From the NCBI RefSeq assembly GCF_017348835.2, contig NZ_CP071375.1: a stretch of DNA of 64,000 nt, one strand, 5' to 3'. Every line of letters starts with the position of its first letter. Positions within the stretch are counted from its first letter, which is position 1. The position numbers and the translations under genes were made by a program. Below are positions 1 through 64,000 of this stretch, in pieces. The stretch comes from Escherichia coli (GTDB taxonomy: Bacteria > Pseudomonadota > Gammaproteobacteria > Enterobacterales > Enterobacteriaceae). The notes beneath the pieces were generated by a model. It was not told where the DNA came from, made no database searches, and saw nothing but the letters and a program-made list of their open reading frames with translations.

Positions 1-9531: not shown

Positions 9532-11942
9532 TTGCACGCTGGTTCTGGCGCGAATGGCGTTCGCCGTCGCTATTAATTGTCTGGCTGGCGCTAAGCCTGG
9601 CGGTGGCCTGCGTGCTGGCGCTGGGCAATATCAGCGATCGCATGGAGAAGGGCTTAAGCCAGCAAAGCCGTGAGTTTATGGCGGGCGATCGGGCGTTGCG
9701 CAGTTCGCGCGAGGTGCCGCAAGCGTGGCTGGAGGAAGCGCAAAAGCGCGGCCTGAAAGTCGGCAAGCAGCTGACTTTCGCCACGATGACATTTGCAGGC
9801 GACACACCGCAGCTGGCGAATGTCAAAGCGGTGGATGATATCTACCCGATGTATGGCGATCTGCAAACCAATCCCCCCGGCCTGAAACCACAGACGGGCA
9901 GCGTATTGCTGGCCCCACGCCTGATGGCACTGCTTAACCTGAAAACAGGCGACACCATCGACGTGGGTGATGCCACTTTGCGGATTGCCGGAGAAGTGAT
10001 TCAGGAACCGGATTCCGGTTTTAACCCCTTCCAGATGGCTCCGCGTCTGATGATGAATCTGGCGGATGTCGATAAAACCGGAGCCGTGCAGCCGGGGAGT
10101 CGGGTCACCTGGCGCTATAAATTCGGCGGCAGCGAGAACCAGCTCGACAGCTATGAGAAATGGTTGTTACCTCAGCTTAAACCCGAACAACGCTGGTACG
10201 GTCTGGAACAGGACGAAGGCGCGCTGGGGCGATCGATGGAACGCTCGCAACAGTTCCTGCTGCTTTCGGCGCTTCTGACCTTGCTGCTGGCAGTGGCAGC
10301 AGTGGCGGTAGCGATGAATCATTACTGTCGCAGTCGCTACGATCTGGTGGCGATCCTCAAAACGCTGGGGGCAGGGCGAGCGCAACTGCGTAAGCTAATC
10401 GTCGGTCAGTGGTTGATGGTGCTGACGCTTTCAGCCGTTACCGGCGGGGCGATAGGCCTGTTGTTCGAAAACGTGTTGATGGTGCTGCTCAAGCCCGTTC
10501 TGCCTGCTGCACTACCGCCAGCCAGCCTCTGGCCGTGGCTATGGGCGCTGGGCACCATGACGGTCATCTCGCTGCTGGTGGGGCTACGACCATACCGCTT
10601 GTTGCTGGCAACGCAGCCTTTACGCGTATTACGTAATGATGTGGTAGCGAACGTCTGGCCGCTGAAGTTTTATCTGCCGATTGTCAGTGTGGTGGTTGTG
10701 CTGCTGCTCGCCGGATTAATGGGGGGCAGTATGCTGCTCTGGGCGGTGCTGGCGGGCGCGGTAGTACTGGCTTTGCTATGCGGTGTGCTGGGCTGGATGC
10801 TGCTGAATGTACTTCGCCGCATGACGCTGAAATCGCTGCCTCTGCGCCTGGCGGTTAGCCGCCTGTTACGTCAGCCGTGGTCAACGTTAAGCCAGCTTTC
10901 GGCATTTTCGCTCTCCTTTATGCTGCTGGCACTGCTGCTGGTGTTGCGTGGCGATCTGCTCGACCGCTGGCAGCAGCAGCTACCTCCAGAAAGCCCGAAC
11001 TACTTTTTAATTAACATCGCCACAGAACAGGTAGCACCGCTAAAAGCGTTCCTCGCGGAACATCAGATAGTCCCGGAATCGTTTTATCCGGTGGTGCGGG
11101 CGAGACTGACGGCGATTAACGGCAAGCCGACAGAAGGCAATGAAGATGAGGCGCTCAATCGCGAACTCAATCTTACCTGGCAAAATACGCGGCCCGATCA
11201 TAATCCGATTGTCGCCGGTAACTGGCCGCCAAAAGCCGATGAAGTGTCGATGGAAGAGGGGCTGGCGAAACGCTTAAACGTTGCCCTCGGTGATACCGTG
11301 ACTTTTATGGGCGATACCCAGGAGTTCCGCGCTAAAGTGACCAGCCTGCGCAAAGTGGACTGGGAAAGTCTGCGGCCTAATTTCTATTTTATTTTCCCTG
11401 AAGGGGCATTAGACGGGCAACCGCAGAGCTGGCTTACCAGTTTCCGCTGGGAGAATGGCAACGGCATGTTGACGAAACTCAACCGCCAGTTCCCTACCAT
11501 TAGCCTGTTAGACATTGGCGCGATTTTAAAACAGGTCGGTCAGGTGCTGGAGCAGGTAAGTCGGGCGCTGGAGGTGATGGTGGTGCTGGTCACCGCCTGC
11601 GGTATGTTGCTGTTGCTGGCACAGGTGCAGGTGGGAATGCGTCAGCGTCATCAGGAGCTGGTGGTGTGGCGCACACTCGGTGCGGGGAAAAAACTGCTGC
11701 GTACCACGTTGTGGTGTGAGTTCGCCATGCTTGGGTTTGTTTCCGGCCTGGTGGCCGCAATTGGTGCGGAAACGGCACTGGCAGTGTTGCAGGCGAAAGT
11801 GTTTGATTTTCCGTGGGAGCCAGACTGGCGATTGTGGATTGTTCTGCCGTGCAGCGGTGCGCTGCTGCTGTCGCTTTTCGGCGGCTGGCTGGGTGCGCGA
11901 CTGGTTAAGGGTAAGGCGCTGTTCAGGCAGTTTGCGGGGTGA
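9528..11942 (+). CDS. ybbP: FtsX-like ABC transporter permease YbbP
   Basis: 804 aa; duplicated FtsX-type membrane domains; start overlaps ybbA stop. Confidence 0.9.
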   Translation: MIARWFWREWRSPSLLIVWLALSLAVACVLALGNISDRMEKGLSQQSREFMAGDRALRSSREVPQAWLEEAQKRGLKVGKQLTFATMTFAGDTPQLANVKAVDDIYPMYGDLQTNPPGLKPQTGSVLLAPRLMALLNLKTGDTIDVGDATLRIAGEVIQEPDSGFNPFQMAPRLMMNLADVDKTGAVQPGSRVTWRYKFGGSENQLDSYEKWLLPQLKPEQRWYGLEQDEGALGRSMERSQQFLLLSALLTLLLAVAAVAVAMNHYCRSRYDLVAILKTLGAGRAQLRKLIVGQWLMVLTLSAVTGGAIGLLFENVLMVLLKPVLPAALPPASLWPWLWALGTMTVISLLVGLRPYRLLLATQPLRVLRNDVVANVWPLKFYLPIVSVVVVLLLAGLMGGSMLLWAVLAGAVVLALLCGVLGWMLLNVLRRMTLKSLPLRLAVSRLLRQPWSTLSQLSAFSLSFMLLALLLVLRGDLLDRWQQQLPPESPNYFLINIATEQVAPLKAFLAEHQIVPESFYPVVRARLTAINGKPTEGNEDEALNRELNLTWQNTRPDHNPIVAGNWPPKADEVSMEEGLAKRLNVALGDTVTFMGDTQEFRAKVTSLRKVDWESLRPNFYFIFPEGALDGQPQSWLTSFRWENGNGMLTKLNRQFPTISLLDIGAILKQVGQVLEQVSRALEVMVVLVTACGMLLLLAQVQVGMRQRHQELVVWRTLGAGKKLLRTTLWCEFAMLGFVSGLVAAIGAETALAVLQAKVFDFPWEPDWRLWIVLPCSGALLLSLFGGWLGARLVKGKALFRQFAG

Positions 11943-11958
11943 TGACAGGTGTTAGATT

Positions 11959-12057
11959 GCCTGATGCGCTACGCTTATCAGGCCTACGAAGAGCGTGCAA
12001 TATATTGATTTTGCAAGATTGTGTAGGCCAGATAAGGCGTTTACGCCGCATCCGGCA
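11959..12057. repeat. REP elements downstream of ybbP
   Basis: gcctgatgcgctacgcttatcaggcctac and tgtaggccagataaggcgtttacgccgcatccggca. Confidence 0.65.
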
Positions 12058-12159
12058 TGAACAGTGTGCATTTTGGCAATAAATCTGAAACCAACTGTCA
12101 TGTCGGTTTTTTTAAAGGCCGAAGGTGGTAAACCTTCGGCCTTAGCTACGTTTCCTCAG

Positions 12160-12243
12160 TTATTCAATAAACTGACGGATCAGTTCCAGCAGCGCGATTA
12201 GCGCCTTAAGAACGATGAGAACTTTATCGAGAAAAGTTTTCAT
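12160..12243 (-). CDS. candidate 27-aa hydrophobic peptide (type I toxin-like): MKTFLDKVLIVLKALIALLELIRQFIE
   Basis: ATG at 12243-12241 preceded by GGGAG 6 nt upstream; SD lies in palindrome CTCCCttaaGGGAG (12250-12263); TAA stop followed by GC hairpin ggccgaaggtttaccaccttcggcc; not in ORF track (below 60 aa). Confidence 0.35.
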   Translation of the reverse strand: MKTFLDKVLIVLKALIALLELIRQFIE

Positions 12244-12380
12244 CCGTTGCTCCCTTAAGGGAGAAAGACAATCACAGCTTACCCTTACGTTGCCTGTAAC
12301 TATGATTTTCTTCATGTGCTAGATGAGGAATGTTTCATTTCTGCCCGGAACCACCAAGTCTTGGGCGGAAAAAATAAAAA

Positions 12381-12406
12381 AACCGACTGTCATGTCGGTT
12401 TTTTTA
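12381..12406 (-). terminator. hairpin plus U-run downstream of mnmH (A-run/T-run flanked, likely bidirectional)
   Basis: aaaaaaaccgactgtcatgtcggttttttt: stem ccgac/gtcgg, loop tgtcat. Confidence 0.5.
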
Positions 12407-12468
12407 TATCTGTATTCTGGTGCAACCATTCTGTTCTCACGACAATCGCCGTTTCAGAATACCGCCCA

Positions 12469-13578
<1,110 letters not shown>

Positions 13579-13631
13579 TCAAATCAGCTTGCGCACTATT
13601 TTACGCGCCAACGCGCAAGGAAACTTGATTT

Positions 13632-14558
13632 TTAACTGCGTGGGTTGCCGAAAATTTCTAAAAATCCGCTGATTTCCGGCCTGCGTTGGGTAAACAAGGT
13701 CACAATATCTTCTACCGCTTTGCCGCTGCCAAATTTGCGCCATGCCAGACTCAATGGCGAAGGAGGGCGCATCGTTGGGATTACCCGGCTGACCAGTTGT
13801 TGATTATCGATCATTGACTGGCAAAGCGATTTTGGCAAAAAACCAATGCCAACGCCCGCCAGATGGGCGGCGATTTTCGTTTCCATATCGGGAACAATAA
13901 TCTCTTTTTGACCCGGCAATCGCCAGGCGACGCGTTTGGTTAAGGTGCGGGCGCTGTCTTCAATATTGACCGCCGGAAAGCGCCGCAACTGCGCTTCTGT
14001 TAGCGGCTCTTCAACATTCGCCAGCGGATGATCCGCCGCCATGACAAATCGCCATTGCACCGATCCTAAGGGATCAAGACTAAAGGTATTTGCCAGCGCC
14101 TCAGTTCCCGTGACGCCGATAGCCAGCGAAAAACCTTCGTACAATAGCGAGTCCCAGACGCCCATATAGATTTGTCGGGAGATGTGAAACTGGGTAAAGG
14201 GGTAACGTTCATTCAGCCACGCCAGCAACTGGGCGACGGCCTGGGGGTTGTAGAGCAGGTTGTTGATGACAATATTCACCTGGCGTTCCACGCCATCATT
14301 CACCTGTTGCAGCTCGCTTGGCATACTTTCCAGCCAGCTCAGCCAGTCTCTGGCCTGGGAAAGTAGATGCTCGCCAGCCGCTGTCAACGTCACGCTGCGA
14401 GTCGTACGGAAAAACAGCGCTACTCCGGTATTCTCTTCCAGAAGTTTAATGCGATAACTGATCGTCGCCGTGGTTTTACATAATCGTTCTGCCGCTTTTG
14501 AAAAACTTCCTGTTTCAGCAACCGCAATGAAAGTCCGCAAGGTTTCTGGATCGAACAT
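13632..14558 (-). CDS. allS: LysR-family activator of the allantoin regulon AllS
   Basis: 308 aa; N-terminal LysR HTH; synteny with allA/allR. Confidence 0.88.
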
Positions 14559-14787
14559 CTTCAGGTATCCCCTTTTAAATCAGCAAGTTGCGTGATTTTC
14601 TTATCCTCTGATTTATCAGTATTTTTACATGATAACCCTGTTCAATTTGTGGACTAAATCTAGTTTTGGAAAAATATTCCAACTTTTGTGTTGATGTTGT
14701 TCTCTTAAGGTTTTAGATTGCCTGTTATTGAAACCAAGCTGACCGGTCGGCGCTGGTTGAACGGAATTATGTTACAAGGACAAAAAG

Positions 14788-15270
14788 ATGAAACTTCAGG
14801 TATTACCGTTAAGTCAGGAAGCCTTTAGTGCTTATGGCGACGTAATCGAAACGCAGCAACGGGATTTTTTCCATATTAACAATGGCCTGGTGGAGCGTTA
14901 CCACGATTTGGCGCTGGTTGAGATTCTTGAGCAAGACCGTACGCTTATCAGCATTAACCGCGCGCAACCGGCGAATCTGCCGCTGACCATTCACGAACTC
15001 GAACGTCATCCGCTGGGTACTCAGGCCTTTATCCCGATGAAAGGTGAGGTGTTTGTGGTGGTCGTGGCGTTAGGTGACGACAAACCAGACCTGTCAACGC
15101 TGCGGGCGTTTATCACCAACGGCGAACAGGGAGTGAATTACCATCGTAACGTCTGGCATCACCCACTTTTCGCCTGGCAGCGCGTCACCGATTTTCTGAC
15201 CATCGATCGCGGCGGCAGTGACAACTGTGATGTTGAAAGTATTCCTGAACAGGAACTCTGTTTTGCGTGA
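14788..15270 (+). CDS. allA: ureidoglycolate lyase AllA
   Basis: 160 aa cupin-like; synteny. Confidence 0.88.
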
Positions 15271-15347
15271 CGCCTGCAACCGACTTGCATAAGATAAACT
15301 AATTGTTCATTGTTTATGCTCACTTGTAGGTCGGAGTTAACGTAGGT

Positions 15348-16163
15348 ATGACGGAAGTTAGACGGCGCGGCAGGCCAGGACAGGCGGAGCCTGTGGCACA
15401 GAAGGGCGCACAGGCATTAGAGCGGGGAATTGCGATTCTGCAATATCTGGAAAAAAGTGGGGGAAGTTCGTCGGTTAGCGATATTTCTCTCAATCTGGAT
15501 TTGCCGCTCTCCACGACCTTTCGCTTGCTGAAGGTTTTACAGGCAGCGGATTTTGTCTATCAGGACAGTCAGTTAGGCTGGTGGCATATAGGATTAGGTG
15601 TCTTTAACGTCGGTGCGGCGTACATCCATAACCGCGATGTCCTCTCCGTCGCCGGGCCGTTTATGCGCCGCCTGATGTTACTTTCCGGCGAAACGGTCAA
15701 TGTCGCGATCCGTAACGGCAATGAAGCGGTATTAATTGGTCAGTTAGAGTGTAAATCGATGGTCAGGATGTGCGCGCCACTGGGCAGTCGTCTGCCACTG
15801 CATGCTTCCGGTGCGGGCAAAGCGCTGCTTTATCCGCTGGCGGAAGAGGAGTTGATGAGCATCATTCTGCAAACCGGTTTGCAGCAGTTTACGCCAACTA
15901 CGCTTGTGGATATGCCCACCCTGCTGAAGGACCTGGAACAAGCGCGTGAACTGGGCTATACCGTAGATAAAGAAGAGCATGTTGTAGGCCTGAATTGCAT
16001 AGCTTCAGCAATTTATGACGATGTAGGTAGTGTTGTTGCCGCTATCTCCATCTCCGGGCCTTCATCAAGACTGACAGAAGACCGTTTTGTCAGTCAGGGT
16101 GAGCTGGTCAGAGACACCGCCCGCGATATCAGCACGGCGTTGGGACTGAAAGCACATCCATAA
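15348..16163 (+). CDS. allR: IclR-family repressor AllR
   Basis: 271 aa; IclR HTH plus effector domain. Confidence 0.9.
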
Positions 16164-16252
16164 TGTCTGTCGCATCCCGCTCTGCGGAGCGGGTTTTTGT
16201 GACAAAATTTGAAAGTTGGAAAATTTTTCCAATAAATAGAGGTAGGAATAAA

Positions 16253-18034
16253 ATGGCAAAAATGAGAGCCGTTGACGCGGCAATGTATGTGCTGGAGAAA
16301 GAAGGTATCACCACCGCCTTCGGTGTTCCGGGAGCTGCAATCAATCCGTTCTACTCAGCGATGCGTAAGCACGGCGGTATTCGTCACATTCTGGCGCGTC
16401 ATGTGGAAGGTGCTTCGCACATGGCGGAAGGTTATACCCGCGCAACGGCAGGGAATATCGGCGTATGTCTGGGGACTTCCGGTCCTGCGGGCACGGACAT
16501 GATCACCGCGCTCTATTCCGCTTCTGCTGATTCCATTCCTATTCTGTGCATTACCGGCCAGGCTCCGCGCGCCCGTCTGCATAAAGAAGATTTTCAGGCC
16601 GTAGATATTGAAGCAATTGCTAAACCGGTCAGCAAAATGGCGGTTACAGTACGTGAAGCGGCGCTGGTGCCTCGCGTGCTGCAACAGGCATTTCACCTGA
16701 TGCGTTCTGGTCGTCCGGGTCCGGTACTGGTGGATTTACCGTTCGACGTTCAGGTTGCGGAAATCGAGTTTGATCCTGACATGTACGAACCGCTGCCGGT
16801 CTACAAACCTGCTGCCAGCCGTACGCAGATCGAAAAAGCTGTAGAAATGTTAATCCAGGCCGAACGTCCGGTGATTGTTGCCGGGGGCGGGGTAATCAAT
16901 GCTGACGCAGCTGCACTGTTACAACAGTTTGCTGAACTGACCAGCGTTCCGGTGATCCCAACACTGATGGGCTGGGGCTGTATCCCGGACGATCATGAAC
17001 TGATGGCCGGGATGGTGGGTCTGCAAACCGCGCATCGTTACGGTAACGCAACGTTGCTGGCGTCCGACATGGTGTTTGGTATCGGTAACCGTTTTGCTAA
17101 CCGTCATACCGGTTCGGTAGAGAAATACACCGAAGGGCGCAAAATCGTTCATATCGATATTGAGCCGACGCAAATTGGTCGCGTGCTGTGTCCGGATCTC
17201 GGCATTGTCTCTGATGCTAAAGCGGCGCTGACACTGCTGGTTGAAGTGGCGCAGGAGATGCAAAAAGCGGGTCGTCTGCCGTGTCGTAAAGAATGGGTCG
17301 CCGACTGCCAGCAGCGCAAACGCACTTTGCTGCGCAAAACCCACTTCGACAACGTGCCGGTGAAACCGCAGCGCGTGTATGAAGAGATGAACAAAGCCTT
17401 TGGTCGCGATGTTTGTTATGTCACCACCATTGGCCTGTCACAAATCGCTGCGGCACAAATGCTGCATGTCTTTAAAGACCGCCACTGGATCAACTGTGGT
17501 CAGGCTGGTCCGTTAGGCTGGACGATTCCGGCGGCGCTGGGGGTTTGTGCCGCTGATCCGAAACGCAATGTGGTGGCGATTTCCGGTGACTTCGACTTCC
17601 AGTTCCTGATTGAAGAGTTAGCCGTTGGCGCGCAGTTCAACATTCCGTACATCCATGTGCTGGTGAATAACGCCTATCTCGGCCTGATTCGTCAGTCACA
17701 ACGCGCCTTTGACATGGACTACTGCGTGCAACTCGCTTTCGAGAATATCAACTCCAGCGAAGTGAACGGTTACGGCGTCGACCACGTAAAAGTAGCGGAA
17801 GGTTTAGGTTGTAAAGCTATTCGCGTCTTCAAACCGGAAGATATTGCACCGGCCTTTGAACAGGCGAAAGCCTTAATGGCGCAATATCGGGTACCGGTAG
17901 TCGTGGAAGTTATTCTCGAGCGTGTGACAAATATTTCGATGGGCAGCGAACTGGATAACGTCATGGAATTTGAAGATATCGCCGATAACGCAGCGGATGC
18001 ACCGACTGAAACCTGCTTCATGCACTATGAATAA
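16253..18034 (+). CDS. gcl: glyoxylate carboligase (tartronate-semialdehyde synthase)
   Basis: 593 aa from MAKMRAV; ThDP-enzyme family. Confidence 0.92.
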
Positions 18035-18046
18035 GGGAGATAAATA

Positions 18047-18823
18047 ATGTTACGTTTCTCTGCTAATTTATCGATGTTATTTGGTGAATATGATTTTCTC
18101 GCCCGTTTTGAGAAAGCTGCGCAGTGTGGTTTTCGCGGCGTTGAATTTATGTTTCCTTATGACTACGACATTGAAGAATTAAAACAGGTGCTGGCGAGTA
18201 ATAAACTCGAACATACGCTGCACAATTTACCGGCGGGTGACTGGGCGGCGGGGGAGCGCGGTATTGCCTGTATTCCTGGCCGTGAAGAAGAGTTTCGGGA
18301 TGGCGTAGCAGCAGCGATTCGTTATGCCCGTGCGCTGGGTAATAAAAAAATTAACTGTCTGGTCGGTAAAACGCCGGCTGGTTTCAGCAGTGAACAGATT
18401 CACGCAACGCTTGTAGAAAACCTGCGTTATGCCGCGAATATGCTGATGAAAGAAGATATTTTATTACTGATTGAACCTATTAACCATTTTGATATTCCTG
18501 GTTTCCATCTCACCGGAACTCGGCAGGCGCTGAAATTGATTGATGATGTTGGTTGCTGCAATTTGAAAATTCAGTATGACATTTATCACATGCAGCGGAT
18601 GGAAGGTGAATTAACCAACACCATGACTCAGTGGGCCGATAAAATTGGTCACCTGCAAATTGCCGATAATCCGCATCGCGGCGAACCGGGGACCGGAGAA
18701 ATTAATTATGATTATCTCTTTAAGGTAATCGAAAATTCTGACTACAACGGTTGGGTTGGTTGTGAATATAAACCCCAAACCACCACGGAAGCCGGTTTAC
18801 GCTGGATGGATCCGTACCGTTAA
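18047..18823 (+). CDS. hyi: hydroxypyruvate isomerase
   Basis: 258 aa TIM-barrel sugar-isomerase-like; synteny after gcl. Confidence 0.9.
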   Translation: MLRFSANLSMLFGEYDFLARFEKAAQCGFRGVEFMFPYDYDIEELKQVLASNKLEHTLHNLPAGDWAAGERGIACIPGREEEFRDGVAAAIRYARALGNKKINCLVGKTPAGFSSEQIHATLVENLRYAANMLMKEDILLLIEPINHFDIPGFHLTGTRQALKLIDDVGCCNLKIQYDIYHMQRMEGELTNTMTQWADKIGHLQIADNPHRGEPGTGEINYDYLFKVIENSDYNGWVGCEYKPQTTTEAGLRWMDPYR

Positions 18824-18922
18824 AACGTAACGCTGTTCAGGCAATGCTTTTTTAGGCCGCTAAGTTGGCAGGGGATCGTGTTGTCTGAATTCAGGAAAAG
18901 CGAAATTTAAAAGAGGTTAATT

Positions 18923-19801
18923 ATGAAACTGGGATTTATTGGCTTAGGCATTATGGGTACACCGATGGCCATTAATCTGGCGCGTGCCGGTCATCAACTG
19001 CATGTCACAACCATTGGTCCGGTTGCTGATGAATTACTGTCACTGGGTGCCGTCAGTGTTGAAACTGCGCACCAGGTAACGGAAGCATCGGACATCATTT
19101 TTATTATGGTGCCGGATACACCACAGGTTGAAGAAGTTCTGTTCGGTGAAAATGGTTGTACCAAAGCCTCGCTGAAGGGCAAAACCATTGTTGATATGAG
19201 CTCCATTTCCCCGATTGAAACTAAACGTTTCGCTCGTCAGGTGAATGAACTGGGCGGTGATTATCTCGATGCGCCAGTCTCCGGCGGCGAAATCGGCGCG
19301 CGTGAAGGGACGTTGTCAATTATGGTTGGCGGTGACGAAGCGGTATTTGAACGTGTTAAACCGCTGTTTGAACTGCTCGGTAAAAATATCACCCTTGTGG
19401 GCGGTAACGGCGACGGTCAAACCTGCAAAGTGGCAAATCAGATTATTGTGGCGCTCAATATTGAAGCGGTCTCTGAAGCTCTGCTGTTTGCTTCAAAAGC
19501 CGGTGCAGACCCGGTACGTGTGCGCCAGGCGCTGATGGGCGGCTTTGCTTCCTCACGTATTCTGGAAGTTCACGGTGAGCGCATGATTAAACGCACCTTT
19601 AATCCAGGTTTCAAAATTGCGCTGCACCAGAAAGATCTCAACCTGGCACTGCAAAGTGCGAAGACACTGGCGCTGAATCTGCCAAACACCGCGACCTGCC
19701 AGGAGTTATTTAATACCTGTGCGGCAAACGGTGGCAGCCAGTTGGATCACTCTGCGTTAGTGCAGGCGCTGGAATTAATGGCTAACCATAAACTGGCCTG
19801 A
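18923..19801 (+). CDS. glxR: tartronate semialdehyde reductase
   Basis: 292 aa; N-terminal Rossmann GLGIMG motif. Confidence 0.9.
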   Translation: MKLGFIGLGIMGTPMAINLARAGHQLHVTTIGPVADELLSLGAVSVETAHQVTEASDIIFIMVPDTPQVEEVLFGENGCTKASLKGKTIVDMSSISPIETKRFARQVNELGGDYLDAPVSGGEIGAREGTLSIMVGGDEAVFERVKPLFELLGKNITLVGGNGDGQTCKVANQIIVALNIEAVSEALLFASKAGADPVRVRQALMGGFASSRILEVHGERMIKRTFNPGFKIALHQKDLNLALQSAKTLALNLPNTATCQELFNTCAANGGSQLDHSALVQALELMANHKLA

Positions 19802-19969
19802 TACCCGCAATAAAAATGGCCGATATCAGAAAATGAATCGGCCAGCAATATTAAAAAAGAAAGCAGCCAAAGATGTTGCTTCAGTATTAAAAATAATATT
19901 TTTATTTTATTTGTTCCTCATGGCTAGATTAAAACAACGTTATTCGATACGTGAAATTAAGAGGGATTT

Positions 19970-21424
19970 ATGGAACATCAGAGAAAACTATTCCAGCAAC
20001 GCGGCTATAGCGAAGATCTATTGCCGAAAACGCAAAGCCAGCGGACCTGGAAAACATTTAACTATTTTACCTTATGGATGGGTTCGGTTCATAACGTTCC
20101 CAATTATGTGATGGTCGGCGGCTTTTTTATTCTCGGCTTGTCTACCTTTAGTATTATGCTGGCAATTATCCTCAGCGCCTTTTTCATTGCCGCGGTAATG
20201 GTATTAAACGGCGCTGCGGGCAGTAAATACGGCGTACCGTTTGCCATGATCCTGCGTGCTTCTTACGGCGTACGTGGCGCACTGTTTCCCGGATTATTAA
20301 GAGGCGGTATTGCTGCCATTATGTGGTTTGGCCTGCAATGTTACGCGGGGTCACTGGCCTGCTTGATTCTGATTGGCAAAATCTGGCCGGGATTTTTGAC
20401 TCTCGGTGGTGATTTCACTCTGTTAGGCCTTTCTCTACCGGGCTTAATTACTTTCTTACTCTTCTGGCTGGTCAACGTTGGTATAGGTTTTGGCGGTGGC
20501 AAAGTTTTAAATAAATTCACTGCCATTCTTAACCCGTGCATCTATATCGTTTTCGGCGGTATGGCGATTTGGGCGATTTCGCTGGTCGGGCTCGGTCCAA
20601 TCTTTGACTACATTCCGAGCGGTATTCAGAAAGCAGAAAACAGTGGATTCTTGTTCCTGGTGGTGATAAACGCGGTAGTTGCGGTCTGGGCGGCACCGGC
20701 GGTGAGCGCATCCGACTTTACGCAAAACGCCCACTCGTTTCGTGAGCAAGCGCTGGGGCAAACGCTGGGTTTAGTTGTGGCCTATATTCTGTTTGCGGTC
20801 GCCGGGGTATGTATTATTGCCGGAGCCAGTATTCACTACGGCGCTGACACCTGGAACGTGCTGGATATTGTTCAGCGTTGGGACAGCTTGTTCGCCTCGT
20901 TCTTTGCGGTACTGGTTATTCTGATGACGACTATCTCCACTAACGCCACCGGTAATATTATTCCGGCCGGTTATCAGATTGCTGCCATTGCACCGACAAA
21001 ACTGACCTATAAAAACGGCGTACTGATTGCCAGTATTATCAGCCTGCTGATCTGCCCGTGGAAATTAATGGAAAATCAGGACAGTATTTATCTGTTCCTC
21101 GATATCATCGGCGGAATGCTGGGTCCGGTAATTGGTGTCATGATGGCACATTATTTTGTGGTGATGCGTGGGCAAATTAATCTTGATGAACTGTACACCG
21201 CACCAGGCGATTATAAATATTACGATAACGGTTTTAACCTCACCGCGTTTTCAGTAACTCTGGTCGCCGTTATTTTATCTCTTGGCGGTAAGTTTATTCC
21301 CTTAATGGAACCGTTATCGCGTGTTTCATGGTTTGTTGGTGTCATCGTCGCCTTTGCGGCCTACGCCTTATTAAAGAAACGTACAACAGCAGAAAAAACA
21401 GGAGAGCAAAAAACCATAGGTTAA
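19970..21424 (+). CDS. ybbW: putative allantoin permease (NCS1 family; YbbW/AllW)
   Basis: 484 aa polytopic transporter; synteny. Confidence 0.88.
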   Translation: MEHQRKLFQQRGYSEDLLPKTQSQRTWKTFNYFTLWMGSVHNVPNYVMVGGFFILGLSTFSIMLAIILSAFFIAAVMVLNGAAGSKYGVPFAMILRASYGVRGALFPGLLRGGIAAIMWFGLQCYAGSLACLILIGKIWPGFLTLGGDFTLLGLSLPGLITFLLFWLVNVGIGFGGGKVLNKFTAILNPCIYIVFGGMAIWAISLVGLGPIFDYIPSGIQKAENSGFLFLVVINAVVAVWAAPAVSASDFTQNAHSFREQALGQTLGLVVAYILFAVAGVCIIAGASIHYGADTWNVLDIVQRWDSLFASFFAVLVILMTTISTNATGNIIPAGYQIAAIAPTKLTYKNGVLIASIISLLICPWKLMENQDSIYLFLDIIGGMLGPVIGVMMAHYFVVMRGQINLDELYTAPGDYKYYDNGFNLTAFSVTLVAVILSLGGKFIPLMEPLSRVSWFVGVIVAFAAYALLKKRTTAEKTGEQKTIG

Positions 21425-21483
21425 TTAATCCCGATATTGAACATTGAGTTAAAAACCAATCTGTATTTTACAAGGAGTTTGTT

Positions 21484-22845
21484 ATGTCTTTTGATTTAAT
21501 CATTAAAAACGGCACCGTTATTTTAGAAAACGAAGCTCGCGTTGTAGATATCGCCGTTAAAGGCGGCAAAATTGCTGCTATCGGTCAGGATCTGGGCGAT
21601 GCAAAAGAAGTTATGGATGCGTCTGGTCTGGTGGTTTCGCCGGGCATGGTTGATGCGCACACCCATATTTCTGAACCGGGTCGTAGCCACTGGGAAGGTT
21701 ATGAAACCGGTACTCGCGCAGCGGCAAAAGGTGGTATCACCACCATGATCGAAATGCCGCTCAACCAGCTGCCTGCAACGGTTGACCGCGCTTCAATTGA
21801 ACTGAAGTTCGATGCCGCTAAAGGCAAGCTGACTATCGATGCGGCACAACTCGGTGGCCTGGTGTCTTACAACATCGACCGTCTGCATGAGCTGGATGAA
21901 GTGGGCGTTGTCGGCTTCAAATGCTTCGTTGCGACCTGTGGCGATCGCGGTATCGACAACGACTTCCGTGATGTAAACGACTGGCAGTTCTTCAAAGGCG
22001 CGCAGAAGCTGGGCGAACTGGGGCAGCCGGTGCTGGTGCACTGCGAAAACGCGCTGATCTGTGACGCACTGGGCGAAGAAGCGAAACGTGAAGGTCGCGT
22101 AACTGCCCATGACTATGTGGCTTCGCGTCCGGTATTTACCGAAGTGGAAGCGATTCGCCGCGTGCTGTACCTGGCGAAAGTTGCCGGTTGCCGTCTGCAC
22201 GTTTGCCATATCAGCAGCCCGGAAGGTGTTGAGGAAGTGACTCGTGCACGTCAGGAAGGTCAGGACGTTACTTGTGAATCCTGCCCGCATTACTTTGTGC
22301 TGGATACCGATCAGTTCGAAGAAATTGGCACCCTGGCGAAGTGTTCACCGCCGATCCGCGATCTGGAAAACCAGAAAGGCATGTGGGAAAAACTGTTTAA
22401 CGGTGAAATCGACTGCCTGGTTTCCGACCACTCACCATGCCCTCCGGAAATGAAAGCCGGCAACATCATGGAAGCATGGGGCGGTATTGCCGGTCTGCAA
22501 AACTGTATGGACGTGATGTTCGATGAAGCGGTACAGAAACGCGGAATGTCTCTGCCAATGTTCGGCAAATTAATGGCGACTAACGCAGCAGATATTTTCG
22601 GTCTGCAGCAAAAAGGCCGTATCGCCCCAGGAAAAGATGCCGACTTCGTCTTCATTCAGCCGAATAGCAGCTATGTTCTTACCAATGACGATCTGGAATA
22701 TCGCCACAAAGTCAGCCCGTATGTTGGCCGTACCATTGGCGCGCGTATCACGAAAACCATCTTACGTGGTGATGTGATTTACGACATTGAACAGGGCTTC
22801 CCTGTTGCGCCGAAAGGTCAATTTATCCTTAAACATCAGCAGTAA
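21484..22845 (+). CDS. allB: allantoinase
   Basis: 453 aa amidohydrolase; metal-binding HxH (DAHTH). Confidence 0.92.
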
Positions 22846-22901
22846 TCTGGCCCCTGCAATGCCCGTCCTTGCGGCGGGCATTCTCCGGTTAAGGTGTGTT
22901 T

Positions 22902-24203
22902 ATGTTCAATTTTGCAGTCAGCCGCGAAAGCCTGTTATCAGGATTTCAGTGGTTTTTCTTTATTTTTTGCAACACGGTTGTGGTTCCTCCTACGCTACTT
23001 TCTGCTTTTCAGTTGCCGCAAAGTAGCCTGCTTACACTCACACAATATGCTTTTCTTGCTACCGCACTGGCCTGCTTCGCTCAGGCGTTCTGTGGCCATC
23101 GTCGCGCTATTATGGAAGGGCCGGGGGGCCTGTGGTGGGGAACCATCCTAACTATCACCCTTGGCGAAGCATCGCGCGGGACACCGATCAACGATATCGC
23201 CACCAGCCTGGCAGTGGGGATTGCGCTCTCCGGCGTGCTGACGATGTTGATTGGTTTTAGCGGATTAGGCCATCGCCTGGCACGGTTATTTACGCCGTCG
23301 GTGATGGTCTTGTTTATGTTGATGCTGGGCGCGCAGCTGACCACTATCTTTTTCAAAGGTATGCTCGGGTTGCCGTTTGGCATAGCCGACCCAAATTTTA
23401 AAATTCAGTTACCACCGTTCGCGCTCTCGGTGGCGGTGATGTGCCTGGTACTGGCGATGATTATCTTTCTGCCGCAACGTTTTGCCCGTTATGGCCTGCT
23501 GGTCGGTACGATAACCGGCTGGTTGTTGTGGTACTTTTGCTTTCCTTCTTCGCATTCGCTCTCCGGTGAGTTGCACTGGCAGTGGTTCCCGCTCGGCAGT
23601 GGCGGTGCTTTGTCGCCGGGAATTATTCTGACGGCGGTGATTACAGGTCTGGTAAATATCAGCAATACCTACGGTGCGATTCGGGGCACGGATGTTTTTT
23701 ATCCGCAGCAGGGCGCGGGGAATACGCGTTATCGTCGTAGCTTTGTGGCGACCGGATTTATGACACTGATAACCGTACCGCTGGCGGTAATTCCATTTTC
23801 ACCGTTTGTTTCATCCATTGGTTTATTAACCCAGACTGGCGATTACACGCGGCGTTCGTTTATTTATGGCAGCGTTATTTGCCTGCTGGTGGCGCTGGTT
23901 CCGGCACTCACGCGACTGTTTTGCAGTATCCCTTTACCCGTGAGTAGCGCGGTCATGCTGGTTTCTTATCTGCCTTTACTCTTTTCGGCGCTGGTGTTTA
24001 GCCAGCAAATAACGTTTACCGCTCGCAATATTTATCGACTCGCATTGCCGTTATTTGTCGGCATATTTTTAATGGCATTACCGCCTGTGTATCTGCAAGA
24101 CCTTCCATTAACGCTGCGTCCTCTGCTCAGTAACGGCTTATTGGTCGGGATCTTACTGGCTGTTCTTATGGATAACCTTATTCCGTGGGAACGCATCGAA
24201 TAA
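22902..24203 (+). CDS. ybbY: putative purine permease YbbY
   Basis: ~433 aa polytopic membrane protein; synteny. Confidence 0.85.
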   Translation: MFNFAVSRESLLSGFQWFFFIFCNTVVVPPTLLSAFQLPQSSLLTLTQYAFLATALACFAQAFCGHRRAIMEGPGGLWWGTILTITLGEASRGTPINDIATSLAVGIALSGVLTMLIGFSGLGHRLARLFTPSVMVLFMLMLGAQLTTIFFKGMLGLPFGIADPNFKIQLPPFALSVAVMCLVLAMIIFLPQRFARYGLLVGTITGWLLWYFCFPSSHSLSGELHWQWFPLGSGGALSPGIILTAVITGLVNISNTYGAIRGTDVFYPQQGAGNTRYRRSFVATGFMTLITVPLAVIPFSPFVSSIGLLTQTGDYTRRSFIYGSVICLLVALVPALTRLFCSIPLPVSSAVMLVSYLPLLFSALVFSQQITFTARNIYRLALPLFVGIFLMALPPVYLQDLPLTLRPLLSNGLLVGILLAVLMDNLIPWERIE

Positions 24204-24224
24204 TTTGTTGAAAAAGGATTGATA

Positions 24225-25370
24225 ATGAAGATTGTCATTGCGCCAGACTCTTTTAAAGAGAGCTTAAGTGCAGAAAAATGTTGTCAGGCAATTAAAGCCG
24301 GGTTTTCGACCCTCTTTCCCGATGCGAACTATATCTGTTTGCCGATAGCGGATGGCGGCGAAGGGACGGTGGATGCGATGGTCGCCGCGACGGGTGGTAA
24401 CATCGTGACGCTTGAAGTCTGCGGGCCGATGGGCGAAAAAGTGGATGCTTTTTATGGCCTTACCGGCGACGGGAAAACAGCGGTGATTGAGATGGCGGCA
24501 GCAAGTGGCCTGATGCTGGTCGCGCCTGAAAAGCGTAATCCGTTGCTGGCCTCCAGTTTTGGTACGGGGGAGTTAATTCGTCATGCGCTGGATAACGGCA
24601 TTCGCCATATTATTCTCGGCATTGGCGGCAGTGCGACGGTCGACGGCGGTATGGGCATGGCGCAGGCGCTTGGCGTGCGTTTCCTTGATGCCGACGGTCA
24701 GGTGCTGGCAGCTAACGGCGGCAATTTAGCGCGCGTGGCAAGCATTGAGATGGAGGAATGCGATCCGCGTCTGGCGAACTGCCATATTGAAGTAGCATGT
24801 GACGTTGATAACCCGCTGGTAGGGGCACGCGGCGCGGCGGCGGTGTTTGGCCCGCAAAAAGGGGCAACGCCGGAGATGGTCGAAGAGCTGGAACAGGGGC
24901 TGCAAAATTACGCCCGTGTTTTACAACAGCAAACTGAAATTAATGTCTGTCAGATGGCGGGCGGCGGCGCTGCGGGCGGTATGGGGATTGCGGCGGCGGT
25001 ATTTCTCAATGCGGATATTAAACCGGGTATTGAGATTGTGTTGAATGCGGTCAATCTTGCGCAGGCGGTGCAGGGCGCAGCACTGGTGATCACCGGGGAA
25101 GGGCGCATCGACTCGCAAACGGCAGGCGGTAAAGCGCCGCTGGGCGTTGCGTCGGTGGCGAAGCAGTTTAATGTACCTGTGATTGGGATTGCTGGCGTAT
25201 TGGGTGATGGCGTGGAAGTGGTGCACCAGTACGGCATTGATGCGGTATTCAGCATTTTGCCACGTCTGGCACCTTTAGCCGAAGTGCTCGCCAGCGGTGA
25301 AACCAATCTCTTCAACAGCGCGCGAAATATTGCCTGCGCCATTAAAATAGGTCAGGGAATTAAAAACTGA
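24225..25370 (+). CDS. glxK: glycerate 2-kinase (GlxK)
   Basis: 381 aa from [11 protein letters not shown]; glycerate kinase family. Confidence 0.9.
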
Positions 25371-25490
25371 CCCTTACCTTTAAAGCGGATGCGATTTATA
25401 TCGCATAAGAGTGCAGTACTCATGCCGGATGCGGCATGAGTACCATATCCTTCCTGAAAATCGCGCAAATTCTATATATTGCAGAGATCA

Positions 25491-25521
25491 TGTAGGCCTG
25501 ATAAGCGAAGCGCATCAGGCA
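25491..25521. repeat. REP element
   Basis: tgtaggcctgataagcgaagcgcatcaggca. Confidence 0.6.
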
Positions 25522-25528
25522 ATGTTAC

Positions 25529-25555
25529 AAAAAAAGCCACGGTATAAACCGTGGC
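25529..25555 (-). terminator. intrinsic terminator downstream of ylbA/allE
   Basis: Minus-strand reading gccacggtttataccgtggc followed by TTTTTTT. Confidence 0.6.
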
Positions 25556-25597
25556 AAAATCCAACATAGCTAAAAATAATCAGGCGAGTGGTATGAC

Positions 25598-26383
25598 TTA
25601 AATCTCTACGTCGCGGTTGCAATCTTTCGAGTAAATATAGCTGAACGCTTCACCACGCCCTACGCCATAACCAGCCTGTAAAGAATAAGCGCCCATAAAG
25701 ATGTAATCGCCTTTTTTCACCGGGATCCAGTTATTGTCGAGGTTATAAACCCCCTGACCGGAAAGAATATAGGCACCGTGTTCCTGAACATGTGTTTCGA
25801 TATAACCGTGGCTGGCACCTGGTGCAAAAGAGAGGATATGCATGTTCATATCAAAACCTAACTCTTTGGGCAGGAAATCCAGCAGGATCACATCATCCAT
25901 ACCTTCATAGTGAATGCGTTCCAGTTCGCTGGCATTGCCAGAAACCAGCCACGGTGCATGGCCTTCTACCGGAACATAGCGGCGCTTATATAAAAAGATT
26001 TGGCTGTCTTCGGCCTGGGCGTTAACAAACGTCATTAAGGAGCCTGGCGGGCAATAAAGATAGCCACCTTCGCTTAAGGAAAATGTTTTGCCTTCGGCTT
26101 TGGCAGTGATATTTCCAGAGATCACATACAGGAACGTTTCAATGCCTTCGCCACCGAAGCCCTGTTGGTTGCCACCGTTTTGATGCAGTGTGACCAGATA
26201 ATCAACAAAAGAGGCACCCAGCTTTGGCGTGGAGAGGATTGTCGCGTCACAATTTTCAAAGCCCGGAATAATATTTTTTACCAGACCGTCTGGTGTTAAC
26301 AGTGCGAAATTACCGTGTTTCACAATCGCACGGTTAGCCAGTAAATCATCGCGGTAACCGGTGACGTTATTTAAATATCCCAT
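25598..26383 (-). CDS. allE: (S)-ureidoglycine aminohydrolase (AllE/YlbA)
   Basis: 261 aa bicupin; synteny. Confidence 0.88.
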   Translation of the reverse strand: MGYLNNVTGYRDDLLANRAIVKHGNFALLTPDGLVKNIIPGFENCDATILSTPKLGASFVDYLVTLHQNGGNQQGFGGEGIETFLYVISGNITAKAEGKTFSLSEGGYLYCPPGSLMTFVNAQAEDSQIFLYKRRYVPVEGHAPWLVSGNASELERIHYEGMDDVILLDFLPKELGFDMNMHILSFAPGASHGYIETHVQEHGAYILSGQGVYNLDNNWIPVKKGDYIFMGAYSLQAGYGVGRGEAFSYIYSKDCNRDVEI

Positions 26384-26393
26384 TTATGACTCC

Positions 26394-27629
26394 TTATTTC
26401 TGCCAGGCAAGTTGATAAAGCATGAGTGCCAACGTTTTGACCCCTTCGGCAAGGTCGGTAATATTGGTGCGTTCCGCCGGGTTATGGCTGATCCCGTTGA
26501 TGCTGGGAATGAAAATCATGCAGGTCGGCACGCGAGGCGCGAAAAATTGCGCGTCGTGCCCGGCACCACTGTGCATCACCCGGTAATTCAGTTTTTCACT
26601 TTCACACAATTCTGTCAGGGTGGCGACCAGGTCCTTATTCATCGGCACGGGTTCTTCGTCCATCCATAAATCGATATCAATACCAATGTCCATTTCATCG
26701 CAAATCGCCCGCATGTCGTTTTCTAACTGTTGGGTGAAATCACGCAGCACGGCGGCGTCGGTATGACGACAATCAATGGTGAACGTGGTTTTACCCGGCA
26801 CCACATTCACCGTATTCGGGCGCGGCTCTACTTTGCCAAAGGTCAGAACCAGCGGATCGTCCATCTTTTTCGCTTTTTCGATCGACTGATGGCAAATGCG
26901 ACTGAAAGCGTAAACCGTATCACGACGATAACCCATCGGCGTGGTGCCTGCATGGTTTGATTCGCCGTTCAGCGTCACCGTATAGCGACGCTGCCCGACA
27001 ATTGCATTCACCACGCCAATTGATTGCCCATTACTTTCCAGCACACAGCCCTGTTCGATATGCAGTTCGACAAAGGCTTTAATATCCTGACGCGGAGTTA
27101 GTGGGGCGTTCGGCAGAGTAAATCCGCAAGCCTTCATCGCATCGACAAAACTATTTCCTTTGGCATCACAGATATTCCGCACGTCGTCAGGATTCGCCAG
27201 CCCAAAGATATTTTTACTGCCCCAGAAAACATACGGGAAGCGGCTGCCTTCTTCTTCCGCCATCGCCACCACTTCAACCGTACGCAGCGGTGCGCCGTAT
27301 TGCGTTTTCAGCCAGTCAATTGCCAGCCACGCCGCCAGCGCGCCGAATTGCCCGTCGAGGTTACCGCCGTTAACCACGGTATCGATATGCGAACCGCTCA
27401 GAACTACTTCCTGTGGATATTCGGTGCCACTCAGGCGACCGTATAAATTCCCCACTTCATCGAAACGTGTTTCCAGCCCACTTGCGGCCATTCTTTTTTT
27501 AAATTGCTGCTGGGTTTCCAACCATTCCGGCGAATAAAGTAAACGGGTCATCCCACCCGTTGGGTCAGCGCCAAATGAGGAAAGCCAGGGCAGCGCTTCT
27601 TCTATGGCTTGACGAAAATGTGTAATCAT
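26394..27629 (-). CDS. allC: allantoate amidohydrolase
   Basis: 411 aa from MITHFRQ; M20 peptidase family. Confidence 0.9.
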   Translation of the reverse strand: MITHFRQAIEEALPWLSSFGADPTGGMTRLLYSPEWLETQQQFKKRMAASGLETRFDEVGNLYGRLSGTEYPQEVVLSGSHIDTVVNGGNLDGQFGALAAWLAIDWLKTQYGAPLRTVEVVAMAEEEGSRFPYVFWGSKNIFGLANPDDVRNICDAKGNSFVDAMKACGFTLPNAPLTPRQDIKAFVELHIEQGCVLESNGQSIGVVNAIVGQRRYTVTLNGESNHAGTTPMGYRRDTVYAFSRICHQSIEKAKKMDDPLVLTFGKVEPRPNTVNVVPGKTTFTIDCRHTDAAVLRDFTQQLENDMRAICDEMDIGIDIDLWMDEEPVPMNKDLVATLTELCESEKLNYRVMHSGAGHDAQFFAPRVPTCMIFIPSINGISHNPAERTNITDLAEGVKTLALMLYQLAWQK

Positions 27630-27650
27630 AAGAAAGTCCTGTCTCAATAA

Positions 27651-28700
27651 TTATTGCGCAAAGGGATTTTTCGTTTCGTATGACGTGTTATAAAGCGCGT
27701 CGGAAATTAAATACTGGTAAATATCATCAACAATTTCGATGCCTTCGACGGCGGCTTTGCGTTGTTTAATATCCTGATCCTGTCCGGGATAATAAACCTG
27801 ATTAAAACCGGGCGCGGGGGTAATGGCATTTAATTCGCGCATGGTCTGGCTAAGATGTTGACGGAATAATTCGCTGGAGGAGAAAAAGTTCGGGTTAATA
27901 ACTACATGTAATTGCCCCAAATTACGCCCGGCGTGTAAATCGTCATACATCGAACTAACCTGTCGCCCGAACGGTAAGCCGAGTAAGACGCCTGAGAGGA
28001 CGTCAATCATCATCATCAGGCCATACCCTTTCGGCCCGGCTGCGGGGAGCAGAGCATGTACCGCGAACGGATCGGTTGTTGGTGCACCGTTTTTATCGAC
28101 CGCCCAGGTATCCGGGATAGACATATTACGCGAGCGGGCGTCGAGCACTTTTCCCCATGCCTGTACGGTAGTCGCCATATCAAAGGTAAGGATCTCGTCG
28201 CCTTCTCCCGGCGCGGCAAAGGCCAGTGGGTTAGTACCGTAGTAAATTTCCGCGCCGCCAAACGGCACCACCATTGGATCGGACTGGCACATCGAAATGC
28301 CAATTAATCCGGCGCAGGCTGCCTGCTGCACAAAATAAGAGATTGCGCCGCTGTGACCCATCCGGCTGATACCGACCACCGCAACGCCATTTTGCTGGGC
28401 GGTTTTGATGGCATGTTCCATACCCATTTTCGCCGCGACCTGTCCGGCGGCATTGTCGGCATGTAAAATTGCCGAGCACGGCCCGGTTTCTTCAAGACGA
28501 AATTCCGGTTCACGGTTGGTGCCGCCTTTTGAAATGCGTTCTGCGTAGTATTCAACGCGCACCGCGCCATGAGAGTGGATCCCTCTGGCATCGGCGTAAA
28601 CCAATACTTCAGCCACGGTTGCAGCGTGCTCACGTTTTAACCCAGCCTGGCAGAGTTTATTCTCGATTAGCTGGTGGAGTGTTTCCCGACTGATTTTCAT
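27651..28700 (-). CDS. allD: ureidoglycolate dehydrogenase
   Basis: 349 aa; Ldh_2-type oxidoreductase; synteny. Confidence 0.9.
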   Translation of the reverse strand: MKISRETLHQLIENKLCQAGLKREHAATVAEVLVYADARGIHSHGAVRVEYYAERISKGGTNREPEFRLEETGPCSAILHADNAAGQVAAKMGMEHAIKTAQQNGVAVVGISRMGHSGAISYFVQQAACAGLIGISMCQSDPMVVPFGGAEIYYGTNPLAFAAPGEGDEILTFDMATTVQAWGKVLDARSRNMSIPDTWAVDKNGAPTTDPFAVHALLPAAGPKGYGLMMMIDVLSGVLLGLPFGRQVSSMYDDLHAGRNLGQLHVVINPNFFSSSELFRQHLSQTMRELNAITPAPGFNQVYYPGQDQDIKQRKAAVEGIEIVDDIYQYLISDALYNTSYETKNPFAQ

Positions 28701-29016
28701 CTGTCTTCCTTTTTAACGACGGTGTGAAGCATGACTGCAATTAACATACAGGGAAAATATTTGGATTATGTGATCCAGACAGGCAAAAAAATATAGTTAG
28801 AATTTATTTGATAATCTTCGTGCTTTTAACCTGGTTTTTAAAATAACGATGCTTATTAAAAAATAACGCGTAATAGTCTGGCGGTTATTTGAATTCTTTT
28901 GTTAATAATCCCTGTGTGATATTCATCACCTTATTTACTCGTTGTCATCGATACCGTAATCGCCACATTAACACTGCTCGTGCAATTGCCATGGGTGCAA
29001 TTTTTAAGGAGTTGTT

Positions 29017-30684
29017 ATGATCCACGCCTTTATTAAAAAAGGGTGTTTTCAGGATTCGGTCAGTTTAATGATTATTTCACGAAAACTCAGCGAATCAGAA
29101 AATGTTGATGATGTTTCCGTAATGATGGGTACGCCCGCCAATAAAGCGTTATTAGATACCACAGGTTTCTGGCATGACGATTTTAATAACGCCACGCCGA
29201 ACGATATTTGCGTGGCAATTCGTAGCGAAGCGGCGGATGCGGGGATCGCGCAGGCGATTATGCAGCAGCTTGAAGAGGCGCTAAAACAACTGGCGCAGGG
29301 GTCAGGCAGCAGCCAGTCCTTGACGCAGGTGCGTCGCTGGGACAGTGCCTGTCAGAAATTACCCGATGCCAATCTGGCGCTGATTTCAGTGGCTGGCGAG
29401 TATGCGGCGGAGCTGGCGAATCAGGCGCTGGATCGCAACCTCAACGTGATGATGTTCTCCGATAACGTCACGCTGGAAGATGAAATCCAACTTAAAACCC
29501 GCGCGCGGGAAAAAGGCTTGCTGGTGATGGGGCCGGACTGCGGTACGTCGATGATTGCCGGCACGCCGCTGGCTTTTGCTAACGTGATGCCGGAAGGCAA
29601 CATTGGCGTCATTGGCGCTTCCGGTACCGGGATTCAGGAGCTGTGCTCGCAGATTGCGCTGGCAGGGGAGGGAATTACTCACGCGATTGGCCTTGGCGGC
29701 CGCGACCTCAGCCGTGAAGTGGGCGGCATCAGTGCGCTAACAGCGCTGGAAATGCTCAGTGCAGACGAGAAAAGCGAAGTGCTGGCATTTGTTTCAAAAC
29801 CACCTGCCGAAGCTGTGCGTCTGAAAATTGTTAATGCCATGAAAGCAACCGGCAAACCGACGGTGGCGCTGTTTTTAGGTTATACCCCGGCGGTGGCCCG
29901 CGACGAGAATGTCTGGTTTGCCTCCTCGCTGGATGAGGCCGCACGCCTGGCTTGCCTGCTTTCACGCGTTACGGCGCGACGTAACGCGATAACGCCTGCC
30001 AGCAGCGGATTTATTTGCGGTTTGTATACCGGCGGTACGCTGGCTGCCGAAGCGGCGGGATTACTTGCCGGACACCTTGGCGTGGAAGCCGATGATGCCC
30101 ATCATCACGGCATGATGCTGGACGCCGATGGCCACCAGATTATTGACCTTGGCGATGATTTCTACACCGTCGGGCGTCCCCATCCGATGATCGACCCAAC
30201 CTTACGCAACCAGTTAATTGCCGATCTCGGCGCTAAACCGCAAGTGCGCGTATTGCTGCTTGATGTCGTGATTGGCTTCGGTGCGACCGCCGATCCTGCC
30301 GCCTCGCTGGTAAGCGCCTGGCAAAAAGCATGTGCCGCGCGTTCAGACAATCAACCACTGTATGCCATTGCCACGGTGACAGGCACTGAACGTGACCCGC
30401 AATGCCGCTCGCAGCAAATCGCCACGCTGGAAGATGCGGGGATCGCGGTAGTGAGTTCGCTGCCGGAAGCCACCTTGCTGGCGGCGGCACTGATTCGTCC
30501 GCTTTCGCCTGCCACTCAGCAACACACACCGTCATTACTGGAAAACGTCGCCGTGATTAACATCGGATTACGCAGCTTTGCGCTGGAGCTACAAAGCGCC
30601 AGCAAACCGGTTGTGCATTACCAATGGTCGCCAGTCGCCGGCGGCAATAAAAAACTGGCTCGTTTATTAGAACGTTTGCAATAA
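29017..30684 (+). CDS. fdrA: FdrA (acyl-CoA synthetase/CoA-binding-like) protein
   Basis: 555 aa; synteny with ylbE/ylbF/ybcF. Confidence 0.85.
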   Translation: MIHAFIKKGCFQDSVSLMIISRKLSESENVDDVSVMMGTPANKALLDTTGFWHDDFNNATPNDICVAIRSEAADAGIAQAIMQQLEEALKQLAQGSGSSQSLTQVRRWDSACQKLPDANLALISVAGEYAAELANQALDRNLNVMMFSDNVTLEDEIQLKTRAREKGLLVMGPDCGTSMIAGTPLAFANVMPEGNIGVIGASGTGIQELCSQIALAGEGITHAIGLGGRDLSREVGGISALTALEMLSADEKSEVLAFVSKPPAEAVRLKIVNAMKATGKPTVALFLGYTPAVARDENVWFASSLDEAARLACLLSRVTARRNAITPASSGFICGLYTGGTLAAEAAGLLAGHLGVEADDAHHHGMMLDADGHQIIDLGDDFYTVGRPHPMIDPTLRNQLIADLGAKPQVRVLLLDVVIGFGATADPAASLVSAWQKACAARSDNQPLYAIATVTGTERDPQCRSQQIATLEDAGIAVVSSLPEATLLAAALIRPLSPATQQHTPSLLENVAVINIGLRSFALELQSASKPVVHYQWSPVAGGNKKLARLLERLQ

Positions 30685-30693
30685 GGGGTTCCC

Positions 30694-31953
30694 ATGTTTA
30701 CATCAGTGGCGCAAGCCAATGCTGCGGTTATCGAACAAATTCGTCGCGCTCGTCCACACTGGCTGGATGTGCAACCGGCTTCTTCACTTATCAGCGAACT
30801 AAACGAGGGCAAAACACTGCTTCACGCCGGGCCGCCAATGCGCTGGCAGGAGATGACCGGACCCATGAAAGGGGCGTGCGTGGGCGCATGTCTGTTCGAA
30901 GGCTGGGCGAAAGATGAAGCGCAGGCGCTGGCAATACTGGAGCAGGGGGAAGTGAACTTCATTCCTTGTCACCATGTGAATGCCGTCGGTCCAATGGGCG
31001 GTATTACTTCTGCCAGTATGCCGATGCTGGTGGTCGAGAACGTGACCGACGGCAACCGGGCGTACTGCAACCTCAACGAAGGTATCGGCAAAGTGATGCG
31101 TTTTGGCGCTTACGGCGAAGATGTCCTGACTCGCCATCGCTGGATGCGCGATGTGTTAATGCCAGTATTAAGCGCGGCGCTGGGGCGCATGGAGCGCGGT
31201 ATCGATCTCACGGCGATGATGGCGCAGGGCATTACCATGGGTGATGAGTTCCATCAACGCAATATTGCTTCCTCAGCACTGTTAATGCGTGCGCTGGCCC
31301 CACAAATTGCTCGCCTCGATCATGATAAACAGCACATCGCGGAAGTGATGGATTTCCTCAGCGTGACCGATCAGTTCTTCCTCAACCTCGCGATGGCTTA
31401 CTGCAAGGCGGCGATGGATGCTGGCGCGATGATCCGCGCAGGCAGCATCGTCACGGCAATGACCCGCAACGGCAATATGTTCGGGATTCGGGTAAGCGGG
31501 CTGGGCGAACGCTGGTTTACTGCGCCTGTAAACACTCCGCAAGGTCTGTTTTTCACCGGCTTCTCGCAGGAGCAGGCGAACCCGGGTATGGGCGATAGCG
31601 CGATTACCGAAACCTTTGGTATCGGAGGTGCGGCAATGATCGCAGCGCCTGGCGTAACGCGCTTTGTCGGTGCGGGTGGCATGGAAGCGGCCAGGGCGGT
31701 ATCTGAAGAGATGGCGGAAATTTACCTTGAACGCAATATGCAGTTGCAGATCCCAAGCTGGGATTTTCAGGGCGCGTGCCTGGGACTGGACATTCGTCGC
31801 GTGGTAGAAACCGGCATTACGCCACTCATCAATACCGGTATCGCCCATAAAGAGGCGGGGATCGGGCAGATTGGCGCAGGCACCGTGCGGGCACCGCTGG
31901 CGTGTTTTGAACAGGCGCTGGAAGCACTGGCTGAAAGCATGGGGATTGGTTGA
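30694..31953 (+). CDS. ylbE: DUF1116 protein YlbE (single intact frame)
   Basis: 419 aa uninterrupted ORF; synteny. Confidence 0.85.
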
Positions 31954-31963
31954 GGAACGCGCA

Positions 31964-32779
31964 ATGACGATCATCCATCCTCTGCTTGCCAGCCGTAGTG
32001 CACCGAATTATCGCCAGTCTTGGCGGTTAGCGGGAGTGTGGCGACGGGCGATTAACCTGATGACGGAAAGCTGCGAACTGTTAACGCTGCATCGTCAGGG
32101 TAGTGGTTTCGGCCCCGGAGGATGGGTGCTTCGCCGCGCGCAATTCGATGCGTTATGCGGTGGATTATGCGGCAATGAACGACCACAGGTTGTGGCTCAA
32201 GGGATTCGCCTCGGGCGTTTCACGGTTAAACAGCCACAGCGTTATTGTTTGCTGCGTATTACGCCGCCTGCACATCCTCAACCGCTTGCCGCTGCATGGA
32301 TGCAACGCGCGGAGGAAACCGGGCTTTTCGGGCCACTGGCGTTGGCGGCAAGCGATCCGCTGCCTGCTGAATTACGCCAGTTTCGTCACTGTTTTCAGGC
32401 CGCGCTCAATGGCGTTAAGACCGACTGGCGGCACTGGCTGGGTAAAGGCCCCGGATTAACGCCAAGTCATGATGACACTCTGAGCGGAATGCTGCTGGCG
32501 GCCTGGTATTATGGCGCTTTAGATGCGCGCTCTGGTCGCCCGTTTTTTGCCTGTTCCGACAATCTTCAACTCGTTACCACAGCGGTGAGCGTCAGTTATT
32601 TACGTTATGCCGCGCAAGGATATTTCGCCTCGCCACTCCTGCACTTTGTTCATGCTCTGAGTTGCCCGAAACGTACCGCTGTTGCGATTGATTCGCTGCT
32701 GGCGCTGGGGCATACGTCAGGGGCAGATACGCTGCTGGGGTTCTGGCTTGGCCAACAATTATTACAAGGAAAACCATGA
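31964..32779 (+). CDS. ylbF: DUF2877 protein YlbF
   Basis: 271 aa from [11 protein letters not shown]; synteny. Confidence 0.8.
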
Positions 32780-33669
32780 AAACACTGGTTGTGGCTCTTG
32801 GGGGCAACGCCTTACTCCAGCGCGGTGAGGCGCTGACGGCAGAAAATCAATATCGCAATATCGCCAGTGCTGTACCCGCGCTGGCACGCCTGGCCCGTTC
32901 TTATCGGTTGGCGATTGTTCACGGCAACGGGCCGCAGGTGGGGCTGCTGGCATTGCAGAATCTGGCGTGGAAAGAGGTAGAACCGTATCCGCTGGATGTG
33001 CTGGTGGCAGAAAGTCAGGGGATGATTGGCTATATGCTGGCGCAGAGTTTGAGCGCACAGCCGCAGATGCCGCCCGTGACGACGGTGCTGACGCGCATTG
33101 AGGTTTCGCCTGATGATCCGGCGTTTTTGCAGCCAGAGAAATTTATTGGTCCGGTTTATCAGCCAGAAGAACACGAGGCACTGGAAGCGGCTTACGGCTG
33201 GCAGATGAAACGTGATGGTAAATATTTACGCCGGGTGGTGGCGTCTCCGCAACCGCGTAAAATTCTCGACAGCGAAGCCATCGAGTTGTTGCTCAAAGAG
33301 GGGCATGTGGTGATTTGCAGTGGCGGCGGCGGTGTGCCTGTGACGGATGACGGAGCAGGGAGTGAAGCAGTGATTGATAAAGATCTCGCCGCTGCGTTGC
33401 TCGCCGAGCAGATTAATGCAGATGGACTGGTGATCATCACCGATGCTGATGCGGTATATGAAAACTGGGGAACGCCGCAGCAACGTGCCATTCGCCATGC
33501 CACACCGGATGAGTTAGCGCCATTTGCCAAAGCCGATGGTTCGATGGGGCCGAAGGTAACGGCGGTGAGTGGTTATGTCAGAAGCCGTGGTAAACCCGCG
33601 TGGATTGGGGCGTTATCGCGAATTGAAGAGACGCTGGCGGGCGAAGCGGGGACCTGTATTTCGCTGTAG
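32776..33669 (+). CDS. ybcF: carbamate kinase-like protein YbcF
   Basis: 297 aa amino-acid-kinase fold ([14 protein letters not shown]). Confidence 0.88.
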
Positions 33670-33700
33670 TGATGAGAGCATCCGGCAATCGGTGCACCAT

Positions 33701-33790
33701 GCCTGATGCGACGCTTGACGCGTCTTATCAGGCCTACAATGGGTACCGGAGCGGTGTAGGCCGGATAAGGCGTTCACGCCGCATCCGGCA
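33701..33790. repeat. REP elements between ybcF and purK
   Basis: gcctgatgcgacgcttgacgcgtcttatcaggcctac and tgtaggccggataaggcgttcacgccgcatccggca. Confidence 0.65.
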
Positions 33791-33807
33791 ATCAAATGAG
33801 CACCAGG

Positions 33808-34875
33808 TTAACTGAACTTACTCTGCGCCCACATCACGCCGCTGGCATATTCTGGCGGCAGCAGCGGGATTAAGGCTTCCAGCGTCGCGGTCAGACGCGA
33901 TGTGTCGCTGTCGGTTAAATTCAGATGCCCCACTTTACGCCCCGGACGGACTTCTTTGTCGTACCAGTGCAGATGCACCAGCGGCAATTTCAGCCAGTCA
34001 TAATTCACATCGCTACCAATCAGGTTGATCATCACCGACGGACTATTCACTATCGGTTGCGGTAACGGCAGATCGGTAATCGCCCGCAGATGCAGCTCAA
34101 ACTGGCTGATGCTGGCACCGTTTTGTGTCCAGTGACCGCTGTTATGCACACGCGGTGCCAGTTCGTTGATCAACAGACCTTGCGGGGTGACAAAACACTC
34201 CATTGCCATCACGCCTACATAGCCCAGCTCCTGCATAATCGCCGAAAGCATCTCTTCGGCTTGCGCTTGCTGCTGCGCATTGGCCTGCGGGAAAGCGACG
34301 CTGGTGCGCAAAATACCGTCCTGATGCAGGTTATGCGTCAGCGGATAAAACACGGTGCTGCCATCAAAGCCGCGCGCGCCAACCAGCGACACTTCACCAG
34401 AGAAGTTTATGCCCTGCTCGACAATACATTCGCCGTAGCATTCAGCCGGTAACTGCTCGGTTTCATCGGCGCGTAAACGCCATTGACCGCGTCCGTCATA
34501 GCCACCAGTGCGACGCTTAACAATCGCCAGCTCACCTAAACGATCAAACACCGCAGGCCACTCGTTGCGTCCGGCAAGTAACTGCCACGGTGCAGTCGGC
34601 AGGTGGAGCTTATCGAAAAGCTGCTTCTGAGTCAGACGGTCAGCAATAATCGGGAACACATCGCGGTTCACAAAGGCCGGATGGCGCGCCAGCTCGCGGG
34701 TTAATGCGGTTTCCGGCCAGCGTTCTATCTCAGCGGTAATCACGCTTTGTTGAAAAGGCACCGCCGCCGGTTCAGCGTCCAGCCCGACTGGCCAGACAGC
34801 AATGCCTAACGGTTCGCCTGCCTGACGCAGCATACGGCCTAACTGCCCGTTACCGAGGACGCAAACCTGTTTCAT
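33808..34875 (-). CDS. purK: N5-carboxyaminoimidazole ribonucleotide synthase
   Basis: 355 aa ATP-grasp. Confidence 0.92.
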
Positions 34876-35381
34876 GCCGCACCTCGCGGGTCCGGGTTTT
34901 CCAGCACTTCGTCGGTCTGGGCTTTGCGCCAGTCATTCAGACGCTGGTGCAGCTCTTTATCATGAGTCGCAAGAATTTGTGCTGCCAGTAACGCCGCGTT
35001 TGCCGCGCCAGCTTTACCAATCGCCAGCGTACCCACCGGAATGCCGCGCGGCATTTGTACGATGGAGTAGAGGCTATCGATACCGCTCAGTGCGGCGCTC
35101 TGTACTGGCACGCCCAGCACTGGCACCAGCGTTTTGGCGGCAATCATACCCGGCAGGTGCGCTGCGCCGCCTGCGCCCGCAATAATCACCTGATAACCGT
35201 TCTCTTCGGCGCTTTCGGCGAAGCTGAACAGTTTATCGGGGGTGCGGTGAGCAGAAACCACTTCAACGTGGTGCGGGACATTCAGGATTTCGAAGATTTC
35301 GGCGGCGAACTGCATGGTAGCCCAGTCGCTTTTGGACCCCATCACGATGGCGACACGCGCCGGATTATTGCGGGAAGACAT
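34872..35381 (-). CDS. purE: N5-carboxyaminoimidazole ribonucleotide mutase
   Basis: 169 aa from [19 protein letters not shown]; overlaps purK start. Confidence 0.92.
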
Positions 35382-35498
35382 GCGTCTTAAAACTCCTGTG
35401 GTGCACAACTCTCGGCTTTAGAGGGCACAGAGAATAGCACGGAAAGAGAGCAAGGAAAACGGTTGCGTGGCTGTGAAATCAGCAAAGTTGTGGGTTTT

Positions 35499-36221
35499 TT
35501 AAAACGGAAAATGAATCAGCTCAACGTCATCCGCCGTGACTTTCACCATCGAACCTTCCGTATGCCAGGCACCCAGTACCACGCGTAAAGCAGGTTGCTG
35601 GTTGGCGATAAGTTCATGTACCGCCGGGCGATGGGTATGCCCGTGAATCAGCCATTGCACCTGATGTTTTTCCATCGCACTGACCACCGCGTTTTGGTTA
35701 ACGTCCATGATCGCCAGCGATTTACTGCTGTTGGCTTCTTTACTGTTCGCGCGCATTCGCGCGGCAATGCGTTTGCGCACAAACAACGGCAGAGCGAGGA
35801 ATAGCGTTTGCAGCCAGGGTTTGTGGACTTTGGCGCGAAAAGCCTGATAACCCGCGTCATCGGTGCACAGCGTGTCGCCATGCATAATCAACACCCGACG
35901 ACCATAAAGTTCGAGCACCTTTTCTTCCGGCAATAACGTCATGCCGCTTTCACGGGCAAAGCGTTTGCCGAGCAGAAAATCACGGTTGCCATGAATGAAA
36001 TAACAGGGAACGCCGGAATCGGACACCGCTTTGATCGCTGCCGCCATCTGGCGATGGAGTGGGTTGGGATCGTCGTCGCCAATCCACGCTTCAAACAGAT
36101 CGCCAAGAATATACAGCGCGTCGGCATTGCGGGCTTCCCCCGCTAAAAAACGCAGAAAACCGGCGGTGATCGCCGGTTCTTCCACGCAGAGATGAAGATC
36201 TGCAATAAAGAGTGTCGCCAC
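35499..36221 (-). CDS. lpxH: UDP-2,3-diacylglucosamine hydrolase
   Basis: 240 aa calcineurin-like phosphoesterase (DLHL, GNRD motifs). Confidence 0.92.
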
Positions 36222-36223
36222 GA

Positions 36224-36718
36224 TTACTCGCTAACGGTCACGCTTTCAATGATAACGTCTTCTTTTGGCACGTCCTGGTGCATACCGCTACGACCGGTTG
36301 CAACACCTTTGATTTTGTCTACCACGTCCATGCCTTCAACCACTTCAGCAAACACGCAGTAGCCCCAACCTTGCAGGCTTTCGCCAGAGAAGTTCAGGAA
36401 GTCGTTATCAACCACGTTGATGAAGAACTGTGCAGTTGCAGAGTGCGGAGCCTGAGTACGGGCCATTGCCAGCGTACCACGGGTATTTTTCAGGCCGTTG
36501 TTGGCTTCGTTTTTGATCGGTTCTTTGGTGGCTTTTTGTTTCATGCCCGGTTCAAAACCGCCGCCCTGAATCATAAAGCCGTTGATAACACGGTGGAAAA
36601 TGGTGTTGTTGTAAAAACCTTCGCGGCAGTAGTCCAGGAAGTTTTTAACTGTTTCAGGTGCTTTATCGTCAAAAGTTTTGATGACAATATCGCCGTGATT
36701 GGTGTGGAAAGTAACCAT
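36224..36718 (-). CDS. ppiB: peptidyl-prolyl cis-trans isomerase B
   Basis: 164 aa cyclophilin. Confidence 0.93.
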
Positions 36719-36891
36719 TTTTGCATCCTGTTCCGTTTGATTGGTGCTTCAACCCGGTTCGGGTCATATATAGGGTGGTGTTATAGCATAACCGCACGAT
36801 CGGATCATCACGCAATGTATGCTGATTCGCGCGGGAAATATGGGTATTATACGCAACTCAATTACCCACACATGTCTAAACGGAATCTTCG

Positions 36892-38277
36892 ATGCTAAAA
36901 ATCTTCAATACTCTGACACGCCAAAAAGAGGAATTTAAGCCTATTCACGCCGGGGAAGTCGGCATGTACGTGTGTGGAATCACCGTTTACGATCTCTGTC
37001 ATATCGGTCACGGGCGTACCTTTGTTGCTTTTGACGTGGTTGCGCGCTATCTGCGTTTCCTCGGCTATAAACTGAAGTATGTGCGCAACATTACCGATAT
37101 CGACGACAAAATCATCAAACGCGCCAATGAAAATGGCGAAAGCTTTGTGGCGCTGGTGGATCGCATGATCGCCGAAATGCACAAAGATTTTGATGCTTTG
37201 AACATTTTGCGCCCGGATATGGAGCCGCGCGCGACGCACCATATCGCAGAAATTATTGAACTCACTGAACAACTGATCGCCAAAGGTCACGCTTATGTGG
37301 CGGACAACGGCGACGTGATGTTCGACGTCCCGACCGATCCGACTTATGGCGTGCTGTCGCGCCAGGATCTCGACCAGCTGCAGGCAGGCGCGCGCGTTGA
37401 CGTGGTCGATGACAAACGCAACCCGATGGACTTCGTTCTGTGGAAGATGTCGAAAGAGGGCGAACCGAGCTGGCCGTCTCCGTGGGGCGCGGGCCGTCCT
37501 GGCTGGCACATTGAATGTTCGGCAATGAACTGCAAGCAGCTGGGTAACCACTTTGATATCCACGGCGGCGGTTCTGACCTGATGTTCCCACACCACGAAA
37601 ACGAAATCGCTCAGTCCACCTGTGCCCATGATGGTCAGTATGTGAACTACTGGATGCACTCCGGGATGGTGATGGTTGATCGCGAGAAGATGTCCAAATC
37701 GCTGGGTAACTTCTTCACCGTGCGTGATGTGCTGAAATACTACGACGCGGAAACCGTGCGTTACTTCCTGATGTCGGGACACTATCGCAGCCAGCTGAAC
37801 TACAGCGAAGAGAACCTGAAGCAGGCGCGTGCGGCGCTGGAGCGTCTCTACACTGCCCTGCGCGGCACAGACAAAACCGTTGCGCCTGCCGGTGGCGAAG
37901 CGTTTGAAGCGCGCTTTATTGAAGCGATGGACGACGATTTCAACACCCCGGAAGCCTATTCCGTACTGTTTGATATGGCGCGTGAAGTAAACCGTCTGAA
38001 AGCAGAAGATATGGCAGCGGCGAATGCAATGGCATCTCACCTGCGTAAACTTTCCGCTGTACTGGGCCTGCTGGAGCAAGAGCCGGAAGCGTTCCTGCAA
38101 AGCGGTGCGCAGGCAGACGACAGCGAAGTGGCTGAGATTGAAGCGTTAATTCAACAGCGTCTGGATGCCCGTAAAGCGAAAGACTGGGCGGCGGCAGATG
38201 CGGCGCGTGACCGTCTTAACGAGATGGGGATCGTGCTGGAAGATGGCCCGCAAGGGACCACCTGGCGTCGTAAGTAA
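36892..38277 (+). CDS. cysS: cysteine--tRNA ligase
   Basis: 461 aa; class I HIGH (CHIGHGR) and KMSKS motifs. Confidence 0.95.
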
Positions 38278-38288
38278 TTGCGCTGTTG

Positions 38289-38313
38289 CCGGATGCGAGT
38301 TTTCGCATCCGGT
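38289..38313. terminator. hairpin between convergent cysS and ybcI
   Basis: ccggatgcg agtttt cgcatccgg. Confidence 0.5.
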
Positions 38314-38834
38314 TATCGCCTGCGCCACCACAATATTCCCATCAGCACCATCCCCGGCAACCACACCCACATCAATTCAGAAATAATCACCTGATGCCCG
38401 TACGGCGTGCTGTAACGAGACAATGCAAACGGCGCGACTTTGATCACCTGCCAGGGAGCGAAAAAGCGTTCATCTGACCACGGCCACAGCCAGCCAACGC
38501 CTTTACCGCCAGTGGTTACCGAATCCAGCAAGCTGTGCGATAGCAACGAGACGGTTAAAAACAGCCAGCAGCGAATCAGCCCAGCCCTGAACCATCGACG
38601 TCCAATCAGCACACATAACAGCGGGACAACAAACGCAAACACCAGCGAATGGGTAAACCCGCGATGACCAAAAACATTGCCGTAAGCAACGCCAAATTTA
38701 AACGACAATACGTCGGCATCGGGCAGCATCGCCAGGACGATTCCGGCAAATAACAGACGCGGCGGGATGATTATCGAACCCAACCCTAAACCAATGCATA
38801 GGGGAACGGCGGCGTGCGTAATAACGGTTGGCAT
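38313..38834 (-). CDS. ybcI: inner membrane protein YbcI
   Basis: 173 aa polytopic membrane protein; synteny. Confidence 0.85.
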   Translation of the reverse strand: MPTVITHAAVPLCIGLGLGSIIIPPRLLFAGIVLAMLPDADVLSFKFGVAYGNVFGHRGFTHSLVFAFVVPLLCVLIGRRWFRAGLIRCWLFLTVSLLSHSLLDSVTTGGKGVGWLWPWSDERFFAPWQVIKVAPFALSRYSTPYGHQVIISELMWVWLPGMVLMGILWWRRR

Positions 38835-38941
38835 GATGGTCGCTTCGGCAAAATGTCGATGCTATCAGCATGGCTGAATGGGGCGTAGAGGGCAAAAGTC
38901 TGAAAAGAGAACCGGCCTGTTGATACAGGCCGGGAAAGGGA

Positions 38942-39154
38942 TCAGGCAACAACCTGTACGCTGTGACCTGCAAAACTCACTGTCTGCCCGGCGACGATTT
39001 TGCAGCGTTTGCGCGTTTCAACCGCACCGTCGACTTTCACCTGGCCTTCGGCAATCGCGATTTTCGCCTGCGCGCCGCTTTCGCTCCAGCCTTCCAGTTT
39101 CAGCAAGTCGCACAGCTCAACGTGCGGATGTTTACCTAAAGAAAATGTCGCCAT
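38942..39154 (-). CDS. ybcJ: S4-like RNA-binding protein YbcJ
   Basis: 70 aa from MATFSLGKHPHVEL. Confidence 0.85.
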   Translation of the reverse strand: MATFSLGKHPHVELCDLLKLEGWSESGAQAKIAIAEGQVKVDGAVETRKRCKIVAGQTVSFAGHSVQVVA

Positions 39155-39155
39155 G

Positions 39156-40022
39156 TTACTCACCCTGTGGATCATGATATTCAACGCACGCCTGAAGCGT
39201 GTTTTCAATCAGCGTGGCAACCGTCATCGGGCCAACGCCGCCCGGAACAGGCGTAATGTATGAGGCGCGTTTAGCCGCGTCTTCAAACACGACGTCGCCC
39301 ACAACTTTGCCATTTTCCAGACGGTTGATGCCGACATCAATCACAATTGCGCCTTCTTTGATCCAGTCACCAGGAATAAAGCCCGGCTTGCCGACGGCAA
39401 CGATCAGTAGATCGGCATTTTCTACGTGGTGACGCAGATTTTTAGTGAAGCGGTGAGTCACGGTAGTGGTGCAACCTGCGAGCAACAGTTCCATGCTCAT
39501 TGGACGACCGACGATATTCGATGCGCCAATCACCACGGCGTTGAGGCCGAAGGTATCAATGTTGTAACGCTCAAGCAGCGTGACGATACCGCGAGGGGTG
39601 CAGGGGCGCAGACGCGGCGCGCGCTGGCACAGGCGACCGACGTTATAAGGATGGAAACCGTCCACGTCTTTGTCCGGGTGAATACGTTCCAGCACTTTGA
39701 CGTTATCAATACCCGCCGGTAACGGCAGTTGAACCAGAATGCCATCGATGGTGTTGTCGGCATTCAGCGCATCGATAAGCTCCAGCAGCTCCGCTTCGCT
39801 GGTGGTTTCCGGGAGGTCATAAGAGCGGGAGACGAACCCGACTTCTTCACAAGCCTTACGTTTGCTTGCGACATAAATTTGCGATGCAGGGTTACTACCC
39901 ACCAGCACAACGGCCAGTCCTGGTGCCCGCAGTCCGGCTGCAATACGCGCCTGAACTTTTTGAGCAACTTCAGAGCGCACCTGCTGCGCAATCGTTTTAC
40001 CGTCAATAATCTTTGCTGCCAT
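39156..40022 (-). CDS. folD: bifunctional methylenetetrahydrofolate dehydrogenase/cyclohydrolase
   Basis: 288 aa. Confidence 0.95.
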
Positions 40023-40492
40023 CAGAGAGAGGATTCCATCTGTTACGTAGGTCGAAGGGGATGCGCCTATTTTGTCAGAAGCGGGGCGCGCTGTCAGGTT
40101 TCGTTTCAGATTTATCGCGTGAAGCGACCTCTTGCGAAGGTGAGGCGCACTGTCGCTGAGATTGAAAGCTTCATTTTTCGTCCATGATGGCGTTGTAAAT
40201 CTGGAACTGATTTATTTCCTTGTCTAAGGATTAAGATAATTTAAGAAATACCTGACAATATAAAAAGAATTTTCAGCCTGGTAATTTACCGCTTCAGGTC
40301 TATATTTGTGTTGAATATATTTTGCGCGGAAGTATTCATCTAACGGGGCTCTCTATTTTTTAGAATAGAGTGCATATTTTCAATTAAGACATTCTTAGAG
40401 GATAAAAAGGAATTTACTACTATCAGTGTCTTAAATAAAGTAATCGGTTATATACGGATGTGGAGTCGATAAATGAGATTGAAGGAATATAT

Positions 40493-41035
40493 ATGAAATT
40501 AAGATTTATTTCGTCTGCGCTGGCTGCCGCACTATTCGCCGCTACGGGTAGTTATGCTGCCGTTGTAGATGGCGGTACAATTCACTTTGAAGGCGAACTG
40601 GTGAATGCTGCCTGTTCAGTGAATACTGACTCGGCAGACCAGGTTGTCACACTCGGTCAATATCGTACCGATATTTTCAATGCTGTTGGTAATACCTCTG
40701 CATTAATTCCATTCACTATACAGTTGAACGACTGCGATCCTGTTGTTGCCGCTAATGCTGCCGTTGCATTTTCTGGTCAGGCTGATGCAATCAATGATAA
40801 TTTATTGGCCATTGCATCCAGTACCAATACAACAACAGCAACGGGTGTCGGTATTGAAATACTTGATAATACATCCGCAATTCTCAAACCTGATGGGAAT
40901 AGCTTCTCAACCAACCAGAACTTGATCCCCGGGACCAACGTTCTTCATTTTTCTGCACGTTATAAAGGCACCGGTACAAGTGCATCAGCAGGGCAAGCAA
41001 ATGCTGACGCGACTTTTATTATTAGATATGAATAA
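40493..41035 (+). CDS. sfmA: type 1-like fimbrial major subunit
   Basis: 180 aa from [22 protein letters not shown]; fimbrial subunit with signal peptide. Confidence 0.88.
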
Positions 41036-41254
41036 TCAAAACCACGTTGTTTTGAATTATATATCACGTCTTATAACAAAGTAATGTACCGGTTGTCTGA
41101 AGCGGTATGGTGGCAATGTAAATCGAAATCATGTTCACTTTGTATCATGCCGCTTTATTAAATGAAAAGGGAATGATGTGTTGTAAGAAACCAAAGCAAT
41201 CATTTCTTTATATTCCTTATTTTTGCCGTCAGGAATACACAAGGCGTATTAACT

Positions 41255-41947
41255 ATGATGACTAAAATAAAGTTATTGATGCTCATTATATTTTATTTAA
41301 TTATTTCGGCCAGCGCCCATGCTGCCGGAGGGATCGCATTAGGTGCCACGCGTATTATTTATCCCGCTGATGCTAAACAGACTGCGGTATGGATTAGAAA
41401 TAGCCATACCAATGAGCGCTTTCTGGTCAATTCGTGGATTGAAAACAGCAGCGGTGTAAAAGAAAAGTCATTCATCATTACACCGCCACTGTTTGTCAGT
41501 GAACCCAAAAGCGAAAATACTTTGCGTATTATTTACACCGGTCCACCGCTGGCAGCAGATCGTGAGTCTCTGTTCTGGATGAATGTTAAGACGATCCCTT
41601 CGGTAGATAAAAATGCATTGAACGGCAGGAATGTTTTGCAACTGGCGATTTTATCGCGCATGAAGTTATTTCTCCGTCCAATTCAATTACAAGAATTACC
41701 CGCAGAAGCACCGGACACACTCAAGTTTTCGCGATCCGGTAACTATATCAATGTTCATAATCCATCACCTTTTTATGTCACCCTGGTTAACTTACAAGTG
41801 GGCAGCCAAAAGTTGGGGAATGCTATGGCTGCACCCAGAGTTAATTCACAAATTCCCTTACCCTCAGGAGTGCAGGGAAAACTGAAATTTCAGACCGTTA
41901 ATGATTATGGTTCAGTAACCCCGGTCAGAGAAGTGAACTTAAACTAA
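41255..41947 (+). CDS. sfmC: fimbrial periplasmic chaperone
   Basis: 230 aa PapD-like chaperone. Confidence 0.9.
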
Positions 41948-41977
41948 CCGAATCATCTGACAATATCAGAGCTAATT

Positions 41978-44587
41978 ATGAAAATACCCACTACTACGGA
42001 TATTCCGCAGAGGTATACCTGGTGTCTGGCCGGAATTTGTTATTCATCTCTTGCCATTTTACCCTCCTTTTTAAGCTATGCGGAAAGTTATTTCAACCCG
42101 GCATTTTTATTAGAGAATGGCACATCCGTTGCTGATTTATCGCGCTTTGAGAGAGGTAATCATCAACCTGCGGGCGTGTATCGGGTGGATCTCTGGCGTA
42201 ATGATGAGTTCATTGGTTCGCAGGATATCGTATTTGAATCGACAACAGAAAATACTGGTGATAAATCAGGTGGGTTAATGCCCTGTTTTAACCAGGTACT
42301 TCTTGAACGAATTGGCCTTAATAGCAGTGCATTTCCCGAGTTAGCCCAGCAGCAAAACAATAAATGCATCAATTTACTGAAAGCTGTACCTGATGCCACA
42401 ATTAACTTTGATTTTGCAGCGATGCGCCTGAACATCACTATTCCTCAGATAGCGTTGTTGAGTAGCGCTCACGGTTACATTCCGCCTGAAGAGTGGGATG
42501 AAGGTATTCCTGCTTTACTCCTGAATTATAATTTCACCGGTAACAGAGGTAATGGTAACGATAGCTATTTTTTTAGTGAGCTCAGCGGGATTAATATTGG
42601 CCCGTGGCGTTTACGCAACAATGGTTCCTGGAACTATTTTCGCGGAAATGGATATCATTCAGAACAGTGGAATAATATTGGCACCTGGGTACAGCGCGCC
42701 ATTATTCCGCTGAAAAGTGAACTGGTAATGGGAGACGGCAATACAGGAAGTGATATTTTCGATGGTGTTGGATTTCGTGGTGTACGGCTTTATTCTTCCG
42801 ATAATATGTATCCTGATAGCCAGCAAGGGTTTGCCCCAACGGTACGTGGGATTGCCCGTACGGCGGCCCAGCTAACGATTCGGCAAAATGGTTTTATTAT
42901 CTATCAAAGCTATGTTTCCCCCGGCGCTTTTGAAATTACAGATTTGCACCCGACATCTTCAAATGGCGATCTGGATGTCACCATCGACGAGCGCGATGGC
43001 AATCAGCAGAATTACACAATTCCGTATTCAACAGTGCCAATTTTACAACGCGAAGGGCGTTTCAAATTTGACCTGACGGCGGGCGATTTTCGTAGCGGTA
43101 ATAGTCAGCAATCATCGCCTTTCTTTTTTCAGGGCACGGCACTCGGCGGTTTACCACAGGAATTTACTGCCTACGGCGGGACGCAATTATCTGCCAATTA
43201 CACCGCCTTTTTATTAGGGCTGGGGCGCAATCTCGGAAACTGGGGGGCAGTATCTCTGGATGTGACCCATGCGCGCAGTCAGTTAGCCGACGACAGTCGT
43301 CATGAGGGGGATTCTATTCGCTTCCTCTATGCGAAATCGATGAACACCTTCGGCACCAATTTTCAGTTAATGGGTTACCGCTATTCGACACAAGGTTTTT
43401 ATACCCTTGATGATGTTGCGTATCGTCGAATGGAGGGGTACGAATATGATTACGATTACGACGGTGAGCATCGCGATGAACCGATAATCGTGAATTACCA
43501 CAATTTACGCTTTAGCCGTAAAGACCGTTTGCAGTTAAATATTTCACAATCACTTAATGACTTTGGCTCGCTTTATATTTCTGGTACCCATCAAAAATAC
43601 TGGAATACTTCGGATTCAGATACGTGGTATCAGGTGGGGTATACCAGCAGCTGGGTTGGCATCAGTTATTCGCTCTCATTTTCGTGGAATGAATCTGTAG
43701 GGATCCCCGATAACGAACGTATTGTCGGACTTAATGTTTCAGTGCCTTTCAATGTTCTGACCAAACGTCGCTACACCCGGGAAAATGCGCTCGACCGCGC
43801 TTATGCCTCCTTGAACGCCAACCGTAACAGCAACGGGCAAAATAGCTGGCTGGCAGGTGTAGGTGGGACCTTACTGGAAGGCCACAACCTGAGTTATCAC
43901 GTAAGCCAGGGCGATACTTCGAATAATGGGTACACGGGCAGCGCCACGGCAAACTGGCAGGCCGCTTACGGTACGCTGGGGGTCGGGTATAACTACGACC
44001 GCGAGCAACATGACGTTAACTGGCAGCTGTCTGGCGGTGTGGTCGGACATGAAAATGGCATAACGCTGAGCCAGCCTTTAGGGGATACCAATGTTTTGAT
44101 TAAAGCGCCTGGCGCAGGCGGTGTACGCATTGAAAATCAAACTGGCATTTTAACCGACTGGCGCGGCTATGCGGTGATGCCGTATGCCACGGTTTATCGG
44201 TATAACCGTATCGCGCTTGATACCAATACGATGGGGAATTCCATCGATGTTGAAAAAAATATTAGCAGCGTTGTGCCGACGCAAGGCGCGTTGGTTCGTG
44301 CCAATTTTGATACCCGCATAGGCGTGCGGGCGCTCATTACCGTTACCCAGGGCGGAAAACCGGTGCCGTTTGGATCACTGGTACGGGAAAACAGTACCGG
44401 AATAACCAGTATGGTGGGTGATGACGGGCAAGTTTATTTAAGTGGTGCGCCATTGTCTGGTGAATTACTGGTTCAGTGGGGAGACGGCGCGAACTCACGC
44501 TGCATTGCGCACTATGTATTGCCGAAGCAAAGCTTACAGCAAGCCGTCACAGTTATTTCGGCAGTTTGCACACATCCTGGCTCATAA
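41978..44587 (+). CDS. sfmD: fimbrial outer membrane usher
   Basis: 869 aa usher. Confidence 0.9.
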
Positions 44588-44599
44588 AGGAAATTATCA

Positions 44600-45607
44600 A
44601 TGAAGATAATCTGCAGATTATTATTGGCGATGGCATGTTTGTGTCTGGCAAACATATCCTGGGCTACTGTTTGTGCAAATAGTACTGGCGTAGCAGAAGA
44701 TGAACACTATGATCTCTCAAATGTCTTTAATAGCACCAATAACCAGCCAGGGCAGATTGTTGTTTTACCTGAAAAATCCGGCTGGGTAGGTGTATCAGCA
44801 ATTTGTCCACCCGGCACGCTGGTGAATTATACATACCGTAGTTATGTCACCAACTTTATTGTTCAGGAAACTATCGATAATTATAAATATATGCAATTAA
44901 ATGATTATCTATTAGGTGCGATGAGTCTGGTTGATAGCGTGATGGATATTCAATTCCCCCCGCAAAATTATATTCGTATGGGAACAGATCCTAACGTTTC
45001 GCAAAACCTTCCGTTCGGGGTGATGGATTCTCGTTTGATATTTCGTTTAAAGGTTATTCGGCCCTTTATTAACATGGTGGAGATCCCCAGACAGGTGATG
45101 TTTACCGTGTATGTGACATCAACGCCTTACGATCCGTTGGTTACACCTGTTTATACCATTAGTTTTGGTGGCCGGGTTGAAGTACCGCAAAACTGCGAAT
45201 TAAATGCCGGGCAGATTGTTGAATTTGATTTTGGTGATATCGGCGCATCGTTATTTAGTGCGGCAGGGCCGGGTAATCGGCCTGCTGGTGTCATGCCGCA
45301 AACCAAGAGCATTGCGGTCAAATGTACGAATGTTGCTGCGCAGGCTTATTTAACAATGCGTCTGGAAGCCAGTGCCGTTTCTGGTCAGGCGATGGTGTCG
45401 GACAATCAGGATTTAGGTTTTATTGTCGCCGATCAGAACGATACGCCGATCACGCCTAACGATCTCAATAGCGTTATTCCTTTCCGTCTGGATGCAGCTG
45501 CGGCAGCCAATGTCACACTTCGCGCCTGGACTATCAGTATTACCGGTCAAAAACCGACCGAAGGGCCGTTTAGCGCGCTGGGGTATTTACGCGTCGATTA
45601 TCAATGA
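44600..45607 (+). CDS. sfmH: fimbrial adhesin-like protein
   Basis: 335 aa; synteny after usher. Confidence 0.85.
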   Translation: MKIICRLLLAMACLCLANISWATVCANSTGVAEDEHYDLSNVFNSTNNQPGQIVVLPEKSGWVGVSAICPPGTLVNYTYRSYVTNFIVQETIDNYKYMQLNDYLLGAMSLVDSVMDIQFPPQNYIRMGTDPNVSQNLPFGVMDSRLIFRLKVIRPFINMVEIPRQVMFTVYVTSTPYDPLVTPVYTISFGGRVEVPQNCELNAGQIVEFDFGDIGASLFSAAGPGNRPAGVMPQTKSIAVKCTNVAAQAYLTMRLEASAVSGQAMVSDNQDLGFIVADQNDTPITPNDLNSVIPFRLDAAAAANVTLRAWTISITGQKPTEGPFSALGYLRVDYQ

Positions 45608-45617
45608 GGTACGGAGA

Positions 45618-46133
45618 ATGAGAAGAGTATTCTTTAGCTGTTTCTGCGGGTTACTGTGGAGTTCCAGTGGATGGGCAGTTGACCCTTTAGGAACGATTAA
45701 TATCAATTTGCACGGTAACGTTGTTGATTTCTCCTGTACCGTAAACACAGCGGATATTGATAAGACGGTAGATTTAGGCAGATGGCCTACGACACAACTA
45801 CTGACCGCTGGTGATACCACGGCACTCGTCCCTTTTAGCCTGCGGCTGGAGGGATGTCCTCCGGGTTCAGTTGCGATTTTATTTACGGGAACGCCGGCAT
45901 CTGATGCCAACCTGCTGGCTCTGGATGATCCCGCAATGGCACAAACCGTCGCCATCGAATTACGTAATAGCGATCGCTCCCGGCTCGCACTGGGGGAGGC
46001 GAGCCCGACTGAGGAAGTAGATGCAAATGGCAATGTCACACTAAACTTTTTTGCCAATTATCGAGCGTTAGCCAGCGGTGTTCGGCCAGGTGTGGCGAAA
46101 GCGGATGCGATATTTATGATCAATTATAATTAA
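45618..46133 (+). CDS. sfmF: fimbrial minor subunit
   Basis: 171 aa from MRRVFFSCF; fimbrial subunit fold. Confidence 0.85.
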   Translation: MRRVFFSCFCGLLWSSSGWAVDPLGTININLHGNVVDFSCTVNTADIDKTVDLGRWPTTQLLTAGDTTALVPFSLRLEGCPPGSVAILFTGTPASDANLLALDDPAMAQTVAIELRNSDRSRLALGEASPTEEVDANGNVTLNFFANYRALASGVRPGVAKADAIFMINYN

Positions 46134-46135
46134 TA

Positions 46136-46768
46136 TTATATTAATTCGTATAATTTGGCGTAGTCGATAAGCTCTACAATTGAATGCAAACCTAGCTTGC
46201 CATAAATATTAGATTTATGCGCACTAACTGTTTTATTGCTAAGTAATAACTTATCGGCAATTTCTTTATTAGATAATCCGCTGACCAGATAACGTAATAT
46301 CGTCACTTCACGATTAGATAGCACAGTGATCGTTGAACTATTCGTACTACATTTATTGCTTTTTATATAGTTGAGCGTTTCGCTGGGAAAAAAAGTGTAT
46401 CCGGAGAGGATCATCTGAACGGCATGAAAAATATCATTCTGATCATTGCATTTACTGACAAAACCGTTAGCACCAGCTTGTATTGCTCTGCCAGCATAAA
46501 AGCATTCTGATTTCGATGATAAAAATAACACTTTCACTGTGCTCTGGATTTGTTTGATCCTTTTCAGGAAGGTAAAACCGTCTGTTCCGGGCAAGTCTAT
46601 ATCCATAATGATTAAATCAACAGGACGGGTTCGGAGATAATCGATGGTTATGCGGTAATCATCCGTTTTCAGGACAATCTGCAATTCACTGTTTTTTTGC
46701 AACAGAACTTCAATAGACATTCTGATGATAGGATGAGTGTCCATAATGATCACCGACGTTGGTTTCAT
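46136..46768 (-). CDS. fimZ: LuxR-family response regulator FimZ
   Basis: 210 aa from MKPTSVIIMD; receiver domain plus LuxR HTH. Confidence 0.9.
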   Translation of the reverse strand: MKPTSVIIMDTHPIIRMSIEVLLQKNSELQIVLKTDDYRITIDYLRTRPVDLIIMDIDLPGTDGFTFLKRIKQIQSTVKVLFLSSKSECFYAGRAIQAGANGFVSKCNDQNDIFHAVQMILSGYTFFPSETLNYIKSNKCSTNSSTITVLSNREVTILRYLVSGLSNKEIADKLLLSNKTVSAHKSNIYGKLGLHSIVELIDYAKLYELI

Positions 46769-47010
46769 AGTTACCAGTCTCATAGGAGCGGACAATTTTC
46801 CGTTAGGGCGGTAAATTGTACTTTGATACATGAAAATACGGGTTTTCTTGATTCAGACGCGCAGCGGTGTGCATTTGTTTGCCGCTTTAGCGAAATAAAT
46901 CAGAAAATCAGACGCGGTCGTTCACTTGTTCAGCAACCAGATCAAAAGCCATTGACTCAGCAAGGGTTGACCGTATAATTCACGCGATTACACCGCATTG
47001 CGGTATCAAC

Positions 47011-47087
47011 GCGCCCTTAGCTCAGTTGGATAGAGCAACGACCTTCTAAGTCGTGGGCCGCAGGTTCGAATCCTGCAGGGCGCGCCA
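47011..47087 (+). tRNA. argU: tRNA-Arg (anticodon UCU)
   Basis: 77 nt gcgcccttagctcagttggatagagcaacgaccttctaagtcgtgggccgcaggttcgaatcctgcagggcgcgcca; cloverleaf with anticodon loop cuUCUaa. Confidence 0.95.
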
Positions 47088-47102
47088 TTACAATTCAATC
47101 AG

Positions 47103-48265
47103 TTACGCCTTCTTTATATCCTCCATAATTCCACAGTGGGACATATTTGGGACATGATCACCAAAAATGTCGTCTATTTTCCTTGCATGCTCTGTCAAAT
47201 GATTAGGCGCAAGGTGAGCATACCTACGAACCATTTCTATGGACTCCCATCCGCCCATTTCCTGAAGCACAGATAATGGGACGCCTGACTGGATCAGCCA
47301 GCTTGCCCAGGTGTGTCTGAGGTCATGGAAACGGAAATCTTCAATTCCTGCACGACGACAAGCTGATAGCCATGATGTCTTGCTGTCGATGCGCATCTTC
47401 CTGACCGCAGGCGTTGATGTTCCATCTGCTCGCTTAGCCGCCTTGGTATGTACAAACACCCATTTGTGATGCTTGCCTATTTGATCACGCAACACTTTAC
47501 AGGCGGTATCGTTCAGCGCCACACCAATGGCGCGGTTTGATTTGCTCTCTTCTGGATTCACCCAGGCAACTCGTCGCTGCATGTCGATTTGTTGCCATTC
47601 CAGATTTATGATGTTCGACTTTCTCAGACCAGTTGCCAGCGCAAACTTGACGACAGATTTCAGTGGTTCGGGGCACTCATCAATAAGGCGTTTTGCTTCC
47701 TCCTTTTCCAGCCATCTGACTCGCTTGTTTCTGACCGCTGGTATCTTGATGACAGGCGCTTTTTCCAGCCACTTCCAGTCGCGTTCTGCAGCACGGAGAA
47801 TGGCCTTTATCATGGCAAGATGCTTTGCCTTTGTCTGAGTTGATACTGGCTTTGGTTCATAAACAGGCGGTTCTTTACCTTTCCTGATGGCGGCCTGAAC
47901 TTTCTGTTTCCATATTTCTTTCGTCTTTCTGTTATGCATTCTGCTTACAGCAGAGTAAATCTTTGCCTCCGAGATATCTTTAAGCCTTATACCCTCAAAA
48001 TGTTCAAGCCAGAACTCAATCCGGCTTTTATCTGAATCGAGAGATTTTTATCAGCTTTTTCCTCAAGCCATCTTAGGCAGGCCTCTTCAAAAGTGACATC
48101 AGGTAAATCCCCTAGCTTTTCTACTCGCCAGAGTTCTGCTTTTCGCTTGTCGTGCAACTCCTGAGCTTGCCGCTTGTCCTTTGTGCCAAGAGATTCCTTA
48201 ATTCGTTTCCCGCCCGGGAGCGAATACGAGGCATACCATATTTCATTTCTGCGGAAGAGTGACAT
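47103..48265 (-). pseudogene. intD: tyrosine integrase, reading frame interrupted by a frameshift
   Basis: N-terminal 74 codons ([19 protein letters not shown]..., ORF 47987-48265) and C-terminal catalytic part (ORF 47103-47939, HxxR ... Y) are in different frames; the break is at a 5-nt homopolymer at 48045-48049. Confidence 0.8.
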
Positions 48266-48492
48266 TTTCTTTCCTCTGTTATGCCATCACCCGCGCTCAC
48301 CTGGACAGTATGCAGCGGAGACTGAAGCGCCGCAATGCAAGCTTGCCGTGTTGTGAGGTAAGGAGATTTTGGCTTGGTTGGATCTTTACGTGTTGCCTGT
48401 AGGCGGCCTGTTCGTATCCAGTTGGTGGCGGTTGGTCTGGATATCTTAAGAAACTGACAGGCCTCATCGAGTGTGAGGCTGTATGGCTCCAT
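48121..48492 (-). CDS. xis: excisionase-like (AlpA/Xis-type HTH) protein; 3' end overlaps int start
   Basis: Start [31 protein letters not shown] at 48492 (ATG overlaps upstream stop as TAATG); 3' boundary uncertain. Confidence 0.55.
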
Positions 48493-48797
48493 TATTTCAC
48501 CTCTTGCTGTGTCATTGTTGAAAAATGGATACCAGCTCGTTGCTGCCAGACGATCCAACCGAGAGTCATATCCCATGCCATGTATTCGTTATCGCCGTTT
48601 TTTGCTCTCCGACGATCTACTAAGTCACCGAAACGCTTTTCCATGAATAATTCATAGGCTTCGCGTTCATCTGGCTCTACTTCCAGAGATACGAGTGCGA
48701 TTTCATAAGCACGGCGCTCAATATCGTCTCGAACCTCTAGGCTGCTGATTCGTTCTTTGATTTCTTTAATCAGTTCTTTATTGGTAAATGTGGTCAT
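48492..48797 (-). CDS. hypothetical phage early protein (resembles CPS-53 YfdT position)
   Basis: 101 aa acidic ORF, coupled to neighbours. Confidence 0.55.
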   Translation of the reverse strand: MTTFTNKELIKEIKERISSLEVRDDIERRAYEIALVSLEVEPDEREAYELFMEKRFGDLVDRRRAKNGDNEYMAWDMTLGWIVWQQRAGIHFSTMTQQEVK

Positions 48798-49153
48798 TAT
48801 GCTCCAGCCTCCGGTGCTTTTGGCATTACTGCCCAGTGAGTGATATTGACGTTTTCAAGGTCCCCGACCTGAAATGTCCACTGCCATTCTCCGGTTTCTT
48901 TTTGTCCCCAGTTGTACCAGAGAGAACGCCAGCCAATCAGCCAGCCTTCTCCATTAGCATCAAATAACAGAACACTTTCATTTGCTGGTGGCAGTTCAGC
49001 TGACACTGGTATTATTTTGTTTTCCAGTGCCGCACATTTAGCTTCAAGCGCGTCGAATTTACGTAACAGGTACTCAGCATTTGTTTCGTTCACTTTCAGA
49101 TCTCGCGGTACACATTTCCCGCGAAGAAACCCTTCCATTTCGAAAACATTCAT
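48797..49153 (-). CDS. hypothetical phage protein (resembles CPS-53 YfdS position)
   Basis: ~118 aa; ATG at 49153 overlaps stop of upstream HD gene (ATGA). Confidence 0.55.
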   Translation of the reverse strand: MNVFEMEGFLRGKCVPRDLKVNETNAEYLLRKFDALEAKCAALENKIIPVSAELPPANESVLLFDANGEGWLIGWRSLWYNWGQKETGEWQWTFQVGDLENVNITHWAVMPKAPEAGA

Positions 49154-49686
49154 GCGCATTTGCGTAACTCCGATAAATCGTTAAAACGTTCCATAAACAT
49201 CCCGTAGGCATGACCCGGTGCCAGTGGAATCACGTTGAACATCTCTGTTGCCGGGATGCCTTCCAGTACAGGCCAGAAAGAGCCATCATCAAGCCCGAGA
49301 TCGCGGCGTTCGGTTGCCAGCATGATGAGATCGGCATATTTCACGGGTGTACTCATAACTAGGGGTAACCCGTATTTCTCACGGATTACGGCGTCTATTT
49401 TTTCTTCCATTTGTTTATAGTCAGGAAGAAGGCGTTTCAGTGGTGCGGGAATGTCCTGGCAATACGCTTCTGTTGCATCATGCATTAACGCTTCAAAAGC
49501 AAATTCCTGCGGCACCAGCTGGCTGCAAAGAACCGCATGTTGGGCGACGCTGTAGAAGTGCGAAAGATGACCGGCAAAGCGACAGATATTTGAAAGGGAA
49601 ACCGCGATATCGTTAATATCGATGTCGTCTTTATTTATCTTGTCATAATAAAAATGCTTCCCGGAAAAAGTTTTAATAAATGACAT
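49150..49686 (-). CDS. HD-domain phosphohydrolase (YfdR-like)
   Basis: 178 aa from MSFIKTF with GGAG 8 nt upstream; H...HD motif (ALMHDATEAY). Confidence 0.7.
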   Translation of the reverse strand: MSFIKTFSGKHFYYDKINKDDIDINDIAVSLSNICRFAGHLSHFYSVAQHAVLCSQLVPQEFAFEALMHDATEAYCQDIPAPLKRLLPDYKQMEEKIDAVIREKYGLPLVMSTPVKYADLIMLATERRDLGLDDGSFWPVLEGIPATEMFNVIPLAPGHAYGMFMERFNDLSELRKCA

Positions 49687-49813
49687 TTTGTTCTCCACGT
49701 ATATGCACTGCACCGCGCTGAATTCTGGTAAAAGGAAGCCCTCACCATCCGGTGATTATTGAGTTAATTACGTTTCCATAAATGCCCCCGCAGGGGCATT
49801 TGCAGTAATGAAA

Positions 49814-50638
49814 TCAGGCGGTGAAAGTACCAATAAAGGTTTCTACTTTGCTGTCTTTGAATTTCTCAACAAGCAGATCACGAAATTCGTTAGCCATTTC
49901 TTCCTGCACCGCTTCCAGCTGAATAATGCGCAGAACCAGTACAGGACGATCGCCAGTGATAATGCTGAGGCGTAATTTAAACGGACGTTCTTTCAGGCCT
50001 TCAAACGGAACGCATTTAAATTCAAATGCCACTGGCATAATGTCTTTGGTCTTCGCTTCGACAGACTCCATCAGGGAGCGTTTGCCGCTGAAGTCATTAT
50101 CTTCAAAATCAGCGGTCTGGTTTGCTTCAATCGTGATTTTACGGACTGCCGCAGCCGCTTTTGTTGCCTGAATGGCGTCACCATTAGCATCAAAGCCCAC
50201 AAGGTAGTCGGCCCAGTCTTCGATCCATTCTGCCAGTGACTTCTGGGAGTTACGCTCGCCGTTAACAGACAACAGAGCAGAGAACGGTGCTGTCTTTTTC
50301 AGTTTGAGAGTGGCAGTGTTATCTGCGTGACCTGGCTCATCAATAGTACCCAGGTTAAGCACACTGACGGCACGCATATTATCGGCATCGATAAAGCAGC
50401 GGGTGCCTTCATCTGCAAGATCTTTAGAATAACGGGTAAAATCATCGATGCAGGCAGTGGAAAGTGCACCACGGAAACGGAAGCGATTTAAATTAAATTT
50501 TTCCAGATCATGAATGCGGAAATTCTCAGGCAATGCCACAGCATCGGCACCAATCTTACTGATAATTTCATTAACACCCTGAGCAGAAATAAGGGCATGG
50601 ATTTGATTAATTGCAGTTGCGTCTAAGTTCTGAGACAT
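49814..50638 (-). CDS. DUF2303-type phage protein (YfdQ-like)
   Basis: 274 aa. Confidence 0.65.
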
Positions 50639-50703
50639 AATAAGTCCTCACTATATAAAGATATTCAGTGATGAGATAAATAATCAGTTTATTACGAACG
50701 ATA

Positions 50704-51066
50704 TTAACGACCTGCTGCGCGGAGTTTTCCGTCAGGTTCACCGGCAAGAGTCAGTAATTGTCCCTGGTCTTCCTGCAGAATAGTCAGGCGACCACCGCGA
50801 TTGACATACATCGGCGTTTCGGTGGTGTCTTCTTCGGAAATTTTCCCGCGGTTAGTCGGGCGAATATATGAGAGTTTGTGTTTGATTTTCACACGGTTCT
50901 CATCAAATGGTTCGATTTCCAGGTTGAGTGAGACCTTACCTTTGGTTTTCGTGTTCATCACACCGGAAGCGACTTCACTGAGAACTGCGCCGATTTTGGT
51001 TTCAAATACGCCGCCGTCCAGCTCCCCGATAAATGCCTGCACATCAGTACTGCGTTCGCTAGCCAT
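50704..51066 (-). CDS. hypothetical phage protein (YfdP-like), first gene of the leftward block
   Basis: 120 aa from MASERSTDVQ; GGAG upstream. Confidence 0.55.
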   Translation of the reverse strand: MASERSTDVQAFIGELDGGVFETKIGAVLSEVASGVMNTKTKGKVSLNLEIEPFDENRVKIKHKLSYIRPTNRGKISEEDTTETPMYVNRGGRLTILQEDQGQLLTLAGEPDGKLRAAGR

Positions 51067-51536
51067 TTTGCTGCTCCTCATCATATCGACCCTGCAAGGC
51101 CGATTAGTTTCTCCACAAAACAGAGAAGAACACCTGTGGTGGCCGCCGCCCGGATGGATTGGGTTATGAGCCCGTCGTCCGGTGATGCTCTTCTCTGTTT
51201 TGTAAAAAGGACGGTACCAGCCGGAAGCAAGGGTACAAGCTGGTACCGCCAGGACTACACACAGCATAAAGTTGTGGTGCCGGGTGCCCTCCCGGTGCCT
51301 GGCGAAGGTTGCACACCAGGCGGGTGGGTATCCACAGAAGGTCGACTGTCAGCCTCAACCTTAACCCGCGTGCGCTGAGCCGCATTCACCACAACGCTAA
51401 GGATTCTCTCTGGTTGAAAATACTTAGCTGTTATGTGCCTGCTTTTAGCCACATCAGGCGAGGTGGACCTGGTTATTCCCCAACAACAAGGATTCGGTTA
51501 ATCTGGATATCCCCAACAACAATAAGAGTATTCAAT

Positions 51537-52052
51537 GTGATCGCTGAATTAACGGCAGCAATGACGGCTATTCGTGAAACAGCCCAGATTGCAAAACTAA
51601 TGAACGAGGCAAAAACTCAAGCTGAAGTAAATGCGGCTATTGGTGAGCTGAACTCAAAGCTTGCGTCTATTCAGCGCGAATGCGTGTCTCTCGTTGAACT
51701 GGTGGGCTCTTATCAAGAAATAAATGCTTCTCTCAAAGCTAAAATTGCAGAATTCGAAAACTTTGAGGCTCAGACGGAAGGCTATATCCTTAACCAACTT
51801 GAGTCGGGTACTTTTGTATACTCGAAGGAGGTAATCGTGAACGGTGGCAGCATAACCATGCATCTTTGCCCAAAATGTTTTGGACAAAAGATAGTATCGA
51901 TACTTCAACCATTCCCGGTTAGCGAAGATGAGCTTTTTCATAAAAGCAGGTGCCTCCACTGTGAAAATAAGTTTCTGATGAATAAAAATCCGGATTACGT
52001 ATCGCCTCCATCCATTGAGGAGTTGTCCAGAAAACTTAACGGCAATCTGTAG
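51537..52052 (+). CDS. orphan protein: N-terminal heptad-rich helix plus C-terminal CxxC...CxxC zinc ribbon; convergent with pL
   Basis: ~171 aa from GTG 51537 (or 163 aa from ATG 51561); protein-like composition; own terminator at 52092-52115. Confidence 0.55.
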   Translation: MIAELTAAMTAIRETAQIAKLMNEAKTQAEVNAAIGELNSKLASIQRECVSLVELVGSYQEINASLKAKIAEFENFEAQTEGYILNQLESGTFVYSKEVIVNGGSITMHLCPKCFGQKIVSILQPFPVSEDELFHKSRCLHCENKFLMNKNPDYVSPPSIEELSRKLNGNL

Positions 52053-52091
52053 ATTACTACTGTTGTGGATATCCAGATTGTTAAAGAGCTA

Positions 52092-52115
52092 AGCGTCCTG
52101 TAGGGCGCTTTTTTG
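52092..52115 (+). terminator. intrinsic terminator of the orphan plus-strand gene
   Basis: agcgtcc tgta gggcgct followed by TTTTTT. Confidence 0.6.
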
Positions 52116-52280
52116 TTGCTAACGAATCATCCTGGACTTCATATGCCCCAGGCGGCTACTTCGTGGGCGTCCTGCCTGTTCGTTTTTGACATTTACTGAC
52201 TGCTTACGACACATGCACCGTGTTGCAACCAGATTTTGTTGTAATCCTGTAGTTGGTCTGGAACAAAAGATAAAATTAAA

Positions 52281-52317
52281 TTGCGAGATATGCAAGCGAT
52301 ATTTGCGAGGTATGCAA
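52281..52317. promoter_or_regulatory. OL-type operator pair with likely leftward promoter pL
   Basis: Two 15-bp sites ttgcgagatatgcaa and ttgcgaggtatgcaa, 22 bp apart, just past the 3' end of cI; same motif as sites between cI and cro. Confidence 0.55.
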
Positions 52318-52371
52318 ATTTATAGGTAGTAAAAAGCCACCTTTCGGTGGCCGATGGATGGGATATTGAGG

Positions 52372-53064
52372 TTAATTATGTCTCTTAAGGGTTTGCGACT
52401 GACTGATTAAGACCTTTCCAAAGACCATGAATCGGTGTTCGTTTTCGCTAGTAATTCCCCATTCACGGTAAATCTGGTTATCAGAAATCACCAGCAGTTT
52501 GTCAGGAATCATTTGAAGTCTTTTAACGTATATTTTGTCATCAAAACCAAAGACATATATACCATCACCATCAAACTGATTGATGCTGACATCAACGAAG
52601 ATGAGATCTCCTGGCTCAATGGTTGGACACATACTGTCCCCACGAACGTTGATAACTTTGATGTGATTGGCTGGTCGTCCGCCGAACATTGATACAGCAT
52701 TATCAGTTCTGTATTCGATGGCATGAATCACATCAATGACATCACCGCCCTGGATAAGGCCATTTCCCGCACTGGCACTGATATCCAGCATTTCAATACG
52801 GAACACATCCTTCACCTGCGCAACATCCTCATTATTACTGTTTTTATATACAGTATTACTTTTGTGGGCAGAGGTAAAGAGATCAGCAATATCAACACCT
52901 AAGCTCTTGGCAATATTACTCAGTGTTTGTTCGGTAAATTGTTTTTGCTTACCCGTTTCTAAGCGCGAGATGTTCGCCGCATCTACTCCTATTGCTTCAG
53001 CGAGATCGGCGATTTTCATGTTCTTCGCTTGGCGAAGTTGTCTGACTCGGTTTCCTATGTTCAT
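52372..53064 (-). CDS. cI: CI-type prophage repressor (XRE HTH plus S24 LexA-like peptidase domain)
   Basis: 230 aa; N-terminal HTH (MKIADLAEAIGVDAANISRLETGK); C-terminal GDSM ... K peptidase motif. Confidence 0.85.
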   Translation of the reverse strand: MNIGNRVRQLRQAKNMKIADLAEAIGVDAANISRLETGKQKQFTEQTLSNIAKSLGVDIADLFTSAHKSNTVYKNSNNEDVAQVKDVFRIEMLDISASAGNGLIQGGDVIDVIHAIEYRTDNAVSMFGGRPANHIKVINVRGDSMCPTIEPGDLIFVDVSINQFDGDGIYVFGFDDKIYVKRLQMIPDKLLVISDNQIYREWGITSENEHRFMVFGKVLISQSQTLKRHN

Positions 53065-53084
53065 GCGTTTATTACATTTCTTTA

Positions 53085-53147
53085 TTGCGTGATAAGCAAA
53101 TCAACTTGCGCAAAATAATTGCGTGAAATAACATGCATAACGCGCAA
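53085..53147. promoter_or_regulatory. OR operator region with divergent pRM/pR
   Basis: ttgcgtgataagcaa (53085-53099), ttgcgcaa core, atgcataacgcgcaa (53133-53147) between divergent cI and cro. Confidence 0.55.
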
Positions 53148-53161
53148 TATTTGGAGGGCAT

Positions 53162-53422
53162 ATGCAATCACCATTACGAAATGTGCGTAAGGCGCATGGT
53201 TTCACTTTGCAGCATGTTGCTGCGGGTGTTCAAGTCAATCCAGCGACGTTGAGTCGTATTGAGAGGCTGGAGCAGATTCCATCTATCGAGCTTGCAGAAC
53301 GTTTAGCCAATTTTTTTAAGGGTGAAGTCAGCGAAATGCAGATTCTTTATCCGGCACGTTTTCAATCTAGCCAAAACCAGAATGGGTTTAAACCACAGGA
53401 ACAGGAGGTGAACCGTGGGTAA
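53162..53422 (+). CDS. cro: Cro-like HTH regulator
   Basis: 86 aa; HTH (GFTLQHVAAGVQVNPATLSRIE); GGAGGG upstream; divergent from cI. Confidence 0.75.
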   Translation: MQSPLRNVRKAHGFTLQHVAAGVQVNPATLSRIERLEQIPSIELAERLANFFKGEVSEMQILYPARFQSSQNQNGFKPQEQEVNRG

Positions 53423-53966
53423 GCATCACTGGAAAGTAGAAAAACAGCCTGAGTGTTACGTGAAAGCTGTCAGAAAAACTATCGCAGCGTTGCCGGGGGG
53501 GTACGCTGAAGCTGCTGACTGGCTGGATGTAACAGAGAACGCATTATTTAACCGCCTTCGTGCCGATGGCGATCAGATTTTCCCGCTGGGATGGGCAATG
53601 ATTTTGCAACGTGCTGGTGGAACTCACTTCATTGCTGACGCTGTGGCGCAGTCTGCAAATGGCGTCTTTGTGTCTCTTCCTGATGTCGAGGATGTGGACA
53701 ACGCCGATATCAACCAACGCCTGCTGGAAGTCATTGAACAGATCGGCAGTTATTCAAAACAGATTCGTTCAGCAATTGAAGACGGTGTAGTGGAACCGCA
53801 TGAGAAGACAGCAATTAACGATGAGCTGTACCTCTCAATTTCGAAGCTGCAGGAGCATGCAGCACTGGTCTACAAAATCTTTTGCGTTTCAGAAAGTAGT
53901 GACGCCCGCGAGTGTGCAGCTCCGGGCGCCGTGGCGTGTCGTGACTGTGGAGAAACTAACGCATGA
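53415..53966 (+). CDS. CII-like / YdaT-like regulatory protein
   Basis: 183 aa; position after cro; overlaps cro end. Confidence 0.55.
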
Positions 53967-54301
53967 ACAGTTTAACAACACACTACCGTCGCTCGCAACT
54001 GATTGCGCTTCCTGTACCGGGTGGAAAAGCGAAGGTGGAGTATTGCTATGCAGTAAATGTACCAGGTGACAGGGAAATTGTAACCCACAGCTTTGCAGAG
54101 TGGGCTGTGGGTGATTTCAACCGGCAGAAGGAGACAGTCCTTTGCGACAAGTTAACCGCTGGTTCAAAGATCACTACGGAGTGCCCGTCAGAGTCATTCG
54201 TTGGGAGCCGGAAACACAACGGGTTATCTACCTCCGTGAAGGCTATGAGCATGAGTGCTTCAGCCCGCTCGAACAGTTTCGTCGTAAATTCAGGGAAATA
54301 G
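53963..54301 (+). CDS. hypothetical protein; 3' half may belong to an alternative frame (possible frameshift or two small coupled genes)
   Basis: 112 aa ORF; a second frame from TTG 54142 to stop 54318 gives protein-like ...[55 protein letters not shown]. Confidence 0.4.
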
Positions 54302-54310
54302 AGGTCGGTC

Positions 54311-55252
54311 ATGAGCACTAAATTAACCGGCTATGTATGGGATGGTTGCGCTGCGTCAGGCATGAAATTATCCAGCGTGGCAATTATGGCCCGCCTGGCT
54401 GATTTCAGTAATGACGAAGGTGTGTGCTGGCCATCAATTGAAACCATTGCCCGTCAGATTGGCGCGGGGATGAGTACCGTCAGAACGGCTATCGCACGGC
54501 TGGAAGCAGAAGGCTGGTTAACGCGTAAGGCGCGTCGCCAGGGTAACCGCAATGCGTCGAATGTTTATCAGCTTAACGTTGCGAAGCTTCAGGCAGCGGC
54601 ATTTTCTCAACTGTCAGATTCTGACCCGTCAAAATCTGACGCATCAAAATCTGACCCGTCAAAATTTGATGCGTCGAAATCTGGCAAAAAAGCGGGTTTT
54701 CACCCGTCAGAATCTGGCGGGGATCCGTCAGTAAAATCAAAACATGATCCGTCAGATAAAAAAACTTCTCGTCCGGACGCTTCGCAACCGGACACGCAGA
54801 AGGCTGAACAGGAGTTTTTAACTCGCCATCCTGATGCGGTTGTATTCAGCCCTAAAAAGCGCCAGTGGGGAACGCAGGATGATTTGACCTGCGCACAGTG
54901 GCTCTGGAAAAAAATCATCGCCCTGTACGAGCAGGCCGCCGAATGTGACGGCGAGGTGGTTCGTCCCAAAGAACCGAACTGGACAGCCTGGGCAAACGAA
55001 ATTCGCCTGATGTGTGTGCAGGATGGTCGTACTCACAAACAAATCTGCGAGATGTACAGCCGCGTCAGCCGCGATCCGTTCTGGTGCCGTAACGTGCTCA
55101 GCCCGTCGAAGCTGCGGGAAAAATGGGATGAGCTTTCCCTGCGCTTATCGCCGTCCGTCAGCACGTACACCGAAAAACGCGAAGACCCGTACTTCAAAGC
55201 CAGTTACGACAACGTGGACTACAGCCAGATCCCGGCAGGATTCAGGGGGTGA
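54311..55252 (+). CDS. replication initiator (O-like; N-terminal winged-helix; C-terminal region possibly YdaU/DUF1376-like) with internal origin iterons
   Basis: 313 aa; central repeat-encoded low-complexity region; position after cII. Confidence 0.65.
   Translation: MSTKLTGYVWDGCAASGMKLSSVAIMARLADFSNDEGVCWPSIETIARQIGAGMSTVRTAIARLEAEGWLTRKARRQGNRNASNVYQLNVAKLQAAAFSQLSDSDPSKSDASKSDPSKFDASKSGKKAGFHPSESGGDPSVKSKHDPSDKKTSRPDASQPDTQKAEQEFLTRHPDAVVFSPKKRQWGTQDDLTCAQWLWKKIIALYEQAAECDGEVVRPKEPNWTAWANEIRLMCVQDGRTHKQICEMYSRVSRDPFWCRNVLSPSKLREKWDELSLRLSPSVSTYTEKREDPYFKASYDNVDYSQIPAGFRG
54620..54762. repeat. putative replication origin: ~7 iteron copies (core CCGTCAG) followed by an A-rich tract
   Basis: tctgacccgtcaaaa / tctgacgcatcaaaa / tctgacccgtcaaaa / tttgatgcgtcgaaa tandem 15-mers plus cacccgtcagaatctgg, gatccgtcagtaaaatc, gatccgtcagataaaaaaa. 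Confidence 0.6.
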
Positions 55253-55254
55253 TC

Positions 55255-55743
55255 ATGAGTCTTTTGAATGACGTTCAGAAATTCATTGAAGCCCATCCGG
55301 GCTGTACTTCCGGAGACATTGCGGATGCTTTTGCAGGTTACTCACGGCAGCGCGTTCTGCAGTCAGCAAGCAAGTTACGTCAGAGTGGGCGTGTGGCTCA
55401 CCGTTGTGAAGGAGATACACACAGACATTTCCCGCGCCTGACTGAGAGAGCGCAGGATCCGGAACCACAACCAGTTCGTGAAACCAGACCTGTGCGCAAT
55501 TTCTATGTCGGCACTAACGACCCGCGGGTGATTTTGTGCCTGACCCGCCAGGCGGAAGAACTGGAGTCCAGGGGCTTATACCGTCGTGCTGCAACGGTGT
55601 GGATGGCGGCATTCCGTGAAAGCCACTCCCAGCAAGAGCGAAACAATTTTCTTGCGCGTCGTGAGCGGTGTTTACGGAAAAGCAGCAAGCGCGCTGTATC
55701 GGGTGAAGAGTGGTATCTGTCAGGGAATTACGTGGGGGCTTAA
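55255..55743 (+). CDS. hypothetical regulator, possibly PerC-family-like
   Basis: 162 aa from MSLLNDVQ; GGGGG 7 nt upstream; basic C-terminus with LYRRAATVWMAAF motif. Confidence 0.4.
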   Translation: MSLLNDVQKFIEAHPGCTSGDIADAFAGYSRQRVLQSASKLRQSGRVAHRCEGDTHRHFPRLTERAQDPEPQPVRETRPVRNFYVGTNDPRVILCLTRQAEELESRGLYRRAATVWMAAFRESHSQQERNNFLARRERCLRKSSKRAVSGEEWYLSGNYVGA

Positions 55744-56069
55744 TGACGACGTTAACTCAATGCCAGCAGCAGGTGCTGGATATGCTGATTTCTTACCAGA
55801 AAGAACGTGGCTTCCCGCCAACCAATCAGGAGGTGGCTACCATGCTGGGATACCGTTCAGTGAATGCAGCGGTGGAGCATCTTCGCGCACTGGAGAAAAA
55901 AGGCGTCATCACGATAAAGCGTGGCGTGGCCCGGGGCATCACGCTTCATACCGCGGTGAAGGACGACGACAGCGAGGTGGCCGGGATTATCCGCGCACTG
56001 CTTGCTGGTGAGGAAAACGCCAGGCTGCGTGCAACCCACTGGTTACATGAGAGGGGCCTGAAAGTATGA
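55743..56069 (+). CDS. LexA N-terminal DNA-binding-domain-only paralogue (no S24 peptidase domain)
   Basis: 108 aa MTTLTQCQQQVLDMLISYQKERGFPPTNQEVATMLGYRSVNAAVEHLRALEKKGVITIKRGVARGITL aligns along the whole LexA winged-helix domain ([68 protein letters not shown]). Confidence 0.7.
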   Translation: MTTLTQCQQQVLDMLISYQKERGFPPTNQEVATMLGYRSVNAAVEHLRALEKKGVITIKRGVARGITLHTAVKDDDSEVAGIIRALLAGEENARLRATHWLHERGLKV

Positions 56070-56455
56070 AGCTGATCCTGCCTTTTCCGCCCAGCGTGAA
56101 CACGTACTGGCGACACCCCAACAAAGGGGCGTTTGCTGGTAAGAGCCTGATAAGCGCGGCGGGGCGAAAATTCCAGAGCGCGGCGTGCGCAGCAATAGTT
56201 GAGCAGTTACGTCGTCTGCCGAAACCAACGTCGGCACCTGCTTCAGTGGAGATCGTGTTGTTTCCTCCGGATAACAGGATCCGCGATCTGGACAACTATA
56301 ACAAGGCGCTGTTTGACGCCCTGACCCACGCGGGGGTGTGGGAAGACGACAGTCAGGTGAAAAGAATGCTGGTGGAGTGGGGACCGGTTATCCCGGAAGG
56401 GAAGGTCGAGATCACTATCAGTAAGTACGAGAAAACGGCGGGTGCAGCTGCCTGA
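56066..56455 (+). CDS. rusA: Holliday junction resolvase RusA
   Basis: 129 aa; LPFPPSVNTYW ... DLDN motifs. Confidence 0.85.
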   Translation: MKLILPFPPSVNTYWRHPNKGAFAGKSLISAAGRKFQSAACAAIVEQLRRLPKPTSAPASVEIVLFPPDNRIRDLDNYNKALFDALTHAGVWEDDSQVKRMLVEWGPVIPEGKVEITISKYEKTAGAAA

Positions 56456-56474
56456 TCAAGAGGAGAAACGAAGT

Positions 56475-57284
56475 ATGAATAATCTGATGGTCATTGATGG
56501 TATTGAAGTTCGTCGTGATGCTTATGGGCGTTACAGCCTGAACGATCTGCATCGCGCAGCAGTAGCATCTGGTGCAAATGCCAGAACCAAGGAGCCAGGA
56601 AAGTTTCTTTCCAGCCAACAAACTGTTGAGCTTGTTCATGAATTAACCAACACCCAGAATTTGGGTGTTGACCCGGTGAGTGTGATTCATGGGGGAAATG
56701 AACGGGGAACGTATGTCTGTAAGGAACTGGTGTATGCCTATGCAATGTGGATCAGCCCGTCATTCCATCTGAAGGTGATCCGTACTTTCGATATGGTAAC
56801 CAGCGCGCCGGAAAAGTTATCCGGACAGGTTGCTGACAAGATGCAGGCTGGCGTGATTCTGCTGGACTTTATGCGCCGGGAGTTAAATCTGTCTAACTCA
56901 TCTGTGCTTGGGGCCTGTCAGAAACTCCAGGAGGCTGTTGGCTTACCGAATCTGGCACCGCGCTATGCCATTGATGCACCTGCTGACGCGCCTGATGGCT
57001 CAAGCCGCCCGACGCTGTCGCTGAGTGCACTGCTGAAGCAGTATGGTATCCGCCTGACGGCTAATCAGGCATATCACCAGATGGCGAAGCTGGGGATCGT
57101 TGAACAACGCGAACGATACAGCCGTACCGCGATTAACAACATCAAAAAATTCTGGTCGCTGACAGCGAAAGGTTGCATGTTCGGCAAGAACATCACCAGT
57201 CCCGCAAATCCGCGCGAGACGCAGCCGCATTTCTTCGAATCCCGATTCCCTGAGCTGTTAAAGCTGCTCGATACCGTTCATTGA
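56475..57284 (+). CDS. KilA-N domain protein (putative antirepressor-like)
   Basis: 269 aa from MNNLMVIDGIEVRRDAYGRYSLNDLHRAA; AGGAG upstream. Confidence 0.65.
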   Translation: MNNLMVIDGIEVRRDAYGRYSLNDLHRAAVASGANARTKEPGKFLSSQQTVELVHELTNTQNLGVDPVSVIHGGNERGTYVCKELVYAYAMWISPSFHLKVIRTFDMVTSAPEKLSGQVADKMQAGVILLDFMRRELNLSNSSVLGACQKLQEAVGLPNLAPRYAIDAPADAPDGSSRPTLSLSALLKQYGIRLTANQAYHQMAKLGIVEQRERYSRTAINNIKKFWSLTAKGCMFGKNITSPANPRETQPHFFESRFPELLKLLDTVH

Positions 57285-57285
57285 G

Positions 57286-58281
57286 GTGAACGTGAGAGCG
57301 CTACTGACCCCCGAGATTGCCCCGCGTATGGGGATCGTATTGTTCAGACCCGGTTCAGAGCTGATGCCCCTGTTTATGCAGGGGCGTGTCCTGCTGGAGC
57401 CTGAGCCGGAACGTTATTCATCTTTTGCCAGTGGTGCCGTTCCGGCTGCATCACAACCGCTGGCGGATGATCCTGCCGTTCGGGCCGTGTTCCGCAATGA
57501 GGCAGTGATCCGTCGTGCTGGTGGCGTGGAATGTCTTGAAAGCTGGTTACTTCGTGAAAAAGGCTGCCAGTGGCCTCATTCCGACTGGCACAGCGAGAAC
57601 ATGACCACAATGCGACACGCGCCGGGCGCAATCCGTCTGTGCTGGCACTGCGATAACCAACTGCGCGATCAGTTCACGGAACGGCTGGAATCAATGGCAA
57701 CGGATAACTGTGCCCGCTGGGTGTTGTCTGTTGTGCGTCGGGATCTCGGTTTTGATGACAGTCACGTTGTGACAATGCCGGAACTGTGCTGGTGGCTGAT
57801 TCGTAATGATCTGGCGGATACCTTACCGGAAAGTGCAGCCCGTAAGGCACTGAGATTACCGAAGCCTTTTGTGCCGTCTGTCACCCGGGAAAGTGACCTG
57901 GTGCCTTCGGTTCCTGCCACCAGCATCATCCAGAATAAAGCGAAAAAGGTGCTGGCGCTGAAAGTGGATCCGGAGTCGCCGGACTCTTTTATGTTACGCC
58001 CAAAACGTCGCCGCTGGGTTAATGAAAAGTACACGCGATGGGTTAAGACGCAGCCGTGCGCATGTTGTGGAAAACCTGCTGATGATCCCCACCACCTGAT
58101 AGGCCACGGTCAGGGTGGAATGGGGACAAAAGCGCATGACCTCTTTGTGTTGCCTTTGTGCAGAAAGCATCACGACGAGCTGCATGCGGATACTGTGGCA
58201 TTCGAAGAGAAGTATGGCTCCCAGCTGGAGCTGATATTTCGTTTTATCGATCGTGCGCTGGCGATTGGTGTGCTGGCCTGA
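57286..58281 (+). CDS. DUF968 (YdfU-like) protein with C-terminal Cys/His cluster
   Basis: 331 aa; [12 protein letters not shown] ... CRKHHDELH. Confidence 0.65.
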
Positions 58282-58298
58282 TTTTGTGGAGAAAGTTG

Positions 58299-58682
58299 AT
58301 GCGTGATATTCAGATGGTTCTTGAGCGTTGGGGAGCGTGGGCGGCTAATAATCATGAAGATGTGACTTGGTCGTCCATTGCCGCCGGTTTTAAGGGATTA
58401 ATTCCTTCAAAAGTAAAATCTCGCCCACAATGTTGTGACGATGACGCGATGATCATTTGCGGGTGCATGGCCCGTCTGAAAAAGAACAACAGCGACTTGC
58501 ACGATTTATTAGTAGATTATTATGTAGTCGGTATGACATTCATGTCACTGGCAGGTAAGCATTGCTGCTCTGATGGTTATATCGGGAAAAGGTTACAGAA
58601 GGCTGAGGGCATAATTGAAGGGATGTTAATGGCATTAGATATCCGGTTAGAGATGGATATCGTTGTTAATAACTCTAATTAA
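58299..58682 (+). CDS. quuD: late-gene antiterminator Q
   Basis: 127 aa from [18 protein letters not shown]; Cys-rich zinc-binding region. Confidence 0.8.
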
Positions 58683-58870
58683 TATGCCAATTGTTTACTA
58701 AAAATTATTAAAAATGGGGCGTTGCAACGCCCCCAAAAATAAAGGGTAATATATAACAGAAGGTTTATATAGTTAGAAGCAAGGTTGTGCTCCTAAAGGA
58801 AGTGGCTTGAGGGAGCCACTTATATGTTGGGGAGGCAAAGCCTCCCGCAACATATCTTTTAGTAATCAAA

Positions 58871-59953
58871 TTAGAACTGGTAAACCATACCTACAGCAAC
58901 GATATCATCGGTAGCAACGCCAGATGCTTTCGTGAAATCGCTCTTATCAATCAGGTTGATTTTGTAATCAACAAAAGTGGACATATTTTTGTTGAAGTAA
59001 TAGGTTGCACCTACATCAATATATTCAACCAGGTCCTGATCACCCCACGCACCCAAGTCTTTTCCTTTAGATTGCAGGTAAGCAACGGACGGACGCAGAC
59101 CGAAGTCGAACTGATATTGTGCAACTACTTCGAAGTTTTGTGCTTTGTTGGCAATATGGTTATTACCAAAAACAGTCATGTTCTGGGTTTCAGAATAGGT
59201 GGTAGCCAGATAGATGTTGTTCGCATCATATTTCAGACCAGCTGCCCATACTTCAGCATTTTGACCAGATGCATTCAGGCTGTTGTTACCGTAGATAACC
59301 TGATTATTAGTGCGGTCAGATTTAGCATAGGTTGCACCTACACCGAATCCTTCATACTCATACGTAGTGGAGAAACCGAAACCATCACCATTAGCTTCAG
59401 TTACGTCAGTGCGGTCATTTTTACCCTGATACTGAGCAGCAAAGTTCAGACCATCAACCAGACCAAAGAAGTCGTTGTTACGATAAGTTGCAACACCAGT
59501 GGTGCGACCAGTCATGAACACATCTGTTTGGGTCCAGGTATCGCCACCGAATTCTGGCAGAACGTCAGTCCACGCACCGATGTCATATGCTACACCGTAG
59601 TTACGGCCGTAATCGATTGAGCCGTAGTCCCCGAATTTCAGGCCTGCAAATGCAAGACGGGTTTTGTCTTTGGAGGAGCCTTGAGATTCAGCGCGGTTGC
59701 CTTTGAATTCATATTCCCACTGACCGAAACCAGTCAGTTGATCGTTGATTTGGGTTTCACCTTTGAAGCCAAGACGGGCATAAGTAGTATCACCATCATC
59801 TGCATCATTAGAGGAGAAGTAGTGCTTGGCATTAACTTTCCCATATAGATCCAGCTTGTTACTGTCTTTATTATAAATTTCAGCTGCCTGAGCAGACATC
59901 GCCATCAGTACTGATGCGGCTACAGCAGAAATTGCCACTGTTAATTTTTTCAT
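58871..59953 (-). CDS. nmpC: prophage-encoded outer membrane porin (OmpC/OmpF family), uninterrupted
   Basis: 360 aa; signal peptide; C-terminal ...VGMVYQF beta-barrel signature. Confidence 0.9.
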
Positions 59954-60541
59954 CGTGAGCCCTTTTTTTTGAACTATTATTAAAAAATGATGTCACTGCG
60001 CGATAAATATTCATCTAATCAATGTGATTATTTCAAGATGTAAGTTTTAGTTTCTCATTTAATTTGTGAGGTAGATCTCTATTTTTATCTGAACTTTTTC
60101 TATCGAAACCTATTTATGGCTCTTATTTGAACAAAAATAAACCTATTAGCTAATTTATATTAATGGCTGTTATTTATGGAGGTTCTATAATTCGGCGGTT
60201 TAATTTAAATCAACTAAAAATAACGGCGGAAATTATTTGTAGGATATTTGTTGAGGTTTTCTTATGTATTTGTGGTGGTGTTTTGAACACTCGGTAGCAT
60301 TCTCATAAATATCATTCAGTGGTTTACGTACGTAAAAAATTGGTTATGCTGTTAAGAGTGGTTACTTCGTCACACAGCTTAAACCCGCCGTCGAGCTGGT
60401 TTTTCCATTTTTTGAGTCTCGATATTAGCTGATAACTCAATACCTGAGTTATTCACTGACTCCGAGTCTGTTACGTTTCTGCTTTTTTGCGATACGTTGT
60501 ATTCCCTCAATTTACACCCGCTTTGTCTGCGAGGTGGGGTT

Positions 60542-60757
60542 ATGAAATCCATGGATAAGTTAACAACGGGTGTCGCCTATGGCACCTCAGCAGGTAGTGC
60601 CGGTTACTGGTTTTTACAGCTGCTCGATAAAGTTACGCCCTCACAGTGGGCAGCAATAGGTGTGCTGGGTAGCCTGGTATTTGGCCTGCTGACGTACCTG
60701 ACAAACCTTTATTTCAAGATTAAAGAAGATAAGCGCAAGGCTGCGAGAGGTGAATAA
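60542..60757 (+). CDS. essD: holin (class II, phage 21 S-like)
   Basis: 71 aa from MKSMDKL; two TM segments; stop overlaps lysozyme ATG. Confidence 0.85.
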
Positions 60758-61254
60758 TGCCTCCATCATTACGAAAAGCCGTTGCTGCTGCTATTGGTGG
60801 CGGAGCAATTGCTATAGCATCAGTGTTAATCACTGGCCCAAGTGGTAACGATGGTCTGGAAGGTGTCAGCTACATACCATACAAAGATATTGTTGGTGTA
60901 TGGACTGTATGTCACGGGCATACAGGAAAAGACATCATGCTCGGTAAAACGTATACCAAAGCAGAATGCAAAGCACTCTTGAATAAAGACCTTGCCACTG
61001 TCGCCAGACAAATTAACCCGTACATCGAAGTCGATATACCGGAAACAACGCGCGGCGCTCTTTACTCATTCGTTTACAACGTGGGTGCTGGCAATTTCAG
61101 AACATCGACGCTTCTTCGCAAAATAAACCAGGGCGATATCAAAGGCGCATGTGATCAGCTACGTCGCTGGACATACGCTGGCGGTAAGCAATGGAAAGGC
61201 CTGATGACTCGCCGTGAGATTGAGCGTGAAATCTGTTTGTGGGGTCAGCAATGA
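60757..61254 (+). CDS. rrrD: phage lysozyme (endolysin)
   Basis: 165 aa; N-terminal SAR-like hydrophobic segment; lysozyme motifs. Confidence 0.88.
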
Positions 61255-61712
61255 ACAGAGTAACCGCGATTATCTCCGCTCTGGTTATCTGCATCATCGT
61301 CTGCCTGTCATGGGCTGTTAATCATTACCGTGATAACGCCATTACCTACAAAGCCCAGCGCGACAAAAATGCCAGAGAACTGAAGCTGGCGAACGCCACC
61401 ATTACTGACATGCAGCAGCGCCAGCGTGATGTTGCTGCACTGGATGAAAAATACACGAAGGAGTTAGCTAATGCGAAAGCTGAAAATGATGCTCTGCGTG
61501 ATGATGTTGCCGCTGGTCGTCGTCGGTTGCACATCAAAGCAGTCTGTCAGTCAGTGCGTGAAGCCACCACCGCCTCCGGCGTGGATAATGCAGCCTCCCC
61601 CCGACTGGCAGACACCGCTGAACGGGATTATTTCACCCTCAGAGAGAGGCTGATCACTATGCAAAAACAACTGGAAGGAACCCAGAAGTATATTAATGAG
61701 CAGTGCAGATAG
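61251..61712 (+). CDS. rzpD: i-spanin (Rz)
   Basis: 153 aa from [18 protein letters not shown]-terminal TM plus coiled coil. Confidence 0.85.
61471..61653 (+). CDS. rzoD: o-spanin lipoprotein (Rz1) embedded in +1 frame of Rz
   Basis: 60 aa; lipobox VVVGC; proline-rich. Confidence 0.8.
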
Positions 61713-61743
61713 AGCTGCCCATATCGATGGGCAACTCATGCAA

Positions 61744-62037
61744 TTATTGTGAGCAATACACACGCGCTTCCAGCGGAGTATAAATGCCTAAAGTAATAAA
61801 ACCGAGCAATCCATTTACGAATGTTTGCTGGGTTTCTGTTTTAACAACATTTTCTGCGCCGCCACAAATTTTGGCTGCATCAACAGTTTTCTCCTGTCCA
61901 ATTCCCGAAACGAAGAAGTGATGGGTGATGGTTTCCTTTGGTGTTACTGCTGTCGGTTTGTTTCCAACAGTAAACGTCTGTTGAGCACATCCTGTAATAA
62001 GCATTGCCAGAGCGGCAGAAAACAACATTTTTTTCAT
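61744..62037 (-). CDS. borD: Bor-family lipoprotein
   Basis: 97 aa from MKKMLFSAALAMLITGC. Confidence 0.88.
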   Translation of the reverse strand: MKKMLFSAALAMLITGCAQQTFTVGNKPTAVTPKETITHHFFVSGIGQEKTVDAAKICGGAENVVKTETQQTFVNGLLGFITLGIYTPLEARVYCSQ

Positions 62038-62399
62038 CTTATTATCCTGCATTGTTAAAAACGGCAGAATCCTATGTGACAACAATTAAACGATAATTAA
62101 ATGGATTGATGAAAATTAAAACTATATAGGTGTACGCTCAGACTATTGGAGGAAGTTGGGGACACTCAGAATCCTGTGGAATGAAATAAACCGGTCTATC
62201 CGTCTATTACCCTTTTAGCTGCGCTGTATCGTCGCCGTATTCCCGCATTAACCATGACCGTAGCCCGACGGGGAATTCCTTCTGCGTGAGTGTGCGGGAA
62301 TAATCAAAAACGATGCACACCGGGTTTTACTGTGCTGACAGACGCAGGGTTACCCTCATAGTCGCTTTTCCGGTGCGATGGTGGAAGAAACCGGGATGT

Positions 62400-62594
62400 T
62401 TATTCATCATCACTTTGGATTGATGTATATGCTCTCTTTTCTGACGTTAGTCTCCGACGGCAGGCTTCAATGACCCAGGCTGAGAAATTCCCGGACCCTT
62501 TTTGCTCAAGAGCGATGTTAATTTGTTCAATCATTTGGTTAGGAAAGCGGATGTTGCGGGTTGTTGTTCTGCGGGTTCTGTTCTTAGTTGACAT
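62400..62594 (-). CDS. ribbon-helix-helix small protein (YlcI/DUF3950-like)
   Basis: 64 aa; basic N-terminus then RHH-like NIRFPNQMIEQINIALEQKG. Confidence 0.6.
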   Translation of the reverse strand: MSTKNRTRRTTTRNIRFPNQMIEQINIALEQKGSGNFSAWVIEACRRRLTSEKRAYTSIQSDDE

Positions 62595-62780
62595 GAGGTT
62601 GCCCCGTATTCAGTGTCGCTGATTTGTATTGTCTGAAGTTGTTTTTACGTTAAGTTGATGCAGATCAATTAATACGATACCTGCGTCATAATTGATTATT
62701 TGACGTGGTTTGATGGCGTAGATGCACGTTGTGACATGTAGATGATAATTATTATCATTTTGCGGGTCCTTTCCGGCGAT

Positions 62781-62810
62781 CCGACAGGTTACGGGGCGGC
62801 GACCTCGCGG
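62781..62810. other. lambda-type cos site (cosN with 12-nt cohesive end GGGCGGCGACCT at 62793-62804)
   Basis: ccgacaggttacg|gggcggcgacct|cgcgggttttcgc matches the lambda cohesive-end junction as recalled; cosB-like region follows before Nu1. Confidence 0.8.
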
Positions 62811-62982
62811 GTTTTCGCTATTTATGAAAATTTTCCGGTTTAAGGCGTTTCCGTTCTTCTTCGTCGTAACTTAATGTTTTTATTTAAAACACCCTCTGAA
62901 AAGAAAGGAAACGACAGGTGCTGAAAACGAGCTTTTTGGCCTCTGTCGTTTCCTTTCTCTGTTTTTGTCCGTGGAATGAACA

Positions 62983-63528
62983 ATGGAAGTCAACAAAAAG
63001 CAGCTGGCTGACATTTTCGGCGCGAGTATCCGTACCATTCAGAACTGGCAGGAGCAGGGAATGCCCGTTCTGCGGGGTGGTGGCAAGGGTAATGAAGTGC
63101 TTTATGACTCTGCCGCCGCCATAAAATGGTATGCCGAAAGGGATGCTGAAATTGAGAACGAAAAGCTGCGCCGGGAAGTTGAAGAACTGCGGCAGGCCAG
63201 CGAGACAGATCTCCAGCCAGGGACTATTGAGTACGAACGCCATCGACTTACGCGTGCGCAGGCCGACGCACAGGAGCTGAAAAATGCCAGAGACTCCGCT
63301 GAAGTGGTGGAAACCGCATTCTGTACTTTCGTGCTGTCGCGGATCGCAGGTGAAATTGCCAGTATTCTCGACGGGATCCCCCTGTCGGTGCAGCGGCGTT
63401 TTCCGGAACTGGAAAACCGACATGTTGATTTCCTGAAACGGGATATCATCAAAGCCATGAACAAAGCAGCCGCGCTGGATGAACTGATACCGGGGTTGCT
63501 GAGTGAATATATCGAACAGTCAGGTTAA
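62983..63528 (+). CDS. nohD: terminase small subunit (lambda Nu1-like)
   Basis: 181 aa MEVNKKQLADIFGASIRTIQNWQEQGMPVLRGGGKGNEV..., lambda Nu1-like along full length. Confidence 0.92.
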   Translation: MEVNKKQLADIFGASIRTIQNWQEQGMPVLRGGGKGNEVLYDSAAAIKWYAERDAEIENEKLRREVEELRQASETDLQPGTIEYERHRLTRAQADAQELKNARDSAEVVETAFCTFVLSRIAGEIASILDGIPLSVQRRFPELENRHVDFLKRDIIKAMNKAAALDELIPGLLSEYIEQSG

Positions 63529-64000
63529 CAGGCTGCGGCATTTTGTCCGCGCCGGGCTTCGCTCACTGTTCAGGCCGGAGACACAGACCGCCGTTGAATG
63601 GGCGGATGCCAATTACTATCTCCCGAAAGAATCCGCATACCAGGAAGGGCGCTGGGAAACACTGCCCTTTCAGCGGGCCATCATGAATGCGATGGGCAGC
63701 GACTACATCCGCGAGGTGAATGTGGTGAAGTCTGCCCGTGTTGGTTATTCCAAAATGCTGTTGGGTGTTTATGCCTACTTCATAGAGCATAAGCAGCGCA
63801 ACACCCTTATCTGGTTGCCGACGGATGGCGATGCCGAGAACTTTATGAAAACCCACGTCGAGCCGACCATCCGTGATATTCCATCGCTGCTGGCGCTGGC
63901 CCCGTGGTATGGCAAAAAGCACCGGGATAACACGCTCACCATGAAGCGTTTCACCAATGGGCGTGGTTTCTGGTGCCTGGGCGGTAAAGCGGCAAAAAAC
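63506..64000 (+). CDS. terminase large subunit (lambda A-like), N-terminal part; continues beyond window
   Basis: GTG at 63506 overlapping Nu1 end; translation VNISNSQVNRLRHFVRAGLRSLFRPE... Confidence 0.85.

Follow-up and report, generated by a model that had tools for sequence, protein, structure and literature searches.

Predicted CI/Cro operators in an SfII-like lambdoid prophage of Escherichia coli

The cI-cro locus

The region described here belongs to a 64-kb stretch of E. coli DNA (contig NZ_CP071375.1; the whole stretch is called the window below) and contains the divergently transcribed genes cI and cro, in a gene order that is lambda-like: cI, cro, and then a cII gene of the CP76/YmfL family. 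The original prediction, made from the sequence and its open reading frames, had simply assumed the identities of cI and cro; they are borne out by the HTH_3 and Peptidase_S24 domains of their products (Table 1). The CI cleavage machinery (Ala99-Gly100, Ser144, and Lys181) is invariant in an alignment of five CI homologues, and the window CI is 100% identical to that of Shigella phage SfII. A sequence search of the PDB returned family-level relatives only: ClgR, the 434 repressor (1per, E=0.008), which is among the HTH domains of known structure that come closest, SinR, and UmuD. Compared by eye, the recognition helices of Cro (VNPATLSRIERLEQ) and CI (VDAANISRLETGKQ) are similar; BLASTP did not align the N-terminal domain of CI with Cro. 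An Rfam search of positions 51900-53300 gave no match.

Table 1. Genes, predicted sites and other features of the immunity region (positions in the window)
Feature	Position	Strand	Sequence or evidence	Remarks
Structured RNA	52122..52183	-	Covarying helices; conserved	PL leader; previously unannotated
PL (predicted)	52267..52295	-	-35 TTGCAT 52295..52290, 17-bp spacer, -10 TATCTT 52272..52267	Leftward transcription; expected start near 52260
OL1 (predicted)	52281..52295		TTGCGAGATATGCAA; matrix rank 1	Promoter-proximal left operator; centre ~-28 of PL
OL2 (predicted)	52303..52317		TTGCGAGGTATGCAA; matrix rank 4	Distal left operator; centre ~-50 of PL
Intrinsic terminator of cI	52335..52352	-	Annotated terminator in SfII	Between cI stop and OL2
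cI	52372..53064	-	HTH_3 (1.2e-11) N-terminal, Peptidase_S24 (6e-19) C-terminal	Repressor, 230 aa
PRM (predicted)	53071..53099	-	-35 TTGCTT 53099..53094, 17-bp spacer, -10 TGTAAT 53076..53071	
OR3 equivalent (predicted)	53085..53099		TTGCGTGATAAGCAA; matrix rank 3	Overlaps PRM -35 and spacer
OR2 equivalent (candidate)	53106..53120		TTGCGCAAAATAATT; placed by position only	Weak; one consensus arm
PR (predicted)	53106..53134	+	-35 TTGCGC 53106-53111, 17-bp spacer, -10 TAACAT 53129-53134	Start near 53141
OR1 equivalent (predicted)	53133..53147		ATGCATAACGCGCAA; matrix rank 2	Overlaps PR -10 and start
cro	53162..53422	+	HTH_3 (5e-10)	86 aa
Possible fourth operator-like site	53183..53197		GTGCGTAAGGCGCAT; matrix rank 13	Inside cro codons 8-12; degenerate here

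Predicted operators and promoters

Four 15-mers had been proposed as CI/Cro operators, and all four are present at the coordinates given for them. Two form the predicted left operator (OL) and lie, as claimed, beyond the 3' end of cI, 55-91 bp past its stop codon (52372) and past its terminator as well. The spacing of 22 bp reported for them holds from start to start and leaves a gap of 7 bp; the equal centre-to-centre distance corresponds to two helical turns. OL consists of two sites, not three, both in the window and in all the relatives examined. The other two 15-mers are situated between the ATG of cI (53064) and that of cro (53162), again as described, and represent the OR3 and OR1 equivalents of the predicted right operator (OR); the opposite strand of OR1 reads TTGCGCGTTATGCAT. 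The consensus originally put forward, TTGCG-N5-YGCAA, describes both OL sites but not those of OR, one of which carries AGCAA while the other ends in GCAT. The better consensus is TTGC(G/A)-N5-(C/T)GCA(A/T), the central base being A or T.

For OR, too, the earlier picture was partly right: the two sites that it listed are present, but it overlooked a third, weak one at the OR2 position. This candidate was assigned by positional homology alone, scores poorly (rank 196 in the window with the matrix from other genera described below), and contributes an arm, TTGCGC, that belongs to the palindrome TTGCGCAA, present in 21 of 23 loci. Three other placements of the middle site were rejected: 53119-53133 (TTGCGTGAAATAACA), the good arm of which is not conserved outside the E. 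coli/Citrobacter group; 53109-53123 (CGCAA-N5-TTGCG), which uses the same non-conserved arm and has its arms facing outward, the wrong orientation; and 53099-53113 (AATCAACTTGCGCAA), which abuts OR3 and has an outer arm that is never near consensus.

As a sigma-70 promoter scan of positions 51900-53500 called no promoter, PL, PR, and PRM were placed by eye and by conservation. In each of these predicted promoters an operator arm of the form TTGCNN coincides with the -35 hexamer, and the succession of TTGCNN, 17 bp, and TAnnnT recurs at fixed offsets for all three across the homologous loci. For PL, 19 of 22 loci have a TAnnnT hexamer at an unchanged distance from OL1; the -10 of PR reads TAACAT, TAATAT, or TATTAT in the same place in relatives; and for PRM most relatives have a TGTAAT-like hexamer, about 6 nt, and then the ATG. 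The proposed -35 hexamers agree with TTGACA at only three of six positions, and the -10 of PRM has no A at position 2. Transcription from PRM would begin with the first base of the ATG of cI and so give rise to a leaderless cI mRNA; no Shine-Dalgarno sequence precedes this ATG.

Frequency of the motif in the window

A weight matrix made from the four window sites would be circular; the matrix used instead was derived exclusively from 46 orthologous sites of other genera and then run over the whole window. With it the four sites occupy ranks 1 to 4 of the 64 kb (scores 19.1, 17.2, 16.7, and 11.5), followed by the next match at 10.5. The best score in shuffled windows averaged 13.4 and reached a maximum of 18.6, so that a single site could have arisen by chance; four top matches in two patches flanking cI could not. 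The strict pattern TTGCR-N5-YGCAA matches twice in 64 kb, both times in OL, against an expectation of 0.86, and at least two matches to it occurred in 14 of 100 shuffles. The loose pattern, with one mismatch allowed, shows no window-wide enrichment (43 observed, 33 expected). Over 23 homologous loci the motif is 21.7 times as dense in the two flanks of cI as in the remaining locus sequence.

Conservation across genera and alternative readings

The 23 homologous loci compared encode CI proteins that are 40-100% identical. Throughout these loci the arms TTGC...GCA(A/T) are fixed, and differences appear in the central 5 bp and in the spacers. The geometry is rigid, with OR1-27 bp-OR2-21 bp-OR3 on one side of cI and OL2-22 to 24 bp-OL1 on the other: 19 of 21 loci have an OR1-OR2 distance of 27 bp, and the OR2-OR3 distance is 21 bp in the loci that could be parsed. 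OL1 is conserved in 22 of 23 loci and OR3 in 20 of 21; OR1 ends in GCAT in all 19 loci with the 27-bp spacing, a constancy due to the overlap of this arm with the -10 of PR. At the OR2 position a site with a single arm mismatch is found in Klebsiella, Eeyore, Citrobacter, Mixta/Pantoea, Rosenbergiella, and Cedecea loci. The position of the sites relative to the promoter hexamers stays constant from E. coli to Providencia and Serratia. The fixed arms, the variable centres and spacers, and this fixed position support the original reading of the sites as CI/Cro operators that make up a predicted OL and OR.

Three other readings were weighed against the CI/Cro reading. According to the first, it is a different phage regulator that binds the sites: Cro alone, or an activator of the CII/YmfL family. 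The recognition repeat of lambda CII is TTGC-N6-TTGC, so that the TTGC tetramer of our sites equals its repeat unit; direct TTGCG repeats do occur at 53106 and 53119, and a CII-family gene adjoins cro. We regard such a regulator as very unlikely nonetheless, since the sites are inverted and not direct repeats (TTGC-N7-GCAA), the direct TTGCG pair has a period of 13 bp and relatives do not share its member at 53119, the window CII is of the CP76/YmfL and not the lambda CII family, and CII-type sites would be expected at promoters directed toward cI or int rather than at PR and PL. Moreover, homologues of CI that are 40-92% identical retain the recognition-helix region [ILV]SR[LV]ETGKQK together with the operator arms and the layout, across genera.

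It is extremely unlikely that the TTGC arms are mere -35-like elements, with palindromes that are due to chance or favoured by mutation and 15-mers that no repressor recognises. The promoter-distal arms are as conserved as those that coincide with the -35 hexamers of the three predicted promoters; OL2 overlaps no -35 and yet has both arms intact in almost every locus; and OR1, which lies on a -10 and not a -35, still reads TTGCG-N5-YGCAT. That TTGC begins TTGACA and that the loose motif is not enriched over the window agree with this explanation, but a fixed span of 15 bp, an A/T centre, and variable inner bases are typical of the sites of dimeric HTH proteins. Scarcely credible is the third reading, in which the palindromes act as RNA hairpins of the PL and PR transcripts (in attenuation or stability) and not as DNA operators: each 15-mer can fold and the transcripts would include OR1 and the site inside cro, but a 4-5 bp stem closed by a loop of 5-7 nt is marginal, OL1, OL2, OR2, and OR3 lie upstream of the predicted starts of their own promoters, and the arms are invariant in sequence and never covary, which points to base-specific protein contacts, not pairing.

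At the position of the possible site inside cro, 14 of the 23 loci agree with the motif to within one mismatch; its Leu codon is always TTG and its Ser codon always TCG, and the adjacent codons vary.

Proposed switch

We consider it highly likely, judging from sequence and comparative data, that the 15-bp motif set represents operators, and that these belong to an immunity switch of the lambda type carried by an SfII-like lambdoid prophage. In such a switch a CI dimer would bind the 15-bp pseudo-palindromes TTGC(G/A)-N5-(C/T)GCA(A/T). CI bound at OL1 would exclude RNA polymerase from PL, because the -35 hexamer of PL is the OL1 arm TTGCAT; at the other side of cI, OR1 would cover the -10 and start of PR, the weak OR2 its -35, and occupation of OR3, on the -35 of the leaderless PRM, would lead to negative autoregulation of cI. 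Cro presumably acts on the same sites, switching PRM off and later turning down PR and PL, and during the SOS response RecA-stimulated cleavage at Ala99-Gly100 would remove CI. The 27-bp spacing puts OR1 and OR2 out of helical phase. Given this phase and the near-consensus OR3 on the -35 of PRM, cooperative activation of PRM from OR1 and OR2 in the manner of lambda fits poorly.

Comparison with known immunity systems

The locus shares with lambda the divergent cI and cro genes, a CI composed of an HTH and a self-cleaving S24 domain, a cII gene after cro, and several imperfect palindromes of one consensus both between cI and cro and past the 3' end of cI; in both, these palindromes overlap PR, PRM, and PL (predicted promoters in the window), and the cI mRNA is, or in the window would be, leaderless. 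The proteins encoded in the window have no close sequence similarity to those of lambda, and the differences in layout are several. Lambda sites are 17 bp long and of the TATCACCGCCAGTGGTA type, whereas those of the window have 15 bp and the form TTGC-N7-GCAA; OL has three sites in lambda and two here; and the OR spacings are 24 and 23 bp in lambda compared to 27 and 21 bp in the window. OR3 covers the -35 of PRM in the window and the interval between -10 and -35 in lambda, and the position from which lambda activates is vacant, the middle site OR2 being centred at about -49. No rexAB genes are present between cI and OL, no N-like ORF adjoins PL, and neither an N gene nor nut sites were recognised. 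These departures (the two-site OL, the 27/21-bp OR spacings, -35 hexamers built from operator arms, and OR3 on the PRM -35) suggest a different logic of autoregulation that may be compared with that of phage 933W.

The switch of 933W is lambdoid, with three OR sites and no OL3, so that the two-site OL of the window is a known variant (PMC5977221). The repressor and operator sequences of 933W are different, and its binding, affinities, and non-cooperativity were measured, whereas the window is known from sequence. The 434 and P22 c2 repressors are likewise of the XRE-type HTH class, with operators of 14-18 bp whose central bases are not contacted. Conserved outer arms around a variable, A/T-rich centre are the point of likeness; in 434 an operator centre of this kind tunes affinity via DNA shape. 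Similarity to the window CI is at the level of the family only, and the half-site of the window, TTGC, is neither the ACAA of 434 nor that of P22. The sites do not match the LexA (SOS) box, CTGT-N8-ACAG.

Among sequenced phages the nearest is SfII (KC736978), 98.8% identical in DNA over this region, with its genes annotated as cI, cro, and cII; left of 52121 the window has a different module. The mEp460, Stx2a_1447, and 1720a-02 phages are about 90% identical in DNA, and the CI of mEp460 is 96% identical. Nearly all differences in OR between the window and this mEp460 group are located in the centres of OR3 and OR1, and in OL the group retains the arms and differs in the centres and in spacer length. 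Since CI is identical to that of SfII, and the immunity regions of mEp460 and Stx2a_1447 have the same sites, the window belongs to the SfII/mEp460/Stx2a_1447 immunity type. In the SfII, mEp460, and Stx2a_1447 records the annotation is limited to cI, cro, cII, and a terminator; no operators are marked. Our literature search for operators or site sequences of the SfII/mEp460 type found no description; the accessible part of the paper comparing SfIV and SfII reports a search for cII, cIII, and N in SfIV, with which SfII is grouped, and contains no operator sequences.

Of 5426 complete E. coli genomes, 1039 (about one in five) carry the same immunity region, and the immunity type occurs also in serotype-converting Shigella phages and in some Stx2a phages, relatives of it being carried by Stx2a_1447 and WGPS2. 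The switch itself would be ordinary in kind; its predicted operators are unannotated and absent from the literature searched, in spite of the wide distribution of this very common E. coli/Shigella prophage type. The map of sites and the promoter geometry provide targets for footprinting, for the engineering of induction, and for the prediction of homoimmunity.

Variation within the immunity type

We also compared 77 loci in which CI is identical and cI, cro, OR, and the PL leader are almost identical. The OL arms are invariant among them, and the centres, the spacer, and the flank are variable, with 19 alleles of the OL2 centre alone, natural variants of which include AGA, AGG, AAA, TGA, and GGA; taken together the variable positions define 51 haplotypes with unchanged operator arms. 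Nucleotide diversity in these 77 prophages is 0.006-0.007 at fourfold-degenerate sites, 0.24 in the OL2 centre, 0.14 in the spacer between OL1 and OL2, 0.11 in the 13 bp upstream of OL2, and 0.44 in the three bases between the Shine-Dalgarno sequence and ATG of cro. The operator centres and this cro spacer, of which ten natural versions occur, are thus far more polymorphic than synonymous sites. A second clade, of the mEp460 type, has similar hot spots, the same cro position included.

We offer as a tentative idea, more doubtful than the operator assignment itself, that the operators serve as evolutionary tuning knobs besides being conserved binding sites. Were this the case, there would have been recurrent selected shifts in repressor affinity, in cooperativity, and in the translation of Cro, by which the threshold between lysogeny and induction is reset or the phages respond to competition among homoimmune phages. 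Neutral drift of the polymorphic centres and cro spacer is the alternative.

Structured RNA in the PL leader

The leader downstream of PL contains a conserved structured RNA just upstream of a bidirectional terminator (52091-52110), and it is part of the early-left transcription unit under the control of the predicted OL. Its fold consists of a closing helix around two hairpins; 99% of the cells of the alignment are paired, and compensatory changes are seen in 9 of 15 pairs. No Rfam family matches it. The put element of phage HK022 comprises two adjacent stem-loops (ca. 70 nt) just downstream of PL and is repeated after PR. Searched with a covariance model of the leader RNA, the early region of HK022 gave no match and the window no second copy, and only the short string CAGGAUGA, in a different structural context, is common to HK022 putL and the leader RNA. 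With its different fold, its single copy in the window, and no covariance-model match, the leader RNA was rejected as an HK022 put element; its function may be similar to that of the put antiterminator.

The immunity region and its phage relatives

The region around cI and cro is 98.8% identical to Shigella phage SfII, in which the same genes are annotated as cI, cro and cII, and about 90% identical to mEp460, Stx2a_1447/WGPS2 and 1720a-02. E. coli chromosomes match the window at 100%; of 5426 complete E. coli genomes, 1039 contain the region. No operator annotation is present in the matching phage and genome records (SfII, mEp460, Stx2a_1447/WGPS2, 1720a-02, E. coli); our literature search did not find the site sequences, and the mEp460 and SfII papers that it found contain no operator description. 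The probable operator system is a new example of a well-known kind of system. CI carries Ala99-Gly100, Ser144 and Lys181, and SOS-triggered self-cleavage is therefore the expected route of induction. The recognition helices of Cro (VNPATLSRIERLEQ) and CI (VDAANISRLETGKQ) are alike by eye; BLASTP gave no alignment between the two proteins. The nearest solved protein structures are family-level relatives only.

Features of the immunity region and its surroundings (window coordinates; operators putative, promoters inferred)
Feature	Position	Strand	Remarks
cI	52372-53064	minus	230 aa; N-terminal Cro/C1-type HTH (HTH_3, 1.2e-11), C-terminal Peptidase_S24 (6e-19)
cro	53162-53422	plus	86 aa; HTH_3 protein
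CII gene	53415-53966		CP76/YmfL family; next gene after cro
cI terminator	52335-52352		between cI and the two OL sites
OL1	52281-52295		PL-proximal; centre at about -28 of PL
OL2	52303-52317		distal; centre at about -50 of PL
OR1	53133-53147		covers -10 and start of PR
OR2	53106-53120		by position; centre at about -49 of PRM
OR3	53085-53099		centre at about -28 of PRM
PL (early leftward)	start near 52260	minus	-35 TTGCAT 52295..52290 (OL1 arm), 17-bp spacer, -10 TATCTT 52272..52267
PR (early rightward)	start near 53141	plus	-35 TTGCGC 53106-53111 (middle-site arm), 17-bp spacer, -10 TAACAT 53129-53134
PRM (cI)	start 53064	minus	-35 TTGCTT 53099..53094 (OR3 arm), 17-bp spacer, -10 TGTAAT 53076..53071; start is the A of the cI ATG
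PL-leader RNA	52183..52122	minus	62 nt, structured; just upstream of the terminator at 52091-52110
Bidirectional terminator	52091-52110		also terminator of the plus-strand ORF
ORF	in 51309-52112, ends 52052	plus	convergent to PL
tRNA gene	47011-47084	plus	about 5 kb left of the immunity region

Probable operator sites on both sides of cI

The four 15-mers that the original prediction proposed as CI/Cro operators all lie where it had placed them, the left pair past the cI terminator and spaced 22 bp start to start. The consensus claimed for all of them (TTGCG-N5-YGCAA) held for one side of cI: in a scan of the 64 kb, TTGCR-N5-YGCAA matched the two OL sites alone (2 found, 0.86 expected) and left the OR sites unmatched, and with one mismatch allowed the motif showed no window-wide enrichment. 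A matrix built from the four window sites was dropped as circular, and we therefore used a weight matrix whose training set was 46 distinct orthologous sites, all of them from other genera. With it the four sites take ranks 1 to 4 of the whole window (scores 19.1, 17.2, 16.7 and 11.5; next 10.5). A lone site of such quality is possible by chance, since shuffled windows reached a best score of 18.6; four top matches within two short patches flanking cI cannot be attributed to chance.

The recognition-helix region [ILV]SR[LV]ETGKQK and the same layout are retained in all distant relatives examined, namely phages of Salmonella, Klebsiella and E. coli (CI 67-83% identical) and 18 usable loci from one-genome-per-species bacterial assemblies (CI 40-92% identical; Citrobacter, Kluyvera, Klebsiella, Trabulsiella, Pantoea, Mixta, Rosenbergiella, Cedecea, Providencia, Serratia and Phaseolibacter). 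Read from cro to cI, the layout starts with TTGCG-N5-YGCAT; after 12 bp comes a 15-mer whose end is the TTGCGCAA palindrome, and after another 6 bp TTGC-N7-GCAA. A TGTAAT-like hexamer lies 17 bp further on, about 6 nt before the cI ATG. Of 21 parsed loci, 19 have OR sites spaced 27 and 21 bp centre to centre. The 8-bp palindrome TTGCGCAA (within 53100-53113), which doubles as PR -35 and OR2 arm, occurs in 21 of the 23 related loci; the adjoining 6-bp gap (ATCAAC, or GTTGAT when read on the strand of cI) is likewise nearly invariant. Past the cI terminator, relatives carry two OL sites 22-24 bp apart, and a TAnnnT hexamer follows the proximal one by 8 nt (19/22 loci). The motif is 21.7 times as dense in the two cI flanks as elsewhere in the same loci, and the symmetrised consensus is TTGCGTAATACGCAA, position 8 being always A or T.

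Inferred promoters and proposed operator logic

None of PL, PR and PRM was called by the promoter scan, and their -35 hexamers each share 3 of 6 bases with the consensus. In all three an operator arm would serve as the -35 hexamer, so that a bound dimer would exclude RNA polymerase. Taking the sites as promoter elements only leaves unexplained that the distal arms are equally conserved and that OL2 overlaps no promoter. Nor do they resemble binding sites for CII: lambda CII uses direct TTGC repeats, whereas those of the window are inverted, the sole direct TTGC pair is not conserved, and the CII encoded here belongs to another family than lambda CII. The window motif does not fit a LexA box.

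Among the putative CI/Cro operators of the window, the middle OR site shows a single good arm and comes 196th with the other-genus matrix; its position holds a one-arm-mismatch site in Klebsiella, Eeyore, Citrobacter amalonaticus, Mixta/Pantoea septica, Rosenbergiella and Cedecea. This putative OR2 would be intrinsically weak and probably needs a neighbour. With no SD ahead of cI, the transcript from PRM would lack a leader, like its lambda counterpart. Several features differ from lambda. There are two OL sites, a known variant, since phage 933W lacks OL3 (PMC5977221). OR1 and OR2 are 27 bp apart, out of helical phase; the OR2-OR3 spacing (21 bp) is close to that of the OL pair, and pairwise cooperativity, if any, would be favoured by this geometry for OR2 with OR3 over OR1 with OR2. 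The near-consensus OR3 sits on the PRM -35, and no site is centred at -42, the activating position in lambda; autoregulation may therefore be mainly negative.

Codons 8-12 of cro (53183-53197) hold an operator-like palindrome, GTGCGTAAGGCGCAT, degenerate in the window (matrix rank 13). Fourteen of the 23 related loci carry a match there (TTG CGN AAR TCG CAA, at most one arm mismatch); their Leu codon is TTG and their Ser codon TCG without exception, although the codons nearby vary. These observations suggest a fourth site some 50 bp past the start of PR.

Variation among close relatives

IMG/VR yielded 80 loci with essentially identical CI (99-100%), 77 of them alignable. Almost no variation is seen in cI, cro, the PL leader or any part of OR; it clusters in four places: the central bases of OL1 and, most of all, OL2; the 7-bp OL1-OL2 spacer; the 13 bp leading from OL2 to the terminator; and three bases that separate the SD of cro from its ATG. 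Both arms, TTGCG and TGCAA, are all but fixed; this constancy, with covariation never seen, speaks against RNA hairpins. Relative to the mEp460 group, nearly all OR differences fall in the centres of OR3 and OR1, and at OL the arms are retained while centres and spacer length (7-9 bp) differ. In other relatives OL spacing differs by 1-2 bp, and one IMG/VR locus (L056) has an exact 22-bp deletion, equivalent to window 52289-52310, that joins the direct-repeat sites OL1 and OL2 into a single OL operator.

Across the 77 loci, with near-identical cI, cro and OR, fourfold-site diversity is 0.007 in cI and 0.006 in cro. The triplet between the SD and ATG of cro has a diversity of 0.44, the centre of OL2 0.24, the OL1-OL2 spacer 0.14 and the stretch upstream of OL2 0.11. 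Several positions in the hot spots at 52286-52330 and 53158-53160 reach 10-60 times the fourfold-site value, and the 77 sequences fall into 51 haplotypes. Hot spots of a similar kind reappear in 79 mEp460-type loci, a set independent of the first; among them is a position with three alleles at the corresponding place before the cro ATG. In both OL2 and the cro start region, a hypervariable triplet stands directly 5' of TATGCAA. Selection on switch settings and local mutational bias are candidate causes.

The PL-leader RNA and neighbouring features

The PL-leader RNA holds an invariant 23-nt core (AGGCAGGA.GCCCACGAAGUAGC) and two covarying helices (99% of cells paired, 9/15 pairs compensatory; slid controls at most 42%). 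It recurs, unannotated, in many temperate phages of other immunity types, including SfV, SfIV, ST64B, SPN3UB, ZF40, YeP1-3, AH07 and mEp237, and in the four annotated records examined (ZF40, YeP1, AH07, SPN3UB) always lies about 100-170 bp past the repressor gene. Neither Rfam nor the HK022 put region gave a match to it, and the window gave no second copy. As no N-like gene was recognised beside PL in the window and a terminator follows the RNA, a role in terminator read-through is a reasonable guess.

The translation of the convergent plus-strand ORF, checked from 51579, has no Pfam match. SfII similarity stops at 52121, so a different module is inserted in the early-left region. The tRNA gene is probably the prophage attachment site, and the other Rfam matches of the window (STnc480, naRNA4, AgrB, ES036) fall in its host part.

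What the first reader, a model, noticed from the sequence alone, without database searches (positions are those of the whole stretch)
52836..52855. Near-consensus SOS box inside the cI coding sequence
Minus-strand sequence TACTGTATATAAAAACAGTA (CTGT-N8-ACAG with AT-rich spacer and TA flanks) lies in the linker-coding part of cI (codons NTVYKNSNN). A bare CTGT-N8-ACAG is expected about once per strand in 64 kb by chance, but this copy also matches the flanks and spacer composition of the LexA consensus TACTGTATATATATACAGTA, and the same prophage encodes a LexA-domain paralogue.
Basis: seen in the sequence. Interest (0 to 1): 0.45.

Follow-up and report, generated by a model that had tools for sequence, protein, structure and literature searches.

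The report
SOS box guarding a gene-within-cI
A perfect binding site for the bacterial DNA-damage repressor LexA sits inside a prophage repressor gene, is conserved across many enterobacterial prophages, and lies just upstream of a hidden ribosome-binding site and start codon, so DNA damage probably switches on a shortened, DNA-binding-less copy of the phage repressor.

Summary
Window 52836-52855 reads TACTGTATATAAAAACAGTA on the cI sense strand. This is identical to the E. coli umuD and sbmC SOS boxes and is the only good LexA-type site in the 64 kb.

It is not chance. In 34 of 36 cI homologues with at least 47% amino-acid identity (SfII, mEp460, Stx2a phages, ST64B, Fels-1, and prophages from about 14 genera), CTG-N10-CAG sits at the same codons of the disordered linker. 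Third codon positions there are frozen while the amino acids and the spacer vary.

About 45 nt downstream, box-bearing genes, and only those, carry a Shine-Dalgarno tract built from rare AGR/GGR codons. It is followed by an in-frame GTG/ATG, usually 13 codons before the Ala-Gly cleavage site, at the start of the S24 domain (31/34 versus 0/18).

Best reading: a LexA-repressed internal promoter (TTTACC-17-TACTGT) drives a nested gene for a C-terminal-domain-only, UmuD-like isoform of CI, which likely modulates induction. LexA binding, the transcript and the protein are all inferred.

Published Fels-1 data show that LexA cleavage is not required for induction, so the role is modulatory. The phage LexA-DBD paralogue is not coupled to the box. 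I found no prior description.

The parts
52836..52855 (-). SOS box (LexA operator), TACTGTATATAAAAACAGTA on the cI sense strand; near-palindromic
   Evidence: Sequence read. Identical to the umuD and sbmC boxes. Index 0.14/0.88. Only site with index <=9 in the window. Positionally conserved in 34 of 36 clade members. Frozen third codon positions.
52372..53064 (-). cI repressor gene (230 aa; HTH 7-64, disordered linker 67-85, Peptidase_S24 104-218; Ala99-Gly100 cleavage motif SASAG; GDSM and KR catalytic motifs)
   Evidence: ORF. 100% aa / 99.7% nt identity to SfII cI. Pfam domains. Model. Alignments.
52873..52878 (-). Putative -35 hexamer TTTACC of the inferred internal promoter. It lies within the Leu-Phe-Thr codons, 17 nt upstream of TACTGT.
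   Evidence: Fixed-register promoter-like pattern across the clade. Weak, and confounded by coding constraint. Not found by the stricter consensus scan.
52850..52855 (-). Putative -10 hexamer TACTGT, which is the left half-site of the SOS box. The predicted transcription start is about 52842-52844 on the minus strand.
   Evidence: Inferred only; no transcript data.
52826..52830 (-). Shine-Dalgarno-like GAGGA, 10 nt upstream of GTG codon 84
   Evidence: A clade-wide SD tract built from rare AGR/GGR codons. Specific to box-bearing genes.
52808..52818 (-). Second SD-like stretch GCAGGTGAAGGA, immediately upstream of GTG codon 87 (duplex with the 16S 3' end -8.5 kcal/mol)
52372..52815 (-). Inferred nested in-frame ORF for a CTD-only isoform. 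It starts at GTG codon 84 (52815-52813) and/or GTG codon 87 (52806-52804), giving 147 or 144 aa, and shares the cI stop codon.
   Evidence: Best SD-preceded internal in-frame start of the gene. GTG at codon 87 in 24/29 Val codons versus 19% elsewhere. Co-occurrence with the box 31/3/0/18. The start coincides with the first CTD strand.
52765..52770 (-). Codons Ala99-Gly100, the predicted RecA-stimulated self-cleavage site. It would be retained 13-16 residues from the N-terminus of the nested product.
   Evidence: Invariant SASAG motif. Cleavage products of the homologue FsoR were seen after mitomycin C (PMC3121763).
52335..52352 (-). Intrinsic terminator just after the cI stop; it would end both the cI and the nested transcripts
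   Evidence: Also annotated in SfII.
53085..53099 (.). cI/Cro operator TTGCGTGATAAGCAA in OR. Related copies lie at 52281-52295 and 52303-52317 (OL). The motif is unrelated to the SOS box.
55743..56069 (+). Phage LexA-DNA-binding-domain-only paralogue (108 aa). A possible secondary ligand of the box in this phage, but not coupled to the box across the clade.
   Evidence: Pfam LexA_DNA_bind 1-65. Distribution among phages.

Best explanation
The 20-mer is a high-affinity operator for host LexA, placed in the only part of cI where the protein tolerates almost any sequence: the disordered inter-domain linker.

Its left half-site, TACTGT, doubles as the -10 element of a weak internal sense-strand promoter. 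In this phage the -35 is TTTACC at 17 bp. In another subclade the -35 is poorer but a TG extended -10 is present. LexA bound to the box would occlude this promoter.

When LexA is cleaved during a strong SOS response, a short mRNA would start inside the box. It would carry a Shine-Dalgarno tract and an in-frame GTG (codon 84 and/or 87). It would therefore encode only the C-terminal S24/dimerisation domain of CI (about 144-147 aa), with the Ala-Gly cleavage site near its N-terminus. That architecture resembles UmuD.

This DNA-binding-less isoform most likely forms mixed dimers with full-length CI, or acts on it in trans, and so tunes the threshold, speed or irreversibility of induction. It may also act on heteroimmune repressors that share the conserved C-terminal domain.

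Shown here: the sequence identity to validated operators; nucleotide-level conservation of the box; a conserved SD tract plus start codon that co-occurs with the box; and coincidence of the start with the domain boundary.

Inferred: LexA binding, the internal promoter and transcript, synthesis of the isoform, and its dominant-negative or modulatory action.
For: 1. Operator quality.
- The site is identical to the umuD and sbmC boxes.
- The index is 0.14, or 0.88 with those two left out.
- It is unique in the window.

2. Conservation of the box as DNA.
- The box sits at nt 201-210 of cI in SfII, mEp460, Stx2a_1447, ST64B, Klebsiella phages, Flotzy, phiNP, ENT47670, Fels-1 and an O104:H4 prophage.
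- It is also present in 27 of 29 genome loci with at least 47% identity, from about 14 genera. It is nearly always the only index <=9 site in about 8 kb.
- Third-position entropy is 0.0 at codon 71 and codon 75, although the amino-acid entropy at codon 75 is 2.14. It is 0.19 at codon 76.
- The gene-wide mean is 1.46, and the invariant Ala99/Gly100 codons score about 1.9.
- Val72 becomes Gly in two lineages while CTG is kept.
- The spacer varies freely.

3. The nested start.
- The best SD-preceded in-frame start of the whole gene lies at codons 84-88 in most members.
- Arg is encoded by AGR in 19/21 cases in the tract versus 138/470 elsewhere.
- Gly is encoded by GGR in 28/34 versus 204/584.
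- Val87 is GTG in 24/29 versus 136/723 elsewhere, and is ATG in two lineages.
- The box versus SD-start table is 31/3/0/18, Fisher 3e-11, and the start lies 13 codons before the cleavage-site Gly in 24 of 31.
- Linker SD strength is -8.2 versus -3.65 kcal/mol in box-less homologues.
- The three clade members with a lost or degenerate box (L107, L110, L122) also lack a usable start.

4. The start coincides with the first CTD strand, after a low-confidence linker.

5. The promoter.
- A fixed-register sense-strand promoter-like pattern scores above the 90th background percentile in 73% of sequences, against 11% for the antisense strand.
- TG extended -10 elements occur where the -35 is weak.

6. 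Published western data.
- C-terminally tagged FsoR, a clade member carrying the box, SD and GTG, gives 'cleavage products' (plural) after mitomycin C (PMC3121763).
- This is compatible with an extra C-terminal species but does not demonstrate one.
Against: - No binding, transcript or protein data exist for this element.
- The promoter is weak (about 5 nats). It is missed by the stricter consensus scan, and its -35 lies in conserved Leu-Phe-Thr/Ser codons, so its conservation cannot be separated from coding constraint.
- The apparent -35/TG compensation rests on essentially two subclades.
- dRNA-seq of SL1344 lists for ST64B cI only a leaderless start at the ATG and a start 292 nt upstream, with no internal start. 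Those were non-SOS conditions, however, and the stored supplement is truncated.
- Fels-1 remains mitomycin-inducible in a lexA3(Ind-) host (PMC3121763). LexA-controlled expression therefore cannot be essential for induction.
- The internal SD could also be read on full-length mRNA, which would make the isoform partly constitutive.
- The statistics are not corrected for phylogeny, although there are 29 clusters at 85% nt identity.
Confidence: 0.55

Rival explanations
1. LexA binds the box but there is no internal promoter. Bound LexA acts as a roadblock or attenuator for RNA polymerase coming from PRM or PRE. It thereby sets the ratio of full-length cI mRNA to truncated transcripts. The internal SD-GTG is read from the full-length mRNA.
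For: - The operator is high-affinity and sits in the transcribed body of cI.
- The internal promoter is weak and unproven.
- ST64B cI mRNA is leaderless, so an SD-led internal start on the same mRNA could compete well.
Against: - The logic is poor. LexA loss during SOS would then raise cI expression just as the prophage should induce.
- A roadblock does not explain the fixed 17-bp register to a -35-like hexamer, or the TG extended -10 in the subclade with a poor -35.
- It also does not explain why the box and the SD-start are gained and lost together.
Confidence: 0.17
2. The box controls an antisense (+ strand) promoter. After LexA cleavage, its transcript runs back through the cI N-terminal coding region towards OR and cro, interfering with cI expression.
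For: - The right half-site read on the + strand (TACAGT) is -10-like.
- SOS-controlled antisense RNAs are known in E. coli (own knowledge: tisB/istR, symE/symR).
Against: - Antisense promoter-like scores exceed the 90th background percentile in only 11% of sequences, with no consistent -35 or register.
- The region that would hold the -35 is the most variable part of the linker.
- This model does not explain the sense-strand SD-GTG.
Confidence: 0.07
3. The relevant ligand is the phage's own LexA-DNA-binding-domain paralogue (55743-56069), not host LexA.
For: - The paralogue has a complete LexA_DNA_bind domain.
- By eye, its recognition helix is similar to that of LexA (RSVNAAVEHL versus RSPNAAEEHL; the LexA sequence is from memory).
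- It co-occurs with this cI in SfII, mEp460, Stx2a_1447, 1720a-02 and the O104:H4 prophage.
Against: - It was not detected in ST64B, the Klebsiella phages, Flotzy, phiNP or ENT47670, which keep the box.
- It is present in phages with other cI types, such as SfV, SfIV, cdtI and Stx2c phages.
- It may bind the box as a secondary, uncleavable LexA mimic during lytic growth, but it cannot explain clade-wide conservation.
Confidence: 0.05
4. The box has no regulatory function. It is a chance match in an AT-rich, Asn-rich linker, a by-product of a conserved T-V-x-x-x-S peptide, an mRNA hairpin, or a short homology patch for module exchange between the N- and C-terminal domains.
For: - The bare CTGT-N8-ACAG core is expected 0.58 times per window.
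- The site lies at a domain junction in a mosaic gene family.
Against: - Synonymous and non-synonymous changes both preserve CTG/CAG.
- Only the bases LexA reads are fixed, while the spacer drifts.
- The arms never co-vary, as a hairpin would allow.
- The exact identical stretches are only about 6 + 5 bp, too short for homologous exchange.
- Shuffled windows give no site of this quality.
Confidence: 0.03

Closest known systems
LexA-controlled antirepressor modules of temperate phages (coliphage 186 Tum, Gifsy GfoA/GftA/GfhA, N15 AntC)
   Same: The DNA-damage signal reaches the prophage through a host LexA operator placed in front of a small phage product, and that product acts on the immunity repressor (PMC3121763 for Gifsy; the others from own knowledge).
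   Different: - The putative product is not a separate gene. It is the repressor's own C-terminal domain, nested in frame inside cI.
- The repressor keeps a RecA-type self-cleavage site.
- In the homologue Fels-1, LexA cleavage is not required for induction. The LexA arm is therefore an accessory layer rather than the trigger.
E. coli umuDC operon / UmuD
   Same: - The operator sequence is exactly the same.
- The regulated product would be an S24-domain-only protein of about 140 aa with a short N-terminal arm carrying a RecA-stimulated cleavage site.
- UmuD' is the closest solved structure by sequence to the C-terminal domain.
   Different: - There is no umuC-like partner; a terminator follows the cI stop.
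- The domain is that of a phage CI repressor, and similarity to UmuD is only at family level (E about 2e-4).
- Operator identity is expected for two near-consensus sites and does not imply common descent.
Nested in-frame truncated isoforms that antagonise the full-length protein (P22 sieB/esc, Tn5 transposase/inhibitor, lambda S107/S105; own knowledge)
   Same: An internal SD and start codon in the same frame give an N-terminally truncated protein that can form inactive mixed oligomers with the full-length form.
   Different: Here the internal unit appears to have its own stress-regulated (LexA) promoter, and the protein concerned is the master immunity repressor. I found no such case described for a CI-type repressor.
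Lambda CI / LexA self-cleaving repressors
   Same: HTH plus S24 architecture, an Ala-Gly site, a Ser/Lys dyad, leaderless PRM mRNA in the ST64B homologue, and RecA-type cleavage shown for FsoR.
   Different: Lambda cI has no reported LexA operator or nested C-terminal-domain gene (own knowledge). Box-less relatives at 45% identity or less (P22-like c2, HK022-like, BTP1) lack both features.

Membership tests
Gammaproteobacterial LexA operator (SOS box) | CTGT-N8-ACAG palindrome with TA flanks and an AT-rich spacer | tested here: met
   TACTGTATATAAAAACAGTA at 52836-52855. Identical to the umuD and sbmC boxes.
Gammaproteobacterial LexA operator (SOS box) | Low heterology index relative to validated sites | tested here: met
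   Index 0.14, or 0.88 leaving out umuD and sbmC. Validated K-12 sites range from 0.14 to 9.2 on the same matrix.
Gammaproteobacterial LexA operator (SOS box) | Conservation at orthologous positions beyond coding constraint | tested here: met
   34 of 36 clade members carry it. Third-position entropy is 0-0.19 at box codons versus a gene mean of 1.46.
Gammaproteobacterial LexA operator (SOS box) | LexA binding in vitro or in vivo | not testable with these tools
   No ChIP or footprint data were found for any clade member.
Gammaproteobacterial LexA operator (SOS box) | Overlap with a promoter that gives an SOS-inducible transcript | tested here: inconclusive
   A weak fixed-register TTTACC-17-TACTGT pattern is present but is missed by the consensus scan. 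Non-SOS dRNA-seq of ST64B lists no internal start.
Lambda CI / LexA-type self-cleaving repressor | N-terminal HTH DNA-binding domain plus C-terminal Peptidase_S24 domain | tested here: met
   HTH_3/HTH_26 at residues 7-64 and Peptidase_S24 at 104-218. The model agrees.
Lambda CI / LexA-type self-cleaving repressor | Ala-Gly cleavage site and Ser/Lys catalytic dyad | tested here: met
   SASA99-G100, GDS144M and K181R are invariant or nearly so in the alignments.
Lambda CI / LexA-type self-cleaving repressor | RecA-stimulated cleavage during induction | not testable with these tools
   Shown by western blot only for the 51%-identical homologue FsoR of Fels-1 (PMC3121763).
LexA-controlled antirepressor module (186 Tum / Gifsy / N15 type) | A separate small gene, unrelated to the repressor, behind a LexA box | tested here: not met
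   The inferred product is in frame inside cI and is the repressor's own C-terminal domain.
LexA-controlled antirepressor module (186 Tum / Gifsy / N15 type) | Prophage induction requires LexA cleavage | tested here: not met
   The Fels-1 late-operon fusion is still mitomycin-inducible in lexA3 (PMC3121763). This was shown for the homologue, not for this phage.
Nested in-frame internal-start isoform | Conserved SD plus an in-frame start codon inside a longer ORF, with codon choice serving the SD | tested here: met
Nested in-frame internal-start isoform | Detection of the shorter protein | not testable with these tools
   The only hint is the plural 'cleavage products' of C-terminally tagged FsoR. 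The figure is not available.
UmuD-like SOS protein | Co-transcribed Y-family polymerase partner (umuC) | tested here: not met
   A terminator follows directly after the cI stop, and OL operators follow that. No such ORF is nearby.

The most novel reading that the evidence does not exclude
A widespread clade of enterobacterial CI repressor genes hides a second, LexA-repressed gene. The clade includes Fels-1, ST64B, SfII, mEp460 and some Stx2a phages, and is present in about 19% of complete E. coli genomes. On severe DNA damage, the nested gene would produce the repressor's own C-terminal domain as a free UmuD-like protein. That protein would poison or trans-cleave full-length CI. Because the C-terminal domain is much more conserved than the DNA-binding domain, it might also act on heteroimmune repressors of co-resident prophages. 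This would give a built-in, self-derived antirepressor and a channel for cross-talk between prophages.
Probability: 0.4. Interest if true: 0.85.

Novelty: new variant of a known kind. Interest (0 to 1): 0.74.

Why it matters
Prophage induction is usually taught as two alternatives. Either RecA-stimulated repressor self-cleavage (lambda), or a LexA-controlled antirepressor acting on an uncleavable repressor (186, Gifsy, N15).

This element suggests a third wiring, in which both arms are packed into one gene. A cleavable CI would have a linker that encodes a LexA operator, and a C-terminal half that is also a separate, SOS-controlled cistron.

The family is medically relevant. It includes serotype-converting Shigella phages, Stx2a phages of O157:H7, a prophage of the O104:H4 outbreak strain, and Salmonella ST64B and Fels-1. 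It is also common, with 1039 of 5426 complete E. coli genomes carrying it.

If true, the element would affect how induction thresholds, Shiga-toxin release and cross-induction in polylysogens are modelled. It also makes a clean, cheap set of experiments possible, because the box, the SD and the start codon can each be destroyed by synonymous mutations.

More generally, it shows that intragenic LexA sites, often dismissed as non-functional, can mark nested genes.

Tried and rejected
1. The bare-core statistic is uninformative: 41% of shuffles have a hit. I replaced it with full-matrix scoring and comparative analysis.

2. The first viral-contig scan returned only loci with 97-100% identity. It was useless for measuring conservation and served only to show that 77 of 80 carry the exact 20-mer.

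3. The consensus promoter scan found nothing in 52000-53500. A softer PWM was needed, and it gives only a weak promoter.

4. The antisense-promoter idea was scored and found weak and inconsistent.

5. Coupling to the LexA-DBD paralogue was rejected on the paralogue's distribution.

6. Rare codons at a domain boundary could reflect co-translational folding rather than an SD. I rejected this because box-less homologues with the same domain architecture lack the purine tract.

7. An RNA hairpin or a recombination-linker reading was rejected on the pattern of variation.

8. Seven literature searches found no description of the box or of a nested isoform.

9. Public transcription start site (TSS) data gave little.
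- The D23580 tables held only expression values.
- The Hammarlöf supplements are not held.
- The Kröger papers are not held.
- The SL1344 table shows a leaderless cI start but no SOS condition.
- STnc1310 turned out to lie downstream of cI, not inside it.

10. No Rfam family overlaps the site.
Full report
**1. The observation**

The + strand at 52836-52855 reads TACTGTTTTTATATACAGTA. The reverse complement, which is the sense strand of the gene it lies in, reads TACTGTATATAAAAACAGTA. The site sits in ORF 52372..53064 (-), 230 aa, at codons Asn70-Thr-Val-Tyr-Lys-Asn-Ser76.

The protein is identical to CI of Shigella phage SfII, and the gene is 99.7% identical at nucleotide level. It is 93% identical at nucleotide level to the repressors of mEp460, several Stx2a/Stx2k phages and a prophage of E. 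coli O104:H4 C227-11. It is 77% identical to Salmonella ST64B Sb38 and about 70% identical to Klebsiella and other phage repressors. The same gene is present in 1039 of 5426 complete E. coli genomes.

Pfam finds an HTH domain at residues 7-64 and Peptidase_S24 at 104-218. An AlphaFold model gives helices 3-63, a low-confidence linker at 67-85, and a first C-terminal-domain strand at 87-92.

**2. Is it more than chance within the window?**

The bare core CTGT-N8-ACAG occurs once, against an expectation of 0.58, so on its own it is not significant.

The whole 20-mer, however, is identical to the SOS boxes of E. coli K-12 umuD and sbmC, as listed in PMC3009722 Table 4. I built a Berg-von Hippel/Lewis-type heterology index from the 16 K-12 boxes in that table. 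The site scores 0.14, or 0.88 when umuD and sbmC are left out. That is the second-best value of all, on a scale where validated sites run up to 9.2.

It is the only site with index <=9 in the 64 kb. The next best site scores 10.25. Shuffled windows give 0.2 sites at <=9, 0.05 at <=5 and none at <=1 in 20 shuffles.

**3. Conservation of the box**

I aligned the gene from nine phages. I then scanned about 60 prophage loci recovered from one genome per species.

- A box with index <=9 lies at nt 201-210 of the gene in 27 of 29 genome loci with at least 47% amino-acid identity. These come from Citrobacter, Kluyvera, Klebsiella, Trabulsiella, Pantoea, Rosenbergiella, Providencia, Serratia, Buttiauxella, Enterobacter, Erwinia, Hafnia, Mixta and Atlantibacter.
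- The box is also present in SfII, mEp460, Stx2a_1447, ST64B, two Klebsiella phages, Flotzy, phiNP, Cronobacter ENT47670, Fels-1 and the O104:H4 prophage.
- It is almost always the only such site in about 8 kb.
- Of the two genome loci below that threshold, Cedecea (L107) keeps CGCTGT-N8-ACAGCG, so it retains the core, and Yersinia similis (L110) has lost the box.
- Erwinia persicina (L122, 41%) has also lost it.
- None of 16 more distant homologues at 45% identity or less has the box. These include P22-like c2, BTP1 and HK022-like repressors.

A codon-aware alignment of 34 sequences falls into 29 clusters at 85% nucleotide identity. In it, the linker is the most variable part of the protein, yet the box bases are frozen:

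| Position | Third-position entropy | Note |
|---|---|---|
| Codon 71 (ACT) | 0.0 | |
| Codon 75 (always NNC) | 0.0 | The residue varies among Tyr, Asn, His, Ser and Asp (amino-acid entropy 2.14) |
| Codon 76 (AGT) | 0.19 | |
| Gene-wide mean | 1.46 | |
| Invariant Ala99 and Gly100 | about 1.9 | |

In two lineages Val72 becomes Gly, which converts CTGT to CTGG but keeps CTG. The eight spacer bases vary freely.

This is the signature of selection on the bases that LexA reads. It is not what selection on the peptide, an RNA hairpin or a recombination patch would produce. The phage's own operators (TTGCG-N5-WGCAA, at 53085 and at 52281/52303) are unrelated to the box.

**4. A hidden start codon downstream of the box**

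Reading the aligned linkers showed a second conserved nucleotide feature. About 40-55 nt downstream of the box there is a purine-rich GGAG/GAGG tract. It is followed 5-10 nt later by an in-frame GTG or ATG.

- In most box-bearing genes this is the best Shine-Dalgarno-preceded internal in-frame start of the entire gene. In about 14 of them it is the strongest anti-SD match anywhere in the gene.
- The tract is built from codons that are otherwise avoided. Arg is AGA/AGG in 19 of 21 cases there versus 138 of 470 elsewhere (p = 2e-8). Gly is GGA/GGG in 28 of 34 versus 204 of 584 (p = 5e-8).
- Val87 is GTG in 24 of 29 cases versus 19% of Val codons elsewhere (p = 8e-13), and it is ATG in two lineages. 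The amino acids of the tract differ between lineages while the SD character persists.
- A box versus SD-start contingency table gives 31/3/0/18 (Fisher 3e-11). The start lies exactly 13 codons before the Gly of the Ala-Gly site in 24 of 31.
- The three clade members with a lost or degenerate box also lack a usable start.
- Box-less homologues share the same domain architecture, yet their linkers have much weaker SD-like content. The median is -3.65 versus -8.2 kcal/mol (p = 2.5e-7). This argues against a generic explanation based on rare codons at a domain boundary.

In the window, the candidate starts are:

- GTG codon 84 (52815-52813), with GAGGA 10 nt upstream.
- GTG codon 87 (52806-52804), with a duplex energy of -8.5 kcal/mol against the extended 16S tail.

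Either start coincides with the structural beginning of the C-terminal domain. The product would be 144-147 aa, made of an S24/dimerisation domain with the cleavage site 13-16 residues from its N-terminus. The closest solved structure by sequence to this domain is UmuD'.

**5. Is there a promoter?**

The stricter consensus scan finds none. A softer position-weight score finds the same arrangement on the sense strand in almost all members. A -35-like hexamer sits exactly 17 nt upstream of TACTGT, the left half-site. In this phage the hexamer is TTTACC at 52878-52873.

- Scores exceed the 90th percentile of the background in 73% of sequences, against 11% for the antisense strand. The antisense strand shares the box's own -10-like bias and so serves as a control.
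- In the subclade with a poor -35 (TTCTCT), a TG is present at the extended -10 position. It is created by the third base of a variable codon.
- These are effectively two subclades, so this counts as few independent events.
- The -35 also lies in conserved Leu-Phe-Thr/Ser codons. The promoter is therefore plausible but not established.
- LexA on the box would cover the -10 and the predicted start, about 52842-52844.
- A terminator directly after the cI stop (52352-52335) would end the transcript.

**6. Experimental data found**

- dRNA-seq of S. Typhimurium SL1344 lists two starts for the ST64B repressor (SL1344_1967). One is at the A of its ATG, meaning a leaderless mRNA as in lambda. The other is 292 nt upstream. 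No internal start is listed, but no SOS condition was sampled (PMC3293720 supplement).
- The Fels-1 repressor FsoR (STM0898) is 51% identical to the window protein. It carries the box (TACTGTAAATAAATACAGTG) followed by AGAGGAGA-N6-GTG.
- Lemire et al. (PMC3121763) tagged FsoR at its C-terminus and saw 'cleavage products' after mitomycin C.
- They also showed that a Fels-1 late-operon fusion remains inducible in a lexA3(Ind-) host.
- The clade's repressors are therefore RecA-cleavable, and LexA cleavage is not needed for induction. Whatever the LexA-controlled unit does, it modulates induction rather than triggers it.
- The plural 'products' is compatible with an additional C-terminal species. 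The figure is not available to me, so this is only a lead.

**7. The LexA-domain paralogue**

ORF 55743-56069 encodes a LexA_DNA_bind-only protein. It sits in a dam-lexA-like-rusA module. A tblastn search finds it in E. coli/Shigella phages with several different cI types, including SfV, SfIV, cdtI and Stx2c phages. It does not find it in ST64B, the Klebsiella phages, Flotzy, phiNP or ENT47670, which keep the box. The paralogue may bind SOS boxes as an uncleavable mimic during lytic growth. It does not explain the box.

**8. Interpretation**

The best-supported model is a LexA operator that gates a nested cistron for a C-terminal-domain-only CI isoform.

From established knowledge of LexA/CI-family proteins, three properties bear on this. 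The C-terminal domain mediates dimerisation. C-terminal fragments can cleave intact repressor in trans (Kim and Little 1993, cited in PMC8951638). UmuD cleaves intermolecularly. On that basis the isoform most plausibly forms DNA-binding-deficient heterodimers with CI or acts on it in trans.

Because the operator is of the tightest class, the isoform would appear only after deep LexA depletion. That would add a second, damage-severity-dependent input to a RecA-cleavable repressor.

My confidence in each step is:

| Step | Confidence |
|---|---|
| The site is a functional LexA operator | about 0.85 |
| A real internal translation start | about 0.75 |
| A LexA-repressed internal promoter drives it | about 0.55 |
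| The product has a dominant-negative role | about 0.35 |

The rivals are a roadblock model, an antisense promoter, the paralogue as ligand, and no function at all. They are listed with their evidence in the Rival explanations section.

**9. Novelty**

SOS boxes, LexA-controlled antirepressors and nested in-frame isoforms are each known. I found no description of this combination in seven full-text searches or in the Fels-1, ST64B or Stx-phage papers I read. The combination is a LexA operator in the linker codons of a cleavable CI repressor, coupled to a nested gene for its own C-terminal domain. Subscription-only literature could not be searched. I therefore class it as a new variant of a known kind.

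Noticed in passing
window 55743-56069 (+): This is a LexA DNA-binding-domain-only protein of 108 aa, with no S24 domain, in a dam-lexA-like-rusA module. Its recognition helix resembles that of LexA, so it may act as an uncleavable SOS-box binder during lytic growth. It is found in phages with several different cI types.
   Followed up: partly
window 53062-53080 (- strand upstream of cI ATG); ST64B SL1344_1967: The cI mRNA is probably leaderless. SL1344 dRNA-seq puts the ST64B start at the A of the ATG. The window has the same TGTAAT-N6-ATG arrangement with no SD. A second ST64B start lies 292 nt upstream and is PRE-like.
   Followed up: partly
window 52281-52295, 52303-52317, 53085-53099, about 53117-53131: These are repressor operators of the form TTGCG-N5-WGCAA. 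The OL pair lies immediately downstream of the cI terminator (52335-52352), so a leftward promoter presumably starts there.
   Followed up: partly
L154 11684-11703 (E. coli O104:H4 C227-11 prophage): A second SOS-like box, CACTGTTCATAAATACAGTA (index 6.1), lies between rusA and a KilA-N-domain gene in this related prophage. It may mark a LexA-controlled antirepressor-type gene. The window has no equivalent site.
   Followed up: no
L094 680-699; L119 about 5785; L122 about 2539; L137 about 1199: Other prophage loci show isolated SOS-like boxes outside the repressor gene. One example in Providencia phage PSTCR7lys lies upstream of a 59-aa ORF in the rightward operon. These may be separate LexA-controlled genes in phages whose cI lacks the intragenic box.
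   Followed up: no
window 51201-51425 (-): A sub-threshold Rfam match to the sRNA family STnc100 (36.5 bits against a gathering score of 47, E = 1.4e-5) lies in the region between the leftward early genes and the immunity region.
   Followed up: no
window about 51600-52052 (+), terminator 52091-52110: A rightward ORF sits opposed to the leftward early operon and has its own terminator. It encodes a coiled-coil-like N-terminus and two CxxC pairs (HLCPKCF...CLHCENKF). It looks like a moron or accessory gene inserted between OL and the early-left genes.
   Followed up: no
L006 3501-4207 (E. coli SCU-306): A heavily frameshifted copy of the whole immunity region (85% identity, every gene annotated as a pseudogene) still has an intact box, TACTGTATGTAAAAACAGTA. 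This could be a decayed prophage or a low-quality assembly.
   Followed up: no
PMC8951638 (Stx-phage CI survey): This survey reports an annotated Stx-phage 'CI' clade (Clade III) that lacks the HTH domain altogether and is 60% identical to a full-length clade. Stand-alone C-terminal-domain-only CI proteins may therefore exist as separate genes. I did not check whether they relate to the nested ORF proposed here.
   Followed up: no

Follow-up and report, generated by a model that had tools for sequence, protein, structure and literature searches.

In phage lambda, the spanin gene Rz1 is embedded out of frame inside Rz, and both polypeptides are sequence-constrained partners. A different kind of comparison comes from the prophage division inhibitors: Kil, DicB, and SulA are functional analogues of YmfM (SfiC). 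Published work shows that ymfM, when expressed from a plasmid, blocks Z-ring formation, and the SfiC phenotype, which is now 35 years old, has been attributed to this gene.

Here, we examine the orthologue of e14 ymfM in a 64,000-nt stretch of Escherichia coli DNA (the window; contig NZ_CP071375.1 of assembly GCF_017348835.2). We find that its 112-aa ORF and a DUF4222 gene in an alternative frame are very probably two genuine genes that overlap out of frame, forming a nested pair of an N-terminal module (N-module) with a run-on frame and DUF4222. As in Rz/Rz1, the setting is a lambdoid phage in which a small, separately initiated gene sits wholly or almost wholly within another ORF in a different frame, and both frames are maintained across relatives. 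Such nesting is an established way for phages to pack their genes. The difference is that here the inner DUF4222 is constrained at the amino acid level, that the outer frame is constrained just to remain open, and that DUF4222 runs 20 nt past the outer stop. Compared with other prophage division inhibitors, the published e14 ymfM constructs differ in leaving the two frames unseparated.

Three further systems resemble the locus in part. As in overprinted viral genes, the conserved old frame (DUF4222) is also found without the overlap, and the second frame has an unusual composition, is rich in Ser and Thr, and is predicted to be disordered; unlike them, the tail here may be selected just as a translated spacer. 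Stop-start coupling chains have counterparts in the junctions of ymfL with ymfM, of ymfM with the replication gene O, and of O with the gene that follows, although here one link skips a whole embedded gene and the coupling is putative. Lambda G/GT and dnaX likewise have two frames at -1, the downstream one beginning near the conserved end of the upstream one. However, the present locus has no slippery site or stimulator, and its downstream frame has its own start.

Layout of the locus

All genes described here lie on the + strand. The cII-like regulator gene ymfL (53415–53966; Phage_CP76, PF06892, E = 1.4e-13; phrog_101) is followed by the ORF in the ymfM, or Y, frame (53963–54301; 112 codons plus TAG), and the two meet in an ATGA (53963–53966) in which the ymfL TGA overlaps the ymfM ATG. 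The N-module of YmfM (residues 1 to about 60; 53963–54141) is conserved, predicted to be folded, and not overlapped by another gene. The DUF4222 gene (54142–54321; RefSeq CDS WP_001250269.1) has 59 codons, a TTG start, and a TAA stop, and its frame is offset by +2 (equivalent to -1) from that of ymfM. A Shine-Dalgarno-like AAGGAG (54128–54133) lies 8 nt before the TTG, as anticipated by the original prediction, which had singled out an AGGAG upstream of a TTG at 54142 and an alternative frame overlapping the 112-aa ORF.

The dual-frame overlap (54142–54298) comprises DUF4222 codons 1–52 and most of codon 53. In the ymfM frame, it contains the tail of YmfM, which begins at the final base of codon 60 and extends to residue 112. 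The ymfM-frame TAG (54299–54301) is made up of a rare DUF4222 Ile codon, ATA, plus the next G. A 9-nt spacer, AGGTCGGTC (54302–54310), which contains a ribosome-binding-like AGG, separates this stop from the ATG of the O-like replication initiator gene (54311–55252; HTH_36, phrog_391), an ATG that is itself in the ymfM frame. The last sense codon of DUF4222 ends at 54318 and its TAA occupies 54319–54321, 20 nt beyond the ymfM stop. The alternative frame thus ends 8 nt inside the next gene, as had been noted.

Stop-to-start spacing is only a few nucleotides both at ymfL/ymfM and at ymfM/O (TAG, 9 nt, ATG; 54299–54313). Another stop/start junction of the early-right genes joins the cro-like gene to ymfL, and the O gene overlaps its own successor by GTGA (55249–55252). 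The O-like gene contains 15-nt iterons (54614–54721). The sole Rfam match in the scan from cII to O was to a miRNA, fell on these iterons, and was judged spurious. Scans for a promoter, a terminator, or an oop-like antisense RNA between cII and O gave results no better than shuffles. The RefSeq annotation of the locus includes DUF4222 and omits ymfM.

Two genes in two frames

The window ORF is identical to YmfM of K-12 (W3110) at 109 of 112 residues (97%), with all differences in the tail, and it has the same neighbors as in K-12, between ymfL and a replication gene. It matches phrog_1170 over 112/112 positions (E = 2.9e-70). Residues 1–60 also match a stand-alone family, phrog_20047 (63 positions), and neither the N-module nor the 112-aa ORF has any model in Pfam or NCBIfam. 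Searching viral contigs with the aligned DUF4222 sequences gave 80 near-identical loci, which were used for population analysis only. Upstream (5′) of 54142, most variants in the population set leave the ymfM-frame residue unchanged (15 synonymous, 7 non-synonymous), and divergence among homologues of the N-module is greatest at codon position 3 of that frame. AlphaFold assigns residues 11–60 a mean pLDDT of about 78–88 per ten-residue block, with the predicted helix continuing to residue 66, and most of residues 71–110 fall below 50. The original prediction had described the ORF as protein-like for about 57 residues and of low quality thereafter, and this description is borne out by the drop in pLDDT, the span of the phrog_20047 match, and the pattern of variants.

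Free-standing N-module homologues of 53–65 aa occur in phages of Providencia, Hafnia, Citrobacter, and Yersinia, and these stand-alone genes likewise terminate on the start of the next gene. A profile search with the N-module found 110 proteins at E ≤ 0.001, from which 84 representatives were retained after matches already examined and giant repeat proteins had been dropped. Their lengths are bimodal, with 37 at 50–69 aa and 27 at 100–119 aa. Judged by its variants, homologues, and structure model, the N-module is very probably a genuine, conserved, folded module of about 60 residues. A separate protein homologue search with the N-module yielded chiefly E. coli variants, truncated or chimeric, with no useful diversity, and the N-module alignment held no stretch conserved enough for a related-locus search.

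The alternative frame is protein-like, as proposed, to a degree far beyond chance. Its 59-aa product matches Pfam DUF4222 (PF13973) essentially in full (model positions 3–52 of 53; E = 8.6e-19; 67.3 bits, the cut-off being 27) and phrog_1343 over 59/59 positions. In 78 of 80 close relatives, the protein sequence is unchanged, and 12 of the 13 overlap variants are silent for DUF4222 while altering a residue in the ymfM frame. Among homologues, divergence at the third codon position of DUF4222 is 0.43, versus 0.12–0.19 at the other two. The start codon is NTG in 40/40 loci (ATG in 32, GTG in 7, TTG in 1), E. coli having the weak TTG, and a purine-rich motif precedes it by 6–13 nt in all loci. 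DUF4222-frame stops lie 2–10 codons before the start in most loci, and only 2–3 codons before it in several. The structure model (pLDDT 85) is an SH3/Tudor-like barrel. Together, these features indicate that DUF4222 is very probably an independently initiated SH3/Tudor-like protein under strong purifying selection, and that the selected frame switches at about 54142, from ymfM upstream to DUF4222 downstream.

The original prediction had offered three readings of the two frames, namely a frameshift, recoding of a programmed kind, and a coupled pair of small genes. In one reading, a mutation or an error in sequencing shifted the frame and split one gene, or just one ORF is real (DUF4222 or ymfM alone). 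This might seem to fit a RefSeq annotation without ymfM, papers that use the 112-aa ymfM ORF annotation only, and a tail that resembles out-of-frame translation. However, 1,870 E. coli records, at a coverage of at least 80%, have the two-frame layout, as do 41 diverged loci drawn from phages and many genera of Enterobacterales; a frameshift or sequencing error is excluded by a layout so widely shared. Nor does a single ORF account for the coding signature and stand-alone homologues of the N-module, for the Pfam match and purifying selection of DUF4222, or for the avoidance of stops described below, which is unexplained if the ymfM frame is untranslated. The comparative data already contradict this reading, and we consider it very improbable.

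Programmed -1 frameshifting, fusing the N-module to DUF4222, would suit the -1 relation of the two frames, and five rare proteins do switch from the ymfM frame to the DUF4222 frame (P0008, P0044, P0058, P0066, and P0077). Each of these chimeras, however, is a singleton that has internal deletions or changes frame within the gene. No X XXY YYZ heptamer is conserved near the junction in the 41 loci, an A-run being present in one locus only (L106), and RNAalifold finds no conserved stimulatory structure in 20 loci. DUF4222 keeps its own start codon and ribosome-binding site, and in most loci stops in its frame precede that start. The proposed search for a single-frame version in homologous loci came up empty: among the 84 N-module representatives, none carries an in-frame Pfam DUF4222. 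We regard programmed frameshifting as extremely unlikely.

Two small coupled genes came closest. That reading nevertheless needs amending, in that there is no stop at the second start and the outer ORF spans nearly the whole of DUF4222. Counting against the original prediction would have been homologues that conserve the 112-aa ORF over its full length and lack a coding signal in the alternative frame; half of this holds. We find the 112-aa frame open throughout in all loci, but the alternative frame carries the coding signal at the amino acid level. With DUF4222 maintained by selection and the ymfM frame kept open, either annotation, taken singly, is therefore incomplete.

The run-on ymfM frame

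The ymfM frame has no premature stop in any of the 41 diverged loci. Both frames are open throughout, and the third contains 1–10 stops. Under a null that keeps the DUF4222 protein and follows local codon usage, the chance that the ymfM frame is open is 0.02–0.17 per sequence, with a mean of 0.07. DUF4222 codons for Val, Leu, and Ile end in a purine in 0/133 cases before an A-initial codon, as against 62/196 before C- or T-initial codons; the homologues are related and mosaic, so these counts are non-independent and a Fisher p-value overstates their significance. At codon 16, GTA or GTG occurs only with a C-initial next codon. The codons that are always at risk have undergone at least 13 parsimony changes, every one a T/C exchange. 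Five distant DUF4222 genes lack an upstream N-module, and in four of them the corresponding frame contains 1–3 stops. A general codon-pair bias was rejected as the cause of stop avoidance, because flanking genes of the same loci have purine-ending codons in the same A-initial context in 497/1007 cases (49%). Selection very probably keeps the ymfM frame stop-free, through synonymous codon choice in DUF4222.

The end of the frame is also positioned. The terminal ymfM stop is conserved and is in every case built from one of the rare DUF4222 codons ATA, TTA, and GTA; the column that forms it is ATA in 25, TTA in 8, and GTA in 2 of 40 loci, and ATA makes up 9% of Ile codons locally. In 35/38 loci, 9 nt separate the ymfM stop from the ATG that follows, a spacing seen ahead of four types of replication gene. 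Selection very probably also sets this fixed end of the frame directly before the replication gene ATG.

The residues of the tail show a different pattern. Of the ymfM-frame variants in the overlap, 12 are non-synonymous and 1 is synonymous, with none synonymous outside the stop-forming codon. Amino acid identity is 45–51% in the tail versus 77–78% in DUF4222, and the synonymous sites of DUF4222 are as variable as the third positions of the N-module. Within the overlap, purifying selection at the amino acid level was detected for DUF4222 and not for the ymfM tail. These comparisons and the low pLDDT indicate that the sequence of the tail is unconstrained and that constraint acts on stops only, and the tail is predicted to be disordered.

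Dual coding at the protein level would give another reason for the open frame: the 50-residue tail might be needed in YmfM as a disordered linker, a degradation signal, or an interaction region. Such a requirement would be in keeping with a frame that is open in 41/41 loci and with a filamentation clone that expressed the full 112-aa ORF. Compared with a synonymous null without stops, the tail is also somewhat poorer in hydrophobic residues (21% versus 30%) and enriched in Ser, and in SfV-type loci the frame runs from the N-module through the tail into Ash (PF10554) and Rha (PF09669) domains, a single ORF that RefSeq annotates as one 381-aa protein. However, the tail residues vary freely, several phages have an N-module of 53–65 aa with no tail, and the composition shift of the tail, which is predicted to be disordered, is modest. 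We consider dual coding possible but unlikely. Codon preference could account for the shift in composition.

Possible selection for translation through the overlap, and the SfiC phenotype

We favor a ribosome relay to the replication gene as the reason why the ymfM frame is kept open. The early-right genes (cro-like, ymfL, ymfM, and O) would form a chain of stop/start junctions, along which ribosomes translating ymfM might be handed to the start of the replication gene, with DUF4222 and its weak TTG start nested inside the relay. If the ymfM frame closed too early, expression of the replication gene would then be left uncoupled or polar. That translation through the region, and not the tail peptide, is what is selected is a plausible inference that we hold at slightly less than even confidence. 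The nested pair and relay, taken as a whole, are our best explanation, and we regard it as evenly balanced between right and wrong. Several points run counter to this explanation: the O gene has a ribosome-binding-like AGG of its own, the DUF4222 stop could equally couple to the O gene, the low hydrophobicity of the tail and the SfV-type fusion hint that the tail may matter as a peptide, and Yersinia phage YeP1 does with a plain stop-start arrangement.

Alternatively, ymfM ribosomes crossing the DUF4222 ribosome-binding site might determine how much DUF4222 is made, either because they mask the site or because they melt structure nearby, with the long overlap fixing the ratio of the two proteins. 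The site and start do lie inside the translated ymfM frame, the E. coli start is a weak TTG, and in the minimum-energy fold for the window's copy of this site, AAGGAG pairs with a UCCUUU beside the TTG. This hairpin is not significant, however (z = -1.07), and RNAalifold finds 0 conserved pairs across 20 loci. Furthermore, passage over the start alone would suffice for such regulation, leaving a further 150 nt of open frame unexplained. We consider regulatory occlusion or activation improbable.

The nested pair bears on how the ymfM literature is read. The ymfM/SfiC papers use the 112-aa ymfM ORF annotation only. Judging from coordinates, the over-expression clone would hold DUF4222 codons 1–53 with their ribosome-binding site, and the ymfM deletion would also take out essentially the entire DUF4222 domain. 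Because the published clone and deletion would affect both frames, the SfiC phenotype is not yet assignable to one protein. Frame-specific mutants have not been reported in the ymfM literature, and our literature search found no paper containing both ymfM and “ribosome profiling”. It is conceivable, if doubtful, that the division block attributed to SfiC/YmfM comes from the embedded DUF4222, or from both products jointly, and not from the 112-aa protein as such; the nested layout would then fix the product ratio and tie both products to the firing of the replication gene. If so, the ymfM literature needs reinterpretation, and DUF4222, a widely conserved and unstudied domain always found just before phage replication initiators, gains a function.

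More broadly, the single-gene annotation is incomplete for thousands of prophages in E. coli, Shigella, Klebsiella, and other hosts. The locus also looks like a clean natural case of a frame that is selected to be open while the residues it encodes drift freely. It could thus serve as a test bed for separating frames translated for the act of translation from frames translated for their product.

The arrangement recurs in a second, distant DUF4222 subfamily (L133 and L134) that is offset differently in frame from the O gene; there too, the N-module ORF reads across DUF4222 and ends at the O start. Yersinia phage YeP1 has a true stop-start version, with the N-module, DUF4222, and O as a plain chain joined through ATGA, which shows that the plain stop-start arrangement is viable.

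The ymfM locus and its conserved two-frame layout

On sequence grounds, ~52.3-56.5 kb carries the immunity and replication genes of a lambdoid E. coli prophage resembling e14 and SfIV. A 1-kb query matched NZ_CP027373 at 100% identity and e14 of K-12 at 95%. A cI-like repressor on the minus strand (52372-53064) is followed on the plus strand by a cro-like gene (53162-53422), the cII-like ymfL (53415-53966; PF06892), a 112-aa ORF (53963-54301), a 59-aa ORF (54142-54321), an O-like replication initiator (O gene; 54311-55252), and a PerC-like gene (55249-55743). The 112-aa ORF is recognizable as the orthologue of e14 ymfM: it matches the K-12 W3110 locus at 109 of 112 residues, with the three substitutions all in the C-terminal half. 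Within the O gene, a 15-nt iteron (TCAAAATCTGACCCG-like) is present in five to six copies (54614-54721); as with lambda gene O, this is probably where the phage origin lies. These iterons also cause a spurious Rfam miRNA match.

The 59-aa ORF starts with TTG at 54142, 8 nt downstream of AAGGAG, ends with TAA at 54319-54321, and is offset by +2 (= -1) from the ymfM frame. Pfam identifies it as a complete DUF4222 domain (PF13973, E = 8.6e-19). In both the identical genome NZ_CP027373 and K-12 W3110 (NC_007779), the RefSeq annotation has precisely this CDS (WP_001250269.1) and no ymfM. PHROGs holds three separate families: phrog_1170 (112 aa), phrog_20047 (63 aa, N-terminal part only), and phrog_1343 (DUF4222). 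The original prediction, which described two overlapping protein-like frames, was thus accurate to the base. The pair is best described as a nested out-of-frame overlap of ~160 nt.

That prediction also offered a frameshift or programmed recoding as explanations, neither of which is supported. The two-frame layout is ancient and ubiquitous, which argues against a frameshift error. Against recoding, there is no conserved slippery heptamer near the frame junction in a comparison set of 41 loci (34 from different Enterobacterales species, together with phage loci and the window; DUF4222 identity down to 63%), and no conserved RNA structure was found among 20 loci. DUF4222 has its own start codon (ATG 32, GTG 7, TTG 1) and a preserved purine-rich ribosome-binding site, and stops in its frame sit just 5' of that start.

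The first ~60 residues of YmfM (53963-54141), here termed the N-module, are a gene family in their own right, as judged from homologues. Free-standing N-module ORFs of 53-65 aa lie directly 3' of the cII-like gene in Providencia phage PSTRCR_117lys, Hafnia phage yong2, Citrobacter phage phiNP, and Yersinia phage YeP1. An exhaustive profile search of a cluster-representative library returned 110 proteins at E <= 0.001, of which 84 were kept after leaving out already-examined matches and giant repeat proteins. The length distribution of this set is bimodal (37 at 50-69 aa and 27 at 100-119 aa). No in-frame Pfam DUF4222 domain occurs in any of the 84, and the conserved single-frame version sought by the original prediction was not found. 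A handful of database proteins do switch frames (P0008, P0044, P0058, P0066, and P0077); these are singletons with internal deletions or indels and do not represent such a version.

Selection on the two frames

Patterns of variation show that DUF4222 and the N-module are each constrained as proteins, and that the remainder of YmfM, the tail read across DUF4222, is constrained only against termination. Variants were scored in 82 near-identical E. coli loci, which gave 44 usable haplotypes. Of the variants in the 179 nt before 54142, 15 are silent in the ymfM frame and 7 alter its residue. Within the overlap, 12 change the YmfM residue but are silent in DUF4222; the only exception, DUF4222 I53V, preserves the ymfM-frame stop. 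About ten residues of the YmfM tail are polymorphic, whereas the DUF4222 protein is the same in 78 of 80 loci. In diverged homologues, divergence peaks at ymfM-frame position 3 in the upstream part and at DUF4222 position 3 (= ymfM position 2) in the overlap (0.43 versus 0.12-0.19 elsewhere). As a result of this concentration at DUF4222 third positions, DUF4222 shows 77-78% amino acid identity and the tail 45-51%. AlphaFold models agree with this frame-by-frame pattern: the block-mean pLDDT is ~78-88 across YmfM residues 11-60, with three strands and a helix (42-66) predicted; residues 71-110 are mostly below 50; and DUF4222 is modeled with confidence as a small beta-barrel (pLDDT 85).

The ymfM frame is stop-free from the N-module ATG across DUF4222 in all 41 loci, while the third frame over the same span contains 1-10 stops. 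A ymfM-frame stop is possible only where a DUF4222 NTA or NTG codon precedes an A- or G-initial codon. Purine-ending Val, Leu, and Ile codons of DUF4222 number 0 of 133 before an A-initial codon and 62 of 196 before C or T, compared with 497 of 1007 in the flanking long ORFs of the same loci. Because the loci are related and mosaic, such contingency tests overstate independence, and two further observations are the more conservative arguments. At DUF4222 codon 16, GTA and GTG occur only with a C-initial next codon. At the always-at-risk codons 4, 18, and 28, a neighbour-joining tree requires, by parsimony, 13 or more third-position changes, all T/C exchanges. Synonymous resampling with local codon usage leaves the ymfM frame open with a probability of 0.02-0.17 per sequence (mean 0.07). 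Where no N-module ORF runs in, four of five distant DUF4222 genes have 1-3 stops in the equivalent frame.

One rare natural variant, a Kosakonia quasisacchari contig (L105, 71-205), has its inner gene damaged and its outer frame spared: TAG stands at DUF4222 codon 46, yet the ymfM frame is open to its normal stop. Some synonymous sites in DUF4222 are nearly fixed across 40 loci without a stop-avoidance reason (Glu22 GAG 39/40, Pro23 CCA 33/40, Val28 GTT 38/40), and the Asn/Asp5 codon ends in C in every one; codons 21-24 in the window (54202-54213) read TGG GAG CCG GAA. A signal at the nucleotide level, or weak selection for the G-S-Q-K motif of the tail, could account for the fixed sites (codons 5, 21-24, and 28).

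Termination at the replication gene start

The ymfM-frame stop falls 157-166 nt past the DUF4222 start in 38 of 41 loci, at or two codons after one alignment column. Across 40 sequences, the stop at that column is formed by ATA (25), TTA (8), or GTA (2) together with the next base, G or A; in the two Pantoea-type loci, it arises from GTA two codons further on. ATA represents only 9% of local Ile codons. The ATG of the next gene is in the ymfM frame, 9 nt after the stop, in 35 of these 38 loci, a spacing common to four unrelated replication-gene N-termini (MSTKLTGYVWD, MSLLMPSRP, MSQIFEIVQS, and MNTLIQLLD). Were the stop absent, YmfM would fuse to the replication protein. Two metagenome loci (L133 and L134) belong to a distant subfamily of DUF4222. 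Their frame relation to the O gene differs, and the N-module ORF again spans the whole DUF4222 gene to terminate 8 nt within the O gene.

We favor the hypothesis that the open ymfM frame is selected as a relay, whereby ribosomes translating ymfM would be delivered to the start of the replication gene. This is favored because, in every arrangement, the N-module ORF terminates at the start of whichever non-embedded gene comes next, whether stand-alone (ATGA), through DUF4222, or in the three-gene chain of YeP1. It is also favored because the early-right genes of the window are all joined by stop/start overlaps: cro-like/ymfL by 8 nt (53415-53422), ymfL/ymfM by ATGA (53963-53966), and O/PerC-like by GTGA (55249-55252). 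The whole early-right operon looks translationally chained. In YeP1 (L128, 1310-1668), the N-module (53 aa), DUF4222 (unannotated in the phage record), and O form a plain ATGA stop-start chain without long overlap.

Ribosomes passing over the DUF4222 start might instead control DUF4222 initiation, although this leaves openness downstream of that start unexplained. Another possibility is a peptide-level role for the tail, whose hydrophobic content is lower than that of a stop-free null (21% versus 30%). Consistent with such a role, SfV-type loci read the same frame, without its usual stop, on into Ash (PF10554) and Rha (PF09669) domains, as one 381-aa RefSeq protein. In phage SfV (L011, 1352-2188), this ORF connects the N-module to Ash in frame by way of the DUF4222 overlap; in L124 (1352-2503) and L132 (3070-4215), it also includes Rha. 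RefSeq calls the whole ORF a "Rha family" protein and omits DUF4222, which is intact inside it with a GTG start. Directly 5' of the replication gene, SfV-type loci have a second small ORF (L011 2181-2417, SfV orf38; L124 2500-2724). It has no Pfam match, but its pattern is DUF4222-like (GHVLRVSLVD...QKV.CEPLGRNYRV.MPL..FRS), and it may be a divergent DUF4222 that keeps the position just before O.

Meaning for ymfM and its annotation

Phages are well known to carry genes nested out of frame, as in lambda Rz/Rz1, and ymfM/DUF4222 is thus one more pair of that kind. What is unusual here is that the outer frame is selected for openness, not for sequence.

Published evidence on ymfM comes from "the open reading frame" cloned into pBAD24 and from a deletion; earlier library clones covered ymfL', ymfM, and ymfN'. 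By its coordinates, a clone of the 112-aa ORF would carry codons 1-53 of DUF4222 together with its start and ribosome-binding site, and hence the whole Pfam domain. The ymfM preprint mentions no frameshift, stop codon, or truncation and describes no frame-specific control. In practice, SfiC, the division-inhibition phenotype assigned to ymfM, could therefore be due to the ymfM frame or to DUF4222. In the literature searched, DUF4222 receives single mentions only, never in a title or abstract, and no work combining ymfM with ribosome profiling was found. RefSeq lists DUF4222 without ymfM in other genomes too, and phage GenBank records list one of the two, the 112-aa ORF or DUF4222, and seldom the pair.

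Follow-up and report, generated by a model that had tools for sequence, protein, structure and literature searches.

The Prophage and Its Replication Gene

The 64-kb stretch of Escherichia coli DNA analyzed here (the window) carries a lambdoid prophage from approximately position 47,090 to 64,000, with an integrase at its left end. The prophage resembles Escherichia phage PhiR29_1 (97% identity over approximately 64% of the 40000-64000 query) and has genes named as in the K-12 cryptic prophages CPS-53 and e14 (YfdN/P/Q/T and YmfL/M). The gene at 54311-55252 on the plus strand encodes an O-like replication initiator of 313 residues and contains, near its middle, an array of short tandem repeats. 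On its 5' side are found an S24 repressor (52372-53064, minus strand), a cro-like gene (53162-53422), a CII-like gene (CP76, 53415-53966) and a DUF4222 gene. By following the cro-like and cII-like genes, the initiator gene sits at the rightward early operon position.

At the DNA level, the initiator gene agrees with gp41 of Shigella phage SfIV at 99.7% identity and with the gene for the SfII 'O protein family protein' at 98.7%. The protein matches PHROG 391 'replication initiation O-like' (E 1.7e-135), and it also matches PHROG 2514 'DnaD-like helicase loader' (E 7.4e-28) and PHROG 4880 'replisome organizer' (E 1.4e-12). Residues 23-70 (54377-54520, plus strand) form a winged-helix DNA-binding domain, the presumed reader of the iterons, which matches Pfam HTH_36 (PF13730; E 4.2e-11, 42.9 bits against a gathering cut-off of 25). 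GntR, MarR, DnaD_N and RP-C give weaker matches over the same stretch, and a Pfam scan of the initiator returned no match at E <0.01 to Phage_rep_O, the lambda N-domain type. The C-terminal domain (54827-55141, plus strand) is homologous to the C-terminal half of lambda O (BLASTP E 1e-25), with which it has the motifs WGT..DLT..W, PN..WAN.IRLM..DGR.H and FW..NVLSP.KLR.KW in common. This domain has no match in Pfam or NCBIfam and none in the PDB by phmmer. Its AlphaFold model is a confident helical bundle followed by a disordered tail, and the fold matches are weak. Judged by these homologies, the gene is an O-type initiator.

The next gene (55249-55743, plus strand) overlaps the initiator stop codon and occupies the position of lambda P. 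It encodes a PerC-like protein (Pfam PerC, E 9.2e-10) with no similarity to lambda P, and its N-terminal 100 residues have a single match, phrog_23071, a PHROG of unknown function. The overlap between the initiator stop and the PerC-like start (55249-55257, GTGATCATG) suggests translational coupling of the two genes. The final 76 bp of the initiator gene with the PerC-like junction (55177-55252) is 97-99% identical across many phages that have otherwise unrelated replication genes, among them SfV, mEp460, cdtI and the Stx2a and Stx2c phages; from this distribution, the segment looks like a common module boundary or a recombination joint. A LexA-DNA-binding-like gene and RusA lie 3' of the PerC-like gene.

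An Array of Palindromic Iterons

Tandem Repeats Finder reports a repeat at 54620-54683 with a period of 15 (4.3 copies, score 86) or 30 (score 100). The array is the top-scoring tandem repeat of the window, and tandem repeats in 100 dinucleotide-preserving shuffles reached 63 at most. The pattern TCARAWTYTGR has nine strand-matches in the window against 0.7 expected, all of them within 54614-54717, and none of the 100 shuffles reached nine. The repeats are real and did not arise by chance. Only one other array of the window scores high; it lies well outside the prophage, at 4234-4323 (period 33, 2.7 copies, score 90).

Resolved into units, the array consists of five tandem iterons at 54613-54685, spaced at 15 bp. 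Each is a 13-bp near-palindrome, nTCA(A/G)A(A/T)TCTGAn (core TCA(A/G)A(A/T)TCTGA), followed by a 2-nt spacer. The first unit starts at 54613 and reads GTCAGATTCTGAC, then CC; it is a perfect palindrome, GTCAGA-T-TCTGAC. The second reads GTCAAAATCTGAC (then GC), the third ATCAAAATCTGAC (then CC), the fourth GTCAAAATTTGAT (then GC) and the last GTCGAAATCTGGC. The array is separated from an isolated sixth iteron, GTCAGAATCTGGC at 54706-54718, by a spacer of 20 nt (54686-54705) that includes runs of A6 and T4. The 15-bp spacing would put adjacent dimers approximately 150 degrees apart around the helix; it is tighter than the 20-24 bp of lambda, so simultaneous occupancy of adjacent units is not assured.

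Two 24-bp GATC-containing, A-rich repeats follow in tandem at 54722-54769 and read GATCCGTCAGTAAAATCAAAACAT and GATCCGTCAGATAAAAAAACTTCT. The initial annotation had described four tandem 15-mers followed by three more copies containing CCGTCAG. The tandem array stands, and its count becomes five units plus one. CCGTCAG does occur three times in this linker-coding region, at 54704, 54725 and 54749, but the copies are not equivalent: that at 54704 belongs to the sixth unit, and the other two sit in the separate, conserved 24-bp repeat. The A-rich tract of the same annotation is real but modest, with 35% G+C over 54722-54770 against 53% for the whole gene. The array was also said to encode a linker, and it does: residues 104-124, SDPSKSDASKSDPSKFDASKS, are rich in Ser, Asp, Lys and Pro and lie between the parts of the gene that code for the N- and C-domains.

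Two candidates in and around the array were set aside. CCGTCAG (CCGTCAGA) also occurs at 54451-54457 and 54477-54483 in the HTH-coding part, where it is not conserved in YeP1, EKP1 or phiP27; these copies, one of which uses an AGA Arg codon, are probably a coding coincidence outside the origin. A terminator-like hairpin on the minus strand at 54693-54706, in the spacer, was dropped because it is not conserved in the homologues.

The Units Are Constrained as DNA

The array was compared among seven homologues with N-domain identities of 60-100%: those of the window, phiNP, Klebsiella ST101-KPC2phi6.3, Yersinia YeP1, EKP1, phiP27 (L17) and Stx2_KH16-043. Each has three to six tandem 15-bp units of one family. 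The order of array, spacer, isolated unit and two or three GATC-containing 24-bp repeats is found in all seven, as is the A-run/T-run layout of the spacer. The isolated unit is intact in six of the seven, and the YeP1 copy is degenerate (GCCAGAATCTGGG).

Repeats of this kind could in principle be a low-complexity linker, (S-D-P/A-S-K)n, made by slippage and with no function as DNA. The encoded peptide is indeed of a flexible, Ser/Asp/Lys/Pro-rich kind, and in a set of 80 viral contigs whose N-domains are identical the copy number changes by 15 or 30 nt at a time, which is what slippage yields (five units in 74 contigs, four in one, six in one and seven in two). The comparison of iteron number across homologues that the initial annotation proposed thus gives three to six units among the seven homologues and four to seven among these 80 loci. 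The pattern of substitution, however, speaks against a peptide-level explanation. Among the 42 units of the seven homologues, positions 2, 3 and 11 are invariant, and the third-codon positions of the Ser codons, which are paired within the palindrome, are A in 39 of 42 and T in 40 of 42. Third-codon positions inside the units are approximately 94% conserved, far above the 19-49% of the folded N-domain, where third positions at conserved residues with at least four-fold degeneracy were compared and where the range (0.19-0.49) does not include the near-identical pair phiP27/KH16-043, which stands at 0.75. Ser is encoded almost entirely by TCA and TCT in the linker, and elsewhere mostly by AGC, TCC and others.

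Changes that alter the peptide are tolerated where they fall between palindromes. Substitutions among the 80 contigs affect five of eight spacer sites and four of 55 core sites (Fisher p 0.0008), and those in the spacers are non-synonymous, P to T or Q. Nucleotide identity between the window and phiNP is 0.92 and 0.89 in the linker-coding origin region and 0.77 in the N-domain, figures that lean on an identity-optimised alignment. The isolated iteron, as TTCAGAATCTGGA or TTCAGAATCTGAC, is kept as DNA in another reading frame in phiP27 (L086, approximately 1952-1964) and in Stx2_KH16-043 (L087, approximately 1967-1979). Compensating 1-nt indels flank the unit in both, and it encodes ..LTLQNLD.. 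(LQNL) there, as against ..HPSESGG.. (PSES) in the window. The two arms of the palindrome also change in concert: GTCAGA..TCTGAC in the window, TTCAGA..TCTGAA in KH16-043 and TCCAGA..TCTGGA in pKqq_SB1124_5. Unrelated N-domains, moreover, are accompanied by unrelated repeats at the same place. A linker without a DNA function is therefore strongly disfavoured and appears extremely improbable. By this comparative evidence, the units are constrained as DNA and not as peptide.

Repeat Type Follows the N-Domain

The array occupies the same gene position in every homologue examined, and its type changes with the domain that is presumed to read it. In phiNP of Citrobacter, the N-domain is common with the window (87% amino acid identity), the C-domain is unrelated and the 15-bp units are the same. 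The reverse combination is found in mEp460_4F5, in which the C-domain is common with the window (97% nucleotide identity), the N-domain is different and the repeats are 23 bp long (GGTCAAAATGACAC..). Both domains differ in SfV orf39 and in the O protein of Min27, each with a different N-domain of HTH_36 type; the repeats are of the type GTGCA-N5-TTCAC in the former and GGGCAGGAGCTGCCC in the latter. The match between repeat and N-domain spans at least four classes, across which the neighbouring genes and the C-domains vary independently. On these comparisons, repeat type tracks N-domain type and not C-domain type.

The plasmid collection was searched for a replicon with the initiator module as its sole rep gene. 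The matches were prophages in large records, or circular phage genomes of approximately 40 kb filed as plasmids. Such genomes are suggestive, though not decisive, as cases of extrachromosomal circles. One of them, pKqq_SB1124_5 of Klebsiella quasipneumoniae, is a 44-kb circular record that corresponds to a phage genome. Its initiator (3001-4050) has an N-domain of 49% identity in which the recognition helix differs, and the 15-bp units there have the sequence TCCAGAATCTGGA, a third palindromic iteron variant.

The palindromes might instead be bound by a host factor or by another phage regulator and not by the initiator of the surrounding gene. This gains some room from the fact that initiator binding is itself deduced from sequence, and from the GATC repeats, which are conserved whatever the iteron type and for which a host factor, SeqA or Dam for example, is a plausible reader. 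For the palindromes themselves, the correspondence of repeat type and N-domain type over at least four classes makes another binder very unlikely.

The GATC-containing repeats do not follow the N-domain in this way. They are kept in homologues even with CCGCAAG or CCACAAG in place of CCGTCAG, and they read GATCCGCAAGTAAATTCAAAACAT in phiP27 and GATCCGTCAGTAAATTCAAATACA in pKqq_SB1124_5. Since they are unchanged in homologues with differing iterons, they are probably not initiator sites. GATC sites at oriC and in lambda are under Dam/SeqA control, and by analogy the two GATC sites here hint at a similar control.

A Candidate Replication Origin

The array region is very probably the replication origin of the lambdoid prophage, located inside the gene of its own initiator. 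That an iteron array inside an O-like gene marks the origin had been proposed in the initial annotation, and the proposal is supported at the level of sequence by the PHROG 391 match, the homology to the C-terminal half of lambda O and the constraint on the units as DNA. In such an origin, rightward early transcription from the cro side would yield the 313-residue initiator. Dimers of its winged-helix N-domain would bind the 13-bp palindromes, five of them at 15-bp spacing and one isolated. The resulting nucleoprotein complex would destabilise the adjacent GATC-containing, A-rich 24-bp repeats of low stability, and the lambda-O-like C-domain together with the tail would recruit the host helicase machinery. 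Initiator binding, unwinding at 54722-54769 and the route of helicase loading are steps that we only infer.

The candidate unwinding element is modest. The least stable 40-bp duplex of the gene, 54730-54769, abuts the iteron units; its dG of -46.2 compares with a gene mean of -57.2 (sd 3.2), which is 3.4 sd from the mean but only the 97th percentile of the window. Matches to the DnaA box (TTWTNCACA, up to one mismatch) number 119 against 122 expected, with none in the origin region, and a promoter and terminator scan of 52300-56500 found no promoter-like site near the array.

A different role for the units has to be weighed, in which they serve the initiator as sites for autoregulation, copy control or incompatibility and replication starts elsewhere. 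The co-variation with the N-domain shows that the sites match the protein and says nothing of what they are for, and the weakness of the A/T-rich element fits such a role. Some plasmid iterons do act in this manner, and the extra iterons of lambda-type Stx phages are poorly bound in vitro, yet they are required for plasmid replication (PMC7466680). Against a purely regulatory role, the array, the isolated unit and the GATC repeats occur together in every homologue, in parallel with the lambda ori, and the prophage part of the window has no further tandem array. The early promoter is expected in the intergenic region on the cro side, over 1 kb upstream of the units, which are themselves intragenic. 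We consider regulation without origin function unlikely.

Public records label the protein 'primosomal protein' or 'replication protein O', and none annotates an origin. The SfIV genome paper describes a 'replication module' and does not mention an origin. The literature searched yielded neither a description of these iterons nor binding or origin experiments for this initiator class. The present comparison locates a likely origin and gives its likely recognition sequence, the palindrome TCAGA-W-TCTGA repeated every 15 bp. Prophages of E. coli, Shigella and Klebsiella very commonly carry an initiator of this type, for which at least 599 viral contigs with a related gene were counted, and it is also present in serotype-converting phages and some Stx phages. 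The assignment could help in annotation, in the construction of replicons from phage parts and in predicting which prophages of one host are incompatible in replication. The locus also offers a clean natural case of a DNA element under a constraint that prevails over the reading frame of the gene around it.

A DnaT-Like Tail and No P-Like Partner Gene

The initiator ends in SQIPAGFRG (55223-55249, plus strand), which is identical at eight of nine residues to SQIPPGFRG, residues 171-179 at the C-terminus of E. coli DnaT (sequence verified against PDB 9zbt_D). Alignment of the initiator with DnaT by hhalign covers the tail only (last 20 columns, E 8.6e-6). The tails of relatives read RDVNAISEPDNTIPEGFRG or VNHISEPDTEIPPGFRG, to be compared with RDVNTVSEPDSQIPPGFRG in DnaT, a match over approximately 19 residues. 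Neither the N-domain of DnaT nor its three-helix ssDNA-binding domain was detected in the initiator by hhalign, PDB phmmer or Pfam. The tail is present in 57 phage records, and nearly all of the annotated ones give the gene as one for replication or for a primosomal protein; the DnaT-like tail is the likely source of the label 'primosomal protein I' that public records use.

In lambda, the C-domain of O binds P, and P brings DnaB. Immediately downstream of the initiator studied here there is no P, DnaC-like or DnaB-like partner gene, and the annotation of neither the complete SfIV genome nor the corresponding stretch of PhiR29_1 lists a helicase, helicase loader or primase. The five tail-bearing genes examined in detail (window, SfIV, SfV, mEp460_4F5 and PhiR29_1) are all followed by a PerC-like gene. 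The tail is absent from phiP27, where a DnaC-like gene comes next, and from EKP1, where a toprim gene does; YeP1 lacks both the tail and an obvious loader.

Tentatively, these initiators of lambda-O type have lost P, and the tail (RDVNxISEPDxxIPxGFRG) may act as a short linear motif that plugs the origin complex directly into the host primosome through the contact that the DnaT tail makes, whether with DnaB-DnaC, PriA or PriB; we regard this as a possibility that is somewhat doubtful. How DnaT recruits DnaB/DnaC is called open in the replication-restart literature (PMC13377028, PMC5778457). The replication-restart literature searched assigns no role to the DnaT tail, and we found no mention of a PGFRG tail in the literature searched. 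If the proposal is true, the phage protein would offer a natural way to study how DnaT recruits DnaB/DnaC.

Comparison With Known Systems

The closest parallel is the lambda ori in gene O, the architecture invoked in the initial annotation; the prophage has this textbook arrangement in a family that has been studied less. Both origins have dyad-symmetric iterons with a central A-run in the linker-coding part in mid-gene, followed by a GATC-containing segment of low stability, and the array layout matches the description of the lambda ori (PMC7466680). In both cases, cro and cII precede the gene within the rightward early operon, and the C-terminal domains are homologous. The parallel holds for the linker position and fails for the N-domain, which is of the Phage_rep_O type in lambda and of the HTH_36 type here. 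Lambda has four iterons of 18 bp at 20-24 bp, whereas the window has five plus one of 13 bp at 15 bp, and the A/T-rich part is much weaker here. In lambda, the P gene follows O and O lacks a DnaT-like tail; here P is missing and the initiator has such a tail. By its sequence, the initiator is a classic lambdoid mosaic, in which a C-terminal half related to that of lambda O is joined to a different N-domain and different iterons. The O protein of a phage called 'P27' has been described with lambda-type iterons (Kozlowska et al.), so it has no direct bearing on the initiator class of the window.

Among other lambdoid phages, those of the SfV/ST64B/mEp460/SfII/SfIV group have the same order of a 'replication protein' and a PerC-like 'transcriptional activator'. 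SfII and SfIV carry genes 98.7-99.7% identical to the window initiator. SfV, ST64B, mEp460, cdtI and several Stx2 phages have the tail and the downstream gene in common with the window, but SfV and mEp460 differ from it in having other N-domains and other repeats.

Iteron theta plasmids (RepA, pi, TrfA) and SPP1 oriL in gene 38 combine a winged-helix initiator with direct repeats and an unwinding element in cis. The prophage likewise has a winged-helix initiator, tandem direct repeats and a candidate unwinding element with the initiator gene in cis, and the initiator gives the PHROG matches 'DnaD-like helicase loader' and 'replisome organizer'. The locus differs from these systems in the absence of DnaA boxes and in its palindromic units, as expected for dimer sites, and the fold similarity is too weak for a claim of membership. 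The likeness to E. coli DnaT is confined to the tail. Conceptually, the locus falls within the lambda paradigm, with the exception of helicase loading by an O-type initiator that has no P, and the DnaT-like tail on such initiators is the one thread that could lead toward something new.

What the first reader, a model, noticed from the sequence alone, without database searches (positions are those of the whole stretch)
55743..56069. Prophage-encoded LexA DNA-binding domain without the autocleavage domain
The 108-aa product aligns along the whole LexA winged-helix domain (MTTLTQCQQQVLDMLISYQKERGFPPTNQEVATMLGYRSVNAAVEHLRALEKKGVITIKRGVARGITL versus LexA [68 protein letters not shown]) but ends after a ~35-residue tail with no S24 peptidase motifs. 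A non-cleavable LexA mimic could occupy SOS boxes or LexA-like phage operators, or form mixed dimers, decoupling genes from RecA-mediated derepression.
Basis: partly seen in the sequence, partly recalled or inferred. Interest (0 to 1): 0.6.

Follow-up and report, generated by a model that had tools for sequence, protein, structure and literature searches.

The report
Phage LexA DNA-binding domain without protease
A prophage gene found in about 40% of E. coli genomes encodes only the DNA-binding head of the SOS repressor LexA plus a short helical tail, so it cannot be switched off by DNA damage; it most likely re-imposes LexA-type repression, but nobody has tested this.

Summary
Window 55743-56069 (+) is a real 108-aa gene in the early-right operon of a lambdoid prophage. 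Residues 1-68 are a full LexA winged helix: Pfam E 4e-19, about 50% identical to E. coli LexA, model 0.9 A from the LexA-DNA crystal structure. A floppy linker and a family-specific two-helix tail follow. There is no S24 protease and no cleavage region.

It is not a new discovery. It belongs to PHROG 362, which NCBI names "LexA family transcriptional regulator". It occurs in 2232 of 5426 complete E. coli genomes and in SfV, SfII, mEp460 and Stx2 phages. I found no functional study.

It is under strong purifying selection (pN/pS 0.09). It keeps four of LexA's five base-contacting residues.

In Klebsiella and Enterobacter prophages, homologues sit in cassettes headed by canonical SOS-box promoters, together with DinI or a phage RecA. 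E. coli-type phages carry strong SOS boxes nearby, including one inside this prophage's cI gene that is identical to the umuDC operator.

Best reading (about 0.45): a RecA-proof LexA surrogate that binds SOS boxes. Main rival (about 0.3): a phage-specific regulator like GIL01 gp6. Mixed dimers with LexA are not supported. Oligomeric state and DNA target remain untested.

The parts
55743..56069 (+). CDS of the 108-aa LexA-N-terminal-domain protein (PHROG 362; RefSeq name 'LexA family transcriptional regulator')
   Evidence: ORF. Pfam PF01726 E 3.8e-19. PHROG 362 matched over positions 1-106 of 106, E 5e-58. 100% identical annotated CDS in E. coli 05-3629. pN/pS 0.094.
55743..55946 (+). Residues 1-68: LexA-type winged helix-turn-helix (H6-22, H28-35, H40-52, strands 56-58 and 66-68)
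   Evidence: AF2 model with pLDDT about 86 in this part. Foldseek hit to 3jso_B (LexA-DNA complex): rmsd 0.9 A, 68 columns, 50% identity. pN/pS 0.015.
55857..55898 (+). Residues 39-52: recognition helix SVNAAVEHLRALEK (LexA has [14 protein letters not shown]). S39, N41, A42 and E45 are kept; E44 is replaced by V.
   Evidence: Ungapped alignment to LexA. Contact residues from PMC3091678. Family counts: S39 131/131, N41 129, A42 113, position 45 is E in 81 and D in 31, position 44 is never E.
55947..55964 (+). Residues 69-74: flexible acidic linker (HTAVKD)
   Evidence: pLDDT below 50 at residues 71-73. Variable length in family alignments.
55965..56051 (+). Residues 75-103: family-specific helical hairpin (H75-88, H93-103) with conserved pattern LLRALxxGExxARxRAxxWL. 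Function unknown; a dimerisation or partner-binding module is suspected.
   Evidence: AF2 pLDDT about 84. Conserved in homologues of 40-65% identity. Not homologous to LexA beyond LexA residue 74. No PDB relatives. pN/pS 0.195.
52836..52855 (.). Near-consensus SOS box TACTGTTTTTATATACAGTA inside the cI-like repressor gene (codons N-T-V-Y-K-N-S of the linker). It is a candidate phage-borne target for host LexA and for the LexA-domain protein. The link to the protein is inferred, not shown.
   Evidence: It is the only CTGT-N8-ACAG in the window. It has 2 mismatches to the 20-nt consensus, and no shuffle reached that. PWM score 26.7. The reverse complement is identical to the umuDC operator of K-12. 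It is kept in cI alleles of 93% identity and in a Salmonella cI of 77% DNA identity.
53065..53161 (+). cI-cro intergenic region: the presumed pR/operator region that drives the rightward operon containing the gene (inferred from lambdoid gene order)
   Evidence: Divergent cI-like (52372-53064, -) and cro-like (53162-53422, +) genes. No + strand terminator-like site lies between 53200 and 57700. All genes from cro to Q are co-oriented and abutting or overlapping.
55652..55678 (+). Sequence equivalent to the putative dam promoter annotated in phage SfV (-35 TTGCGC at 55652-55657, -10 TACGGA at 55673-55678). In this window it lies directly upstream of the LexA-domain gene because dam is absent. 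It is a weak match and of uncertain function.
   Evidence: SfV record annotation. 96% identical alignment. Not picked up by the consensus promoter scan.

Best explanation
The gene encodes a RecA-insensitive surrogate of LexA. Its N-terminal 68 residues are a LexA-type winged helix that most likely recognises the CTGT half-sites of SOS boxes. It has no S24 protease, no cleavage site and no LexA dimerisation domain, so RecA* cannot inactivate it. It also does not end in the C-terminus that marks the natural LexA N-terminal cleavage fragment for proteolysis.

In this prophage the gene lies in the early-right (pR) operon between the PerC-like gene and RusA. It would therefore be made after induction or infection, which is when host LexA is being destroyed. 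It would then re-occupy LexA operators. These include host SOS promoters and phage-borne SOS boxes, such as the umuDC-identical box inside this prophage's cI gene.

In Klebsiella and Enterobacter prophages the homologue is itself transcribed from an SOS-box promoter together with DinI or a phage RecA. That arrangement would give a negative-feedback module that damps or terminates SOS.

Shown here: domain identity, absence of the protease, conservation of contact residues, purifying selection, operon position, and the SOS-box and SOS-gene neighbourhoods. Inferred: binding to SOS boxes, repression, oligomeric state, timing and the biological benefit.
For: 1. Domain. The LexA winged helix is complete and close to E. 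coli LexA: Pfam E 3.8e-19, 1lea E 8e-16 with an ungapped alignment, and an AF2 model 0.9 A from the DNA-bound LexA chain 3jso_B at 50% identity.

2. Contact residues. Of the five LexA base-contacting residues S39, N41, A42, E44 and E45 (PMC3091678), the window protein keeps four. Across 131 homologues S39 is invariant, N41 is kept in 129, A42 in 113, and position 45 is E or D in 112. GIL01 gp6 is a truncated LexA homologue with a different operator, and its recognition helix has diverged: K38 aligns with N41 here.

3. SOS-controlled cassettes. In three independent prophage architectures the homologue lies in a cassette that starts, after a terminator, with a canonical SOS-box promoter. The cassettes are dinI-orfA-gene (L009-L011), phage recA-orfA-gene (L019/L020) and orfA-gene (L018). 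All belong to PHROG 362.

4. SOS boxes near the gene. In 80 E. coli-type viral contigs (978 kb), 59 strong SOS boxes lie within 7 kb of the gene, against 0.1 expected by shuffling. The classes are cI-internal, the 5' end of a late methylase, and between RusA and a KilA-N gene. The window's box equals the umuDC operator.

5. Precedents. The S. aureus phi11 CI N-terminal cleavage fragment alone still represses unless ClpX removes it, and the same paper describes ClpXP degradation of the LexA N-terminal fragment as part of staphylococcal SOS induction (PMC10584840). Self-cleavage of E. coli LexA exposes degradation signals for Lon and ClpXP (bioRxiv 2020.07.07.191791). gp6, a 66-aa LexA head with no C-terminal domain, binds a palindrome at nanomolar concentrations.

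6. Selection. pN/pS is 0.015 on the winged helix.

7. Abundance. The gene is in 2232 of 5426 complete E. coli genomes.
Against: - No binding or expression data exist for any family member. Ten literature searches found nothing on its function.
- E44 is never kept in the family. E45 is L or T in the commonest Klebsiella variants, so specificity may have shifted.
- Overall identity to host LexA (about 50%) is similar to that of gp6 (44%), which recognises a different site.
- A linker-fused dimer AF2 model gave pTM 0.34 and lowered tail confidence. Tail-mediated dimerisation, which high-affinity binding to a palindrome would need, is therefore unsupported.
- 32 of 80 E. coli-type loci have no strong SOS box within 7 kb, and phage Kati has none in its entire genome. 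The Cronobacter loci (L012-L014) also have none in the 12 kb fetched. Phage-borne boxes are thus not an obligatory partner.
- The SOS boxes could simply reflect regulation by host LexA, which is common in temperate phages.
- Linkage between the cI box and the gene may be by descent, since they are only 3 kb apart.
Confidence: 0.45

Rival explanations
1. A phage-specific transcription factor of the GIL01 gp6 type. A captured LexA head has evolved its own operator and activates or represses one or a few phage promoters, with no action on SOS boxes.
For: gp6 shows that a truncated phage LexA homologue, 44% identical to host LexA, can recognise a different palindrome and activate a late promoter (PMC6182141). 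The systematic loss of E44 and the variation at E45 in some subfamilies would fit a shifted specificity. The conserved tail could contact RNA polymerase or another phage protein. The gene keeps a constant place in the PerC-(methylase)-gene-RusA-KilA-N/Rha-DUF968-Q module in Escherichia, Salmonella and Cronobacter.
Against: Four of five LexA contacts are kept, whereas the gp6 helix is remodelled. The conserved module contains no candidate dedicated operator: inverted-repeat scans found nothing operator-like and the gp6 motif is at or below chance. The module's genes overlap, which leaves no intergenic regulatory DNA. The only clear promoters next to homologues carry canonical SOS boxes. Late genes here are under a Q antiterminator.
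Confidence: 0.3
2. Not primarily a DNA-sequence-specific regulator. The winged helix and tail would act as a protein- or DNA-structure-binding accessory to neighbouring functions, such as RusA junction resolution, replication initiation or the adjacent orphan methyltransferases.
For: The gene is translationally coupled to RusA in Escherichia, Salmonella and Cronobacter, and often to an upstream DNA methyltransferase of varying family: Dam PF05869, C5 PF00145 or D12 PF02086. The tail is of unknown function.
Against: The strongest constraint falls on the DNA-recognition domain (pN/pS 0.015), including base-contacting residues. The partners are not constant: RusA is absent next to the gene in K. 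pneumoniae and K. michiganensis cassettes, and the methylase is absent in this window. The methylase slot behaves as a hot spot for insertion and deletion.
Confidence: 0.15
3. A dominant-negative LexA poison that forms mixed dimers with host LexA.
For: None beyond the shared N-terminal domain.
Against: By established knowledge LexA dimerises through its C-terminal domain. Homology of the family to LexA stops at LexA residue 74, and no S24 domain is present. The tail has no similarity to LexA or to anything in PDB.
Confidence: 0.03
4. A decaying remnant of a captured lexA gene with no function.
For: It lacks two thirds of LexA. Many frameshifted or fused copies exist in databases.
Against: pN/pS is 0.094 over 52 alleles. 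Length and tail are conserved across at least eight genera. The gene is present in viable isolated phages including SfV, SfII, mEp460, cdtI and Stx2 phages.
Confidence: 0.02

Closest known systems
Host LexA repressor (E. coli LexA; PDB 1lea, 3jso)
   Same: The winged-helix DNA-binding domain is complete, about 50% identical and superposes at 0.9 A on the DNA-bound structure. S39, N41, A42 and E45 are conserved, as are K53, G54, R64, G65 and I66.
   Different: There is no cleavage-site region, S24 serine protease or dimerisation domain. E44 is replaced. A 35-40 residue helical hairpin sits in place of the C-terminal domain. The gene is phage-encoded in a lytic operon. It cannot respond to RecA*.
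GIL01 gp6 (Bacillus thuringiensis tectivirus), a truncated LexA homologue that activates late promoter P3 (PMC6182141)
   Same: [quoted passage not shown] Both are made from an early operon after SOS induction. gp6 shows that such a head alone can bind a palindrome and regulate transcription.
   Different: BLASTP finds no alignment between the two. gp6 is 66 aa with no tail. Its recognition helix is remodelled, with K38 where this protein keeps LexA's N41. Its operator GaCACAnnTGTGaC is not an SOS box and is not enriched in the window. It is an activator in a Gram-positive tectivirus, whereas this family is in enterobacterial lambdoid phages and keeps the SOS-box contacts.
The natural LexA N-terminal cleavage fragment (LexA 1-84) and phage CI N-terminal fragments
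   Same: All are a DNA-binding head separated from its dimerisation/protease domain. The phi11 CI fragment alone still represses unless ClpX removes it, and cleaved LexA is cleared by Lon/ClpXP (PMC10584840; bioRxiv 2020.07.07.191791).
   Different: This protein is genetically encoded rather than produced by cleavage. It ends in a conserved helical hairpin (...WLHERGLKV) rather than at the cleavage site. Its stability is untested.
DinI and other phage- or plasmid-borne SOS modulators (DinI, PsiB, GIL01 gp7)
   Same: All are mobile-element genes that tune the host SOS response. DinI is encoded in the same SOS-box-driven cassette as the Klebsiella homologue.
   Different: By established knowledge DinI and PsiB act on RecA filaments, and gp7 acts on LexA protein. 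This protein would act at the operator DNA itself.
BlaI/MecI-type repressors (winged helix plus C-terminal helical dimerisation domain)
   Same: Overall architecture. There are weak full-length Foldseek matches to Rv1846c (2g9w) and MecI (1okr, 2d45).
   Different: rmsd is 7-11 A and identity 13-27%. The winged helix here is of the LexA type. Dimerisation of the tail is not supported by the fused-dimer model.

Membership tests
LexA repressor proper (NCBIfam TIGR00498; MEROPS S24) | N-terminal LexA winged-helix DNA-binding domain | tested here: met
   PF01726 matched 1-65 of 65, E 3.8e-19. Foldseek to 3jso_B at 0.9 A.
LexA repressor proper (NCBIfam TIGR00498; MEROPS S24) | C-terminal S24 peptidase domain with the Ser119/Lys156 dyad | tested here: not met
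   No Peptidase_S24 hit. The protein ends at residue 108. HHalign to a LexA profile stops at LexA residue 74.
LexA repressor proper (NCBIfam TIGR00498; MEROPS S24) | Ala84-Gly85 cleavage-site region | tested here: not met
   An A88-G89 dipeptide exists, but it lies at the turn of a predicted helical hairpin. The region is not aligned to LexA by profile-profile comparison.
LexA repressor proper (NCBIfam TIGR00498; MEROPS S24) | Score above the curated whole-protein cutoff | tested here: not met
   67.4 bits against a cutoff of 110.95; only model positions 1-91 of 203 matched.
LexA repressor proper (NCBIfam TIGR00498; MEROPS S24) | Binds CTGT-N8-ACAG SOS boxes and represses | not testable with these tools
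   Only indirect evidence: 4 of 5 contact residues kept and SOS-box neighbourhoods.
PHROG 362 / RefSeq 'LexA family transcriptional regulator' (short prophage LexA-head proteins) | Full-length match to the family profile (about 106 aa: winged helix plus conserved C-terminal hairpin) | tested here: met
   phrog_362 matched 1-108 to 1-106 of 106, E 5.3e-58. Identical RefSeq protein WP_052892386.1. Tail motif conserved in homologues of 40-65% identity.
PHROG 362 / RefSeq 'LexA family transcriptional regulator' (short prophage LexA-head proteins) | Location in the region between replication genes and Q of enterobacterial lambdoid prophages, usually next to RusA and/or DUF968 | tested here: met
   Window. 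SfV, SfII, mEp460 and Stx2a_1447. Cronobacter, Salmonella, Klebsiella and Enterobacter.
GIL01 gp6-type truncated LexA activators | Detectable sequence relationship to gp6 | tested here: not met
   BLASTP finds no alignment at E <= 100. The two share only the Pfam domain.
GIL01 gp6-type truncated LexA activators | Lys38 in the recognition helix and the operator GaCACAnnTGTGaC | tested here: not met
   gp6 K38 aligns with N41, the LexA residue. The motif occurs twice with 2 mismatches against 4 expected by chance.
GIL01 gp6-type truncated LexA activators | Activates a late promoter | not testable with these tools
   No expression or binding data. Late genes here have a Q antiterminator.

The most novel reading that the evidence does not exclude
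Enterobacterial temperate phages, including Stx2 phages, carry a RecA-proof LexA surrogate that binds SOS boxes and shuts the SOS regulon down again once the phage is committed to lysis. In Klebsiella it would do so as part of a mobile, self-limiting SOS-control cassette with DinI or RecA. That would affect host mutagenesis, the induction of co-resident prophages and colicins, and possibly cI expression through the SOS box embedded in the repressor gene.
Probability: 0.4. Interest if true: 0.7.

Novelty: new variant of a known kind. Interest (0 to 1): 0.5.

Why it matters
The SOS response controls prophage and Shiga-toxin induction, mutagenesis and antibiotic tolerance. A phage-encoded LexA head that RecA cannot inactivate would be a direct, operator-level way for a mobile element to override that circuit. 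The gene is present in 41% of complete E. coli genomes and in common Klebsiella prophages.

If the protein binds SOS boxes, it would change how antibiotic-induced SOS, Stx production and prophage-prophage competition are modelled in these pathogens. It would also be a natural, compact, uncleavable SOS repressor.

If it instead has its own operator, it would be the Gram-negative counterpart of GIL01 gp6. Either outcome can be reached with simple reporter and EMSA experiments.

Tried and rejected
1. Tail as a relic of the LexA cleavage region. MAFFT placed 'LLAGEE' under LexA 'VAAGEP' and TIGR00498 matched to position 91. However, the profile-profile alignment stops at LexA residue 74 and the tail is predicted helical. 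Rejected.

2. Tail-mediated homodimer. I ran AF2 on a (GGGGS)5-linked tandem with a paired 27-sequence alignment. It gave pTM 0.34, and tail pLDDT fell from about 84 to about 70. This gives no support but is inconclusive, because no multimer model or coordinates were available.

3. Relatives of the tail in PDB and in Pfam, NCBIfam and PADLOC. Nothing meaningful; the PADLOC CARF hit is a generic winged helix.

4. A dedicated operator in the conserved module. The inverted-repeat scan of 54300-58900 found nothing operator-like. The gp6 operator motif is at or below chance.

5. Obligatory pairing with phage-borne SOS boxes. Rejected: phage Kati has the gene and no SOS box in its 46 kb, and 32 of 80 viral contigs have none within 7 kb.

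6. Literature. Ten searches covered SfV orf42, SfII, LexA-like and truncated LexA, PF01726, and cohE/e14. None found a functional study of this family. The LexA-DNA structure paper was not held in the library.

7. A strong sigma-70 promoter at the cI-internal SOS box. None was found by the consensus scan. Only a weak TTTACC-17-TACTGT arrangement is visible by eye, which resembles the umuDC geometry.
Full report
**Observation**

Its ATG overlaps the stop of the upstream PerC-like gene (55249-55743). Its stop overlaps the ATG of RusA (56066-56455).

- Pfam matches LexA_DNA_bind over the whole model (residues 1-65, E 3.8e-19) and finds no S24 peptidase.
- NCBIfam's lexA model matches only positions 1-91 of 203 and scores 67 bits against a cutoff of 111.
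- The best solved relative is the E. coli LexA DNA-binding domain (1lea, E 8e-16, ungapped 2-69).

The tail is 39-40 residues rather than about 35.

**Context**

The window is an E. coli chromosome carrying a lambdoid prophage next to a tRNA-Arg gene; RefSeq names the integrase intD. An identical copy is annotated in strain 05-3629. The gene order is:

- cI-like S24 repressor (52372-53064, minus strand)
- cro-like gene
- cII-like/YmfL
- O-like replication protein
- PerC-like YfdN
- the LexA-head gene
- RusA
- KilA-N protein
- DUF968/HNH
- Q
- a porin gene on the minus strand (RefSeq: ompC), followed by the lysis genes

All rightward genes abut or overlap, and no + strand terminator-like site lies between cro and DUF968. 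The gene therefore belongs to the early-right operon and should be expressed after induction or infection. This is an inference from lambdoid organisation.

Most related phages carry a dam gene between the PerC-like gene and this gene. Here dam is precisely absent, and the gene's ATG sits at the same TAATGA junction.

**It is a known, very common, uncharacterised family**

- The protein matches PHROG 362 ('transcriptional repressor') end to end, E 5e-58.
- The DNA is found at 90% identity or more in 2232 of 5426 complete E. coli genomes.
- It is found in 51 phage records, including SfV (orf42), SfII, mEp460, cdtI and Stx2a/Stx2c/Stx2k phages. There it is variously labelled 'LexA DNA binding domain protein', 'LexA-like protein', 'repressor, lexA family' or, wrongly, 'SOS-response repressor and protease LexA'.
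- Profile searches recover full-length homologues of 105-135 aa in Escherichia, Salmonella, Citrobacter, Cronobacter, Klebsiella, Enterobacter, Kosakonia, Atlantibacter and Hafnia.
- Ten literature searches found no functional work on it.

**Anatomy**

An AlphaFold2 model (mean pLDDT 81) shows four parts:

- the LexA winged helix (H6-22, H28-35, H40-52, strands 56-58 and 66-68)
- a low-confidence linker (residues 69-74)
- a two-helix hairpin (75-88 and 93-103)
- pTM is only 0.54, which indicates that the hairpin is not confidently docked on the head

The head superposes on the DNA-bound LexA chain 3jso_B at 0.9 A over 68 columns with 50% identity.

A profile-profile comparison of the family with LexA ends at LexA residue 74. 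The tail is therefore not derived from the LexA cleavage region or catalytic domain, and it has no relatives in PDB. Its pattern (LLRALxxGExxARxRAxxWL) is conserved down to 40% identity.

Selection is strongly purifying. Over 52 DNA alleles pN/pS is 0.094 overall, 0.015 for the head and 0.195 for the tail. This excludes a decaying remnant.

**What it probably binds**

The LexA residues reported to contact DNA are S39, N41, A42, E44 and E45 in helix III (PMC3091678). Because the alignment is ungapped, numbering is the same. The window protein has S39, N41, A42, V44 and E45.

In 131 full-length homologues the counts are:

| Position | Residues in the family |
|---|---|
| 39 | S in 131/131 |
| 41 | N in 129 |
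| 42 | A in 113 |
| 45 | E in 81, D in 31 |
| 44 | never E |

K53, G54, R64, G65 and I66 are also nearly invariant.

The only characterised phage LexA head, GIL01 gp6, has a remodelled helix, with K38 where LexA and this protein have Asn. It binds a non-SOS palindrome. The conserved contacts favour recognition of CTGT-type half-sites. The loss of E44, and the L or T at position 45 in some Klebsiella variants, leave room for a shifted specificity.

**Comparative genomics links the family to the SOS system**

In Klebsiella and Enterobacter prophages the homologue (same PHROG) lies in a small cassette of three genes: orfA (phrog_1813), the LexA-head gene and orfB (phrog_1212). This cassette is headed, directly after a terminator, by a promoter overlapped by a canonical SOS box. 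Three different architectures were found:

- SOS box, then dinI, then the cassette (L009-L011)
- SOS box, then a phage recA, then the cassette (L019/L020)
- SOS box, then the cassette directly (L018)

These are LexA-controlled units that pair the protein with known SOS modulators.

In 80 E. coli-type viral contigs (978 kb) there are 59 strong SOS boxes within 7 kb of the gene, against 0.1 expected from shuffles. They fall into a few classes:

- one inside the cI gene
- one at the 5' end of a late-region DNA methylase; in Stx2a_1447 this lies 1.4 kb upstream of stx2A
- one between RusA and a KilA-N gene

The window carries the cI-internal box (52836-52855). It is the only CTGT-N8-ACAG in 64 kb. 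Its reverse complement is identical to the umuDC operator of K-12. The box is retained at the same linker codons in a Salmonella cI of only 77% DNA identity.

The association is not obligatory. Phage Kati has the gene but no SOS box anywhere in its genome, and 32 of 80 contigs have none nearby. If the protein binds SOS boxes, its main targets would be host operators or those of other elements.

**Mechanism proposed (confidence about 0.45)**

The proposal is a RecA-proof LexA surrogate. After DNA damage, LexA and CI are cleaved, the pR operon fires, and the protein accumulates. It then re-occupies LexA operators despite continuing RecA* activity.

In Klebsiella-type cassettes the protein is itself SOS-induced and would feed back on its own promoter alongside DinI.

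Precedents make the DNA-binding step plausible:

- The phi11 CI N-terminal fragment alone retains repressor function unless ClpX removes it, and cleaved LexA fragments are cleared by Lon/ClpXP (PMC10584840; bioRxiv 2020.07.07.191791).
- gp6, a bare LexA head, binds a palindrome at nanomolar concentrations.

Binding, repression, oligomeric state and physiological benefit are not shown. A linker-fused dimer model did not give a confident dimer (pTM 0.34).

**Rivals**

- A gp6-like phage-specific regulator with its own operator (about 0.3). This is supported by the gp6 precedent and the E44/E45 changes. It is weakened by the conserved contacts and by the absence of any candidate operator in the conserved module.
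- An accessory protein to RusA, methylase or replication functions (about 0.15). This is weakened by inconsistent neighbours and by the strongest selection falling on the DNA-reading head.
- Mixed dimers with LexA (about 0.03). No LexA-like C-terminal domain is present.
- A functionless remnant (about 0.02). Refuted by the selection analysis.

**Comparison with known systems**

It works most like LexA itself minus its sensor half. Its closest characterised analogue is GIL01 gp6. It is not a member of the LexA equivalog: protease, cleavage site and score cutoff are all not met. It is not a member of the gp6 family: there is no alignment, a different helix and a different operator. It is a member of PHROG 362.

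I rate it a new variant of a known kind. It is a phage-encoded protease-less LexA homologue, distinguished by retained SOS-box contacts, a conserved helical tail and, in some hosts, SOS-box-driven cassettes with DinI or RecA.

Interest is moderate (0.5). The gene's existence is already annotated and the mechanism is inferred, but the family is extremely common in E. coli, Shigella, Salmonella and Klebsiella prophages, including Stx phages. The hypothesis can be tested directly.

Noticed in passing
window 52836-52855 (inside cI-like gene 52372-53064, minus strand): A near-consensus SOS box is embedded in the linker-coding part of the prophage repressor gene. Its reverse complement is identical to the E. 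coli umuDC operator. It is kept in cI alleles of 93% identity (SfII, Stx2a_1447, mEp460) and in a Salmonella cI of 77% DNA identity. This cI allele occurs in 1039 of 5426 E. coli genomes. On the cI-sense strand a weak TTTACC-17-TACTGT arrangement mimics the umuDC promoter geometry, so an SOS-inducible internal transcript encoding a CI C-terminal domain without its DNA-binding domain (from Met92) is conceivable. The consensus scan found no strong promoter.
   Followed up: partly
L002 25051-25070 (SfV), L006 14741-14760 (mEp460), L005 15916-15935 (Stx2a_1447), L007 17091-17110 (Stx2c_EH0430): A strong SOS box (TACTGTAAAAATAAACAGTG or a variant) sits at the annotated 5' end of a late-region DNA methylase gene (SfV orf48). 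In Stx2a_1447 this is about 1.4 kb upstream of stx2A. It was found in 26 of 80 related viral contigs. It is absent from this window.
   Followed up: partly
L050 7765-7784 (also L038, L055, L066, L068): In some E. coli-type phages a 150-bp intergenic region between RusA and a KilA-N-domain gene carries an SOS box (TACTGTATTTATGAACAGTG). This suggests a LexA-controlled KilA-N (antirepressor-like) gene two genes downstream of the LexA-head gene. In the window the KilA-N gene overlaps RusA and has no such box.
   Followed up: partly
L009 5385-6593; L019 3536-5593; L018 4560-5608: Klebsiella and Enterobacter prophages carry an SOS-box-driven cassette in which the LexA-head homologue is flanked by two conserved small ORFs of unknown function: orfA of about 80 aa (phrog_1813) and orfB of 67 aa (phrog_1212). 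The cassette is preceded by DinI or by a full-length phage RecA.
   Followed up: partly
L009 6001-6080 (Klebsiella homologue N-terminus): The 25-residue N-terminal extension of the 130-aa Klebsiella homologues lies outside the PHROG profile, is not conserved in sequence, and contains a terminator-like hairpin with a U tract (6034-6066). A TTG at about 6070 would give a protein with the family's usual N-terminus, so the annotated start may be wrong or an attenuator may be present.
   Followed up: no
window 55740-55746 versus L002 20492-21148: The dam methyltransferase present in most relatives is precisely missing here. The LexA-head ATG occupies the same TAATGA stop/start junction that dam uses in SfV. 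In other genera the same slot holds unrelated methyltransferases (Dam PF05869, C5 PF00145, D12 PF02086), so it behaves as a cassette hot spot.
   Followed up: partly
proteins P0131, P0153, P0161 (representative library): Single polypeptides of 141-164 aa contain two tandem LexA-type winged helices and no S24 domain. They would be covalent 'pseudo-dimers' of the LexA head, another protease-free way to read a palindromic operator.
   Followed up: no
window 58871-59953 (minus strand) and about 61745-62038: The prophage carries a gene that RefSeq names porin OmpC, between Q and the lysis genes, and an iss serum-survival lipoprotein gene. These look like cargo genes unrelated to the finding.
   Followed up: no
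window 44665-44684: A weak SOS-like sequence, TACTGTTTGTGCAAATAGTA (PWM 15, 6 mismatches to consensus), lies in the fimbrial (sfm/fim) region outside the prophage. It is within the range expected by chance.
   Followed up: no

Follow-up and report, generated by a model that had tools for sequence, protein, structure and literature searches.

A common KilA-N gene of lambda-like Escherichia coli prophages: predicted Bro-network membership, an unnamed C-terminal module and alternative KilA-N cassettes

The P1 protein KilA is a two-domain phage protein with a KilA-N domain at its N-terminus. Clerget and Boccard are said to have found in 1996 that another phage protein, Roi, has a DNA target inside the gene that encodes it. 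In HK022 and in Stx phages, Roi is encoded in the slot between the resolvase gene and Q; precomputed Pfam assignments make it a fusion of Rha with ANT/KilA-C, and it has been implicated in lytic growth (PMC3430580). In Phi24B, deletion of ant lowers the activity of the late promoter pR' on induction and leaves superinfection unaffected (PMC3064807). KilA-N, Bro-N, Rha, AntA, ORF6N and P22_AR_N are among the listed Pfam families of the Bro network, a set of DNA-interactive regulators (PMC10111431), and the recognition of this network of domain-shuffling phage regulators is credited there to Iyer et al. 2002. A different activity is represented by BstA, in which a KilA-N-like N-terminus is joined to a C-terminal domain of its own; bstA is situated downstream of cI, shows high expression in lysogeny and possesses a separate terminator, and the cognate aba DNA element overlaps the start of the gene (PMC8585504).

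In the window, by which we mean the whole stretch of 64,000 nt of E. coli DNA that was analysed, an SfV/mEp460-type lambdoid prophage carries a gene that can be compared with these systems. It is an ORF of 810 nt, running from ATG to TGA and encoding a protein of 269 aa. The gene and its surroundings are as follows.

52372-53422, no single strand: immunity switch (cI-like and cro-like genes), which sets the transcriptional context of the gene
52372-53064, minus strand: cI-like repressor (ORF and RefSeq annotation)
53162-53422, plus strand: cro-like gene (ORF and RefSeq annotation)
56066-56455, plus strand: RusA Holliday-junction resolvase, the 5' neighbour (Pfam RusA, E 6e-15)
56460-56465, plus strand: Shine-Dalgarno sequence GAGGAG, 9 nt 5' of the ATG (sequence reading)
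56475-57284, plus strand: gene for the KilA-N and C-module protein (ORF, Shine-Dalgarno sequence, Pfam, phrog_129 and RefSeq identity)
56493-56801, plus strand: KilA-N domain, residues 7-109 (Pfam PF04383 and AlphaFold2 model)
57286-58281, plus strand: DUF968/HNHc_6 gene, for a YdfU/PdcB-type His-Me finger/HNH protein, the 3' neighbour (Pfam E 1.7e-80)
58305-58682, plus strand: antiterminator Q (QuuD type), with which the early-right operon ends (Pfam Phage_antitermQ, E 3.8e-52)

The position of the gene and its domain make-up are direct observations, and they agree with the original prediction, which had described a 269-aa protein with an N-terminal KilA-N domain, placed it between rusA and the DUF968 gene and called this region nin-equivalent; the region is the early-right operon upstream of Q. 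The match to PF04383 has an E-value of 2.4e-22 and a score of 79.2 bits, against a curated gathering score of 23.8 bits, and spans positions 5-105 of the 107 in the profile. In the AlphaFold2 model the KilA-N region forms a beta/alpha core with pLDDT of 74-89. An ORF with 100% identity, WP_052892388.1 of E. coli 05-3629, is labelled 'KilA-N domain-containing protein' in RefSeq. The protein also matches PHROG 129 over its full length (E 7.8e-124, residues 1-267 against positions 2-268 of 273), and the label of that family, 'transcriptional regulator', is an annotation and not a demonstrated activity. Bro genes of P4, P1 and APSE contain an embedded immunity RNA; for this gene there was no match to C4 or isrK.

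Upstream of the gene lie genes for a LexA-DNA-binding-domain protein, a PerC-like protein and an O-like replication protein, together with cro and the divergent cI-like repressor gene. The gene is located ~3.4 kb downstream of cro and on the same strand as cro, O and Q, with a gap of 19 nt to RusA and of 1-7 nt to DUF968. A consensus scan revealed no promoter-like site on the plus strand between cro and Q, and neither a LexA-controlled promoter-like site of the gene's own nor a terminator-like site flanking the gene was found. Because the gene is positioned in the rightward early operon and has no promoter-like site of its own, its product is predicted to be made only after induction or infection. 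Most simply, we infer that the gene would be a delayed-early member of the pR operon and silent in the repressed prophage. Distant relatives, too, belong to early operons and have cro-like or replication genes nearby.

Of 5426 complete E. coli genomes, 2292 (~42%) contain the gene, with up to four copies in one genome and a total of 2,966 E. coli copies, and it is also present in 51 phage records, including mEp460 (gp48), cdtI (orf50), Ayreon and Stx2c phages; a protein search adds SfV, SfII, SfIV and ST64B (sb46) to the carriers. Among APSE phages, a homologue with KilA-N and the C-terminal module is described as an accessory gene that varies in presence and absence (PMC7313666). It is an accessory gene that lambda-like prophages of E. 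coli very commonly carry, and most likely one for a DNA-binding early regulator. It encodes an annotated and ubiquitous Bro-network protein, the function of which we infer.

The C-terminal half had been called unassigned in the original prediction. This was right, since it gave no match among Pfam, NCBIfam or PDB sequences, yet it is a strongly conserved domain and not filler: across 26 aligned homologues from enterobacteria, its conservation exceeds that of the KilA-N core. It is a real domain to which Pfam has given no name, and is here termed the C-module.

56820-57281, plus strand: C-terminal module, residues 116-269, composed of a helical hairpin, an acidic ordered coil and a basic alpha/beta sub-domain

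Residues 111-269 served as query in an exhaustive HMMER search, which retrieved 786 representative clusters at E <= 1e-3; most proteins in these clusters have 250-290 aa and match in their C-terminal half. Phages with the C-module include APSE (protein G), JBD68-like phages of Pseudomonas and Klebsiella phage SopranoGao, and phages of Paenibacillus and Ruminococcus also have a counterpart of its last ~90 residues. From an alignment of 52 sequences (A3), AlphaFold2 predicted one compact domain with pLDDT of 93.3 and pTM of 0.83. In this model the helical hairpin is followed by a long ordered coil with the near-invariant motif YAIDAP...GSS, and then by the alpha/beta sub-domain with the motif GKNxTSPxNPRETQPH[WF][YF]. 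A basic character of the sub-domain is kept throughout the family (mean net charge +4.9, pI 9.7), and the coil that precedes it is acidic.

Foldseek found no significant relative of the C-module in the PDB (best E 0.14) or among the predicted viral structures of BFVD (best E 0.03). Its weak matches, all sub-threshold, were enriched in winged-helix DNA binders, including PadR/LmrR, MarR, DnaD-N and RTP, and this agrees with sub-threshold Pfam HMM matches of some C-module members to PadR, GntR and ANT. Domain type and charge suggest that the protein may bind DNA. The near-invariant polar residues of the C-module, Y164, D167, S176, S177, T180, R214, K238, N239, E248, T249, Q250 and H252, would be compatible also with an enzyme or with a conserved pocket for a ligand or protein. 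The layout of motifs had led to the guess that the C-module is a divergent ANT/KilA-C domain, and profile-profile comparison and Pfam rejected it. In hhalign, A3 scored a probability of 0.3% against Roi and of 0.2-0.4% (E 0.16-0.28) against an ANT alignment of 28 sequences, and with the Pfam HMM for ANT only 2 of 52 C-modules reached E of about 0.1.

A homology search of the C-terminal half had been proposed as a check, and its outcome places the protein in the Bro network. Among 77 diverse full-length relatives, Pfam recognised the N-terminal domain that accompanies the C-module as Rha in 28, Bro-N in 17, KilA-N in 8, ORF6N in 5, AntA in 4 and P22_AR_N in 1. Similarly, in 80 loci at the level of species, obtained by scanning one genome per species, 37 N-termini were KilA-N, 32 were of Rha type and a few resembled AntA, ORF6N or Bro-N. 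Fusions of KilA-N to tail J, baseplate J, Q or SipB were read as deletion or assembly chimeras and not as true domain combinations. Hence the protein has an N-terminal domain from the network set, KilA-N, and among its relatives the other module is combined with a variety of network domains. By this domain composition, it is a member of the Bro network whose C-terminal module has no name in Pfam.

The carriers with names in the literature, APSE protein G, JBD68 gp39, SopranoGao gp47 and the proteins of SfV, ST64B (sb46), cdtI (orf50) and mEp460 (gp48), have C-modules with 39-99% identity and, as in the window, they are encoded in early operons. Their N-terminal domains vary, with KilA-N in APSE G, Bro-N in JBD68 and Rha in SopranoGao. 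Unlike the gene in the window, non-enterobacterial carriers have no DUF968 neighbour.

Roi occupies the same nin slot between junction resolvase and Q as our gene, and both products are two-part Bro-network proteins of about 240-270 aa with a putative DNA-binding domain at the C-terminus. They differ in the domains themselves, since KilA-N stands in place of Rha, and the C-module shows no significant similarity to ANT. The Ant protein of Phi24B, a relative of P22 Ant, likewise belongs to the Bro network and is encoded ahead of Q in the nin region, and its effect on pR' late expression is of the kind that we propose for our protein, but it has the C-terminal domain of P22 Ant, whereas our protein has no Pfam match to P22_AR_N, P22_AR_C or ANT (PF03374), and P22_AR_N is present in one distant relative of the C-module. 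P1 KilA has the N-terminal KilA-N domain in common with our protein but, unlike it, ends in ANT/KilA-C. The occupants of the slot (Roi and Ant), the features of the C-module, the variable presence of the APSE homologue and the location of relatives in early operons all support the view that the product is an accessory DNA-binding regulator, made in the delayed-early phase to tune lytic development, and an analogue of Roi and Ant in position and architecture. We favour this interpretation tentatively, as one with a little less than an even chance of being correct.

The same comparisons bear on a second interpretation, in which the protein is an antirepressor that binds and inactivates CI-type repressors, with sequence variation inside KilA-N setting which ones; the target would be the repressor of its own phage, resulting in faster induction, or those of co-resident prophages, resulting in cross-induction. 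In accordance with this, the C-module is common to proteins with AntA, P22_AR_N, Bro-N and Rha N-termini, some relatives are annotated 'antirepressor', and Phi24B Ant promotes induction from the same slot. However, those annotations rest on homology only, and the protein has no detectable homology to characterised antirepressor domains, with probabilities of <1% for ANT/KilA-C and no match to P22_AR_C or ANT. Clear antirepressor homology, which the original prediction had weighed against a wider role, was thus not found; the C-half is common to proteins with antirepressor-type N-termini but is not ANT/KilA-C. Moreover, the gene is placed behind pR and shows no promoter-like site for separate transcription, under LexA control or otherwise, so that it could not initiate induction.

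Further evidence on this interpretation comes from 80 E. coli-type viral loci, near-identical E. coli copies from a scan of viral contigs, in which the C-module is ~99% identical. Flanking proteins were compared with those in the window and counted as of the window's type at >=90% identity. RusA was of this type in 77 of 78 loci and DUF968 in all 77, but cI in 12 of 74, cro in 15 of 76 and Q in 1 of 73. Accordingly, RusA, the KilA-N gene and DUF968 move as a single block across immunity and Q types. A tie to one immunity type, as for genes of the P22 Ant type, was not observed, and the association of the gene with many immunity types speaks against an antirepressor.

Within the gene, variation among these loci, otherwise ~99% identical, is limited to residues ~29-78 (nt ~56550-56750), a cassette inside the KilA-N domain.

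56559-56708, plus strand: variable cassette, residues ~29-78, allele A in the window (helices a2-a3 and strand b3 of the model)

At least four cassette alleles exist in the 80 viral loci, with 34-40% or 82% identity to one another. Allele A, that of the window, is present in 57 loci, allele B in 12 (34-40% identity to A), allele C in 7 (82%) and allele D in 3 (about 36%). Near-fixed differences between A and B occur only at 56550-56750, and on both sides of the cassette, in residues 1-25 and 76-269, the loci mostly share 90-100% identity. In complete E. coli genomes, alleles A/C were found in 988, B in 1011 and D in 359, so that each is frequent, and the cassette is a balanced, high-frequency polymorphism. 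Helices a2-a3 and strand b3 are plausibly the recognition surface of the protein, as suggested by their place in the model; the KilA-N domain has been described as holding an HTH-like motif (PMC8585504).

In the 80 viral loci the allele did not follow immunity type, which speaks against an antirepressor. The allele was also not associated with segment clusters of the immunity side, replication, Q or post-Q regions (all p > 0.25). In this test for a cognate antirepressor, neither the gene nor its cassette allele proved to be linked to the immunity, replication or Q modules. In the region from -1250 to +1450 nt, no column besides the cassette co-varied with the allele; a cognate DNA site was not evident as a repeat, and no segment within about 5 kb co-varied with the allele. 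This pattern fits a variable external target, which may be DNA or protein, and the three high-frequency allele groups would suit a variable protein target of an antirepressor. The fit to such a target keeps alive both the antirepressor interpretation, which we regard as rather unlikely overall, and the conflict-system interpretation discussed below, which we regard as still less probable.

The high-frequency polymorphism of the cassette also resembles patterns known from conflict genes. It counts in favour of the role beyond antirepression that had been suggested for this gene, which we take to be that of a BstA-like abortive-infection or superinfection-exclusion protein guarding the lysogen against heterologous phages. 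A weak PADLOC match of 37 residues of the KilA-N core to PDC-S22, an unvalidated candidate (E 1.6e-5), is in line with this role and is the sole signal from the defence library; the C-module matches no PADLOC model. Comparisons with BstA of the Salmonella prophage BTP1 point the other way. BLASTP gave E >= 0.19, and hhalign a profile probability of 0.8%. The PADLOC model for BstA, which as a positive control matches BTP1 BstA at 1.9e-124, matches neither the whole protein nor either half at E <= 1. The C-terminal domains of the two proteins are unrelated and there is no detectable homology overall, and membership of the BstA family was rejected on these grounds.

The arrangement of the two genes differs as well. 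bstA is placed 3' of cI, with its own terminator and expression in lysogeny, whereas our gene is located outside the immunity region, in the middle of the early-right operon between RusA and DUF968, and lacks promoter-like and terminator-like sites that would serve it alone. No aba-like direct repeat brackets its start region (56446-56510), with the reservation that aba sequences are homologue-specific, and repeats in or near the gene are only short ones at chance level. Without BstA homology, with a different position and with no promoter-like site, a role in BstA-like abortive infection is unsupported, and we consider it highly improbable. Neither the abortive-infection nor the antirepressor reading of the original prediction is established, and a delayed-early regulator continues to be the explanation that we prefer.

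The linkage of the gene to DUF968 suggests another partner for the protein. DUF968 belongs to group 7 of His-Me finger proteins, and RusA, Q and 'antirepressor' are included in the neighbours listed for it in an earlier survey (PMC5714182). The spacing of 1-7 nt makes translational coupling of the gene and DUF968 likely. Vibrio phage Pm34 and Morganella phage IME1369_02 encode RusA, the KilA-N and C-module gene, DUF968 and then Q, with start and stop overlapping between the second and third; Providencia phage PSTCR8lys has the same gene order, although its flanking genes are unannotated. In these three phages DUF968 is 34-40% identical to that of the window. A metagenomic phage has a Rha and C-module gene (C-module 44% identical) directly 5' of DUF968 (36% identical), followed by Q. 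At the level of species, DUF968 starts within 17 nt of the stop codon in 33 of 80 loci, all from Enterobacterales or Orbales, and in Edwardsiella, Aeromonas, Corallincola and a few others it follows at a distance of 0.1-2.7 kb.

According to these data, the protein may be a targeting or regulatory partner of the DUF968 nuclease, with the KilA-N cassette picking the target, and the co-translated pair would act on DNA, either in recombination or replication processing or in attack on competitor or host DNA. The immediate 3' position of DUF968 in the 33 loci and its start 1-7 nt past the stop in the window support this idea, as does start/stop overlap at the Vibrio, Morganella, Providencia and metagenomic loci. 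In addition, the adjacency outlives a swap of the N-terminal domain to Rha, all 77 E. coli-type loci have a DUF968 with >=90% identity alongside differing types of cI, cro and Q, and 'antirepressor' was already among the neighbours of DUF968 in the survey.

However, no DUF968 gene was found within 5 kb in members of Pseudomonas, Burkholderiales and Halomonas or in one Bacillaceae genome, and the same is true of JBD68, SopranoGao and APSE. Conversely, Vibrio phage Her, P1 (pdcB), Pantoea AH07 and phage LLS have DUF968 without a C-module gene. Since each gene is found without the other, the two are separable. RusA is as tightly linked as DUF968 (77 of 78), which suggests that adjacency may be plain synteny of the nin block, and no segment of DUF968 co-varies with the cassette allele. 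The linkage of the block could therefore reflect functional coupling or, equally, a co-inherited block of the nin region, and we judge a nuclease partnership to be unlikely. A stronger form of the idea is that the C-module protein and the translationally coupled DUF968 constitute a two-gene DNA-targeting unit of the early lytic phase, its target set by the KilA-N cassette. This we hold to be improbable, and equally so its use against competing prophages and phages or against host DNA, as a phage conflict system in the 'nin' region. If true, such a unit would be a previously unrecognised phage-encoded conflict system.

Returning to the delayed-early regulator, a mechanism can be outlined as follows. 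The gene would be transcribed in the rightward early operon after induction or on infection. DNA binding and a regulatory effect are suggested by the types of domains, and both modules may contact nucleic acid, the KilA-N cassette presumably setting target specificity. Binding would then tune lytic progress by acting on replication, on recombination or on the changeover to late transcription under Q, possibly in joint action with the co-translated DUF968 nuclease. The gene is probably dispensable, because other lambdoid phages have Roi, Ant or nothing at this slot.

The gene itself was already annotated. What our analysis adds is the delineation of the C-terminal domain family, the RusA-gene-DUF968 block and the alleles of the KilA-N cassette. 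The C-module represents a large family for which the fold prediction is confident and which has neither a Pfam entry nor a structural relative, and it merits a name and a structure. Moreover, the choice of targets in the Bro network is poorly understood, and the polymorphism of the cassette and the block offer experimental handles on it. Carriers of the gene include Stx2c-converting phages and serotype-converting Shigella phages. If the protein is a lytic enhancer of the Roi/Ant kind, it would influence the efficiency of induction, and hence the release of toxin, in many pathogenic lysogens.

The KilA-N half of the protein carries a cassette whose alleles vary in both length and sequence:
Window 56550-56750, cassette segment of KilA-N, allele A
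L027 (comparison locus), 4743-4931, allele B
L071 (comparison locus), 4698-4931, allele C
L064 (comparison locus), 4731-4931, allele D
Allele C has a 33-nt insertion when compared with allele A, and this insertion duplicates a stretch encoding 'TQNLG'. Together, these differences in length and sequence suggest repeated recombination or duplication in the segment.

In five database proteins (P0134, P0135, P0139, P0150 and P0121), the KilA-N half or the C-module is joined to another domain: baseplate J, tail-tip J, antiterminator Q, SipB/SseC or Ash. These fusions are most likely deletion junctions of decaying prophages or assembly chimeras, and they swell the apparent architecture diversity. 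The 2.5-kb contig L098 (JAIJJM010000478.1, 'MAG: Collinsella sp.'), which was binned as the actinobacterium Collinsella, carries DUF968 and a copy of the KilA-N gene that is 99% identical to the E. coli allele. It is almost certainly a mis-binned fragment of an E. coli prophage.

Several features of the prophage surround the gene, and the presumed left end of the prophage also lies in the window:
47011-47084, + strand, tRNA gene (72 bits) adjoining the prophage integrase
54552-54740, tandem repeat inside the O-like replication gene (54311-55252), encoding DPSKSDASKSDPSKFDASKS
55710-56069, + strand, LexA-type DNA-binding-domain protein (Pfam LexA_DNA_bind, E 3.7e-19)
58871-59953, - strand, OmpC/NmpC-like porin gene between Q and the holin/lysozyme genes
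The tRNA gene presumably marks where the prophage attached and thereby its left end, with intD placed at ~47.1-48.3 kb by correspondence with comparison locus L002; the right end lies beyond the right edge of the window. The tandem repeat, through which reading is open on both strands, probably represents origin iterons inside the replication-initiator gene, and it also produced a spurious, sub-threshold Rfam match to 'mir-5880' at 54612-54686. The porin gene is on the strand opposite to Q and the holin/lysozyme genes, and DLP12 likewise has a porin gene between Q and its lysis genes. An iss/bor-like serum-resistance lipoprotein gene was found downstream of the lysis genes in the genome matching the window, and both genes look like lysogenic-conversion morons.

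Rfam matches above the gathering score (25457-25591, 3386-3463 and 12319-12407), to the enterobacterial sRNAs STnc480, ES036, naRNA4 and AgrB, fall in chromosomal sequence that does not belong to the prophage, and have no relation to the KilA-N gene.

The small LexA-type gene is a member of the same conserved block as the KilA-N gene (72/77 loci). Its 108-119-aa product consists only of the LexA-type DNA-binding domain and lacks the S24 peptidase domain. Early in induction, such a non-cleavable LexA look-alike could modulate SOS genes.

Across the inspected loci, the gene for DUF968, which is a His-Me finger/HNH protein (window 57286-58281), was followed by a late-transcription activator, either directly or at most two short genes away. 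This order was seen in the window, in P1 (pdcB, L097:3004-4047) and in the comparison loci L093, L094 and L008. Lambdoid phages have Q as this activator. In P1 it is Lpa; lpa lies 89 nt past the end of pdcB, and the C1-controlled promoter Plpa occupies the gap. The position of DUF968 ahead of the late activator may be a rule of some significance.
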